A stretch of DNA of 64,000 nucleotides from Mobula hypostoma. Its lineage: Eukaryota. Below the pieces are notes generated by a model. That model saw only the letters and a program-made list of their open reading frames with translations. It made no database searches and was not told where the DNA came from. This document shows, in pieces, positions 1 through 64,000 of the stretch (the first letter of the stretch is position 1; each line of letters starts with the position of its first letter). Both the position numbers and the translations under genes were made by a program. Location of the stretch: assembly GCF_963921235.1 (NCBI RefSeq), contig NC_086097.1, positions 112,098,001 to 112,162,000 on the forward strand. Reading direction: 5' to 3'.

Positions 1-275
1 TAAGTCAAAGGCCAGACTGAGAGTGGTCCATTGGTCCTCACGTTGGGTGTACAGCTCAGGCTAACATTCCTGACTAGTAAAACAAAATCGTTATGGAAAC
101 AATTCTTTCTACATCTGAGTGCAATGATATTCCTGGGTTTCCACCTGGGACTTTCAAGACTGACAGTAGTGAAAACCAAGAGGAAACTACTGACACGATG
201 AAGGAAGCCCTGAAAACCCTCAGAGATGAAGGACCTTCATTGCTGCTCTAAATGGCAGCGAAGTAACAGGCAGTC
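1..275 (+). mobile_element. Fragment of an RTE-related non-autonomous retroposon (cut by window edge)
   Basis: Segment 'ggctaacattcctgactagtaaaacaaaatcgttatggaaac' resembles RTE 5' regions and 'gaccttcattgctgctctaaatggcagcg' resembles RTE 3' ends. Recognised by recall only, no ORF. Confidence 0.45.
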
Positions 276-529
276 TCCTCCTCCTCCATGACTACTTTGA
301 CCACTTTGCATTAAATGGACCTTTTTTGTCAAAGTTGTATATAATTTATGCTTTTCTTGTGAATGTTGTCTGATTCTATGTGACTGTGGTGCTGTTGCAA
401 GTAATATTTTCATTGCACCTTGCATACATGAACTTGCACATATGACAATAAACCCAACTTTGACTTTGACGTACATACTTTCACCAATATTTTCTCTTAC
501 ATCGGCATTCCTAAGATCCTTGCCATTAA

Positions 530-1005
530 CACCCTGGTAGAATTTGAGCAAAGTGTATTACCTCATACTTGTCTGGATTAAATTCCATCTCCCACTGCTC
601 CACTGTTCCAGTTGATCTACATCCAACATTCACCATCTATTAGTTCAACAATTTTATTGTTGTCTGCAGATTTACTAATCAGACCACCTACAGTATATTC
701 AATCCAAGTCACTTACGTTTCTCAAACAAAAGTTCCACATTCAATCCTTAATGTACATTTGTTATATTTGTCAGAAATAAACACCAATCCACCACAATGC
801 TCTACCTTCTACCAGCCAGTCAACTTTGGATCCAGTTTGCGAACATATTGAATCACAAACCCGTGTGGCTTAACCTTCTGGATCAGTCTGCCATGCGGAA
901 TATTGTCAAACACCTTACTGAAATCCTTGTAAACTGCCTCTGCCACTTTGCTGTCATCAATTTTCTTAGCTATCTCCTCAAAAAACTCGATCAAAATACT
1001 CACTA
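530..1005 (-). mobile_element. Decayed CR1 LINE RT fragment
   Basis: ORF 809..1009(-) LIEFFEEIAKKIDDSKVAEAVYKDFSKVFDNIPHGRLIQKVK matches the CR1 RT segment LIEFFEDVT...VDVVYLDFQKAFDKVPH of the intact copy at 43368-46400. Confidence 0.8.
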
Positions 1006-1764
1006 GCAAATGACATAAGGAGCAATACTGAAATTACAACTCTTGAGATCCTGTTTTTCAACTTCCTATTTGACTCACTAAATCCCTTTTGTTATTCACT
1101 TTCTGCCTTTGTTTAAACCAACATGAACATCAACCTCTGGTTGCTCACCCTGCCCTTTTAGAATGGTCTCCATCCATTCGGAGACATCCCGGAATCTTTC
1201 TCACAGACATGAAAACATTTATCTGTCTCTTCGACTATCAAGTACCTCTTTGCTGCTTTGTCCTACCTTGCTCTTTCACTGCTTTTCCCTGCCCTGTTAA
1301 TAGCAGAGTCAATCATTATGTCACTGATTTGACTACTGCAGTTGTCCTTGACAGAAGTTCCTAAGTGGTATATCTGTTGGAAAACATTTCCACCATAGTT
1401 TGTGTAGGTAATGTTGGGAAGTAAACAAAGTCTGACAGGAAGGAACACAGAGAAAATAAATAGATTTTTAAACAAAAGCCAATATATGCTGGAGTTTCTT
1501 CATCACAATTGGTCATTGGGGTTGACACTAAAAAGATATTTATAAAAGATTTATAAATAAGAAAAAATTAAGAAGCTAATTTGAGTGTGGTATATTCACA
1601 CTTCAATGACCTCCACTCTATCCTTAAGACTTCCCGATTACAAATGGTACAATCACAATACTACACAAAAATATTCAGCTTTTCATCTACCAGAATCAAA
1701 AACTTGTGTCCTGAAAATATTTTGTTTAGTTTATTTTCATTGGAGTACATAGAAGTATGTTTTT

Positions 1765-1803
1765 AACATAACATTATTAACATAACATAACATTAACATA
1801 ACA
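1765..1803. repeat. Imperfect (TAACA)n microsatellite
   Basis: taacataacattattaacataacataacattaacataaca. Confidence 0.7.
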
Positions 1804-1904
1804 GCATCACATTATTACACACTTAATCTCCTACGATTTACACTACTTACAAACAATAGTTTCAAAGCATAGCCCAGTCATCTCTATCCAGAACACGCTC
1901 AAGC

Positions 1905-2505
1905 CCACGTGGAGCTCATCAGCCCCAGCGGCTGTATTTCATTAGGAGTTTGAGGAGGTTTGGTATGTCATCAAAACACTTGCAAATTTCTAAGATGTAC
2001 TGTGGAGAGCATTCTAAATGGCTGCATCAGTGTCTGGTATGGGGGTGAAGGTGGGGGGGGGGCTTTACTGTACAGGATCAAGTAAACTGCAGAGAGTTGT
2101 TAAATTAGTCAGCTCCATCATGGACACTAGCCTCCATAGTATCCAGGACATCTTCAAGGAGCATGCTTCAAAAAGGCAGCGTCCATCATTAAGGACCCCA
2201 ATCACTCAGCACATGCCTTCTTCTCATTGCTACTATTCAGAAGGGAGCACAGAAGACTGAAGGCACACACTCAGCGATTCAGGAACAGAGCTCTTCCCCT
2301 ATGCCATCGATTTCCGAAACCATGAACACTACCTTATTACATTTTTTTTCTATTTTTGCCCCACTTATTTAATTAAACTATATTTAAATTTACTGTAATA
2401 CGCATTTTCTTTTTCTATTATTATGTATTGCATTTGTACTACCGCCCCAAAGTTAACAAATTTCACAACATATGCAGGTGATATTAAACCTGAGTCTGAT
2501 CTCTG
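1905..2505 (+). mobile_element. Rex1/Babar-type LINE 3' fragment
   Basis: Decayed LYFIRSLRRFGMS...RCTVESIL and KLQRVVKLVSSIMDTSL (ORF 2018..2260), which resembles the C-terminus of the Rex1 copy at 37051-37422. Ends in 'attaaacctgagtctgatctctga' short-repeat tail. Confidence 0.7.
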
Positions 2506-4424
2506 ACTGGATTCCATGTGATCTTTCTTCAGGGACACCCAGGTTATACATCAAAGTATGGTTGTGTGTGAGAGCCAGACAGTGTTTGAATTGGTCATAA
2601 AGTGGCTGGTAAAATATTTACTCAGTTTAAACACCTCAGATCCACTTTCATTCCCTCCTTTAAAACACTGATGAATATCTTCTAATTGACTTGATTTATC
2701 TATTTAAACAAATGCATTGCAGACAATGGTGAATTATAGTAATAACTAAGTATGCTGAAATTATGAATAATATTTGTAAACATTGATTTTTAGAAAGAAG
2801 CAATGTAATACAAGAAATTCTTAACAGATAGAGAGTCAATTAAGTGGAACAAGATAGCATGCAATCCTCTTGTAAACCAATAATCACTGACTTCCAATAA
2901 ACACTTAGTTGTCTGGAAACACTAGGGAAAATTGTTTGACTACAAAATACTTTGAAAAACATGTTTAGACAGTAAAAAAACACATAATTGTGGAGACAAT
3001 TTAGCCTGGAAAAGCTGAAGAAAAATAAAAAGAATTCTGAAGATATCGTAAGTGATATTTGACAATTCAAATCATTATAAAATACTCACTTCTACAGATG
3101 TCTAGATGTAATCGCTGCTCAATGTTCAAAAAAGTAGAGTGCACTGCATCAGTTGAGTGAATCTTGTATAGGTCTAGCCTTCTGAGTCTGATGTATTAGA
3201 CCTGAACCATGGTAGAAATGATGTTGATTATCAGGTGATCGCAAAATTAACTGGACTAAAGGAAATCAATGAGCTTTCATTGTGACTAACAGCAATGCAA
3301 TATTGTGGAACTGAAAACTCTATCAGAGGAGGTTGTGTTTCTAAGCCATCATAATTTTAAACAGGAGGTGTCAACCTAAAACTGCTTCCCAAGAAAATTA
3401 TAAGTTCATTTTTCTCCTTGGATGAAGTACTACTTTTATGTTTTGTTTCCTGTGGTCATGGTAATCATGTCACGGTATGACATCAACAAAGGGGAACAGA
3501 CTGAAAGCAGATAAAATGGCTTGCATCTGTCACATGGAAGAACTGAAAGGCAAAAGAAAGTTTTCAATAAAATTACAAGACTATGTAGATGAGATTAAGA
3601 AGTATGAAACCTATTTTAGAGATAGAAGGATCCTATTTTGAAACAGGCCAGCTGATTGTAAAGTTGAATGTGCTCTTCTGGGATAATTAAACAAGGTTAC
3701 CATAGATATTTCCAATAATGGCTGGCTGAAGTATTGCTTGTGAGATATTCCCTTTCTATCATACTATATCATACTATATTTCTGATAGTCAGATGTTTAT
3801 TTTCAGTACTTTTCTCCTCCAGCTGGATGCGTTTGAAAGCAGTGCTTTACTATATTTTCAACTATAAAAAGGAATTTGTATGCACCGGGGGATCATAATG
3901 ACGGTGTTCTAAATCCACAACCCTTGTGACATTGTGTATCACCAGAGTTGTTCTCAACTTGCATGACAATTGTCCTTATGATGTGGTTTTCTTGACTTCA
4001 ATTACTAACAAAGTATTAGCAAAAACCAGAAATGCACAGACAAACAAGTATGTAGAAAACCCACAATGATTGCAAAAGTTAATCCACTTTGTTGTGAAAG
4101 ACATCAGAGGAACAAATTCAAACTACAGAGGAATAAACACCATCTTTTCTGTTAGGTCTGCTCACCCAAGAAGATAATCCTTTACATGAATAGATATTTC
4201 TCAAAAAATATTTGGATTACAACATTGTTCATATGCCAATCTATATATTTAGTGAATTTCTGAGGACCTAGAGCTGAATTATATATTTAAAGAAATTGCA
4301 CATTTCACCCTACAAGCCAGATGTTCACTGACATGACAGGAAAATTGATTGAAGAATGCAATTTTTTCAATACAGTTACCTGAGAAGAAAACAAGAGTTT
4401 GGCAGCATTTTATACCCAAATGTT

Positions 4425-4950
4425 AGACCATAAGACATAGGAGCAGAATTAGGCCATTCAGCCCATTGGCCATTCAATTATGGCTGATCCCAGATCCACT
4501 CAACCTCATACACCTGTGCCTTCTCACCATATCCTTTGATGCCCTGACCGATCAGGAAACTATCAACTTCCACCTTAAAAATACCCACAGACGGTCTCCA
4601 CTGCAAAGCATTCCACAAATTCACTACTTTCTGGCTAAAAATATTCCTCCTTACCTCTGTTCTAAAAGGTCACCCCTCAATTTTGAGGCTGTATCCTTTA
4701 GTTCTAGATACCCCTGTCATAGGAAACATCCTCTCCACATCCACCCTATCTAGTCCTTTCAACACTCAGTAGGTTTCAATGAGATCACCCTGCACTCTTC
4801 TAAATTCCAACAAGTACAGGCCCAAAGCTGCCAAATGCTCCTCATATGTTAACCCCTTCGTTCCTGGTATCATCCTCGTGAACTTCCTCTGGACTCTCTC
4901 CAACGACAACACATCCTTTCTGAGATATGGGGCCCAAAACTGTTGACTGA
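4425..4950 (-). mobile_element. CR1 LINE 3' fragment
   Basis: Reverse-complemented CR1 tail and 3'UTR (agaccataagacataggagcagaattaggccattc) followed by RT C-terminal sequence similar to 45950-46470. Confidence 0.85.
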
Positions 4951-5689
4951 CCGGACTTCATCTGAGGAATTTAGGAAGGGATTGGACATGAGGTAATCAT
5001 TAGAAAATATACACCACTGATCATTTGATGGAAAGAATGTTATTGACAAAGCTGATAAAAATGATCACTAGTTATCTGTCCTGAGTAACTCCAGCAGTGA
5101 TATTTTGTGGCTGGGATGATTGACATCTGGCAAGCATAAAAAGTGAAGTATAACTATCTTTCTTGATGAAAGGATGGACTTTAGGCAGTGGAGAGATTTC
5201 TTCCCCTACGCTGATTTGTACTAGTATCATATTCAGAGAAATGCCATGTTAATGTTAAGAGGTCATTCTCACTGGACCTCTTGAATTCATTTCTTCAGTC
5301 TGTATGTCAGTGAAAGCTGTAATGAAGTTTGGTCAAAATAATTCCTGGTGAAATCTAACTGGGTGTCAGTGAATAGATTATTAAAGAGTGAATGATGGTA
5401 GACAGCATTGCTGTGAATTCACCTGATGTTTTACTAATAATTGAGAGTGGGTGAATTGATGGTAATTTGCTGGATGCAACTTACCATGTGTTATTGGACA
5501 GTTGGTGCTATTGAACTCGTACCAGAGCAACTTGTCCAAAAGTGCATCTTGTTCTGGAGCGCAAGACTTCAATACTGTATCTGCATGCCACTATCTGGCC
5601 TGATAACCTTTGCTATTATCATGCTCTCAGGTATTTCTGATGTCACAAATAGTTGATGCAATTGTCAGAAAACTGGCTTCCATGGTAAT

Positions 5690-6910
5690 AAGACCATAAA
5701 ATATAGGAGCAGAATTAGGCCATTGGGCCCATTGAGTCTGCTCTGCCATTTCATCATTTTTCTCTCTGCCCCAGTCTCCTGCTTTTTCCCCGTACCTCTT
5801 CATGCCCTTACCAATCAAGAATCTATCAACCTCTGCCTTAAGTATACATAAAGTCTTGGCCTCCACAGCTGTTTGTGGCAAAGAATTCCACAGATTCACC
5901 ACTCTCTGGCTAAAGAAATTCCTCATTTCCATTCTAAAATGACATCCTTCTGTTCTGAGGCTGTGACCACTGGGTCTTAGACTCTCCCACATAGGCAACA
6001 TCCTCTCCACATCTACTCTATCAAGGCCTTTTACCATTCAATGGGGTCACCCTCATTTTTCTGAACTTTAGTGAATACAGGCCCAGAGCCATCAAATGTT
6101 CTTTGTATGTCAAGCCATTCAATCCTGGAATCATTTTTGTGACCCTCCTTTGTACCTCTCCAGTTTCAACACATCCTTTCTAAGATAAGGGGTCCCAAGC
6201 TGTTTGCAATACTCCAAGTGAGGCCTCACCAGTGCTTTATTAAGTCTCAACATTACATCCTTGCTTTTATATTCTAGTCCTCTTGAAAGGAATGCTAACA
6301 TTACAGTTGCCCTCCTCATCACTGACTCAATCTGCAAATTAACCTTTGGGGAATCCTACACAAGGACCCCCAAGTCCCTTTGCACCTCAGTTTTTTTGCA
6401 TTTTCTCTCCATTTAGAAAATAGCTTTTCCATTTCTTCTATCAAAATACACGACCATACACTTCCCGATACTGTATTCCATCTGCCATTTCTTTGCCAAT
6501 CTTCCTAATCTGTCTAAATCCTTCTGTAGCTTCTCTACTTCCTCCAAACTATCTGCCCCTCTACCTACCCTCATATTGTCTGCAACCTTTGCAACAAAGC
6601 TATCAATTCCATAAATTATTGACATGTAACGTAAAAAGAATCAGTCTCAACACAGACCTCTGTGGGATACCACTAGTCACTGACAGCCAACCAGAAAAGC
6701 CTCCCTTCATTCCCACTCTTTGCCTCCTGCCAATCAGCTTCTACTTTATCCATGCTAGAATCTTTCCTGTAGTTCCCTGGGCTTGTAGCTTGTTAAGCAG
6801 CCTCAAGTGTGGCACCTTTTCAAAGGCTTCCTGAAAACCCAAGTACACAATGTCAGTGATTCTCCTTTGTCTATCCTGCTTATTATTGACTTCAAAGAAT
6901 TCCAAGAGAT
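5690..6910 (-). mobile_element. CR1 LINE 3' portion, frameshifted
   Basis: ORFs 5627..6037, 6131..6337 and 6413..6625 (RNFFSQRVVNLWNSLP, ALVRPHLEYC, FVAKVADN). Tail 'aagaccataaaatataggagcagaattaggcc'. Confidence 0.9.
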
Positions 6911-6929
6911 CTCTAAGATGAGAGATTTA

Positions 6930-7430
6930 GGCGCATTGGCCTTCATGAATCAAAGTACTGAGTGCAGCAGTTGGCACGTAATGTTGAAGTTGTGTAAGAT
7001 GTTGGTGAGGCCTAATTTGAAGTATTGTGTGCAGTTCTGGTGACCTACCTACAGGAAGGATATCATTAAGATTGAAAGAGTGCAGAGAAAATTTACAAGA
7101 ACGTTGCTGGGACTTGACCTGAGTTATAGGGAAAGGTTAAGTAGGTTAGGACTTCATTCCTTGGAGTGTATGATTGATAGATGTATACAAAATTATGAGG
7201 GGTATAGAGAGGGTAAATGAAAGCAGGCCTTTTCTATTGAGGTTGGGTGAGACTAGAACTAGAAGCCATCCATTAAATGTGATAAGGGGAACATGAGGAA
7301 GACTTCTTCATTCAGAGATTGGTGAGAGTGTAAAATGTGTTGCCAGTTGAAGTGGTGGATGCGGATTCATTAGTCATGGACTAAATGGGCCAAAGAGACT
7401 GCTTCTGTGTTGTAGTGCTCTGGGACTCTA
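6930..7430 (+). mobile_element. CR1 LINE 3' fragment
   Basis: VMLKLCKMLVRPNLKYCVQFW (end of ORF 6807..7043). 3'UTR 'aaatgggccaaagagactgcttctgtgttgtagtgctct'. Confidence 0.85.
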
Positions 7431-7479
7431 CGTCTCTGTACTAGGGACATGGTAGAACAATGACATACGTCATTAAGGT

Positions 7480-8330
7480 AATGATGACTGTTAATAAAAT
7501 ATTAAAAAAACAATGTTGTTGGTCATTATTTCCCAGTGGATAGGTTTGAAGAATAGAAAATGTATATCAGCCATGTTTAGAAAATTGTTGAGACAACATC
7601 TGGAGTCCAGTGATTATGGAAAATAATTGGGCCTCCGGAGAAGGTGCAACTTTATAGATCGGTACTGAAAGTGAAAGCTGGATTCTTCTGAAAGCAGGCT
7701 GGAGCTTCTCTCTATATGCTTGAGAATAAGCCGAGAAAAGCATTTTTGCTAGGCTTTGAAAGAGAGTGTAAAGAATATACTTCTAGTTATGGGAAACTAG
7801 AATTCGGTGAGATAAGTATACAACATCTGCTGCTAAATCCAAGAAAAGAATGACTCCTTGCACTGCTTTCTGCAAGGAGTAGTCAGGATTATTAGATGCC
7901 TATTTTGGAAATGGTTTGGGGTCTAGGACCAGAGGGTACCATCTCAGAATAGAAGGATGTCCCTTTAGAATGGAGATGAGGTGGACTTCTTTAAGCTAGA
8001 AGGTGTTGAATCTGTGGAATTCATTGCCACAGATGGCTGATGATATTAGGACATTAGGTGTATTTAAAGCGGAGATTAATAAGTTCTTCATTGGTAAGGA
8101 TGTCAAAGGTTATGGGGAGAAGGCAAAAGAATGGAGTTCAGAGGAAAAATAAATCAGCATGGTCAAATGGTGGAGCAGACTCAATGGGCTGAATGGCCTT
8201 TTGATCTAATGGATGGTGGGAATGGTCTGATGTACATTTTGGCTGTGAGATGTAGGCAGGTGAGATTTGGGTAATGAGGACCAAAACACCAGCATGGGCC
8301 TATTGGCTGATGGGCCCAATTCTGTACTTC
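7480..8330 (+). mobile_element. Nested decayed CR1 3' fragments
   Basis: 7925-8205 contains 'tgaatctgtggaattcattgccacag' and 'ggagcagactcaatgggctgaatggcc'. Flanks are more eroded CR1-like sequence. Confidence 0.65.
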
Positions 8331-9169
8331 ATAATCCTTAATAATCCTGGCTTCCCCACATGTTCACTCAGCAGTAAAAACAGTGGAAAGCAATTTCTGG
8401 AGAGAAAGCAAAATCCTGGGTTTATACCTCACTAGCTCAGAGGCATGGGTAATTTTAAGACCATGAGACGTAGGAGCAGAATTAGTCCATCAGGTCTTCT
8501 CCTATGTAATTTAGTTTTACCATTTTAATAGTTTAATGTTATAATTTTAATTTTATAACTTTGATGGTTATATAATTTTAGTGACTATCTTTCAGTTCTA
8601 CTTTCCTGGCAACTTTTCTGTCAGGTGACATACTGACTGGGCTACAAGGGAATTTTTTAACATTTTCACATTGCATTGGAGCCTGCTGTAACTGCTTTCT
8701 TCACTTTATCTGGAACACCAATTCTTGGTTAGCTGTAAACATTTTATTAACCAGATTATCTAAGATATAAAGAATTAACTGATAGAAACTTCGTACTATA
8801 TAATTTTGCAGCTAAATGTAACCAAATTACTAGGGCCTGTGATTAAATGTAAGTGCTTATGGAAATGTATATTCAAAACTGACAGATCATATTTCATACA
8901 TGCAGACAAATCAATAAATACCTTCTCATGTAATAATAGCTTTTACAACCAAAATGTATTTTTATATACTCAACATAAATTCAGTCTTTATCCATTCCTT
9001 TGTCTGTTTTATAAGTTTTAAGGTTTTGAGCAATAATGCCAAATAATATTATAACATTTCTTAATGCCTGCATTACTAAATGACGATAAAAGAGGACTGC
9101 GTGTCCCCATAATTTAATTTTAAAAAGCCAAAGAAATAAGCACCTTTTATAGAGGAAAGATTCTAGCAT

Positions 9170-10093
9170 AGCTAATCAGCCAATCATGTGGCAGCAACTC
9201 AATGTGCAAAAGCATGCAGACATGGTCAAGAGGTTCAGTTGTTCAGACCAAACATTGAATGGAGGAGACGTGATATAACTGACTTCTGCCATGGAATAAT
9301 TGCTGGTGCCAGAAAGGGTAATTTGAGTGTCTCAGGAACTGTTAACCTCCTAGGTTTTTCACACACAACAGTCTTCAGAGCTTATAGAAACATAGAAACA
9401 TAAAAAATAGGTGCAGGAGTAGGCCATTTGGCCCTTCGAGCCTGCACCGCCATTCAGTATGATCATGGCTGATCATCCAACTCAGATCCCTGTACCAGCC
9501 TTCCCTCCATACCCCCTGATCCCTTTAGCCACAAGGGCCATATCTAACTTCCTCTTAAATATAGCCAATGAACTGGCCTCAACTGTTTCCTATGGCAGAG
9601 AATTTCACGGATTCACCACTCTCTGTGTGAAGAAGTTTTTCCTAATCTCGGTCCTAAAAGGCTTCCCCTTTATCCTCAAACTGCGACCCCTCGTTCTGGA
9701 CTTCCCCAATATCGGGAACAATCTTCCTGCATCTAGCCTGTCCAATCCCTTTAGGATTTTATACATTTCAATAAGGTCCCCCCTCAATCTTCTAAATTCC
9801 AACGAGCATAAGCCTAGTCGATCCAGTCTTTCCTCATATGAAAGTCCTGCCATCCCAGGAATCATAGAGAATGGTGCAGAAGAAAAATAATCAGTGACAG
9901 TTCTTATTAGTGAGAGAGGTCAGAGTAGAATGGGCAGACTGCTTCAAGTTGACAGAAAGGCGACAGTAACTCAAATAACGACACCTTATAAGAGTAGTGT
10001 GCAGAAGGGAATCACTATACGTGCAATCATTGAAGTGGATACAGTAGCAGAAGACCACAAAAGAAGGTACCTAATAACATGGTCAATGAGTAT
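9170..10093 (+). mobile_element. Non-autonomous Tc1-like DNA transposon, interrupted by a CR1
   Basis: Transposase N-terminal HTH remnants (DFCHGIIAGARKGNLSVSGTVNLLGFSHTTVFRAYR; ERGQSRMGRLLQVDRKATVTQITT). Degenerate right TIR 'gtacctaataacatggtcaatgagta'. Same family as 16263, 54173 and 60040. Confidence 0.8.
9389..9863 (-). mobile_element. Young 5'-truncated CR1 insertion
   Basis: Near-identical to the 3' end of the 43120-46503 element (ORF 9605..9865). Flanked by 'ataga' at 9384-9388 and 9864-9868. Confidence 0.95.
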
Positions 10094-10734
10094 ATGTCCT
10101 GCAAGTTGAAGAAATAATAGTTTCCTTGTACATGTTACTTGGATTTATGCAGCTGATCTTAGACAATGTACCATTAATTTCCAGTTGTCTTCCATAACAT
10201 AGGACAACCTTATAAGGCAGTATTCCCTGGTTTCCATGGGTCATCGACTGAAAGAGTGGATAATCAGGAGAACTTCATCAGCAATTCAGTTTGTAATCTA
10301 TATAAGGGAATCATATCCACTCATCTATTGATTAGTTTTCTGTAAAGTGGTCTAGTAACATATTTCCTGTAATACTGTGAATTCATACAAATGTTTGTAT
10401 TGTTTGATTCTGTGACTAATACAATGCGTCCACTCAAAAGCTTGTTATCCCATGGTTTGTGTCTAGGCCACTGCATACTTTCTGGTTTATGCATTATAAG
10501 GCAAACAAAATTAAATACTGCATCCTTTCAAATGATCTAACATGTCAATAAGTGAAAAAATAGACCATAAAACACCAAACCACAAATCATGAAAAAAGTC
10601 CAGGCATGTTTATTTAGTTGAGCTCAGCTAGCTGCAGCTAATATGAGTTCACTGTTTTAGATAGGAGAAATTACATTGTGGGATAAGGAAATGTCAGAGA
10701 AATTAAGGATGTAAGAGAAATAAGCACCTTTTAT

Positions 10735-10975
10735 ACAAATCTTACTCTAATTTTCTCCATGTTTCAACCATTTCTCTACCATGTACACCAGGGGTATTTT
10801 ACTTACCAACCCATATGCTTTTGGCATGTAAGAGGGAACTGGAGCATCTGGAGGAACACTATGGTGCCATAGGAAGAACATGCATATGCCTCACAGGCAA
10901 AACTGGTGGTCTGATGTGAATTTGGGTCTCTGAAGTGTGAGGCAGTGGTTCTACTAGCTGTTTTATTGTGCTGTA
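10735..10975 (-). mobile_element. Decayed tRNA-derived V-SINE-like element
   Basis: Reverse complement resembles the V-SINE central domain (gcatgttcttcctatggcaccatagtgttcctccagatgctccagttccctc). Assignment by recall. Confidence 0.5.
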
Positions 10976-11052
10976 CTTAATTTTTCATTAAGTACCATCA
11001 CAATAGATCTGACTTAAGTCATTTACTCACTAAAGTTCACACTTGTTCAACC

Positions 11053-11230
11053 CTTACCATTTTATTCTGGTGTCTTTCTGCCTTCCTTCTCAGTCCTGAA
11101 GAAGGGTCTCACCCCGAAACATTGACTGTTTATTCATTTCCATCAATGCTGCCTGACCTGCTGAGTTCCTCCGACATTTTGTTGTGTTGCTTTGGATTTC
11201 CAGCAACTGCAGACTTTCCTGTGTTTATAA
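11053..11230 (+). mobile_element. Penelope-derived short 3' fragment with decayed hammerhead motif
   Basis: cagtc-CTGAAGA-a-ggg..ccc-GAAAC-att-gactg at 11091-11128, then 'gctgcctgacctgctgagttcctcc', shared with the Penelope copies at 32392 and 33780. Confidence 0.8.
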
Positions 11231-11384
11231 TTAACCAGTTCTAGCTTGTTAATCAACTATCCAGGAGACAAAAGATGAATTATTAATTACGAAGTATCAC
11301 TGTAATTTAAATTATTCCTTTTTACTCACCAGTCCACACTCCATGGATTCTGCACTAAGATAATGAACTGCACTTTAATTCATT

Positions 11385-12172
11385 GTAACACACTAAATCC
11401 TGGAGGAACTCAGCGTGTCAGGCAGCATCTATGGAGGAGAATAAATTGTCAATGTTTCTGGCTATGTCCCTTCATCGGGACAGGAAAGAAAGGTGGAAGA
11501 GTCAGAATAAGAGGTTGGGGAAGGGGCAGGAGTACAAGCTATCAGATGATAGGTAAGACCAGGTGAGGGGGAAGGTTTCTGGGTGGGTGGTGGGTGGGGA
11601 ACAGGGGGAAGAAGCAAGAAGTTGGGAGGTGTTAGGTGGAATGAGTAAAGAACTGAAGAAGAAGGAATCTGATAGGAAGGAGAGTGAAACACGGGAGAAA
11701 GGGAAGGAAGAGGAGCACCAGAGGGAGACAATGACAGGTGAGGAAAAAGATACTGCTAAGAGGGGAGCCAGAATGGAGAAAGGATAAAATAGAAAAGGAA
11801 GGTGGGGAGAAATTACTGAAAATTAGAAAAATCTATATTCATGCTGTCAGGTTGGAAGCTACCCAGACAGAATAAGAGGTGTTATTTCTCCAGCCTGAGA
11901 GTGGCCTTATCATGGCAGTAGAGGAGACCATGGACTGACATGTTGGAATGGAAGTGGGAAGTGGAATTAAAATGGCTGGTCACAGGGAAATCTCACCAGT
12001 TGCGACGAACAGAGCAATGGTACTCAAGAAATTGGTCCCTCAATCTACCTCGGATCTCATTGATATAGAGGAGGTTGTACTGGGAGCACTAGATGTACAG
12101 ATAATCCCAACCAACTCATCAGGTGAAGTATTCTCTCTCCTGGGAGGACTTTTCAGGGCCTTGAATGCTGGG
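11385..12172 (-). mobile_element. Decayed Penelope-like element 3' part
   Basis: Colinear with the reverse-strand Penelope copy at 33780-34510: GIY-YIG remnants, purine-rich tract and degenerate hammerhead at 11446-11483. Confidence 0.8.
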
Positions 12173-13182
12173 GAAAGGAAGCCGAAGTATGTGAGAGAGG
12201 AAAATGAAGAAAGAAAGGGGAAAGGAAAGGAAGAATGAAGACTTTTTTTCTGACTGTATTGTATTCAGTATTTATGCTTAGAGATGAAACAATATTGAAT
12301 CTAAACTTTCAAATCAATGCCAGTTTAAATATATTTATGATGTTCTGCTAATACATATCAGGAAAACCCCATATTATGCTTGGCTAAAGAGAGGTTATCT
12401 TGGTCTTAAAAATTCCACTGGGAAGGGGATTTCACCTTTGATCATAAACATCAGTTTTCACAGAAAATAATATCCATGTGGCTTTCAAATCTATTGCTTA
12501 ATCTTGGATGACATGGGGGAATGAGATGGGACAGAAAAATAGGTTTGTTACCTCTGGAGATTATAAATGAAATCTACCTGCACTGTGAGCTTGCAACTAC
12601 CTGACACCAGAAAAGGTGTTAAGTATAATGCTTAAAGAGCTCATAGATAATTAGTGAGGGTCCTAAACTCTGAATCCTTGACTTACTCTCTCTCCTACAT
12701 TATACCCCTTTTGAATATTATTTGTTGTTTTGGGTTCTCTGCACAGAGTTTTCTCCATCAGAAATCTAATGGCAATAATTGTTTTAATGACTATTAAAAT
12801 CTTTGTCCACAGATTATAATAAATGTACACAAAGTCAAATAATTTAACCACTTAGTCTTCAATAGCTAAATACAACAATCAAAACAGTATGAATTTCTTT
12901 AATCCAGACTTTGCAAATTTCAGACCTCATCAGTCAGCTTGCTTACATTGGAGCTGCTACTTTCAGTTCTTGAAAATGTGATGTAGTTTTCTGCGAACAC
13001 TTTTACAAGAACTTCAACATTTACTGGAATACAGAATCATCTAAACCTATGTTTCTGTGTTGACATCAGCAGAAGGCTGATTTGTCGGTAAAAAAACTGT
13101 AGGTGCTTGAAATTTGAAAAAAAAAGGTCAAGCAGCAGTAAATGAAAGAAGAACGGTGAAAGATTCAGCAGTTTATTGTTTG

Positions 13183-13282
13183 GCTTTTAGATTAATGATA
13201 ATAGATTGTCATTTTGTTTCCAGGAATGTCCAGCTTTTAGATTAATGATAATAGATTGTCATTTCGCTTCCAGGAATATCCA
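13183..13282. repeat. 50-bp tandem duplication
   Basis: Units 13183-13232 and 13233-13282 (gcttttagattaatgataatagattgtcattt..ccaggaat.tcca) differ at 3 positions. Confidence 0.95.
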
Positions 13283-13553
13283 CCTTGAAGAAATTCAACA
13301 TCTCTTTCTGATGGGATTTCCACTTGTTTTACCTAGTTCAACCTCAATGGCTTCTCTTTCTTTTGTTTTTGATCAACTATACCACTGCCAGGATTTGAAA
13401 ATAGGTCTTGGATCTGAAAAATTATTTCTTTTTCTATCCACACTGCTTGACATAATTAGTATTCTTTCTACTTTTCAAATGTTCTGTATTATTTCTATCA
13501 TCAAATTGCATTGGTTGAATGGTTAATGGTGGGGAAACTTTATTTGTATAGTC

Positions 13554-13815
13554 GTCATCATCATCATCATTGTCGTCAGGTGCCATGTCCAGTTTGAGCT
13601 TTGACTGCCATGGCCCACACACTCCTGTTTCGGGTCAAGTGGATCAGTTCATCGGTATTCATTTCCAGTTCTCTGGCTGCTGTCTCCATCATTATTTATC
13701 AGTCTTCCTTTTGCTTTCTTCCCTTCAATCTTTCCCATAATTACCGCGCATTCTAACTCCTCTTTCCTAATCACAATGTCCAATGAAGTTACGTTGCTTT
13801 TCATGATCTTATACA
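13554..13815 (-). mobile_element. 5'-truncated RTE-clade LINE with 14-bp TSD
   Basis: KEELECAVIMGKIEGKKAKGR (ORF 13649..13840) is a typical RTE C-terminal motif. (ATG)n tail. TSD ttatttgtatagtc at 13540-13553 and 13816-13829. Confidence 0.9.
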
Positions 13816-13986
13816 TTATTTGTATAGTCACATAAAGCATTAATATTGAATCTTACCTCTTCTGATACTTTTTCAAAATCAAAGTAAATTTACTACCAAA
13901 ATGCATATATGTCACCATATTCTACTTTTCTTTCAGGCATTTACAGGAAAATAAAGACATACAGTAGAATTTATAAAAAAACGTAT

Positions 13987-14590
13987 GGATGGCATCCGTT
14001 AGTCTCGTGAGACCATGGATCTGCATCTGGAAAGTCTTGCTTCAGTCTCTCCAGGGCGCAGGCCTGGGCAAGGATGTATGGAAGACTGGCAGTTGCTCAA
14101 GCAGCAAGTCTCCCCTCTCCACTCCACCGATGTTGTCTAAGGGAAGGGAAGGGCAGATACAGCTTGGCGCCAGTGGCGTCGCAGGAGTTGCCACAGCGAG
14201 GTTGAAAGCAATATTGGTCTGCCTTAGGGACTCCAGCTCTGGAATTTTCCTCAGGGTTTACTCCCGAAGCCTTTCCCATAAGTGGGTATGGCTGCAAGGC
14301 AGCGGAGGTTTGAAATCAGAGTTTTCCCTCTCTTAGATGGACTGCCTTCCCAGGCTGACGAGCTCCATCTACCCAAAGCACTGGTTTTAAGGCACCAGGA
14401 CCCGCCTTCACCCCTTCTCCTGTCAGTAAAAACAGTTCCGCCAAGCTTAGAGGCTAAGCCACATGAGAAGGCCAGGAGTTGGACTAGGTTGTTAGAGGCT
14501 ATTTGAGGCGTATGCCGTGAGGAGCACTTTTAGGTAGTGGGAGCTTGTCCCCACTACCACTCCTCAGCTTGACAACCTTAGAACCTTGGA
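13987..14590 (-). mobile_element. Non-autonomous RTE-derived retroposon with about 12-bp TSD
   Basis: Minus strand has the RTE-type 5'UTR motif 'ggcagtccatctaagagagggaaaactctgatttcaaacc'. Flanked by aaaaaaac(g/c)tat at 13975-13986 and 14591-14602. Inserted in an older repeat spanning about 13875-14770. Confidence 0.7.
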
Positions 14591-14769
14591 AAAAAAACCT
14601 ATACCTAAGCAAAAGACAACCAATGAGTGCAAATATAAAATAGATAAATAATACTGAGAACATGAGTTGTTGAGTCCATGAAAGTGAATCCCTAGTTTGT
14701 GGAAGCAGTTCGGAGTTGAGGTAAGTGAAGTTCTCTACATCAGTTCAGAAGCCTGATGCTGGTAGGGTA

Positions 14770-15825
14770 ATAAGAGCAAAAAAGTTTATAAGGAGAGTAT
14801 AGGAACCACAGGAGATGACAAAGGTCTTAAATAAATAGTTGTCAATTGTACCTACTGCGGAGAAGGTCATGGAAGCTAGTGAATTCAGGAAAGAGAATAG
14901 TGATGTCTTGCACCATATTCACATTACAAAAGAGGTTGTCCTGGAAGTTTTACAGAATATAAAGGTGATAAAAGTGGATAAATCCCCAGGTATATCCAGG
15001 AGGGTGAGGGTGGCAGCAAGGTGGTTAGCACAATTTCTTTATAGCACTGATTGGGGTTCTATTCCTGCAGAGGTTTGTAAGGAGTTTGTAGGTTTGCCCT
15101 GTGACCACATGGGTTTTCTCTGCATGTTCCGGTTTCCTGCCACATTCCAAAGACATACGGTTTATAAGGTTAGTGATTTGTGGGTATACTATATTAGCAT
15201 TGGAAGCATGGAGATACTTATGGACTGTCCAGACAACTCCTTAGACTGTGTTGGTCATTGACACAGATTGATGCATTTCCCTATATATTTCGATGGTTCA
15301 ACGTGCATGTGACAAACAAAGCTAATCCTTATAAACCTAAGCTTTAGTATAATATAGCAAGCAAGGGGAAAACATGTTAAGTCCTGGCAAAGATATTTCT
15401 ATTATCATTAGCCATGGATAAGATAACAACAGACTGGAAAATGGCTAATGTCGTGCTTTTATATAAGGAGGGCAAGTCAGTGAAAAACGGGCCATTGAAC
15501 CTAACATCAGTTGAGGAAAAGTTACTGGAAGGGATTCTGAGAAACAGGATTTACTTACAATTGAAAAGGCAAAGACTGAATAATCAGGAATATTCCACAT
15601 GTTTTTGTGTGTGGGAAATTGCGTCTCACAAATTTGAAGAGGTAAGCATGATGGTTACATAGGCAAGGCAGTAGATGTTCTCAACAAGGCCTTTAACAAG
15701 GTGCCATGTGGTACGCTGGTTAGGAATGTTAGATCACATGGGATCCACAGTGATCTTGCCAATTTTGATACAAAATTGTCTTGGTGATAGGAGTTAGAGA
15801 GTGATAGTGCAGGTTGTTTTTTGAT
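14770..15825 (+). mobile_element. Decayed CR1 internal fragment interrupted by a SINE
   Basis: KEVVLEVLQNIKVIKVDKSPG (ORF 14839..) and DWKMANVVLLYKEG...LTSVEEKLLEGIL (ORF 15414..). Confidence 0.8.
15005..15330 (+). mobile_element. tRNA-derived V-SINE-like element
   Basis: A/B-box-like head (ggtggcagcaaggtggttagc...ggttctattcc), V-domain-like core 'gtaaggagtttgta..gggttttctc..ccggtttcctgccacattccaaagac', tail 'gtgacaaacaaagctaatc'. Confidence 0.7.
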
Positions 15826-16262
15826 TTAAATGTAAGGAATGGTGACATGATGATGGTATCAATAGAAAAACTAAACCAGTGAAAATGTTTGTGTGGGATA
15901 CAAAAGAAGGAGGGAATAATAGGTAATCTAATTACCAGTGAATGAATATACTTGGTATAAATGGTGAACGTACAAACGTTTGTATATCAGAAACAAATGT
16001 TGCCAGTTAAATTAGTCATGAGACATCCACCTATACCAGCTCAGATGCTGAACCTTCTGTGCTGGGAAAGCCCTCTAAAGTAATGTAGTTATATTTGGTC
16101 ATAACACTAATCAACAGACCTTATGTTGAAGTTGCTTAGAAATGTGTGTTTCAAAAGAATCAAATGCATACAGAGGACAAACATTCAGTGTTGGCAAAGG
16201 TATACAGTAAACACGAGTATGACTTTTAAATTCACGGTATATACTACTTTTCATAGAATATG

Positions 16263-17495
16263 CACAGTGGTCACTTTATTAGGTACACCTGTACACCTAC
16301 TCGTTAATGCAAATATCTAATCATCCATTCATGTAAGACCATAAGATATAGGAGCAGAATAGGCCATTTGTCCCATTGAGTCTGCTCTGCCATGCCATTA
16401 AAGTTGATTTATTATCTCTCTCAATCCCATTCTCCTCACTTCTCCTTCTAACCTTTGACACCCTAATGCATCAGCCTCTATGTTAAATATACCAAATGAC
16501 TTGGCCTCCACTGCCATTTGTGGCAATGAATTCCACAGATTCATCCCCCTTTGGCTAAAGAAATTCCATGTCATCTCTGTTCTAAAGGAACACCGTTCTG
16601 TTCTGAGGCTGTTCTCTCTGGTCCTAGACTGCCCCACTATAAGTAACATCCTCTCCATATACAGTCTGTCTAGGATTTTCAATATTCGATAGGCTTCAAT
16701 GGGATCCCACCTCAATCTTCTAAACTGCAGTGAGTACAGGCCCAGAACCATCAAACACTCCTCTTATGTTAAATCGTCCATTCCTCGAATCATTCTCGTG
16801 AACTTTTCTGGACCCTCTCCAATGCCAGCAATATCTTTTCTTAAATAAGGGGCCCAACACTGCCCACAGTCCTTCAAGTATCATCTGACCAGTGCCTTAA
16901 AAAGTCTCAGCATTAAATCCATGCTTTTATATTCTAGTCTTCTCAAAATGAATGGTAACATTGCAATTCCTTTCCTTACCACTGACTCAACCTACAAGTT
17001 AACATTTATGGAATCCTGTACTCTCAAGTCCCTTTGCACCTCTGATTTCTGGTTATCTCCCTGTTTAGAAAATAGTCTACACCTTTATTCCTTCTACAGA
17101 AGTGCATGACCATGCATTCCCTATACTGTATTCCATCTGTCACTTCTTTACACCTTCTCCTAATCTATCTAAGTCCTTCTGCAGACAATCTACTTCTTCT
17201 ATACTTCCTGTCTCCACCTATTTTCATATCATCTGCAAACTTGGCCACAAATCTGGCATCCATATCATTGACATACATTGTGAAAAGAAGTGATGAAAAA
17301 TACCAACCCCTCTGGAACATCACTAGTGACTGGCAGCCAACCAGAAAAAGCTGCTTTACTTCTACTAATCAGCCAGTCTTCTATCCATGCTGTTATTTTT
17401 CCTGTAACACTGTGGGATGTTATCTTGTTTAGCAGCCTCATGTGTAGCACCTTGTCAAATGTATAGGAGGTACCTAATAAAGTGACAACAGTGTA
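16263..17495 (+). mobile_element. Tc1-like element ends bracketing a CR1 insertion
   Basis: Left TIR 'cacagtggtcactttattaggtacacc' at 16263 and right TIR 'gtacctaataaagtgacaacagtg' ending about 17493. Most internal sequence is missing. Confidence 0.75.
16334..17458 (-). mobile_element. CR1 LINE 3' portion, decayed
   Basis: ORFs 16398..16754 (NFFSQRGMNLWNSLPQ) and 17265..17528 (FDKVLHMRLLNKITSH). Tail 'aagaccataagatataggagcag'. Confidence 0.9.
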
Positions 17496-17785
17496 TGTTG
17501 GGGATTTATACCTTAGGTATAAATGCATTTTGCTTTAGATTTTCTATCGCACCGGCTTCTCGTCAAGGTCCCAGCTATTATCTGACTTGATGTGGTTGTG
17601 AATAGCTACTAGCAAATAGTGGAGTAAGGGATTGATGGGATTGTTTGAAAAACTGGCAAGGACTAAATGGGCTGAATGGCTTTCCTCTATGTCATCTTAA
17701 AATATGAAGAAAGATAATAGAAATTAAACACAGGCTCTCTGTCCATAACTGCTGCCACAGCTTGAATTTGTATAGAACTTGTGGC

Positions 17786-20700
17786 TTACAACATGACATT
17801 ATTTCTGATCCGAATGGTAGATTTCTACTGGTTAGTGGTCTACTATTTAATAAAAAGGTAGTTTTGGTTAATGTTTATGCTCCTAATATGGACTGTCCGG
17901 AATTTTATAAATCATTATTTAATCAGTTCCCGAATTTGAATGAGTTTTCATTGATCTGGGGCGGAGATCTTAATACCTGTTTATCTCCAGCTTTGGACCG
18001 TTCGGCTCCGCTACGGACCTTACCTAATAAATCTGCAACTTTGATTAATTCATTCCTCTCTGATTCTGGGTCGATGGACATTTGGCATTTTTTGCATCCT
18101 CAGGAAAAAGATTTTTCTTTTTTTTCACATGTTCACCATTCCTATTCAAGAATTGATTATTTCTTTATTGACTCTCGTCTTATTTCTTCAGTGATTAAAT
18201 GTGATTATGACTCTATAACCATTTCGGATCATGCTCCACTTAAGCTTTCTATTAAAATTCAGGCCAATACACAAAATAATAGACAATGGTGTTTTAATTC
18301 GCTGTTGCTTCAGGACTCGGACTTTGTTAACTTTATGAATGAACAGATTGATCTTTTTTTTACAATCAACTATACAGAGGATATTTCTGTGAACATTCTT
18401 TGGGATACTTTTAAAGCTTATATTCGTGGTCAGATTATCTCGTATTCTGCTGCTTTGAGGAAGAAGCTGAAGCAGGAGGAGTTGGTAATTGTGGACAAGA
18501 TTAAGGAAATTGATAAGAAATATGTTACAGCTCCCTCTGAGGAGTTATATAAACAAAGAACTGAACTTCAAATGGAACACAGTTTATTACTTTTGTCCTT
18601 GATTGTAAACCAATTAAAGAAAACAAGAAGTGAATTTTATGTACACAGTGAAAAAATTGGCAAACTGCTGGCTAATCAATTGAAGTCTAATTATGCTAAA
18701 TCTCAAATTAATCAGATTTATAACCAAAATGACCGACTGATACTTGATCATGCGGGGATTAATCAAAGCTTCTGTGATTTTTATTCTTCCTTATATCAAT
18801 CAGAGTCTCCTCGAGACTCTAAATATATGAATGATTTTTTAGATAACCTAGATTTCCCTGAGATTTCACAGGATATGTCTTCTATGCTAGATACTCCCAT
18901 TACCACTGATGAGATTAAGAATGTTATTTCCTCTATGAATTTGGGGAAAGCTCCTGGCCCTGATGGGTTTACCGTAGAATTTTATAAATGTTTTGCACCT
19001 TCATTAATCCCTTGGTTCTGTAGGGTTTTCGAGGCTTCATTAAAACTTGGTAAACTTCCTGAATCTTTCAATAGAGCGTCAATTTCTCTAATATTAAAGA
19101 AGGATAAAGATCCTGCTCAATGTGCATCTTATAGACCAATATCTTTATTAAATGTTGATTCTAAAGTGTTTTCTAAGTTATTAGCAAACAGATTAGAAAA
19201 AGTACTTCCTTTTATTATTTTGGAAGACCAAACGGGTTTTATTAAAGGTCGTTACTCTTTTTATAACATTCGCACACTGTTAAATATTGTTTATACCCCC
19301 TCACAAAATGTTCCTGAATGTGTTACCTCTTTAGATGCTGAGAAAGCTTTTGATAGAGTAGAATGGCCTTACTTATTTAAGGTGCTTGAAATGTTTAATT
19401 TTAGCTCGAAATTTATATCCTGGATCAAACTGTTATATCATTCTCCTGTGGCCTCGGTCCATACTAACTCTCTAAGCTCACCTTTTTTCCCTTTTTTTCG
19501 AGGTACTCGACAAGGTTGTCCTCTTAGTCCTTTATTATTTGATATTGCATTAGAGCCTCTTGCAATTGCCATTTGAGAATCTCCAAATATTACTGGGATA
19601 ACTCGGGGCTTAAAGTCCCATAGAATATCACTCTATGTTGATGACTTACTTTTATATATTTCTAATCCTCAAAAATCCATCCCTGCTGTTTTAGAGTTAT
19701 TAGCACAATTTAGTCTCTTTTCAGGTTATAAATTAAATCTTAGTAAGAGTTAACTTTTTCCGATTAATAAACAACTTCCCTTATATCATAACTTTCCATT
19801 TAAATTGATTAATAATTATTTTTCATATCTTGGGATTAAAATTACTTGTAAATACAAAGATTTATTTAAGATTAACTTTTTACCCTTAATTGACCATATT
19901 ATTCAACTTTCATCTAAATGGTTTCCTTTATATTTAACTTTGATTGGTTGTATTAATGCAGTTAAGATGTTTTTTTTGCCAAAATTTCTATATATATTTC
20001 AGGCATTACCAATCTTTGTCCCAAAATCTTTTTTTGATAAAGTTGACTCAAAAATTTCTTCATTTATTTGGCAAAATAAAAACCCGAGGCTGGGTAAAAT
20101 ACATTTACAGAAAGCTAAGAGAGATGGAGGTTTAGCATTACCTAACTTTAGATTCTATTATTGGGCAATTAATATTCGACATATGAAATTTTGGTTACTT
20201 GACCAGGATATACTATCCATTCCTAAATGGGTAGCATTGGAATTACAATCTGTTCAGGGCTATACACTTGGCTCTATTTTAGGCTCCTCTCTTCCTTTTG
20301 ATTTGAAACGCCTCAAACAGGTATCTAACCCGATAGTTAAATATACCTTACGTATTTGGTTTCAATTCAGAAAATTTTTTGATCTTAACCAATTTGGACT
20401 AGCGATTCCTATTTTAGGTAATATATTTTTTCCTCCTTCTTTTACGGATCGTGCTTTTCAAATTTGGAAGACTAAGGGTATTTCACGGTTTTTGGATTTA
20501 TTTTTAGATGGTTCCCTTATGTCTTTTGAACAATTATCTAATAAATATAATTTATCAAGAATACATTTTTTTAGATATCTACAAGTTAGAAATTTCCTAA
20601 GTACTATACTTTCTTCTTTTCCTATGCTTCCTCCTACATACATTTTAGATACTATAATTAACCTTAATCCATGTCAGAAAGGTGCATCGGCTATGATTTA

Positions 20701-21319
20701 TAATATTATTATGAAACTTAGGAAAGCTCCATTTGATAAGATTAGGGTAGATTGGGAACAGGAATTGGGGTCTATCATTTCCGTGGATGACTGGGGGCAG
20801 ATTTTACAATTAGTCAATACTTCCTCTATCAGTGCTAAACATTCCCTAATTCAATTTAAAGTTGTTCATAGAGCACATATGTCCAAAGATAAATTAGCTC
20901 GCTTTTATTCTCATATTAATCCTTTTTGTGATAGATGTCCGGGGCAGATAGCCTCTTTAACTCATATGTTTTGGTCTTGTCCTACTCTGGAAACTTTTTG
21001 GAGAGACATTTTTAATATTATCTCTAAGGTATTGAATATAGATATCTCTCCTCACCCTATTACTGCTATCTTTGGACTACCTAAAATTTCCAGTAATCTT
21101 TCTCCTTCAGCCCGTAGAATGATTGCATTTCTTACTTTAATGGCGAAAAGATGTATCTTACAACATTGGAAAGAGATTAATGCTCCAACTACCTTTTTTT
21201 GGTTTTCTCAGACGATATTATGCTTGAATTTGGAGAAAATTAGAAGCAATCTTTATGATTCCTCACTTAAATTTGAACAGACCTGGAGATCTTTTATTCA
21301 ATATTTTCATTTAATGTAA
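17786..21319 (+). pseudogene. L1 ORF2 (APE endonuclease partial, RT, CCHC finger) with two in-frame stops
   Basis: VNVYAPN, GGDLN, SRIDYFF, SDHAP (APE); KAPGPDGF, LDAEKAFDRVEW, RGTRQGCPLSP, LYVDD (RT); CDRC-x8-H-x4-C. ORFs 17762..19576 and 19805..21319 share one frame. Stops at 19574-19576 and 19751-19753. Confidence 0.93.
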
Positions 21320-21517
21320 TTTTTTTTTCTCCTCTTTTTTTGCTCCATATTTATATACCCTTCTTGTTTTTTTTTTACTGTTTTTAATGGAGGTCGGGAT
21401 TGAGGACGTGATTTTAAGTTTTTTTAACTCTGTTTGGTTTCAAGTTAGCCCATTGTTTTGCTTTGCTTTTAGTTAGTTGCACGGTGGTTTTTTGGTTTTT
21501 TTTTTCTTTTTCTCTAT

Positions 21518-21519
<2 letters not shown>

Positions 21520-21558
<39 letters not shown>
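21520..21558. repeat. (AT)n microsatellite in the L1 3'UTR
   Basis: Uninterrupted AT dinucleotide run. Confidence 0.95.
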
Positions 21559-21561
<3 letters not shown>

Positions 21562-22109
21562 TAGTATACTACTATGTTACCTTAGTATGTTATGTTTAAA
21601 TTACATTGTTTGTATCATTTTTTTTGTATTAATATCTCCTGTAATTTTATTATATTCTAACAGTGTATTAGTGCCTATATGGCTTACCTTTTTGTATACT
21701 TATTCAATAAAAAGATTTAAAAAGAAAGAAAGAACTTGTGGAATAATTAATTATCCCAAGAGACCCGACAGGACCATAATAAAGAGAGAATCTGAAAATT
21801 ATTTATACCAGGCTGCAGAAAGATATATATTTACAAAGAAGTAGATCTTTCCAACCATCTTAAAGGAGAAAAAAGAATTCACTGGGTCAAGAACATAGTA
21901 ATCTGAAGAAGGAGGAGACAATTTACCCTTTGTGCCTGATCAGCTGTTCAAGATCTTTTACAACATTACTTTCCTATATCTACACCACTTAATTTACTAA
22001 ATATTGGTAAAACCTATTGATTTCAGTCATAAATGTACTCGGTGTCTGAGCCTCCATGGCTTTCTTCGGTAGTGAATTGATCAGTAATCTTACAGTAATC
22101 CCATAATTT

Positions 22110-23940
22110 ATACAACTTTATATACTGTAAGACTTCCAGGATGTCCTCTTTTGAATTCAAGTAATCACTATTCTCTTTCCTGAATTCTCTAGCTTCCATG
22201 ACCTTCGCCACAGTAAATCCCAATGACAGCTATTTATTTAAGACCTCGGTCACCCCCTGTGGTTCTTAGACTCTCTTTATAAACTTCTTTGTTGTTAATA
22301 CACTAATGGAATCGCTTAGGATTGTTCTTTACCAAATTATCTCATATCCTCTTTTTATCCTTCTGATTTCCCTCTTAAGTGTTCTCTTACATCCCTTACA
22401 TCCAGATTTGCTTCATCCCAGCTGCTCACTCGTAACACATATCCTCCTTCTTCCTGACTAGACCCTCGAGGTAATGAGTTCTTTGGCCTGTGTAGGGTGC
22501 TGGAGAGCATTGGGCTCCAATGTTTTTACAGCACCTGAATTGGTCAATTGTTGTTTAACAAGAGGTTCATTAATTGTTTAGAGTTCCTTGTGCTTTTCTT
22601 GAGTGACTCACTCTTGGTAATACGGTCTCCTGGTGTCTTCTATTTAAGCATGTTAAGTTTATTTGATTGGCTTAGGGATTTCATGTTAATTGTATTATTT
22701 AAGTGGGTGCCAATTAGCACTAATTGCGGGGTGCTAGTTTTGAGGATGTTGTATACCACAGTGTTGCTCAACCAAGCCAGCAGTTCTTTTGGAATTAATC
22801 TGATAAACCCTCATCATCATCTCTGCATCAGAGTCTATCGTTCTTCTGCACTTGGGTTCCGATATTGCCAGTGCCTATAGTGACATTCAATATCCATTGT
22901 CATCAGCATTCCCTGACCCTGCCAGAGTTGTCAATCAGAAAAATGATGGCCCAGTCTGAACTCTCTCCAGCTAATGTTTAAAGACTCCCACTTGCAAAAT
23001 ATTCCTTTACCTGCAGTCAACAACTCCCAATCAACCCTTGCAAATTGCTTTCTAATGTCATCAAAATTAGCCTTGCTCCAATTTAGGGTTTTGATTTGAG
23101 GAAATTTGGGCTCTTTTTCTATGACTATTTTAAGACCAAGAGAATCATAGTCACTGGTCCCAAAGTGTTCCCCCACTGACATTTCAGACACTTGCCCAAC
23201 CTCTTTTTGCAAAACAAGGCCCACTGTGGCTCTCTCTCTCTCTCTCTCTCTCCAGTAGCGCCATCTACACGTTGCTTAAGAAAGCATTCCTGGGCACATT
23301 TAACTAATTTTGCCCCATTCAAGCTCTTAAAACTATGGCAGTCCCAGTCAATACAGGGAAATTAAAATCACTTACTATTGCAACCTTATTGTTACTGTTA
23401 TCTGCTGTCTCCCTACATATTTACTGCTCTGATTTCTGCTGACTATAAAGAGTCTTATAGCACAATCAGATCAAAGTGAGAATATTTCTAAGTTCCACAC
23501 ATATATCCACACTTGTTGACACCTCAGGGATAATAATGGCGATGTTCTGCTTAATCAAATGCATAACTCCCTCCCCTCTCGAATATCCACCTCAATTATA
23601 CCAGAGCATCTGTACCCCAAACCATTGACTGCCAGTCCTGCCCATACTTCAAATAGGTTTCTGTAATAGCTATAGTATCATAGCCACATGTACCTATACA
23701 TGCCCTAAGCTCATCTGCCTTACCTATAGGGCTTCTTGCTTTAAAATAAATGCAACTTAGTCTATCAAGTTTTCCTTTCACCCTGCTCTGCCCCCATCTG
23801 TCCTGGCTATTAAACTTGCTTGGTTTAACTTCTATATTTCCATCATCTTTTTTTCTTCTGCTACATCATTGATTTGGGTTCCATTCGCCTGTCAGAATAG
23901 TTTAAATCCTCCTGTACAGTATCAGCAGATCTTCCTCTAA
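22110..23940 (-). mobile_element. Decayed CR1 (ORF1/ORF2 junction and APE domain)
   Basis: CIYFKARSPIGKADELRACIGTCGYDTIAITETYL (ORF 23596..23781) and VGEHFGTSDYDSL..LNWSKANFDDIR (ORF 22931..23224). (CT)n at about 23230-23252. Confidence 0.85.
22470..22885 (+). mobile_element. Probable solo LTR inserted in CR1
   Basis: About 415 bp interrupting colinear CR1 sequence. Ends 'ctgcacttgggttcc...gtgaca' and starts 'ggtaatga'. Degenerate 5-bp flanks ctcga/ttcaa. Confidence 0.5.
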
Positions 23941-23942
23941 TC

Positions 23943-26900
23943 TAGGCAGCATCCCTGCACCCTCTCCAGGGCATTGACATCCTTCCTAAGATGCAGTGAT
24001 CAGAACTGTATGCATTACTCCAGATATGACCTAACAAGGGTTTTATAAAGCTGCCACGTAACTTCCTGACTTTTAAACTCAGTGCCTTGACTAATAAAGA
24101 CAAGCATGTCATATACCTTCTTAAGCACCTGGTCAATCTGTGTAGTCACTTTCAGGGAGCTATGAACTTGGACCCCAAGATCCCTCTGCTCCTCAATACA
24201 GTTAAGAGTTATTTCCTTAACAGTGTACTGTTTCTTTAAATTTGACCTACCAAGGTGCAACACTTCACATTTGTCTGGGTTAAACATTTGTGATTTCTCC
24301 ACCCATATAAGCAACTGATCCAGGTCCGCTGTATTCTTTGTCAGTCATCTACATTATCCACAAAACTCCAATCTTTGTATTGTCTGCTGGTTTACTAACC
24401 CACCCATCTACATTTTCATCCAGGTTATTTATATGCATAACAGACAGCAGAGGTCCCAGCATAGACCCCTGTGGAACATCACTAATCACAAACCTCCAGC
24501 TATAGTAAGTCCCCCTGATTACTACCCTCTGTCTTCTATGGGCAAGTCTATTCTGAAAAACCAAATGGCCAATTCACCGTGGATCCTATGCATCCTCATC
24601 TTTGGAATGAGCCTCCTATGAGGGACCTTGTTAAATGCCTTACTAAAATCTATGTAGACAACATCCACAGCTCTACCTTCATCAATCATCCTCGTCACCA
24701 CATCAAAAAATTCAATCAAGTTAATAAGACACGACTTGCCTCACATAGAGCCATGCAGACCCTCTCTAAATAGGCCAGGATTATCCTTGGGTCCTTTCTT
24801 GAATACTAGCTACTTGCCAGTCCTCCAGAACCTCACCTTATGGCTAGAGAGGAAACAAATTAGTCAAGGTCCCAGCAATCTCTTCACTTGTCTCTCTCAA
24901 AAACAGGGGTATGTCCCATCAGGACCTGGGGACTTAGTCACCTTAATGGTCTTTAAAAGAACCAACATTACCTCCTCCCTTTCTGTGAAATGCCCTAGCA
25001 TATTAATACTCTCGACACTGATCTCCCTATCCTCTACGTCCTTCTCCTTGGTAAATACCGATGTAGAGTATTCATTAAGGACCTCACCCACATCCTCTGC
25101 ATCCAGGCAAATATTCTCCTCTTTATCTTTGAGTTGTCCCACCCTCTCCCTCTCTTGCTCTGATGAATACATAGAATGTCTTGGGACTCTCTTTAGTCCT
25201 ATTTGCCAGTGGCTTTTCATTGCCCTTTTTGGCTTTCCTAATTCCCTTCTTGAGTTCTTTTGTGGCTTCTTTATGATCCTCAAGGGCTTTGTTTGATTCT
25301 ATCTTCATAAGAGTTACATACTTTTCCTATTTCTTCTTGACTAAGTTAATCACCTCTCTTGACATCCAAGGTTCTCTAACCCTTGCCACCCTTGTCCTTC
25401 CTTCTGACTGGAACGTACCTGTCTTGTACTCTGTGTAATTGGTCTTTAAACACTCTCCATGTGTCAGATGTGGACTTGGCCAAAAACAGCTATTCTCAAT
25501 TAACTCTCCTTAGTTCCTGCCTAATACTCTTGGAATTTGCCCTGCTCCAATTTAATACCCTCCTGCAAAGTCCATACTTAACCTTACCTATTGTTTGTTT
25601 GTTTTGTGCTGCATTGTATGCATGGCCATGATTGTTCTTGGCAATTTTTTCTACAGAAGTGGTTTAATATTGCTATTGCTTCTGGGCAGTGTCTTTACAA
25701 GACAGGTGACCCCAGCTATTAACTATACTCTTCAGAGGTTATCTTATCTATAGCTAGCTTAAAACTTAAGGAGCTGTGGTCGTTGTTCCTACACTGCTCA
25801 ACCACTGAAAGGTCAGTCACCTGGCCAGGCTCATTACCCAACACCCCTTTGCCTGTACAGCCCCTCCTCATGCTGGTCTATCTGCAAATTGATTTGAGAA
25901 ACCCTCCTAGATGCACTGAACAAATGCTGCCCAATCTAAACCACTTACACTCAGAAGGTCTCTGTTTATATTCGGGAAGTTGAAGTCCCCCATGATAACC
26001 CTATTATTTTTACTGTTTCCCCAATCTGCTTGCATATCTGTTCCACAATGTTCCAGTGGCTATTGGGTGGTCTGTAGTACAATCCCATCAGAATGATACT
26101 ACCTTTCCTGTTTTTAATTTTTCCCATCTAGGCTCTGTGGATGAGCCTTCCATTATTTCATTCTGAGAGCAGCTGTAATACTCTCTCTGATTGGTAGTGC
26201 AACTCCTCCCCCTCTTATACCTCCCTCTCTATCTTTCCTAAAACACCAAAACATTAAGCACTCATTCATATCACTCTCTCAATGAAGTCTCTGTACTGGC
26301 CACAACATAATAGTTCCATGTACTGATCCATGCTCGTAAGTTCATTAATGGCTGAGAATATTCTGCTTTCACTGAGACATCCTGGAACCTAGCACCTACG
26401 AGGCAACATGCCATCCTGGCATCTCTTTTTGGCCTTGGAATCTCCTGCATGAACCCTAACTATCGAATCTCCTATCACTACCTCTCTGCCTGATTTTACC
26501 CTTCTCTTCTGAGTCTCGGAGCCAGCGTCAGTGCCACTAGCCTGACTGCTGTTGCTGTGCCCTGATAGGTAATTTCCCCCCACGCTCCCAGCAGTATCCA
26601 AAGGATATTCTTGATGCTGAGGGAAATGGCCATAGGTGAACCCTGCACTGACTTTTCCTGGTAATCCCCATCTATTATTTGAAGCCTGCAGTCTGGCCAT
26701 GACCACCTCAGTTCAAGTTTCATCCATGAGGCTTTCAACCTCCTGAATAGATGTCCAGCTGGAGCTCCAGTTTCTTGACCTTGTCAATCAGGAGCTGAAA
26801 TTGGGTGCACTTCCTGCAGATGTCGTAATCAGGGAGGCTGTCAGATCCTCTGATATATCACATCTTACCGGAGGAGCATTCCACTGCCTTAACCATCCTG
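23943..26900 (-). mobile_element. Long decayed CR1 including ORF1 remnants
   Basis: RT pieces (MIEFFDVVTRMIDEGRAVDVVYIDFSKAFNKVPH; VPQGSMLGP; KPADNTKIG). ORF1 esterase block VVIGDSIVR (ORF 26389..26706). Small retroposon insert at about 25590-25745. Confidence 0.88.
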
Positions 26901-28389
26901 CGTACACTGAACTAAGGACTAAAGATTTACAGATAATAAGGGAAAAGGATGGAAGGAAGGACCTGGCAGTCCCTTGATGGTGGTGGAAATTGTGAAGGAT
27001 GATCTATTTTATTCCTTTTTATTCACTATTTATTGATTTTGTAATTAATAGTAATTTTATGCCTTTGCATTGTCTTGCTACCACAAAACATCAAATTTCA
27101 CATCATATAAAACAATGAAAATAAACCTGATTCTGATCAGGCAACAACTGTAGAAAGAGAAAGAAGGTTAAGGTTTCACTTTGGATCTCTTTGTCAGAGT
27201 TCAGTAAGTGATACAACAAGATACAGATAAAGATGAACCAGACTAAAGGTATCTTTATAATAGAGGTTGTTATGGTGATTCTGTAAATTACAAAACCATT
27301 TTGCTGATAGGATAATTAGGGAGATTTGTAGAGACAAAACCACTAAAAGCAATTACTAAAGCTGTGAAATGCAGTTCAAAGCTGTTGAAAAGAAATGAAA
27401 CTAAAAGGAGAATACTGAAAACATCCAGCAGTCCAGTTAGTGTCTGTGGAGACAGAAGAACTGAGGTAATATTATAGATTTGTGAGATTATAATAAATAT
27501 TATATTTAATATTTGTAATCCAGGGAGTGTGAAGCGCAGAATCAAATATCGCTGATGATTGTATGTTCTAGTACCAATTGTTTGGTGGCAATAAACTATG
27601 AAGTATGAAATATAACAGAAATAAAATTGTCGAATCCTCATTGAATCCCAAAGACTGCTGAATACCAAGATGTAAATTCAGGTACGGATTGTCAAGCTTT
27701 GGAGGTTCATTTGGAGCATGGGTTTATGGACTTTTCAGATATCGGATGGTGGAGTAGAAGAAGCTGTTTCTGAATTGTTGAGTGTGGGTCTTCAGACTCC
27801 AGCACCTCCTCCTTGACTGTAGTAACAAGAGGAGGGCATGTCCCAGATGGTTGGGTCCTTAATGATTGATATCTCCTTCCTGAGAGACCTTGATGCTGGG
27901 AGAGTCATGCCCGTGATGGAGCCGGCAGAGTCTGTAACCCTGTACAGCCTCTTGCGATCCTGTGCATTGGAGCTTCCATATCAAACAGTGGTGCAACCTG
28001 TTAGAGTGCTCCCCATTGATAGAAATTTGTGCCAGTCTTTGGTGTCACAGGGAATTAAAGCAGCAGGCAACTAGAAGCTGAGGGACACCCAGCAGATGGA
28101 ATAAAAGTCCTTGACAAAGTGTTCAGCCACTCTGCAAAAGTGTAAGGCCAACATGTTCTTGTAAAGGTAATGGTCCGAGGAAACAAAAATAAAAACCCTT
28201 GGCTATCAAGGGAGGCTGAAAGTAGGATAAAAAGCAGAAATGATACATATGTCATGGATAATGGCAGGGAAAATCCAGTCAGGAGTATAAAAGTTATAGG
28301 GTGGTGGTTAATAAGGAAATTAGGAAGGAAAAAGGGGTCACGAGAAATTACTCTCTGAAGTCTACCTGCAAGTGTATAAATATTAGAAA

Positions 28390-28700
28390 GGCAGCACAAT
28401 AGCAGAGGGGTTAGCATAATGCTATTAAGATTGGGGTTCAATTCACACTGCTTTCTCTAAGGAGTTTGCTTGTTCTTGCCATCACCAGATGGGTTTCCCC
28501 CAGGTGCTCTGCTTCCCTCCCACATTTCAAAGGCATGCATATGGGGTTAGGGTTAAGATTAGTGAGGTGCTATGTTGGCGCCAGGAGCTTGGCAATATTT
28601 ACACAGTCTCCATTGATTTGATTTGATACAAAAGATACATTTCACTGTACGTTTCATAGTACAGCACATGTGATAGCTAAAGTTAATCTTAGTCTTAATC
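28390..28700 (+). mobile_element. tRNA-derived V-SINE-like element within a CR1 remnant
   Basis: Same head, core and tail as 15005-15330 (ggttagc..ggggttcaattc..taaggagtttg..gggtttccccca ggtgctctgcttccctcccacatttcaaag). Confidence 0.65.
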
Positions 28701-28972
28701 AAGGGAAAAAAGTTGGGCCTATTTGGGGCAATAGGAGTAATCTGAGCATGGAGCTAGAGGTATAGGTGAAGTCCTTGATGAATACTATTCATTGTGTTAT
28801 GATTGTGGATTATGACCAAATTAAAAATGGCTGGAGTTGCTTAGCAGCTTCATGCAAGGGTGTTTATTCGATGTGAAAAGCCCAACTTACGAAAATTAGG
28901 GAAAATAGTGAAAAGAAAACTTATTTACAAAAAGATATCTATCAGAAAACACAATTATAGCCACATATTATA

Positions 28973-29730
28973 GAAACATAGAAAATAGGTGCAGGAGTAG
29001 GCCATTTGGCCCATCGAGCCTGCACTGCCATTTAGTATGATCATGGCTGATCATCCAACTCAGAATCCTGTACCAGCCTTCCCTCCATACCCCCGATCCC
29101 TTTAGCCACAAGGGCCATATCTAACTTCCTCTTAAATATAGCCAATGAACTGGCCTCAACTGTTTCCTGTGGCAGAGAATTCCACAGATTCACCACTCTC
29201 TGTGTGAAGAAGTTTTTCCTAATCTCGGTCCTAAAAGGCTTCCCCTTTATCCTCAGACTGCGACCCCTCGTTCTGGATTTCCCCAATATCGGGAACAGTC
29301 TTCCTGCATCTAGCCTGTCCAATCCCTTTAGGACTTTATACATTTCAATAAGATCCCCCCTCAATCTTCTAAATTCCAATGAGTATAAGCCTAGTTGATC
29401 CAGTGTTTCATCATATGAAAGTCCTGCCATCCCAGGAATCAATCTGGTGAACCTTCTTTGTACTCCCTCTATGGCAAGAATGTCTTTCCTCAGACTAAGG
29501 GACCAAAACTGCACACAATACTCCAGGTGTGGTCTCACCAAGGCCTTGTACAACTGCAGTAGTACCTCCCTGCTCCTGTACTCGAATCCTCTCGCTATGA
29601 ATGCCAGCATACCATTCGCCTTTTTCACTGCCTGCTGTACCTGCATGCCCACTTTCAATGACTGGTGTATAATGACACCCAGGTCTCCTTGCACCTCCCC
29701 TTTTCCTAATCGGCCACCATTCAGATAATA
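28973..29730 (-). mobile_element. Young 5'-truncated CR1 insertion with 8-bp TSD
   Basis: ORF 29041..29694 is nearly identical to the C-terminus of ORF2 43368..46400. TSD atattata at 28965-28972 and 29731-29738. Confidence 0.95.
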
Positions 29731-30289
29731 ATATTATACCCAGTGTGAACTCCTAGCAGCTCGATCTCTCTCTCCCTGCTACTGAGCACAATCTGACCTG
29801 TTTTTTAGGTACCCAGACATACCATCTTTAATTACCCACAAAGTTAACTTGAGACTACTCATGAATTAGAATCTGATGTACTCCATAATGTAGTTGTATC
29901 ATAAAATAAACAGAAGTATCTCCCTTAAATACAGTACACAAGCAATATATATATATACACACATCATTTATACATCCCCATTACTAACGAAATGGAATAT
30001 TCCACTGTGTATGGTGGGAAATGCACCATAAGGCCAAACCCTTTACGTCCCATTATTAGAATGTACCAGGGGAAGACATCAAAGTGCGCACACTCAGCAC
30101 AACGACAGCAGAATGCCAAGGCAATATTTTGTGTGTCTGTGTATGTAAATACACATGTGTACAATGCATTTACTGAGCACTCTCTCTCACATATTGGCAT
30201 TTGCAAACAAAACAGAATTAGCAGTTGGAGAATTCAGTTAAGGAGTGGATAGAAGTCTAGTGCAACTCCCATAATTAAATTAGAGGTGT

Positions 30290-30830
30290 GTGATGCCTTA
30301 TCCTGCTTAAAGGTGAGAGAAGTAAGGTAGCAGATTACTGGAGGAGAGCAGTCTGACTGAAGGCAGCAGGGAAAAGCCAGGTATGATGGACCTGTAAGCT
30401 CAGCATCAGTGGTGGGGAAGCTACTGGAAAGATTTCTGAGGGAGAAGATTAATAATCAGTCGGTAAGACAGGACTAATCAGAGATACCCAACATGGCTTT
30501 GTCAAGGACAGATCTGTCTGAGCAACTTAACAGATTTCTGAAAAGAGTTATCAAAGTGAATTGATTAGAGCAAGCCAGTAGATGTAATTTCTTGGAATTA
30601 GCCCAATTACGTGGACTTTTGTAAATCCTTTACCGTTGTCAAAATGTTATTGTCCTTGAGATACAGGACACATTGGAAACTAGATCCAAAATTCCAAAGC
30701 AGGAAACAGAGGGTGATGGTAGAGGGTTGTTTTGTGATTGGATACCTATGATTAGTGACGCCCCATAAGGAGAAGTGTTGGGACTCCTGTTGTTTGTAAT
30801 ACAAATGAATGACTTGGGCGTGCAAATGCA
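30290..30830 (+). mobile_element. Decayed CR1 RT fragment
   Basis: 'cagtggtggggaagctactggaaag', 'caacatggctttgtcaagg' and 'gtgttgggactcctgttgtttgtaat' are colinear with CR1 RT. Confidence 0.7.
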
Positions 30831-31572
30831 TGCAATGTGATAGATATTCACTCCTTGGTATTTTGCTAACCTTGCTTTCTAAACAACAGCAGCTGCCAAT
30901 TGTAAGATCAAAAACAGATGTGAGTAAACTTTAAACTATATTGCTTTGTGTAGCTTCTGGTCATAAATGGAAGTCAGTCTTTAGTTCTTGAAATGTAAAT
31001 AGAAAGCAGTGATCAGCTTGAAGTTTAAAAAAAAACAGCCTTTATAGATAGCAGACGCTCTGTGAGAAAAAAATGCTAGCTCACTACATCTGATTTATTA
31101 TTAATCGAGATGCAATATAAAACAATAGATTGTTTGATTTGAGTTGTTTTAAAGAGACAAACTGACTCTTAAGTTGTTTAGTTCCAGGAAGCATGCTGAA
31201 CAGATTGATAATATCTTTTAGCATATCAATAACTAATATTTTTATACTTAGGAGGTTTATGCACTCAAGGAATTTAGCTTCACAGCATTTACGGCCTTAG
31301 TTGAGTTCTGTACCTCCAAAAATCCTTTGAGACTGTGTTAAAAGGATATCTGAGGAAATATATGCTTGTGAAGTCACCCAATTGGGAGGAAAAGGGAATA
31401 AATGTAGAGGGATATTCAGGCTTGTTAGTATAGGGTAAAGAACATCCAGAAGCTATGAAAAAAACAAGGGGAGAACAAGAATCCAGACCTCCAGCTTCAA
31501 TTTCTGCAACTCTTTGGTATGTCTTTTTAGTTTATTGGAATTGTACCTGTGGTTTGGAAATTTGTAATCCTT

Positions 31573-31751
31573 AATCCTCTGTGTCTGAGCAATCCTTTAT
31601 GCTTAAGAAATGCTTTATGTTTAAGGAATGCATTATCCTAAATCCTTTGAATTTTAGAAATGCTTTGTGCTTTGGAGATAAGTTGTGATTTAGAAATGGC
31701 TTGCAGTTTGGAAATATTTTATAAGATAGAAATCCTCTGTGAGAATTTGGA
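31573..31751. repeat. Degenerate 18-bp-period minisatellite (about 10 units)
   Basis: Units start at 31573, 31591, 31609, 31627 (14 bp), 31641, 31659, 31677, 31695, 31713 and 31731. Consensus about AAT(C/G)CTTT(A/G)TG.TTT(A/G)GA. Confidence 0.8.
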
Positions 31752-32391
31752 AGCATTTAAGATAAAAATCTGCTGTGAGTTTTAATTGTGTTTTGTATGG
31801 ATTTAAAAGTGTATCACTGAAAATAAATGACCTGTGTTTTAAACCAATTTGTTAACTGGAACTATCTTCTCCTTGGTAAGGAGAAGCGACCCACTGTTCA
31901 AATAGTGGACATTGGCTAAACTTGCCACTGAGAATAAAGAGGAGAATAATCTTTGAAGATTAGATAGTTACAGTATAATCTCCCCCTAATGAGAGTACTT
32001 GTGGATATTTATATCCAATAAGGCTTCAGATCTTCATCTGAGTTTAGAACTTTGTGGTCAGCAGATCCAATACCATCACAGTAGATGTAGAAGCAAAGAT
32101 TGACAGAGATATTTATGGTGTAGGAGATAGTGCGGCCGCAGGGTGAAGTTGATATTTTGGTGAAATGGGCTGTAAAATGTTTGATGGAATTAAATCTAGA
32201 TAAATCTGATGTAATACATTTTGGGAGCACTGATGAGGTAAGGATATGCACCATGTATGCTATGGGTTTGAGGAGTATTGAGGAACAGAGACCTTGGAGT
32301 ACAAATCCATAGATTCTTGAAGGTGATAACGTAGGCAGGCAAAATGGATAGGAAAACATACAGGATACTAATGGTCATTAGTCAAAGCAGG

Positions 32392-33590
32392 ACACCACTA
32401 AGGAACACAAGGCCACCGTCTCCCACACCATCATCAACCTATTGACTCTGGAAATCTCCCATGCACCACCATCACCCTCATAGTCCCCACACCCCACACC
32501 TCCCATTTCTACCTCCTACCCAAGATCCACAAACCTACTTGTTCAGATAGACCCATTGTTTCAGCTTGTTCCTGCCCCACTGAACTCATATCAGTAAACC
32601 TTAACTCTGTTTTATCCCCCCAGTTCATTCCCTTGCTATCTACATCCGTGACACTTCACACGCTTTGGATCTTTTCAATGATTTCAGGTTCCCTGGCAAC
32701 CATCATCTTATTTTTACCATGGATGTCCATTCCCGATATACCTCCATCTCCCACCAGGAAGGCCTCAAAGCACTCTGTTTCTTGCTGGACACCAGAGCCA
32801 AACAGTTCCCGTCCACCACCTCTCTCGTCTCCCCAGAAGATCTTGTCCTCACTCTAAATAATTTCTCCTCCCACTTCCTTCAAACAAAAGGGGTAGCCTT
32901 GGGCACTAAACAGTCCTTCCAGGTGAGGCGACACTTTACCTGTGAGTCTGCTGGGGTTATATACTGTGTCCGGTGCTGCCAGTGTGGCTTTTTGTATATC
33001 TGTGAGAGCCAACATAGATTGGGAGACTGCTTTGCCAAGCACTTATGCTCTGCTGACCAGAAAAAGCAGGATCTCCCAGTGGCTACCCATTTTAATTCCA
33101 CTTTCCATTCCCTTTCTGATGTGTCTCCACTGTCTTGATGAGGCCACACTTAGGTTGGCGGAACAACACCTTATCTTCTGTTTGGGTAACCTCCAACCTG
33201 ATGGCATGAACATCGATTTCTCGAACTTTTGGTAATACCCCCACCCACTTCTCCTTCACTGCTTCCCATCCCCTTTTCCCTCTCTCACCTTTGGTTCTCC
33301 TTCCTCCTTCTTCTTTCTTCCATGGCCTTCTGTCTCTTTCACCAATCAACCTCCCAGCTCTTTACTTCACCGCTCTCCCTTCAGGTTTCACCTATCGCCT
33401 TGTGTTTCTCTCTACCCTCTCCCCAACTTTTAAATCTACTCCTCAACTTTTTTTTCTGCAAAAGGTTTTGGCCGAAAACATCAACTGTACACTTTTCCTT
33501 AGATGCTGCCTGGCCTACAGAGTTCCTCCAGCATTTTGTATGTGTTGCATGGATTTCTAGCATCTGCAGATTTTCTCTTGTTTGCGACAG
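32392..33590 (+). mobile_element. Penelope-like element with internal deletion
   Basis: FYLLPKIHKP-type sequence at about 32506, LIFTMDVHSRYTSI and FLQTKGVALGT (PLE RT), then FTCESAGVIYCVRC..CGFLYICES..RLGD (GIY-YIG) in ORF 32665..33138. Pyrimidine-rich 3' region. Confidence 0.92.
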
Positions 33591-33779
33591 ATATTGTTTC
33601 TCAGTTGTGGTGTGAACATTCCTTGTTACTTATCAACCCATCACTGTAGATTGCCTGGTTCTTGTTGCATTAGGGAAAGCCCATTTCATTGTTTGAGGAA
33701 TTGCAAATGGAACTGGAAATTATTCTAACATCAGTAAACATCCTCATTTCTCACCTGATATCAGTAGGGTAATTTATGA

Positions 33780-34750
33780 ACACAAAATTCTCTGCAGATG
33801 CTGGGGTCAAAGCAACATGCACAACACACTGGGAGAACTCAGCAGGTCGGGCAGCATCCATGAAACAAACAGTCAACGTTTCGGGTCGACACCCTTCGTC
33901 AGGACTGAAGAGGGAGGGGGCAGGGGCCAAAAGGGGCTAAGGAAGGTGGGGGAGGATGGGAAGGAGAAGGCTGGTAGGTGCCAGGTGAAAAACCAGTAAG
34001 GGGAAAGATCAAGGGGTAGGGGAGGGGAAGCAGGGAGAGGATAGGCAGGAAAGGTGAAGAAGGAATAGGGGAAAGCACAATGGGTAGTAGAAGGAGGCAG
34101 AACCATAAGGGAAGTGATAGGCAGCTGGAGGAGGGGGCAGAGTGAAACTGGGATGAGGGAAGGGAGGGGGAGGGAATTACCGGAAGTTGGAGAATTCAAT
34201 GTTCATGCCAAGGGGCTGGAGACTAATCAGACGGTATATGAGGTGCTGCTCCTCCAACCTGAGTTTGACCTCATCATGGCAGTAGAGGAGGCCATATATG
34301 GACATATTCGAATGGGAATGTGCAGTAGAGTTGAAGTGGGTGGCAACCGGGAGATCCTGTCTATTGTGGCGGACGAAGCGGTCCCCCAATCTGCGTCAGG
34401 TCTCACTGATGTAGAGGAGGCCGCACCGGGAGCACCAGATGCAACAGATGACCCCAATAGACTCACAAGTGAAGTGTTGCCTCACCTGGAAGGACTGTTT
34501 GGGGCCCTGAATGGTGGTGAGAGAGGAGGTGTAGGGACAGGTGTAGCACTTACGCTTACAGGGATAAGTGCCGGGTGGGAGATCCATGGGGAGGGACATG
34601 TGGACCAGGGAGTCGTGGAGGGAACAATCCCTGTAGAAAGCGGAGAGGGGTGGAGAGGGAAAGATGTGCTTAGTGGTGGGGTTTTGTTGAAGTTGGCGGA
34701 AGTTGCGGAGGATAATATGCTGGATCTGGAGGCTGGTGGGGTGGTAGCTG
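33780..34750 (-). mobile_element. 5'-truncated Penelope-like element with 9-bp TSD
   Basis: ORFs 34396..34599 (PCKRKCYTC..FTCESIGVICCIWCSRCGLLYISET) and 34177..34389 (LPVATHFNS..LEEQHLIYRL..LQPLGMNIEF). aatttatga at 33771-33779 and 34751-34759. Confidence 0.92.
33870..33907 (-). ncRNA. Minimal type I hammerhead ribozyme motif
   Basis: Minus strand reads CAGUC-CUGACGA-A-GGGU(GUCG)ACCC-GAAAC-GUU-GACUG: stem I CAGUC/GACUG, core CUGANGA and GAAA, 4-bp stem II, palindromic AACGUU stem III. Confidence 0.8.
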
Positions 34751-35454
34751 AATTTATGACATATCTAATTGAAATCAGGACACAACATTCGGAACTCCTG
34801 CTGTAATATATGAAACAGTGCTTGTTCATGAAAAGACTGCAGGTTTAGTTTAAGACATTTAGCTCTAGACCTAATTAAGTCTGTCCTTCAAAGACAATAG
34901 TACCTTCTCCATGGAGACTTCCATCAGCCATACCAAAATCATTTTTTGAGGTCTACATAGGCTGAGTTGCATATCCAAATGCATACACTAAAACTATTTG
35001 ATCTTTATATGCATTTTGAATTGTTTTGTTATATAAATGTTGCCTGGAATGAAGATTTGGTTTTGCCTTGGAGTCATCAATTATGCTTAGCAAATGCTAA
35101 GGTGATCAGTGGTCACAGTGTGGACTGACAGACTGACCCAGGTGCGGAGGAATGATAGGCTCCTGTGTTGAAACAGAAGCAAAAGTTTATTCATAGGAAT
35201 TCCAGCTGAATGTCAGAGGCTTGACCGAACAACACCATGAGATGACTCATTCTCGAAACACACAAGTACCTAATGACACAAGGATCAGCTTTATTTGGGA
35301 GCCCACTTTAAATAATCACAGTGTGATGAAACCGCATGTTAGTCAAAATAAAACTTGACAAGATCAAACAGGAAGCACAAGATCTTAATGACTCAAGATA
35401 AGAGAACAATTAACAAACAGCTGCACAGGCCCGCAGGGCTCATGGCATCGGCAT

Positions 35455-36085
35455 TGTTTCATAGGGTCATTCAGCATGAAAATGGGCTCTTTGGCCCAAC
35501 TGGTCTATGCTGACCACAGCATCCTTCTTTCTATTCTCAGTGGTGCAGATTCGGCCCATTATTCTCCAGGCCTCTCCCCTCCATGTACTGTGTGCAAATT
35601 GCTCTTAAATGTTGAAAATATAGCCACTTGCTCGAGCAACTATTTTCAGGTAATCAGTACCCACAGTGTAAAGAAGTACACTTAAAAGAGAAGTTACCTC
35701 TCAGGTCTCTTTTGAATCTCTCCCCTCTTATCTTGTGTCTATACCCTCATATTTTGGACTCTCCAACCCAGGGGGAAAGATGATGACTACCCACCTTATC
35801 TAAACCTCTCATAATTTTATACACATCTATGAGGTCACCCTTCATTCTCCAGCAATCCAAGGAAAAAAGATCCAGTACAGCCAGTCTCTCCCTATAACTC
35901 AGGCCCTCTAGTCCAGGAAGTATCCTCATAAAACTCGTTCACACCCTCTCCAGCTTGATGATATCTTTCCAATAACAGGGTGATAAGAAGTAAACACAAT
36001 GCTCCAGATATAGCCTTTTCTACCACTTGTATCACTGCAATACAATGCCAAAACTCCTAAACTCGATGCCCTGATTAATGAAATC
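35455..36085 (-). mobile_element. Decayed CR1 3' fragment
   Basis: ORF 35747..35929 MRILPGLEGLSYRERLAVLDLFSLDCWRMKGDLIDVYKIMRGLD. Confidence 0.85.
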
Positions 36086-36917
36086 ATTTGTCCTTATTGC
36101 CAGAATTTCCATAATCCAGGAAAACAGCAAATATAACATTGTTATTCAAGGAAGGAGCAAAAAAGAGAATATTGTGAACAATAACTCCATTAAACTAATG
36201 ATAGTTATTGGGAAAATTCTGCCATCCATTTATTAAGAATGTTCCGTTGGAGGGCTTAAAAAATAATGCAATTAGACCAAGAAAACTTGGCTTTATGAGG
36301 TAAGATCTACCAAACTTGTTAGGAATTCTTTCGATTGTAAGTAGCAGGATAGTTAATGACAGGCCAGGAGGTGTACTGCTTTTAACATTTTAAAAAGTCA
36401 TTAAATGAGGTGCTGTTTGAGAGTTCATGGGGGATTAAGGATACATAAACAGCAGATTAGTTAATAGATAGAAGGCTAAGTACAAGGATAACCAGTACAA
36501 GTACAAGGATACAAGGATGACAAGACATAGCCTAGGAAGTTCCTCATGGATCAGTGGGATTATGATCCTTGAGGAGACATTACTACCATATTCATTGTAT
36601 GTTATCTATTCCATCTCTCCCACTTTCACCTCCCATTCTGTTTTAAGCTAACCTTTTCCCAGTTCTAATGAAGGGTTTTCTACCCGAAACATTAACCCTG
36701 TGTCTCATTCAATGGATATTGACTGACCTTGAAGTCGAAGTTAATTTATTTTAAAAGTACGTATGATTTCACCTTTTTTTTCAGACTTACGGTTTTCTTA
36801 TTTTGTGCATTTTATCATCCGTTCCTTTTCTGTTCTGTTGTGTGAGGAGAGGGTGTTTGTGGGTTGATGTTCTATTGTGTTCTGTTAGTTTATTTGTGTA
36901 GGGTACAGTTTGTTATT

Positions 36918-39442
36918 TAGTCATAGTCATAGTCATAGTCATACTTTATTGATCCTGGGGGAAATTGATTTTCATTACGGTTGCACCATAAATAATAAAT
37001 AGTAATAAAAACATATGTAAATTATGCCAGGAAATAAATCCAGGACCAACCTATTGGCTCAGGGTGTCTGACTGTCCAAGGAAGGAGTTGTAAAGTTTGA
37101 TGGCCACAGGCAGGAATGACTTCCTATGACGCTCTGTGTTGCATCTCGGTGGAATGAGTCTCTGGCTGAATGTACTCCTGTGCCCACCCGGTACATTATG
37201 TAGTGGATGGGGGACATTGTCCAAGATGGCATGCAACTTGGACAACATCCTCTCTTCAGACACCACCGTCAGAGAGTCCAGTTCCATCCGCACAACATCA
37301 CTGGCCTTACGAATGAGTTTGTTGATTCTGTTGGTGTCTGCTACCCTCAGCCTGCTGCCCCAACACACAACAGCAAACATTATAGCACTGGCCACCACAG
37401 ACTCATAGAACATCCTCAGCATCGTCCGGCAGATGTTAAAGGACCTCAGTCTCCTCAGGAAATAGAGATGACTCTGACCCTTCTTGTAGACAGCCTCAGT
37501 GTTCTTTTACCAGTCCAGTTTATTGTCAACTCGTATCCCTAGGTATTTGTAATCCTCCACTATGTCCACACTGACCCCCTGGATGGAAACAGGGGTAACC
37601 GGTACCTTAGCTCTCCTCTGGTCTACCATCAGCTCCTTAGTCTTTTTCACATTAAGCTGCAGATAATTCTGCTCACACCATGTGACAAAGTTTCCTACCG
37701 TAGCCCTGTACTCAGCCTCATCCCCCTTGCTGATGCATCCAACTATGGCAGAGTCATCCGAAAACTTCTGAAGATGACAAGACTCTGTGCAGTAGTTGAA
37801 GTCCGAGGTGTAAGTGGTGAAGAGAAAGGGAGACAAGACAGTCCCCTGTGGAGACCCAGTGCTGCTGATCACTCTGTCGGACACACAGTGTTGCAAGCAC
37901 ACGTACTGTGGTCTGCCAGTCAGGTAATCAAGAATCCATGATACCAGGGAAGCATCCACCTGCATCGCTGTCAGCTTCTCCCTCAGCAGAGTAGGGGGGA
38001 TGGTGTTGAACGCACTGGAGAAGTCAAAAAACATGACCCTCACAGTGCTCGCTGGCTTGTCCAGGTGGGCGTAGATACGGTTCAGCAAGTAGACGATGGC
38101 ATCCTGAACTCCTAGTTGGGGCTGGAGGCGAACTGGAGGGGATCTAAGTGTGGCCTGACCATAGGCCGGAGCAGTTCCAGAACAAGTCTCTCCAGGGTCT
38201 TCATGATATGGGAGGTCAATGCCACAGGTCTGTAGTCATTCAGGCCGCTGGGGCGCGGCGTCTTCGGCACAGGGACAAGGCAGGATGTCTTCCACAGCAC
38301 AGGAACCCTCCGGAGCCTCAGGCTCAGGTTGAATACATGGCAAAGTACTCCACATAGCTGAGGGGCACAGGCTTTGAGCACCCTGGTACTGACACCATCC
38401 GGTCCTGCAGCCTTGCTTGGGTTGAGACGTTTCAGCTGTCTTCTCACCTGTTCAGCTGTGAGACCCACTGTGGTGGTTTTGTGTGGGAAAGGGTATAGTC
38501 ATGAGAGCAGGGTGGGGGACTGTGAGGAGGGGTAGGAGGGGAGAGTGGAATATGTGTTGGTTGGGGGCCGACAACAGATGGCTCATGTGGGGGATGGGCA
38601 GGGGCCACAATGTCAAAATCTGTTAAAGAACAGGTTAAGTTCATTGGCCCTGTCCACACTGCCTTCAGCAACTCTGTTGCTAGTTTGCTGGAACCCAGTG
38701 ATGGTCCTCGTCCCCCTCCAGGCCTCTCTCATGTTGTTCTGCTGGAGTTTCCACTCAAGCTTCCTCCTGTACCTGTCTTTAGCCTCCCTGATCCTGGCTT
38801 TCAGGTCCCTCTGTATTGCCCTGAGCTCCTCCCTATTTCCATCACTAAATGCCCTCTTTTTAGCATTCAGGATGTCTTTAATGTGCTTTGTTACCCCTGG
38901 CTTGTTATTTGAATAACAAAGGACAGTTCTTGTCGGAGCATTGCAGTCCACACAGAAGTTGATGTAATCAGTGATGCACTCTGTGAGCCCATCAATATCC
39001 TCTCCATGTGGCTCACAGAGTGCCTGCCAGTCTGTCACCTCAAAACAATCCTGGATTGCCTCATAAGCCTCCTCCAACCATTTTCTCACTGTCCTCGAGA
39101 TTGCAGGTTTACTCTTCACCAGAGGCATGTAGCAGGGTTTTAGATGCACCAGGCTGTGATCTGACCTTCCCAGTGGGGGGAGGGGAGAGGAGCTGTATGC
39201 ATCCTTAACGTTAGCGTACATCAAATCCAGAGTCCTCTCCCCTCTGGTTGTACAGCTCACATACTGCGTGAAGTTGGGCAGTGTTCTAGCCATGGTAACA
39301 TGGTTGAAGTCACCCAAGATGGTAATGAGGGCACTCGGGTGCTGGGTTTGTAATCTGGCTGTGACGAAGTAAATGATGTTACACGCCGACGTCGGGCTGG
39401 CAGAGGGAGGGATGTACACAACAACCACAATTGCATGCGAGA
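36918..39442 (-). mobile_element. 5'-truncated Rex1/Babar LINE, few disruptions
   Basis: APE (VVVYIPP, ILGDFNH, TLDLMYAN, GRSDH), RT (KAAGPDGV, FFDFSSAFNTI, GSPQGTVLSP, KFSDD) and C-terminus over ORFs 38613..39428, 38112..38468, 37507..38088 and 37051..37422. (ATGACT)n tail at 36918-36943. Splits an older repeat (about 36785-36917 and 39443-39645). Confidence 0.95.
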
Positions 39443-40839
39443 TTTGGGGGTCGATATTCCTGTTCCGTTTTGTGCAGGGGAGAGGGGTTGATGATCACTA
39501 TGCAATCATTTTTGTGCGGTGGGAGGGTTGATGTTTCTCTCAATGACTTTCATGTTCTTTCTTTGTTTCATGGCTATCTGGAGAAGACAAACTTCAGGCT
39601 TGTATATAGATAAATGCTTTGATAATAAATGAACCTTTGAATCTTTGTTATGATATACTACTTTGAGATTTAAGCTATGTAAAGTTGTGAAGTGTTTCCT
39701 TCATTGCCACTTCGATTCATGATTTTGGGAACCTGTGGGTTTAAAAATTTTTATTGCTGTCTATATTTGCCTATTAGGTAAGAAGCCATATAGATAGTAA
39801 TATGCTGAGTATATAATGTTTGTGAAAAATAAGAAGAATCAAAGAAGCAGGTTTGAGAGAAGTTATTAGAATGTTCAGCATGGGTACTCTTTGTATGTTA
39901 TAACAGCTGCTAATTTTTAAAGTATGCATAAAAAGCTCAACATAAATATTAACATTGACTTCTTAGTCACTGGTGATGAAAAGCATTCCTCCACCCCTGT
40001 TAAGTCAGAACAATTTAATTTCTTTTTTATCAATGCCTTTCTAATTTTTTTATCAGTTTAATTTCTATTTTGTCAAACCACGGTATTGTCCTCCTCCACC
40101 CAATCCTAAAAACCCCATCATTCCTCAGACATTTCATCTCTTTTTCGCTATCCCTGGTCTTCTAATGTTGTAATTACTCGTGGAATTTGAGTCTCCTTTA
40201 CTAATGTCATAACTGTCGAAGTCTGAAAACTGCAACAAGCTGGAGTTGTGTTCAGTATATCAATGCCAGAATAGAGTTACTTCAACTGATATTTCATTAG
40301 TGATCTCAGCATAGAGTGCTCCTAGTTTTTGTGTGATTGGTCACAATATTCCAGTCTGAAGGAACAAAGATTGTTTTTGGAATTATTCGGATTTCAGTTA
40401 CTGTAAGTGGGTTTTAATGTCATTGCTGAACTCATGCTGTAAACACAAGGACACTGGAGTGGAAATTTCAGATCTGCCCCTTTTTCATTTTGCTTTAAAT
40501 AAGATCTTTTTGGTTATAAATTTCTCTCAATAATTTTCTAATATGGTAGGGAAGAGGAGCTTTCTGTATAACCACTTCTGAAGTTTAAAGAACATAACTA
40601 ACCCACTTCCTTATTATTTAACCATAAACATTTCCCCTGCATACTACATAAACAAAAATAAAATTATACGATTTATTTTTTTTTGTTTGTGTAGAATGTG
40701 GGAAACTGTTTTTGGTTAAGTAACAGGGAAATGGGTTAGCTGTATTGCATGTGCTTCATTAGTGGTTGTATAGGGGATATATGGAAAGTTGCGTTTCTCA
40801 AACATAGTAAAAGTGCATAGAAGCAAATTGATATTAAAT

Positions 40840-42680
40840 GGGCATTCCTTCCATGGCTGCTAGTCAAATGCAACATTGGGCCCTGGAGCTATCTGCACGT
40901 CAGTACAATATAAATTACACCATTCAACTGGTGATGGACTATCCAGATTTCCCTTAGCTGATACAGCTCCAGAACCATACCTCAAGGAAGCACCTGATGA
41001 CTTTGGCGCAAGTCCAGAAGTACACACATACTGACCCTGGTCTATCTAAAGTGGACATACTAACTCATGAATGGAAAGGAAAGCCAACTGTAGGATTGAA
41101 ATCTTACCAGGCTTGATGGAAGGAGTTCACAGTTCAAGCAAGATGTTTACTTTGGAGCTACTGAGTTGTCATCCACCAGCATTAAGAAAGCAAGTGCTTG
41201 ACAAACTATATGCAGGACCCTGTGGCGCAGTGTGCATGAAAGTACACAGCTACTTATAGTGGCCAGGAATGGATGTAACCATTGAAGAGTAGGCCAAAGC
41301 ATGTCCACATTGTCGGCGAGTGAGAAATATTCCTCAGCTTTCTCCTCTGCATCCATGAGAATGGTCTGAAGAACCATGGCAGAGTATTCACATAGATTTT
41401 GCAGGACCAGTAGACCATGTTCTTGGTCATAGTGGACAGACACAGCAAATGGCCTGATGCTGCCATCATGAAGAGCATTACATCTGAAAAATGCATTGAG
41501 GAGCTACACTCCATCTTCAGCTGTTTTGGACTTCCTCAACAGCTTGTAAGTGACAATGGCTCAAAACCCCTGTCTGAAGAGTTCAAGGCATTTATGGGAG
41601 CAAATGGTATTCAGCACATCAAGTCAGCACCATATCACCCAGTCACTCATGGCTCTGCTGAACGATTCGTACAAACGTTGAAACAAGCCCTCAACTCCTC
41701 AGTGGGGAATAGATCCCTCAACCTTTCTTGTTGACATACCATAACACACCTCACACCACCACCAAAACGGCTCCAGCTGCTGCACATAGCTTAACCTGCT
41801 TAGACTCCAAACAAAAACAGATTTTGCTAAATGAACAGAAAAATGTGCCAAATGTAGTACAAAAGTTTCACTACAGGAGAGAGTGTACTTGCCCGGAACT
41901 ACATCTCTGGAACAATGTGGATTCTTGTGACAGTGGTGGTACAAACTGGTAATGTGTCATACACAGTGGAAACTAGTAATCACAACATCTGGAGAAGACA
42001 AGTTGATCTTCTGTTCCCACTCTGAGGCTACTGAAAACCAACACAAACTTACCAATCCTGATCCAGCTGTAGAAATGGGACAGGATTCTGAGACAACAAC
42101 TACAAAACTTCCGTTAAGATCAAATAACACAGGCACTGCTCCTCCATCACCTGTGCTTTCTGAGGTTCTCCCCCTACTGACAAAGCAGTACCTAAGTCAA
42201 GATCTATACTACACCACCAAGAGATAAAATGTCTTTGGCGTCATCCTCCAGGTCGTCAGTTCCCTCACAGGAACAGGCAGCCTCCAGAAAGATTGAACCT
42301 CTAGTTTAGTGACTAACCCTCAGCACATGGGAAGAATAATTCCCAGTGTTATGTCTGGGAGTAGAGATAGTCCCTTGTATAGAAAAAAAACATCTTTTGT
42401 TGTTGGTTGAATTTGATAATTACTCCATTGAATGTTAATAGTTCAGCAGCTGGTCTGAGAGTGGGAAGGGGGAGAAACCTTTAAAATAAGGGGGGCCTGG
42501 ATATCTCATGTATTCATTTATATTTTGACCCTTATGGGCTGCTGTCGAGCTGCTCCGTGTGTTACATACTGAAGGTAATAGGAGAGGACATTCTGGATAG
42601 ATGACTTACAAGTAAAATAAACATCAGCACCTTTCCATATCTTGTGTGTTATTCACGGCTGCCTGGCTTCCCAGTACTAC
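40840..42680 (+). mobile_element. Decayed Gypsy-type LTR retrotransposon 3' part (integrase, PPT, partial LTR)
   Basis: ORF 41417..41734 FLVIVDRHSKWP...FGLPQQLVSDNG...SAPYHP..GSAERFVQTLK (rve DDE core). Upstream zinc-finger remnant WPGMD..ACPHC. Polypurine tract 'gagagtgggaagggggagaa' at about 42457-42477. Possible LTR end '..tactaca' at 42680. Confidence 0.85.
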
Positions 42681-43119
42681 AAACAGAACAGTTTCAGTCG
42701 GGTTTTAGAGCAAACCATAACATGGTGACGGCCTTTACCAAAAATGTCAGCAGCACTGATGCCAACAGAGTCTCAGTTATAACTCTATTAGATTTAAGCG
42801 TTGTCTTCGACACAATTGACCATCATATTCTCTAAGATAATTTTGAGAACTGGGTTGAACTCTCTGGTAGCTCCCTTAATTGGTTTCACTCATTAATCTG
42901 AGAGAGAAAAAGGTTTGTTTGTCTTGGGGACTAGTTTTCTCTGAGATACGATGTACCATTCGATGTTGCTTGGGGAAGCTGTCTTGGTTCCCTACTCTTC
43001 TCCATATACATACTCTCCTCAGGAGACATCATTGGAGAGTATAAACTTGATTTGCTCTGAAGTACAAAGTTGTTCCCAAAGTAAAAAGAGATAAACTTCT
43101 TGATGAACTTGGGAACATG

Positions 43120-43362
43120 GTAGTAATCTCGGGATTACTGCCTATGCCATGCGACAGTGAGAGTAGGGATGCGATGAGGTGGAGGATAAATGCGTGGCTG
43201 AGGGATTGGAGCAGGGAGCAGGGATTCATGTTTTTGGATCATTGGGACCTCTTTTGGCGCAGGCGTGACCTCTACAAAAAGGACGGGATACACTTGAATC
43301 CTAGGGGGACCAATATCCTGGCAGGGAGATTAGCGGGGGCTACTGAGGTGACTTTAAACTAG
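43120..43362 (+). CDS. CR1 ORF1 C-terminal part (SGNH/GDSL esterase-like), 5'-truncated
   Basis: VVISGLLP...INAWLRDWSREQGFMFLDHW...YKKDGIHLNPRG contains the DGxH block of SGNH hydrolases known from CR1 ORF1. The ATG at 43117 lies at the junction with the host L2. Confidence 0.85.
   Translation, partial: VVISGLLPMPCDSESRDAMRWRINAWLRDWSREQGFMFLDHWDLFWRRRDLYKKDGIHLNPRGTNILAGRLAGATEVTLN
43353..43359 (+). other. Candidate -1 ribosomal frameshift slippery site U_UUA_AAC
   Basis: ORF1 ends acT TTA AAC TAG. The -1 frame reads TTT AAA CTA GAA TGG TTG and is the ORF2 frame. Confidence 0.65.
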
Positions 43363-43367
43363 AATGG

Positions 43368-46300
43368 TTGGGGGGTGGGAATCAAATTAAAGAGACTAGG
43401 CGTGAGGAGGTTAGTTCACAACAGAGGGATGGGAACCAGTGCAGAGAGACAGAGGGGTGTAAAGTGAGGGTAGAAGCAAAAAGTACTAAGGAGAAAAGTA
43501 AAAGTGGCAGGCCGACAAGTCCAGGGCAAGCATTAAAAAGGGCCACTTTTCAATATAATTGTATAAGGGCTAAGGGAGTTGTAAAAGAGCGCCTGAAGGC
43601 TTTATGTGTCAATGCAAGGAGCATTCGTAATAGGGTGGATGAATTGAAAGTGCAGATTGTTATTAATGATTATGATATAGTTGGGATCACAGAGACATGG
43701 CTCCAGGGTGACCAGGGATGGGAGCTCAACGTTCAGGGATATTCAATATTCAGGAGGGACAGACATGAAGGAAGGGGAGGTGGGGTGGCGTTGCTGGTTA
43801 AAGAAGAGATTAACGCAATAGAAAGGAAAGACATAAGCCAGGAAGATGTGGAATCAATATGGGTAGAGCTGCGTAACACTAAGGGGCAGAAGACGCTGGT
43901 GGGAGTTGTGTACAGGCCACCTAACAGTAGTAGTGAGGTCGGAGATGGTATTAAACAGGAAATTAGAAATGTGTGCAATAAAGGAACAGCAGTTATAATG
44001 GGTGACTTCAATCTACATGTAGATTGGGTGAACCAAATTGGTAAAGGTGCTGAGGAAGAGGATTTCTCGGAATGTATGCGGGATGGTTTTTTGAACCAAC
44101 ATGTCGAGGAACCAACTAGAGAGCAGGCTATTCTGGACTGGGTTTTGAGCAATGAGGAAGGGTTAATTAGCGATCTTGTCGTGAGAGGCCCCTTGGGTAA
44201 GAGTGACCATAATATGGTGGAATTCTTCATTAAGATGGAGAGTGACACAGTTAATTCAGAAACAAAGGTTCTGAACTTAAAGAGGGGTAACTTTGAAGGT
44301 ATGAGACGTGAATTAACTAACAAAGACTGGCAAATGACACTTAAAGGATTGACGGTGGATATGCAATGGCAAGCATTTAAAGATTGCATGGATGAACTAC
44401 AACAATTGTTCATCCCAGTTTGGCAAAAGAATAAATCAAGGAAGGTAGTGCACCCGTGGCTGACAAGAGAAATTAGGGATAGTATCAATTCCAAAGAAGA
44501 AGCATACAAATTAGCCAGAGAAAGTGGCTCACCTGAGGACTGGGAGAAATTCAGAGTTCAGCAGAGGAGGACAAAGGGCTTAATTAGGAAGGGGAAAAAA
44601 GATTATGAGAGAAAACTGGCAGGGAACATAAAAACGGACTGTAAAAGCTTTTATAGATATGTAAAAAGGAAAAGACTGGTAAAGACAAATGTAGGTCCCT
44701 TGCAGACAGAAACCGGTGAATTGATTATGGGGAGCAAGGACATGGCAGAACAATTGAATAATTACTTTGGTTCTGTCTTCACTAAGGAGGACATAAATAA
44801 TCTTCCAGAAATAGTAGGGGACAGAGGGTCCAGTGAGATGGAGGAACTGAGCGAAATACATGTTAGTAGGGAAGTGGTGTTAGGTAAATTGAAGGGATTG
44901 AAGGCAGATAAATCCCCAGGGCCAGATGGTCTGCATCCTAGAGTGCTTAAGGAAGTAGCCCAAGAAATAGTGGATGCATTAGTGATAATTTTTCAAAACT
45001 CGTTAGATTCTGGACTAGTTCCTGAGGATTGGAGGGTGGCTAATGTAACTCCACTTTTTAAAAAAGGAGGGAGAGAGAAACCGGGGAATTATAGACCGGT
45101 TAGCCTAACGTCGGTGGTGGGGAAACTGCTGGAGTCAGTTATCAAGGATGTGATAACAGCACATTTGGAAAGCGGTGAAATGATCGGACAAAGTCAGCAT
45201 GGATTTGTGAAAGGAAAATCATGTCTGACGAATCTCATAGAATTTTTTGAGGATGTAACTAGTAGAGTGGATAGGGGAGAACCAGTGGATGTGGTATATT
45301 TGGATTTTCAAAAGGCTTTTGACAAGGTCCCACACAGGAGATTAGTGTGCAAACTTAAAGCACACGGTATTGGGGGTAAGGTATTGGTGTGGGTGGAGAA
45401 TTGGTTAGCAGACAGGAAGCAAAGAGTGGGAATAAACGGGACCTTTTCAGAATGGCAGGCAGTGACTAGTGGGGTACCGCAAGGCTCAGTGCTGGGACCC
45501 CAGTTGTTTACAATATATATTAATGACTTGGATGAGGGAATTAAATGCAGCATCTCCAAGTTTGCGGATGACACGAAGCTGGGTGGCAGTGTTAGCAGTG
45601 AGGAGGATGCTAAGAGGATGCAGGGTGACTTGGATAGGTTGGGTGAGTGGGCAAATTCATGGCAGATGCAATTTAATGTGGATAAATGTGAAGTTATCCA
45701 CTTTGGTGGCAAAAATAGGAAAACAGATTATTATCTGAATGGTGGCCGATTAGGAAAAGGGGAGGTGCAACGAGACCTGGGTGTCATTATACACCAGTCA
45801 TTGAAAGTGGGCATGCAGGTACAGCAGGCGGTGAAAAAGGCGAATGGTATGCTGGCATTTATAGTGAGAGGATTCGAGTACAGGAGCAGGGAGGTACTAC
45901 TGCAGTTGTACAAGGCCTTGGTGAGACCACACCTGGAGTATTGTGTGCAGTTTTGGTCCCCTAATCTGAGGAAAGACATCTTTGCCATAGAGGGAGTACA
46001 AAGAAGGTTCACCAGATTGATTCCTGGGATGGCAGGACTTTCATATGAAGAAAGACTGGATGAACTGGGCTTGTACTCGTTGGAATTTAGAAGATTGAGG
46101 GGGGATCTTATTGAAACGTATAAGATCCTAAAGGGATTGGACAGGCTAGATGCAGGAAGATTGTTCCCGATGTTGGGGAAGTCCAGAACGAGAGGCCACA
46201 GTTTGAGGATAGAGGGGAAGCCTTTTAGGACCGAGATTAGGAAAAACTTCTTCACACAGAGAGTGGTGAATCTGTGGAATTCTCTGCCACAGGAAACAGT

Positions 46301-46400
46301 TGAGGCCAGTTCATTGGCTATATTTAAGAGGGAGTTAGATATGGCCCTTGTGGCTACGGGGGTCAGGGGGTATGGAGGGAAGGCTGGGGTGGGGTTCTGA
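43368..46400 (+). CDS. CR1 ORF2: APE endonuclease plus reverse transcriptase (true start uncertain)
   Basis: 1010 open codons. APE motifs NARS, ITETWL, VYRPP, MGDFN, SDHN. RT motifs KSPGPDG, LDFQKAFDKVPH, GVPQGSVLGP, KFADD. The annotated start is TTG and the frame is open from 43347. Confidence 0.95.
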   Translation: MGGGNQIKETRREEVSSQQRDGNQCRETEGCKVRVEAKSTKEKSKSGRPTSPGQALKRATFQYNCIRAKGVVKERLKALCVNARSIRNRVDELKVQIVINDYDIVGITETWLQGDQGWELNVQGYSIFRRDRHEGRGGGVALLVKEEINAIERKDISQEDVESIWVELRNTKGQKTLVGVVYRPPNSSSEVGDGIKQEIRNVCNKGTAVIMGDFNLHVDWVNQIGKGAEEEDFSECMRDGFLNQHVEEPTREQAILDWVLSNEEGLISDLVVRGPLGKSDHNMVEFFIKMESDTVNSETKVLNLKRGNFEGMRRELTNKDWQMTLKGLTVDMQWQAFKDCMDELQQLFIPVWQKNKSRKVVHPWLTREIRDSINSKEEAYKLARESGSPEDWEKFRVQQRRTKGLIRKGKKDYERKLAGNIKTDCKSFYRYVKRKRLVKTNVGPLQTETGELIMGSKDMAEQLNNYFGSVFTKEDINNLPEIVGDRGSSEMEELSEIHVSREVVLGKLKGLKADKSPGPDGLHPRVLKEVAQEIVDALVIIFQNSLDSGLVPEDWRVANVTPLFKKGGREKPGNYRPVSLTSVVGKLLESVIKDVITAHLESGEMIGQSQHGFVKGKSCLTNLIEFFEDVTSRVDRGEPVDVVYLDFQKAFDKVPHRRLVCKLKAHGIGGKVLVWVENWLADRKQRVGINGTFSEWQAVTSGVPQGSVLGPQLFTIYINDLDEGIKCSISKFADDTKLGGSVSSEEDAKRMQGDLDRLGEWANSWQMQFNVDKCEVIHFGGKNRKTDYYLNGGRLGKGEVQRDLGVIIHQSLKVGMQVQQAVKKANGMLAFIVRGFEYRSREVLLQLYKALVRPHLEYCVQFWSPNLRKDIFAIEGVQRRFTRLIPGMAGLSYEERLDELGLYSLEFRRLRGDLIETYKILKGLDRLDAGRLFPMLGKSRTRGHSLRIEGKPFRTEIRKNFFTQRVVNLWNSLPQETVEASSLAIFKRELDMALVATGVRGYGGKAGVGF

Positions 46401-47092
46401 GTTGGATGATCAGCCATGATCATAATAAATGGCGGTGCAGGCTCGAAGGGCCGAATGGCCTACTCCTGCACCTATTTTCTATGTTTCTATGTTTCTATGT
46501 TTCCTTATAGAATCAGAAGTTACATACCTGGGTGTTAACCTTGATTCAGATTTGAATTTCAATTACCATATGAAGAAAGTGACCAGAGTGGCATTTCTAC
46601 TCTTAGAAAATATTGCACAGGTATGCCTGTTTCTCTCATGTAATGATGCTTAGAAACTAATTCATGCCTTTTTATCAAATAGACTGGATTACTGCAATGC
46701 ACTTTTTACTGGCCTTCCAAAGCAATCTATCGATAAACTCCAAATCATTAAGTGCACTGCTGCTAGACTTTCAGCTAAAACCAGTATGAGGGAGCATGTC
46801 ACTCCCATCCAAACTACTCTACATTGGCTTCCTGTATCTTTTACAATTTATTTTAAAGTTCTCTAACTTGTTTTTAAAACTCTGGGACAGGAGTTCATCA
46901 CAAAATCATTTTCATTTTATAATCCAGCTCAAGATCTCAGGTCTTCTTCTGCCAGTCTCATATAGTTAAACAATCTCCCTCAAAAGCTAATTGTTATGTC
47001 AGCTTTATTGTAATATGCTCCTAAACTGTGAACTTCAATACCTAAAACTTTAAATGATCCAAGTACAGTTGACAATTTTAAGCATCAGCTTG

Positions 47093-49563
47093 AGACCATA
47101 AGACCATAATATACAGAGGCAGAATTAGGCCATTTGGCCCATCGAGTCTGCTCTGTAATTTATTTTGTCTGGTCCAATTTTCCTCTCAGCCCCAATCTCC
47201 TGCTGTGTCTCCATATCCCTTCATGCTCTGACCAATCAAGAACCTATCAAGCTCTCCCTTAAATATACATAAAGACTTTGCCTCCGCAGCTGCCTGGCAG
47301 TGAATTCCACAGATTCACCACTCTCTGGCTAAAGGAATTCCTCTTCATCTTTGTTCTAAAAGGATGCCCCTCTATCCTGAGGTTGTGTCCCCGGTCTTAG
47401 ATTCTCTCACCATGAGAAACATCCTCTCCATATCCACACTATCAAGGCCCTTCACCATTCGATAGGTTTCAGTGAGGTCATCCCTCATTCTTCTGAACGC
47501 TCTTCATATGACAAATCATTCAATCCTGGAATCATTTTTGTGGACCTCCTTTGAACCCTCTCCAATTACAGCACATCTTTTCTAAGATAACAGGCCCCAA
47601 ACTGCTCAGAATACTCCAAGTGAGGCCTCATCAGTGCTTTATAAAGTCTGAGCATTACATCCTTGCTTGTATATTCTCGTCCTCTTTGAATAAATGCTAA
47701 CATTGCATTTGCTTTCCTCACCACAGACACAACCTGCAAATTAACCTTTGGGAAACCTGCACAAGGACTCCCAAGTCCCTTTTCACCTCAGTTTTTTTGT
47801 ATTTTCTCTCCATTTAGAAAATAGTCAACCCTTTCATTTCCTCCACTGTATTTCATCTGCCATTTCTTTGCCAATTCTTCTAATCTGTTGAAGTCCTTCT
47901 ATAGCCTCTCTACTTCCTCAAAACTACCTGCCTCTCTACCCATCTTCATATCATCTGCAGACTTTGCAACAAAGCCATCAATTCCATCATCCAAATCATT
48001 GACATATAATGTAAAAAGTATTGGTCCCTGCACAGACCCCTGTGGAACACCACTAGTCACCGGCACCCAGCTGGAAAAGGCTCCCTTCATTCCTACTCTT
48101 TGCATCCTGTTAATCAGCCACTGCTTTATCCATGCTAGAATCTTTCCTGTAATACCATGGGTTCGTAACTTGTTAAGCAGCCTCATGTGTGGCACCTTGT
48201 CAAAGGCCTTCTGAAAATTAAAGTATAGAACATCAACCAATTCTCCTTTGTCTAACTTGCTTGTTATTTCTTTAAAGAATTCCACAGATTTGTCAGGCAA
48301 GATTTTCCATTGAGGAATCTATGGTGACTATGGCCTATTTTATCATATGCCTCCAAGTTCCCCATGACCTCATCCTTAATAATCGACTCCAACAATTTTC
48401 CCAACTGCTGAGGTCAGAATAACTGGCATATAGTTTCCTTTCTCCTGTTTCTCTCACTTCTTGAACAGTGTAGTGACAATTGCAATTTTCTAGTCTTCTG
48501 GAACCATTCCAGAATCTAGTGATCCTTGAAAGATCATTGCTAATACCTCCACAATCTCCTCAGCCGATTCTTTCTGAACCCTGGGTTGTACACTATTTGA
48601 TCTAGGTGACTTATCTACCTTCAGACTTTCAGTTTACCAAGAACCTTCTCTCTAGTTAGGGTAACTTCATACACTTCATGACCCCGACACCTGGAACTTC
48701 CACCATACTGCTAGTGAAGACTGACACAAAAAACTTATTCAGTCCAACTGCCATTTCATTACTAACTCACCAGCATTGTATTCCAGTGCTCTGATATCCA
48801 TTCTCTCCACTCGTTTACACTTTCTGTTTCTGGAGAAACTGTTGGTATCCTCTTTCGTATTATTGGCTAGCTTACTTTCATATTCCTTCTTTACCTTCTT
48901 TATGACGTTTTTAGTTGCCTTCTGTTGGTTTTAAAAATCTTCTGAATCCTCTAACTTCCCACTAATCTTTGTTCTATTATATGCACTCTCTGTGGCTTTT
49001 ATATTGGTTTTGACTTCTCTTGTTAGTCATGGTTGTGTCATCTTTGCTTTAGAATACTTCTTCCTTTTTGGCATGTATGTATCCTATGCCTTCCAAATTG
49101 CTTTCAGAAATTCCAGACATTGTTGCTCAGCCATCATCCCTGCCAGTGTTCTTTTCCAATCAGTTCTGGCCAACACCTCTCTCATACCTCTGTCATCTGC
49201 TTTACTCCACTGTAATAATGATACATTTGACTTTAGCTACTCCTTCTCAAATTTCAGGGTGATTTTGATCATATTATGATCACACTCCCCTTGGGGTTCT
49301 TTAACATTAAGCTATCTAAACAATTCTGGTTCATTGAAAAATATCCATTCCAGAATAGCTGATACTCTAGTGGGCTCAACCACGAGCTGCTCTATAAAGC
49401 CATCTCATAGGCACTCTAGAAGTTTCCCCTCCTGGAATACAGCACCAACCTAATTTTCCCAATCTACCTCCATATTGAATTCCCCATGACTATTGTAACA
49501 TTGTGCTTTTGGCATGGATTTCCTGTCCCCTGCTGTAATTTGTAGACCACCTCCTTCCTGCTG
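47093..49563 (-). mobile_element. Older decayed CR1 spanning APE to 3' tail
   Basis: ORF 47899..48300 FNFQKAFDKVPH...GVPQGSVQGP...KSADD. Tail 'agaccataagaccata' at 47093. Confidence 0.92.
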
Positions 49564-49711
49564 CAGTTAAATCTTACCAGTTTAACTTTGCTTTTCACTA
49601 TTTTGTCATTTTATCTTTTATTTTCATGTTTGCACTTTATCCTATTGTAAAGCACTTTGAACTACATCATTTGTATAAAAAGTGCTCTATAAATAAGTTG
49701 TTATTATTGCT

Positions 49712-51880
49712 GTATTTTTTTTCACAACTCAAGCTGGTAAAACCTGAGGTACGGGCATAGCCAAACACACTCATTTCTCAATTGTTAGGAACTTTCCGAC
49801 TATTCTAGTGGTGTTTAGTATTCTGGAGATTTACACAGGTATTACTGTGCAGGCCTAATTGTTTAATGCTATTGTGTAGTGACTTTGTGATGACACCAGT
49901 TGTAGATATCACAATTGGGACCATGTATACCCTGTTCATGTTCTATAGTCTTTCAATTTCTTCTTTTAATTCCGCATATTTCTGTTGTTTTTCACTTACT
50001 GATTTCTGTAAGTTACGTGTATTTGGAATAGCTATATCTATTAAGTAAGTTGTTCTTGCTTGTTTATCCTGTAATATTATATCTGAATGGTTATTATGGA
50101 TTGTCTTATCTGTAATAACGGATCAGTTGTAATATAATTTGTTGCACTCTGACTCTAAAACGGGATTCAAAGATTCAAAGTACATTTATTATCAAAGAAC
50201 CATTTACTATCATACAACCTTGAGATTTGTCTATTTATAAGCAGCTGCAAAGCAAGAAACCTGAAAGAACCCAATTTAAAAGAAGGACCCATTCCCAATG
50301 TTTAGAGACAGAGAAAAAAGACACAAGTCATGCAAACAACAGAAGCCACCCTTGCACCTGGGTTAATTGGATGGGCATCAGAACTCCTTTGCATTAGCTT
50401 CTCCTCTCCAAATCGTTCACTCTAACAAGCATGGCTCCAACTCCAAGTGCATTGATTTTGCAGCTCGCCAGCACGGCACATCTCTTAAATTTACTTCGCC
50501 TTCGCTCACCTCTTCTTTGTTTGCGGTAATAGTTTACAACAATTTACTTCAAAAGAAGTGTTACTACTTATGTTTTTAATCAGGCTTGTATTTATAATAA
50601 GGTCTTGTGTCTTTAATGAATTTGTATTTTAAAGCAAAACGTTGGTGAATAATGATGTTTAACACTAGATTAGGCCTGTGTAAGTAATTAGATTGAGTTA
50701 AACTGCTGCAGGATCCTGTAACGTGTTTAATTGTTTCTGGTTTCTCTTGGCATCTTCTGCAGTTATCATCTTGAATTTGTTGGTCTTTTATTATGTATTT
50801 TTGATAATTTTTTTATGTTACCCACCTGGTCTTGTATTGCCACAAGGAACCTCTCTGTTTCTGGGAAGAGGTCTCCAACTCTGAGCCAGGCGTTCAACGC
50901 TTCCTTGTCAACGTTTAGTCTGCTCAGATCATAGGAATGTCTTCCAAGGAGGATCATGCTCTTCGTTTGGTTAACCTTATCTTCTATAGTCCTGAACTCT
51001 TCATTTTTCTGTGTTGGGCTTTCTTTTAAGTTTGATAGTGTGTACTTCTTACCAGAATTGCATATGCTTGTGTGGAGTTCTGAATCCTGTTTGCATTGAT
51101 GAAAATATATCCTTAGAAGGTTTATCTGACTGTTGTGTAAAATTTTTATGTCTGTTATTCCCCTTCCTCTTTCTGTCCTAGGTAGTGTTAATCTAAGTGT
51201 GTTCGATGTACATAGTGGGTTCCAAAATTTGTCATTTCAGTTTTTATTTTCCTTTGTAAATTTTCCAGATCAGTTTCAGACCAAGATATCATGTCAAAAG
51301 AATACAGTAATATTGGTATAGCAAATGTGGTTATTGACTTCGTTGTATTTTTACTGTTGAGTTCTGTTTGGAAGATTTTCTTAAGCCTTGAAGTAAATTC
51401 TGTTGAAAGTTTTACCTTTATTGCACTATGATATATTTTCTTTGCTTATTGATATCCCAGATACTTGTATTTTTCAATTTTATCCATCAGTTGTATTGTA
51501 TCCTGCTGCTCTGTTTTGCATTCTACTAGCTCTATTGCACCTTTCTTTATGTTTGACGTTTGGCATTTATCTAGTCCAAAGGTCATGTTCATATCTTTAG
51601 AATTGTTCCACTATTTGAATGAACCGCTTTTGCTTTACTGATGAAAGAGTGTATAATTTCAAATCCTCCATGTAGAGAAGGTTTGTCAAGGAATAATTCG
51701 TTAGATTGTTCTGATTTGATACCCTATTTTCATCTGATTTAGTGAATTGGGAACGGGTTTAGAGCTAGATAAAACCATAGTGGGCTTAGAGAGTCACCCT
51801 GGAAAATGCCTTGGTTTGTTTTGATATTGGTGGTTTACCAAACACGTGCAACAGCTCATTGGTAGTTCAAAAGACAAGAA
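49712..51880 (-). mobile_element. 5'-truncated R4/Dong-like non-LTR element (RT, CCHC, restriction-like endonuclease), decayed
   Basis: Manual minus-strand translation gives GIFQGDSLSPLWF (about 51810), LLYMEDLKLY (about 51680), GDLFPETERFLVAIQDQV (ORF 50766..50957), CRRCQEKPETIKHVTGSC (about 50760) and TDKTIHNNHSDII...LIDIAIP (about 50110). Interrupted by another repeat at about 50165-50575. Confidence 0.88.
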
Positions 51881-51954
51881 ATTTGTCTAAAAATATTACT
51901 AATAATATCTTTTATGAAGTAAATTGTGGTAAATTTTCACCGCAAACAGTAAAG

Positions 51955-52620
51955 AGGTGAGCAAAGGTGAAGCGAATTCGAGGAATGGACTGTGCTGGTA
52001 CATTGCAGAATCGATGCAGATGGACTGAACCATTCAGAGAGGAGAAGCCAAGTCAGATGTATTTCAATGCCCATACAATTGGCCTGGGTGTGAGGATGGA
52101 GCTGGGTGTCAAAATCTGGGCTGGGAGAGAGTCGCTGTGTGCCGTGTTCTAGGCCCGGAGCCTTTTGCTTCCTGGGACCTAGTGTAAGGTACGATACACT
52201 ATTTGGACAATTTAAATGATATACTAGAAAGATGGGGTGTCGGGATTGGAAGTGAGAGCTAATTCCACTCACTCTCCCGCAATGTTCACTCCATTGCACT
52301 GAGGCTATGAAGACTGCCCCTGGCTGCTGTGCTCTGTGGATGTTAACATGATGGACTGATACTGAGGCTTTGGGCCTACTCCGGGCTGCTCTGGGGTTCG
52401 GATCTAAGGACTCTTTTCAGTTCAGAATGTTGTTGCTTGCTTCTGTTGTTTGCATGATTTGTGTTTTTTTTTTCCTTTTCTCTGTGCATTAGCTGTTGGT
52501 TTTTTTTTCAATGGTTCTTTTGGGTTTCTTGCTTTGTGACTGTCTGTAAGCAAACAAATCTCAAAGTTGCATAATTTATACACTCTTTGATAATAAACAT
52601 ACTTTGAATCTTGGAATCTT
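51955..52620 (+). mobile_element. Non-coding retroposon with Rex-like (CTTTGAAT) tail
   Basis: 3' 260 bp is colinear with 63140-63432 ('gaggctttgggccta..ggatctaagg..tttgataataaa..tttgaa'). Confidence 0.65.
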
Positions 52621-52834
52621 GTTCTTTTTTAGTTGTTAATTATTCGGGCGATTATAGTATGCCAACGCTTCATCAGGTATTGATGGAAGTGCTGATGAAA
52701 ATACAATTACTTCAACAGCTCCACAATCAGACGGTAACAGTGACAGCACAGATGTAGAGCTTCTGCTGAATGCTGATGACGAAGCTGAGCTTACAGACAA
52801 AATAATAACTTGTTACTATTATTATTATTATATT

Positions 52835-53275
52835 TTTTATCATTTCTTAGCTCAGGCTGGTAGAACCTGAGGTACAGGCATAGCCAAGCACACTCATTTC
52901 TCAGTTGCTAGCAACTTTCAGACTATTCCAATGGTATTTAGTATTGTGGCTTTCTGAAGCCTTAAATTGATTTTACTGTGTAGCCCTAAGAGTATAATGC
53001 TATTGTGTAACACCTTTGGGATGACACCAATTGTAGATATTACTATCGGGACAATGCAAACCTTGTTCATGTTCCAAAGTCTTTCAATTTCCTTTTTTAA
53101 TTCAGCATATTTCTGGTGTTTTTCACTTACTGATTTTTGTATGTTACGTGTGTTTGGAATGGCTATATATATTAAGTAAGTTGTTCTTGCTTATTTATCC
53201 TGTATTATTATATCCGGATGGTTATTATGGATTGTCCTATCTGTAATACTGGATTGGTCATAATATAATATGTGG
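52835..53275 (-). mobile_element. R4/Dong-like 3' fragment, copy 2
   Basis: Colinear with 49725-50140 and retains NNHPDII. Preceded by (TTA)n at 52815-52830. Confidence 0.85.
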
Positions 53276-53354
53276 GATTAATTATTATTAATCCCACATA
53301 TTATATTAACAGTTATTAACTGACTCTAATTGTTATTATTATAAAAAATTTAAA

Positions 53355-53460
53355 AATATTTTTTTCTCGGCTCAAGCTGGTAAAACCTGAGGGGTGGGTA
53401 TAGCCAAGCATGCTCATTTTGTCAATTGCTATGAATTTTCAGACCATTCTAGCGTTATCA
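53355..53460 (-). mobile_element. R4/Dong-like 3' end, copy 3
   Basis: 'ctcaagctggtaaaacctgaggggtgggtatagccaagc' matches the ends at 49728 and 52851. Flanked by tta-type repeats. Confidence 0.75.
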
Positions 53461-54172
53461 CTATTATTAGTAGTAGTATTATTTATAGGTGCACAGCTGA
53501 AGGTAGAAAATCAGATATGCTAAAGGGCATAAAAAAACACTTGAACCTATGTCACAACGGGTACAATTCCATCCTGAAGTAATTGCTGGTATAGTCCTCT
53601 TTGGCATTTTTTGAGCAATTTGAACAAAAAACTAATCGTAATAAATCCAATTTGTAGCCATTAAAATACTTTCATGGTTGGATGCAAAACAAAAATATGC
53701 AGCAGTAGACCGGGGCAATGGGACTACATAGACAATTTTTAACAGAGCAGGCACAGTCATAATGGGCTGAATAGCCTTCAGCAAGGTCTAAAAATATATT
53801 AGCAGCTCATGCAAGTTACAAAATATATCACAACACAACAAAAGCTTGTGAGTGATGGAGTACCACTGGGAAAGCTTCCTGGCTTAGATTAGCACATCTG
53901 TGCTTGTTAATTTGTGACTTTCAAACCAAATATTACTGATAAGTTTGCCCACTTAAGTTTCTCACATGACTTCAGTTGCCAGGCTATGAAATAGATGCCT
54001 TATGCAACACTTGCACATCTTCATTATGCATCTGACAATTATAGAAAACCATTTTTAGTAATGTTATGAATCCATGAAGGGATACTTTGGAACACAGTAA
54101 CCTGAATTCATTTGCTCTATTCACCGAGGGAAAAATTACCAGTCAGTTGCTTTGCTTAACTTTCATGAAATA

Positions 54173-54500
54173 CACAGAGTGGCCAGTTTATTAGGTACAC
54201 CTGCATACCTTGCTCATTTATGTAAATATCTAATCAGCCAATCATGTGGCAGCCATTCAATGTAAAAGAATGCAGTTAAGGTCAAGAGGTTCAGAAAGAG
54301 GTCAGAGGAGAATGGCTAGACTGGTTCAAGCTGACAGAAAGGTGACAATATCTCAAATAATCATGTGGTACAATAGTGGTGTGCAGAAGAGCGTCTTTGA
54401 ATACACAAAGTGTCGAACCTTGAAGTTGATAGGCTGGAGCAGAAGACCATGAACATACTTAATAGGTACCTTCTGTACCTAATAAGGTTACCACTTAGTA
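54173..54500 (+). mobile_element. Non-autonomous Tc1-like element
   Basis: TA-flanked. Left TIR 'cacagagtggccagtttattaggtac', right 'gtacctaataaggttaccacttagta'. ERGQRRMARLVQADRKVT remnant (ORF 54246..54452). Confidence 0.85.
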
Positions 54501-55489
54501 TATGTTCTCAAGTTCTTGTCCAATAGCATCACAATTCAACCTCCCCCAATTAAATACTTTCCCATACTGCCTGCTCCTATCCCTGTCGAAGGCCATGCTA
54601 AAGGTCAGAAAGTTGTGGTCACTGTCTCTGAAATGCTCACCCACCAAGAGATCTGACAGCTGACCTGGTTCATTGCCTCCTACTAGATCTGCTGTGGCCT
54701 CTCATCTAGTTGGCTTGTCCACATTTTGTGTCAGGAATCCTTCCTGGACATTACTTGACAAATTCTGCCCCATAATCTGGATTTGTTATAGAAATAAACA
54801 CTTTTACTGGTGACAATGCTTTATCAAACAGTTATAAAAGGCAATCTATCTTACTAATGGCACTGGGGTGGAAGGAAATCTGCCATTCTTACTTGAAATA
54901 GCTCCAGACCTATAACAATATGGTTTACTATTAGCCGTTCCCTGAGCTGGGTCAGCAAGGCACGGTGATTCCATTGTTACAGCAGTTCAAGCATATGGCT
55001 TATAGCTACCTGCTCCATAAATGCAGGCCTTGTCAGTGAAATCCACATCCTGAAAGATAATGGATAGGCTACAGGGGATAGTTACACAACCTTTCATCAG
55101 AATAGTTTATTTTTTGGGAATATATTCCATTCAGCTTGGAAGGTTGGCTGGGCCTTCATTTGATGACTAAATAGAAATAATTAAAGATATTGACTTCAAG
55201 GTATTAAATCCCTCTTGAAGGGATACATCATGCTAATAGTGCAATATTATAAAATCACATTGTGTTATAATGATGAAGTAAAGTTACTGAATAACAATCA
55301 CAGATATAACGTGGCAAAATATGCCCCCCCCATCTAAAACTGTGAAAATGTTTTTAAAAGTACTTTTATTCAATATGGGAAGCAGATGAATAGATGAGAG
55401 GCAAAGTAATATAAAAATGCGGTGAAAAGCTATGAACAGAGGGAACATGAAATTTTTCTATGTTCAATGTTCTTCTTCCCCTCTTACTC

Positions 55490-55650
55490 TGACCTCTCAT
55501 CTTTTTTTCCAGTACTGATGAAAGGTCTCGGCCTGAAACATCAACTGTTTAGTCTTTTCCAAAGATTTTGCCTGGCCTGCCAAGTTCCTCCAGCATGTTG
55601 TGTGTGTTATCTGGATTTCCAGCATCTGAAATTTTCTTGTTTGTTTTTCT
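55490..55650 (+). mobile_element. Penelope-derived short fragment with decayed hammerhead motif
   Basis: cagta-CTGATGA-a-aggt(ctcg)gcct-GAAAC-atc-aactg at 55510-55547. Confidence 0.75.
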
Positions 55651-55854
55651 ATGTTGTATCTTCTCTGTAGCCATGTATTCAAAATTCAAATCAATAATTC
55701 ATCTGCTGTAAGAAATTTATATCCAAAGCACTAAAATGGATTTTACATAAATTACTAATCTATGAAAAAAATTACAGATAAAGTAGTTTAGAGAAATCTC
55801 ATGAAGACTTAAAACAAATCAAAGTTAATAAAGGAAAATGATTAACTTGATTAA

Positions 55855-56205
55855 CATATTGATTTCTCCTTTCAGTAAACAATCCACCCCACCCTTCCTC
55901 TACTCCCCTCTTGGATCCTTTACCTCTTTTCACTTGCCTATCACTTCCCTCCAGTTCTCCTCTTCCCTTTTTTCTATGGTCTGTCCTATCAGATTCGTTC
56001 TTCTCCAGCCTTTGACCTTTCCCACTCACCTGGCTTCACCTGTCACCTTCCAGCTAGCCTTCTTCCCCTCCCCCAACCTTTTTATTCCAGCATCTTCCCC
56101 CTTCCTTTCCAGTACTGAAGAAGAATCTTGGCCCAAAGAGTTGATTGCTTATTCATTTCCAATGATGCTGCCTGACCTGCTGAGTTCCTCCAGCATATTG
56201 TGCAT
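55855..56205 (+). mobile_element. Penelope-derived 3' fragment
   Basis: Pyrimidine-rich tract colinear with 33210-33545. Eroded hammerhead at 56110-56147. Confidence 0.75.
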
Positions 56206-57211
56206 TGCTTAACATTAATATTTTTAAAAAAGACATTGGAGCTGATGTAAGAATGGCTGTCTTTGATGGGGAGCTCTGTGAGTGTGGGTATATTCTGGAA
56301 ATCTATAAATGCTCATTTCAGGATTTTCTGTCAAACATAATGATGTATTACCTCAATGATTCCTTAAAAAGTGTACCTAAAAAGGTGAGATGTGAATATT
56401 TTAATGATTTATCTACATGAGAAATAGCACCTTTACCATTTCTTTCAGAATTTGCCAAATCAGCTTGCAACATTCCAAATATTTTCTGGAGTTTATTTGT
56501 TATTGGCAGTTGAAAATGCCCAGCAAGCAACCAGAAAGAGTCTTTAATATGTCTTTTAGAAATATTGATTGTGACTTTAAAGATAATGATATCCTTATTT
56601 GAAGTTGTGCCACATCTGAGTGAGCACTCGGGATTTAATCCCTCCAGACAAAAGGCAAGCATGACTAACAAAGGAGAATGATGCATTAGTAAGAGTCAGC
56701 AATCATTGCATTGCTCGGAGAAGGCGGAGAATATTGAGAAATTGTTTTTTTTTACAAGCATGGTACAATGTAGGATGAATCCAAAGGTTGAAAACAGGAA
56801 TGTAAGAATGTAAGATTGGAATAATTTATAGATTCAGAGTTGGGCACGTTATGGTGAAATTTATTGTCTATGGTGAAGACTTAGAAATTGTGTGCTAGGA
56901 AACTGAAATAGATCTATCATGTAACTGGGCTTCTAACCATAGTGTAGGAATCCTTGAACTGGATATGTTGTGCAATTATAGAAGGAAACTTTACCCACTA
57001 CACACTATGTTCATATTGCCTTGCTTTAGAGCTGATGATTTAAGATCTTTGGCATCTGGAAACTGATGGCAGAACCAATGCTTCAATGCTGAATTCTTCG
57101 CACATTTGCCACAGCCATTAAAAACAAATACTGGCCCAGAAATTATTATCCACATTACCCCAAAGAAAACTTTTTTAAAAGATCTAGACATATCCACGAA
57201 GTCTCACAGAT

Positions 57212-59420
57212 CGTCGTGGCTATCCCTCGAGGTTGAGGATGATGGTCTTCATTCTGTTGATCTACCTATGGGCTCTCAGGTGGCTTATGAGTCCAATCTT
57301 GGCTTTGAAAGTTCTTCCGCATTTAGGACAGGTAGTTCCAGATGGCAGACCGGGCTCTGGTTGTTGCTGTTTCTCTTTCCATTCTCTTCTCTTTTCTTCT
57401 AATTCTGCACATCTGTTGGCTTTGAAAGTTGCTGTTCCTTCTCGATGATGGCTTGCCAGAGTTTCCTGCCCTTGGCATTGGTTTCCCAATTGTTGATGTC
57501 AATGTTACATTTCTTCATGTTGGCTTTTAAGATGTCTTTGAATCTCTTCTGTTGTCTGCCTCTTTTACGTTTACCTTCTTTAAGCTAGGAGTAGAAGATT
57601 TGTTTCGGCAGACATTCGTCTTTCATCTGAACAACGTGACCACTCCATCTTAGTTGGTTCTTGATGACGTAGGCTTCAATGCTTGTTGTTTTTGCTTCAT
57701 TTAGCACGCTGACATTGATCCTTCTATCTTCCCAGCTGATATTTAAGATGTTTCGAAGACAGCTTTGATGGAACTTTTCAAGTGCCTTCAGATATCGTCG
57801 GTATGTTGTCCAGGTTTCTGATGCATACAGGAGCGTTGGGATTACCACTGCTTTGTGCACTAACATTTTGGTGTCTATTCTGATTTCACGATCACGAAAG
57901 ACTCTTGTTCGGAGACGTCCAAAAGCTGTTCCAGCGCATTTAAGACGATGTTGGATCTTGTCATCATTAAGGTTGACATTGGAGGAGTGGTGACTTCCAA
58001 GATACGGAAAGTGGTCCATGTTTTCCAGGGTTGTTTCGCCGAGCTGAATTGATAGTTCTATCTGGTTTGTCTCAATTGGTGACGGTTGATAGATGATCTG
58101 ATTCTTCTTGGAATTGATGGTAAGTCCAAGTTTCGTGTAAGCACGGTTGAAGGCAGTCAGAATCTGTTGTAGGTGGTTTTCTGAGGGAGCTGCAACACTG
58201 TTGTCATCTGCGTATTGGAACTCGATGAGGAAACTTGTAGATGCCTTCGTTTTGGACTTGAGACGGGCAAGATTGAAAAGTCTGCCATCTGTTCTGTAGA
58301 CAATTTCGATTCCTGGGGGTAGGTTGTCCTTGATAATGTGGATGATTGTCGCAATGAAGATGGTGAACAAAGTTGGGGCAATCACGCATCCCTGTTTTAC
58401 TCCTGATCTAACTTGAAAAGGCTTACAGTTACTGTTGCTGACCATGACCGTGGCAAGCATGCCATCATGGAGGAGTCTCAGGATTCAAATGTACTTTTCA
58501 GGGCATCCATAGGTGGATAGGACATCCCATAGGAGTTCCCTTGATACTGAGTTAAAGGCTTTGGTGAGGTCGATGAATGCCATGTACAAAGGTTGAAGTT
58601 GTTCATGACATTTTTCTTATAGTTGTTGCATTGTGAGGATCATGTCGATTGCTCCACGTGATGGCCTAAAACCGGCTTGTGTCTCCGGAAGGATCTTCTC
58701 AGCTAAAGGCTTGAACTGGTTGTTCATGATGGGGGTGAGGATCTTTCCTGCTGTTGCTAACAGGGAAATTCCACGATAGTTTCTGCATTCAGATTGATCG
58801 CCTTTCCTTTTGTAGTTGGTAACGATTGATGAGTCTCTAAAGTCTGCTGGTACATCTTCATTTATCCAGATCTTGATGAGAAGTTGATGTAGTTGATAAT
58901 GAAGCGGGTTACCTCCAATTTTGTAGACCTCAGCTGGTATTCCATCGAGTCCAGCGGCCTTGTTGTTTTTCAAGGTTTTGATGGCTTCCTTGACTTCTTC
59001 AAGTGTTGGTATTTTGCTTAGGGAGTCGTCAACAGGCTGTTTTGGAATGTTGCTAATCACATTCCTGTCAAATGAGACGGTTTGATTTAGAAGATCTTCA
59101 AAGTGCTCCCTCCATCCAGAATTGATGTCAGCATTGCTCTTCAGGATGGTTGAACCATCTTTGCCTTTGAGAGGGGCTTGACCTTGAATGGATGGGCCAA
59201 AAATAGCTTTAGTTGCATTGAAAAAGCCTCGAGTGTCATTGGCGTCTGCTGACACCTTGAGTGTCATTGGATTTCCTGAGCTTTCTTCCTCCACCATTGT
59301 TTTTTCAGATTTTGGGTGCTCTTCTGGACTGCAGCCTTGCATTCCTGATAGCGTTTCCTTCTGGTAGCCGATTGTTGGTCATTTTGTAAGGTAATGAAAG
59401 CTTTTCTCTTTTCGTGAAGC
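57212..59420 (-). mobile_element. 5'-truncated RTE-clade (BovB/Expander-like) LINE with 20-bp TSD
   Basis: ORFs 58617..59342 (KAAGLDGIPAE, NYRGISLL, PETQAGFRP), 57585..58460 (GVKQGCVIAPTLF, FQYADD, QLRWSGHV) and 57262..57489 (CPKCGRTFKAKIGLISHLRAH). TSD at 57192-57211 and 59421-59440. Confidence 0.95.
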
Positions 59421-60039
59421 ATCCATGAAGTCTCGCAGATATTATACTCATGTTAGATGTCTACAAAGTGTGTCAAAGAATACTCAGCGTCCACAAAACA
59501 GGAAGCGATGTTGCACAGAGTGCTATTGAAGATTGCAACACATATGATTAATAGAGAAGTGGAAAATACTGAAATGTATTTTATTTTTAAAATGTATTGT
59601 ATATTGAAATATTAACATGAGAAATGTACAAGACACATGAATAAGCTTCTTAGGACCAGAAGTTTGTTAAGTGGGATTTATGATTTAAGATGCAATTGAA
59701 AATTCGTATAACTCTTGCACTAAATTGTATTATTTTCAGGGTCTTTTAAGGGAGCTAGTGAACATACCTGAAATTTGTATTGGTTCAGAATTCTTTCATT
59801 CTGTTGGAGTGGAATTTACTGCAGAAGTATTTATCCTCTGTTTGTGGACTGGCAGTAGTCCCCTTATTTCACACATTTTAAATTAACTATTGACAAATTT
59901 GCTCACAGCATTGCATGTAATTTAATAAGAAGTAATGTCACGTTGGGTGCATTGGGAGATAAAAATGTTTTTTTTGTCAGAAAGCATAACCTGTTGTGGG
60001 ATCAATGGGCTTAACAACATTTACTGCTATCCAAAACTA

Positions 60040-60474
60040 CATTCAGTGGCCACTTTATTAGGTACACCCATACACCTGCTCGTTAATGCAAATATTACAT
60101 CAGCCAGACATGTGACAACAATTCAATGCATAAAAACATGCTCACATGGTCAAAAAGTTCACTTGTTCTTCAGAAATCAGAATGGGGGAAGAAATGTGGT
60201 CCAAGTGACTTTGACTGTGGAATGATTGCAGGTGACACACATAGCTGTTTGAGTATCTCAGAAACTGTTGATCTTAAGGAAGAATGGTCAGACTTGTTTA
60301 AGCTGACAGGAAGGTAACAGTAACTCAAATAACTATGCATTATAACAGTGGTGTGCAAAAGGCCATCTCTTCAGACCTTAAGTGGGTGGACTACAGCAGC
60401 GGAAGACTACAAACATACTCTCAGAGGACACTTTATTAGGTACAGAAGGTACTTAATAAAGTGGCCACTGAATA
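60040..60474 (+). mobile_element. Non-autonomous Tc1-like element with both TIRs
   Basis: TA|cattcagtggccactttattaggtac ... gtacttaataaagtggccactgaata|TA. GKKCGPSDFDCGMIAG..LSISETVDL remnant. Confidence 0.9.
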
Positions 60475-62154
60475 TATTTGTTTTTATATTGTTGCCAACA
60501 ATGCAATTTTGTGAATTAGTGCAATTTCCAAAGATATCAGCAATTTAGAATTATAGTTCATTATCGGTCCAGATGTGTTACTGATACATTTCCTAACAGC
60601 TATGCTCTCTTATCTACACCATCATTTCTACTGTAAATCATAGATTTATTTTTTATCGTTATTTAGAATTAATTTTCTGTTGTTTCTCATAAATGTTGTT
60701 ACACTCAAATTGAACATTTTCATTGTTTTGTGGACCATCCATTGAGCCCACTTCAAAATATTTCCTCCAGCCAGCTTTTGGAATATTTTCCTTTCCTTTT
60801 TGGAATAACATTTTGTAAATTTCATCTTCTGCAACCTCCCTATAATCAGGTTCAGCGCTTCTTCTAATTTCCTTGTTATCCTTTACACTCTAATATACAG
60901 TCTCCCTTCTGGGATTTAGTTTAATAATTTTTAATAGATGCATAAAATAGTTTTAGCTATGTATTGTTATGGCCCTTCAGCAATTTTGACTGCTTCACTT
61001 GTATCATTAAATTTAATTTTTAGTGGCAAGGCAGATTCATTGGTATTCTAGCACCATACAGCACGGGAATGGGACCTTCGGCTCAACTGGTACGTACTGA
61101 CCAGGTGATCCCATTTGCTGACATTTGACCCATATCCCTGTAAGTATGTCCTTTCCATACACCTGTCCAAGTGCCTTATTATTAATGTAAACACATGAGA
61201 TTCTGCAGATACTGGAAATCCAGAGCAACACACACAAAATGCTGGAAGAGCTCATCACGTCAGGCAGCATCTGTGGAGAGGGGTAAACAGTGACGTTTCA
61301 TCAGGATCTTTACCATTAGTATGCTTGTCTCAACCAATTCCTATGTCAGCTCATTCCATACTGTATATGGAAACCAATTTTGGTGGCAACCAATTCCGTA
61401 TATAGACCATGCTTTGGGTAATAAAGTTGCACTCCAGATTCTTATTAGATCTCTCCCCTATTACCTTAAATGTATAAGCTCTGGCTATTTATTCCCAAAC
61501 CCTGAAAAAAGTCTGTGCACATTCATCTTACCAAAGCCCGTCATATATGCCTTCATGTGATCACCCTTCATTCTCCTACGCTTCAGTCCTAACCTTCTCA
61601 ACCTCTCTCAGTAACTCAGTTGCTGAAGACCCTGCAATATCCTTGTAAGTATTGTATGCAGTTTTTTCAAGCTGTCATTTCTAACCATATTGATTTATCT
61701 TCATATTCCTCTTTGGGTTGCCGATTTAGTCATCTCTCACCACCACTTGGCTGTCCCATGAATCTCCCTTTGGTTCTATGTCCCTTCCAGTTTGCTTCTC
61801 TAAATATCTGCTATGTCCAGCCTTTGCATCAAGAATAAGAAATACTTGGGAGGAAGACCCAATTTTTATGCAGAATTAAAACAATTCTAAGAAAATTATA
61901 TCAAGAGAGAAAGCGATTCAAAATATTCCAAAATGTAGATTAATGGAAACAGTCTGAAAATTCTTATGAAAAGCCAAAGTACATGGAAATTTCAGGGCAT
62001 AAGTGATTTTCAGTAGCCCTGAAGTCAGCTGTTTCAGTGTTTTATCCTCCAGAAAACAAGATTGTTAGTCTAAATAACCTGTCAGAAAAAGATCTAAATC
62101 AACAGTATATTATGTCCTTGTTTCTTGTACTCATTAGGGACTTTCCACGGATTA

Positions 62155-62510
62155 TAAAACCATGGGATATAGGAGCACAATTAGCCATTTAGCCCATTGA
62201 GTGTGCTCTGCTATTTCATCGTGGCTGATCCATTTCTCTTTCAGCCTCAATTTCTTGCCTTCTCCCTGTATCCTTTCATGCTCTGACTAATCAAGAATCT
62301 ATTAACCTCTGCCTTAAGTATACCCAATGACTTGGCCTCCACAGTCGCCTGCGTCAACAAATTCCAGATTCACCACCCTCTGGCTAAAGAAATTCCCTCT
62401 CATCTCCATTCTAAATGTACGTCCCTCTATTCTAAGTCTGTGTCCTCTGGGCTTAGACTCCCCCACCCGAGGAAGCATCCTCTCTACATCCACTCTATCA
62501 AGGCCTTTCC
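62155..62510 (-). mobile_element. CR1 3' fragment
   Basis: Colinear with 5690-6030 ('gattcaccaccctctggctaaagaaattcc'). Confidence 0.85.
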
Positions 62511-62984
62511 TAATTGATGTAATTCCTTCTGAACTGATGCAATATTAAAAGCTGTAACCACTTATGGGAGTAGCCTAACACAATTGCCAAATAATGGATT
62601 ATGAATTACGCCAAACATGGAAGCCATGCTGACACATGGTTATTGACTTGAGTGGACCATGCCATACATATTAAGAACCAAAGAATTCTCTTTAGTGAAT
62701 TCAAACAAAACATCAGGAAGTTGGCCATTACCATTTCCATTATAATAACAGATCAAATGGCAAATACCTCTCACTAGCTTGTACTTAATGAACCACAAGA
62801 ATATACTTCAACTCAGCAAACATTGTGGCCATCAGTGAGGGAAATTTGTGTAGATTAGGGCACAAGTTGTCTCAGCACAGAATCTACATGGAGAATTATC
62901 ACTGTCCCTTGTGTGGGCAGGGTGGAGGTACTGCAGAGATGAAGTAGACATCTACTGATAAATCCTCCTTGCCTATATTTCCCT

Positions 62985-63432
62985 GTAACACACCAACCCC
63001 CAATTTAAACTTAAACACCAGCCCAGATAGTCTGCCGCCTTCTCTCTCTGTGACTCTAAGGCTGTGAGACTGTCCCTAGCTACCGTGCTTCTTGTCTGCT
63101 AACTTTGTAGCGATTTGCCCTGCTAATATGATGAACTGAATACCGAGGCTTTGGGCCTATTCTGAGCTGCTCTGGAGATTTGGATCTAAGGGCTCAATTT
63201 GGTTCGGAATGCTGTTGTTGTTGCTCAATCCTATTGTTTGCAAGATTTGTTCTGTGTTTTTTTTCTCTCTCACAGTGAGCACTGAAGGGGGGGGGGGGTT
63301 GATATTATTTTTTTTAATTGGGTTCTTTCGGATTCCTTGCTTTGTGACTGCCTGTAAGCAAACAACTCTCAAGGGTGTATAATTTATACATACTTTGATA
63401 ATAAATGCACTCTGAAACTTTGAAACTTTGAA
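62985..63432 (+). mobile_element. Non-coding retroposon with Rex-like (CTTTGAAA) tail
   Basis: Shares its 3' part with 52360-52620 and ends 'ataaatgcactctgaaactttgaaactttgaaa'. Confidence 0.65.
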
Positions 63433-64000
63433 ATCCCCTTGGGGAATGTCTGAATTACAGAAACTTGTAATAACAATTTTAAAAGCCATATACAATGTTC
63501 CTTTCAAAAAGGGATATTTTTTTAACCAAGGACTTTCAGATGTTAAAATGGAACAAAGTCCTATATATTAATATATATAGTGGTGAAGTTGGCAATCACA
63601 AACTGTTTACACTCTAGTATCTATGAATTGCACCAAAACTGGACTTTTCTAACGTTCCTTTATTGTTCTTTTTCTTTTAATTTGGGTCCAGGCACCTGAC
63701 ATCTGGAAATTGCACCTAGGACACCCACAGACTGCTAATAGACTGGTATCCACTACCAGGATCAGAGATAAATGAACAATATTAAGACAGTAAGAATGTT
63801 ATTTTGGGTTGTTTTAGTTTTGAACCCCATGTCTAATAAAAATAAATAAACCTGCTGTGCTAAATCTGGTGCAGAACTGAAACATCAGTTCATATAAACA
63901 ATAACCATTACAACTTTTAGTTCCCTAAGTATAATTCATACTTTTTATAGCAACTTGCACATCATCTAATCCTGACAAAACTCTGCTCAGAAAAAAATTG

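Follow-up and report, generated by a model that had tools for sequence, protein, structure and literature searches.

The LINEs whose ORF2 expression has been worked out use reinitiation. In L1, the two ORFs do not overlap, an AUG precedes the endonuclease and ORF2 is translated via reinitiation; non-AUG starts for ORF2 are tolerated as well. For LINEs in general, the translation of ORF2 is called 'not clear' in passages of PMC3708506. The Dictyostelium elements TRE5-A and TRE3-A, which are non-LTR retrotransposons of the APE type, are stated to need a -1 frameshift for ORF2 (excerpts of PMC5911963). The family considered here resembles CR1 subgroup 7 and ZfL2-1 in combining an esterase ORF1 with an APE-RT ORF2: CR1 subgroup 7 has an ORF1 of type IVB, one that contains a zinc finger/leucine zipper and an esterase (excerpts of PMC4120745), and the esterase of ZfL2-1 is PDB 4C1B (excerpts of PMC3905857). 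In the chicken genome (excerpts of PMC11835228), as in reptiles (excerpts of PMC6609765), the main repeat is CR1. In the literature searched we found no statement on CR1 frameshifting; the founding CR1 papers lay outside that search, and an earlier remark is possible. The word 'frameshift' does not occur in the available text of PMC3905857 and PMC3708506, the passages of PMC4120745 are silent on it, and a 2016 frameshifting review does not mention CR1 in the part examined (PMC5009743).

We analysed the ORF1/ORF2 junction of a CR1 copy located in a 64-kb stretch of Mobula hypostoma DNA (the window, to which all positions refer). Judging from the sequence and its relatives, we consider it probable (roughly 0.8) that programmed -1 frameshifting takes place at this junction, giving a predicted esterase-APE-RT fusion in full-length elements. 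The copy consists of the following parts.

43119..46503, + strand: 5'-truncated young CR1 LINE copy of ~3.4 kb, inside an older L2-like LINE
43119..43362, + strand: C-terminal part of ORF1 (SGNH/GDSL esterase), ending ...EVTLN*, identified by Pfam, Mobula ORF1p and PDB 4C1B
43347..46400, + strand: intact ORF2 of 1017 codons with APE (NARS 43611 to SDH 44202) and RT (about 45069-45722)
43363..43595, + strand: linker of ~77-80 codons, open in the ORF2 frame only (5 and 9 stops in the other frames)
43686, + strand: ITETW motif of the ORF2 endonuclease, read from the sequence
46434..46503, + strand: 3' hairpin (46434-46472) and (CTATGTTT)x4 tail, an 8-mer repeat; fold z -2.2 for 46400-46503

Reads of the family start at 43119, with loose ends extending upstream in all four sequencing runs, and L2-like RT matches flank the copy on both sides (42605-43042 and 46759-47097); a search for a target-site duplication around 43119..46503 found none. 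The copy lacks the 5' UTR/promoter and about two thirds of ORF1 and is itself probably silent, without translation. The frameshift claim therefore concerns the full-length elements of the family. CR1 LINEs end in a 3' hairpin and an 8-nt tandem repeat instead of poly(A), and this copy has such a 3' end. The features of CR1 ORF1 type IVB are also present, with an SGNH esterase in ORF1 and APE and RT in ORF2; of the zinc finger and coiled coil that stand ahead of the esterase in this type, N-terminal CxxC pairs and a long helix are visible in full-length relatives only, the copy being truncated. The ORF1 fragment matches Pfam Lipase_GDSL_2 with an E value of 5e-7, which is under the curated cut-off. 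Its closest named ORF1p is a Mobula protein of 311 aa (91% identity to the fragment), and the ORF1 family profile matches PDB 4C1B, the ZfL2-1 esterase, with an E value of 3e-34. Against an L2-like carp protein ORF2 has 27% identity, and against metagenome relatives about 40-44%. In the remaining CR1 copies of the window the junction is absent, these being 3' fragments or, near 26.3 kb, a copy in which it is deleted.

The junction itself is laid out as follows.

43344..43346, + strand: last stop in the ORF2 frame, TGA, leaving a 13-nt ORF1/ORF2 overlap
43353..43359, + strand: slippery heptamer U_UUA_AAC in the ORF1 frame, read from the sequence, its pattern conserved in relatives
43360..43362, + strand: ORF1 stop UAG immediately 3' of the heptamer, a candidate stimulator; the stop is adjacent in 21/21 LN*/GN* loci
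43364..43390, + strand: out-of-frame ORF of 8 codons in the third frame, from the first AUG past the ORF1 stop
43370..43375, + strand: G6 run, a candidate stimulator, 11 nt past the heptamer and core of a G-rich tract (43366-43379)
43464..43466, + strand: ORF2 codon 40, GTG here and ATG in many family copies, a possible reinitiation site
43998..44000, + strand: first in-frame ATG of this copy's ORF2, codon 218, within the endonuclease (IMGDFN)

The coordinates bear out the original prediction on the essentials of this layout: a phased T TTA AAC at 43353-43359 with TAG at 43360-43362, an ORF2 in the -1 frame of ORF1 that is open from 43347, past TGA 43344-46, and runs to 46400, and a G-rich tract starting 7 nt past the heptamer, at 43366, with the G6 run (43370-43375) as its core. 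An out-of-frame ATG does stand at 43364, opening 8 codons in the third frame, and the copy's first in-frame ORF2 ATG, at 43998, lies inside the endonuclease as claimed, downstream of NARS (43611) and ITETW (43686). The word TTTAAAC by itself is unremarkable, because it occurs 20 times in the window, both strands together; for a canonical in-phase heptamer within the 13-nt overlap, p is ~0.003 against the element's own background.

Relatives were collected by scanning three collections for the esterase active-site motif, with no condition on the junction, which gave 2, 63 and 31 loci (96 in total). Together with the window these yielded 43 matches that scored >30 on the esterase profile and ran into a stop. 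In 11 of them the contig contains no APE start; of the 32 that do extend to it, 22 show an overlap of one codon or more between the APE frame and ORF1, and these 22 were grouped into 12 families at a 75% cut-off. The relatives' DNA consists of metagenome and MAG contigs, which we infer to be animal DNA, and the ORF2 endonuclease starts of the 12 families are mostly 31-67% identical.

The layout of the junction, its phase and its pattern are conserved over these distant relatives. The overlap is in the -1 frame in all 22 loci and in +1 in none (frame 0 is impossible by construction). Within the overlap, a canonical heptamer is found in phase in ten of the 12 families, where 0.5 would be expected, and out of phase in none; the two further families have the near-canonical G_GAU_UUU and G_AAU_UUU. 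The letters vary among four kinds: U_UUA_AAC in three families, G_GGA_AAC in three, A_AAA_AAC in three and G_GGU_UUU with U_UUU_UUA in one. Where ORF1 ends in LN* or GN*, the synonymous codons are fixed, all 21 such loci encoding NNT TTA AAC or NNG GGA AAC; the chance of these codons arising from codon usage is 0.01-0.12 per family in seven families, an eighth estimate being degenerate. In the A_AAA_AAC families the heptamer stands 37-40 nt upstream of the stop and so is not a termination context. The frames, heptamers and fixed codons all support the -1 frameshift reading of the original prediction. Heptamer enrichment has a nominal p of 3e-14, which overstates independence, the families being kin. 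The main argument is not this value; it is the constant X_XXY_YYZ pattern, which is kept through changed letters. A quick tree search with SH-aLRT only places G_GGA_AAC at two spots (support 90 and 94), which only suggests a repeated origin.

In ten of the 32 loci the stretch from the junction to APE is broken, and nine of these resemble the TTTAAAC families. One of the nine, L052, has formally a +1 frame, its overlap being 2 nt, but is one G short of its family; L010, also broken, lacks a canonical heptamer. As a weak control, the last 15 codons of 36 motif matches without an ORF2 hit, mostly GC-rich, contained no such heptamer (0/36). Protein-seeded locus searches in viral contigs found nothing. 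A product of 'linker open' probabilities was set aside as circular, the loci having been chosen as open.

The C-termini of ORF1 proteins provide a further view of the same junction. Our 163 protein hits comprise 13 close and 150 distant ones; the DGxH catalytic motif is present in 100 and a tail of 22-40 aa in 95. All 13 close homologues have LN at the same place, with the stop immediately after it in 12. Of the 95 tails, 52 end in LN and 9 in GN, and 27 have neither LN nor the GN-like pairs verified at the DNA level; the 68 non-redundant tails divide into 26 LN, 8 GN and 34 others. T_TTA_AAC and G_GGA_AAC make demands on the residue preceding LN and GN, respectively, and the tails match them: a residue with no T-ending codon precedes LN just once in 26 tails (19% background, p 0.03), and Q precedes GN in 8/8 non-redundant tails. 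Named LN-ending proteins come from rays, sawshark, sturgeon, eel, turtles, an Anolis lizard and a snake. In a turtle protein whose frame changes upstream, the junction reads SFKLG, which is the -1 reading of RALN*. A weak search among long proteins for a natural in-frame esterase-APE-RT fusion found none; P0188 was rejected since its domains are in reverse order, and P0187 and P0190 since they look like gene-model joins.

What might stimulate a slip at this site is less conventional. In 17 of 18 loci, no stable hairpin was found in the 70 nt past the heptamer (z -1.4 to +1.7 against shuffles; nested folds), the exception being L044, which has a downstream hairpin (z -3.7) and no G run. For the copy itself a downstream hairpin was rejected (z -0.5 to +1.0). 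No long-range pairing partner for the G run rises above shuffles, the best match of the copy, which falls in the 3' UTR (-20.0 against -17.9 +/- 2.2 shuffled), not being significant. Compared with a canonical -1 cassette, the junction has the in-phase heptamer and a -1 ORF opening before the site, and the stable hairpin or pseudoknot that belongs 5-9 nt downstream was not found among nested folds; on that account we class it as a variant. Of 11 loci with an adjacent stop, 10 have a run of G5-7 that begins at +10/+11 from the heptamer; per 3 kb of ORF2, the five elements checked contain G6 0-1 times. The constraint on this run looks as if it acts on RNA, because its central codon in the -1 frame is GGG without exception, while just 9-34% of the Gly codons in the elements are GGG. 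The original prediction had proposed a G-rich structure and/or the adjacent stop as stimulator. A G-quadruplex, which would need four conserved G tracts downstream, seems not to account for the tract throughout: G4Hunter scores are 1.48 in this copy, 1.80-1.88 in L028 and L037 and 0.96-1.16 in L004, L005, L009, L069 and L090. What the relatives conserve of that claim is the fixed distance of a short run of G. Speculatively, the likely stimulator would be slow termination at the adjacent stop combined with a single-stranded G motif, not a classical pseudoknot, and the G run at +10/+11 would probably be a protein-binding or mRNA-channel element.

A conserved stop followed by a conserved G run is also what one might see if ribosomes terminated at the UAG and began again on an AUG or a near-cognate codon of the ORF2 frame, here codon 40 (AUG or GUG) or a UAAUG, to make a separate ORF2p. 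SART1, with its UAAUG, is a precedent, and Odon 2013 argues that the functions of ORF1 need it to be made apart from ORF2p (both in passages of PMC3708506). Variation among family copies, sampled via contigs of four sequencing runs (X1, X5, X9, which we guess to be RNA, and X11) mapped to 43090-43720, bears directly on this reading. The change 43464 G>A, which converts codon 40 from GTG to ATG, makes up 23% of the depth in X1 and 97% in X5, both DNA runs, and 7% in X9, and is not present in the single X11 contig; GTG accounts for about three quarters of the X1 depth. The description of ORF2 as 'AUG-less' thus holds for the copy at 43119..46503 and fails family-wide, and an in-frame AUG upstream of the APE, named beforehand as an observation that would count against frameshifting, is there in part of the family. 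Since the family is not uniformly AUG-less, some subfamilies are open to reinitiation, which is possible 102 nt past the stop where codon 40 is AUG. In addition, the codon-40 GTG of this copy has A at -3, and one divergent X9 loose end shows a TAATG stop-start right after an intact heptamer, with its AUG in the -1 frame. No variant falls in 43337-43394 among the 40 of 107 variants listed, which is not proof of invariance. Other findings speak against restarting. Two out-of-frame AUGs, at 43364 and 43429, precede codon 40 in this copy, and with the first of them not in the ORF2 frame there is no SART1-type stop-start. An in-frame AUG ahead of the APE Asn is absent in 9 of the 12 families and lies 2-4 codons before it in the other three. 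Moreover, reinitiation predicts neither an X_XXY_YYZ pattern kept through four letter changes nor fixed synonymous codons, and neither the -1 frame in 22/22 loci nor heptamers 37-40 nt before the stop. We therefore regard it as an unlikely explanation of the junction, though it could work alongside frameshifting in subfamilies having the codon-40 AUG.

That LN ends 52 of the 95 ORF1p tails could also mean that ORF1p requires a C-terminal Leu-Asn and that the overlap is incidental. Such a requirement would not fix the codons, yet they are fixed in 21/21 loci, and sister lineages with a GN end or an internal KN have the same nucleotide pattern. The distance from DGxH to the ORF1 end ranges from 24 to 153 aa across loci while the heptamer stays at the overlap, and the terminal LN lies outside the fold, past both the 4C1B match and the last helix of a low-confidence model (mean pLDDT 55). 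Relatives of the DGLHP type, which we infer to be L2, have ORF1p tails with other endings. The protein explanation is largely refuted, and we give it a very small chance. Equally improbable in our view is that transcriptional slippage, or some other insertion of one base, joins the ORFs in a minority of transcripts. There are indeed A6/T6 runs in the A_AAA_AAC and U_UUU_UUA families, and G runs gain or lose bases between copies (for a deletion at 43370 the share is 4%). However, long homopolymers are absent from TTTAAAC and GGGAAAC, the G run is located downstream of the ORF1 stop and is unable to join the frames, and slippage needs no codon phase, yet the phase is conserved.

Programmed -1 frameshifting, the reading that we prefer, would operate as follows. 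Most ribosomes would terminate at the UAG and release ORF1p, about 311 aa long. On a minority of ribosomes, the tRNAs for Leu and Asn would re-pair on UUU and AAA, the next codon would be CUA, and reading would continue via the linker into APE and RT. The product, an ORF1p-ORF2p fusion joined at TLN/LEW, would be about 1,320 aa long. Such a minority slip would fix a ratio resembling Gag:Gag-Pol and tether the enzyme to its own ORF1p and RNA. If this is true, ORF2p bears the N-terminus of ORF1p, which alters ORF2 annotation, views of particle assembly and the way CR1 is to be expressed in retrotransposition assays. A wider generalisation is more tentative, and we hold it to be possible but rather doubtful: esterase-type CR1 LINEs, from rays to reptiles and in deep animal lineages, may make their RT as a Gag-Pol-like fusion via a structure-free -1 frameshift driven by the adjacent stop and a fixed +11 G run, either protein-bound or a minimal quadruplex. 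Were the structure-free reading true, it would add a new, naturally occurring class to the frameshift stimulators, and this in a transposon family that is very abundant in vertebrates.

Several known systems share parts of this arrangement. In gag-pol of Rous sarcoma virus a stop is adjacent to the shift site, and in PRRSV a C-rich motif lies about 10 nt downstream of it. PRRSV resembles CR1 in having a short single-stranded motif at a fixed distance, not a structure, although the CR1 motif is G-rich and a candidate only. The stimulators of the PRRSV nsp2 frameshift are nsp1-beta and PCBP, and the G run is a candidate for a type of stimulator of which, according to the same 2016 review, nature had not yet provided an example (both from excerpts of PMC5009743). 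In pea enation mosaic virus, with G_GAU_UUU_UGG_UAG, the stop is required for the shift (excerpts of PMC5009743), and CR1 locus L045 has the same order of G_GAU_UUU, one codon and a stop. Both this virus and Rous sarcoma virus are thus like CR1 in having a stop at or near the shift site and unlike it in being an RNA virus and a retrovirus, respectively. U_UUA_AAC and G_GGA_AAC, together with A_AAA_AAC and G_GGU_UUU, are among the most shifty heptamers on mammalian ribosomes (Atkins 2016, excerpts of PMC5009743). Viral gag-pol -1 sites have the same heptamers and phase as CR1, with a structural protein upstream and a polymerase in the -1 frame; CR1 differs in that no stable 3' hairpin was found, the stop is adjacent and a G run stands at +10/+11. 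TRE5-A and TRE3-A also have an APE-RT ORF2 behind ORF1 and a -1 shift, but they belong to another clade in another host kingdom, their ORF1 is unrelated, and the slippery site is unnamed in the excerpts of PMC5911963. Finally, SART1 (UAAUG; passages of PMC3708506) and L1 share with CR1 a bicistronic LINE RNA from which ORF2 must be expressed; they make a separate ORF2p, whereas CR1 has a slippery site and its ORFs overlap, in the -1 frame.

The CR1 copy, a young 5'-truncated LINE, is a nested insertion that splits an older L2-like LINE reverse transcriptase in two; a search around the copy for a target-site duplication found no clear one. The two halves and some other mobile elements of the window are as follows.

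42605-43042 (+): older L2-like LINE reverse transcriptase, first half, flanking the CR1 copy
46759-47097 (+): the same, second half, flanking the CR1 copy
41147-42300 (+): broken LTR-retrotransposon integrase fragment (Pfam rve)
about 26893-23614 (-): second esterase-type CR1, decayed
about 49900-50200 (-): open stretch that, by motif, resembles the end of an RLE-type LINE where the restriction-like endonuclease lies

The ORF1/ORF2 junction of the decayed CR1 is deleted, and its APE domain is fused to ORF1 near aa 195.

In locus L044, which represents a G_GGA_AAC-stop family and has an ORF1 tail of 153 aa, a strong hairpin after the ORF1 stop (z -3.7 relative to shuffles) occupies the place of the G run found in other loci, which suggests that hairpin and G run are interchangeable candidate stimulators. 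In the CR1 copy (46455-46475), L079, L090 and L094, the G run pairs best or second best with a site within the pyrimidine-rich 3' UTR; in these four elements the pairing does not exceed that of shuffles, and a long-range interaction is a weak lead.

CR1 LINEs are present in GTDB bacterial MAGs (L066, L072, L079, L082, L089-L094 and L096), among them a Metamycoplasmataceae bin with 11 matching contigs and a Methylococcales bin, a sign that these bins are contaminated with eukaryotic sequence.

Elements combining an esterase with APE-RT also occur far from the vertebrate group (the L009-L094 family, L023, L028, L037, L044, L045, L054, L059 and L065), on metagenome and MAG contigs. By contrast, PMC4120745 reports esterase ORF1s from vertebrate CR1/L2 subgroups of Repbase and from no others. 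One of these remote elements, L065, carries tandem slippery sites, G_GGU_UUU and U_UUU_UUA, 19-10 nt before the ORF1 stop and followed by GGG, an arrangement resembling the HIV-1 site, which likewise has a 3' GGG.
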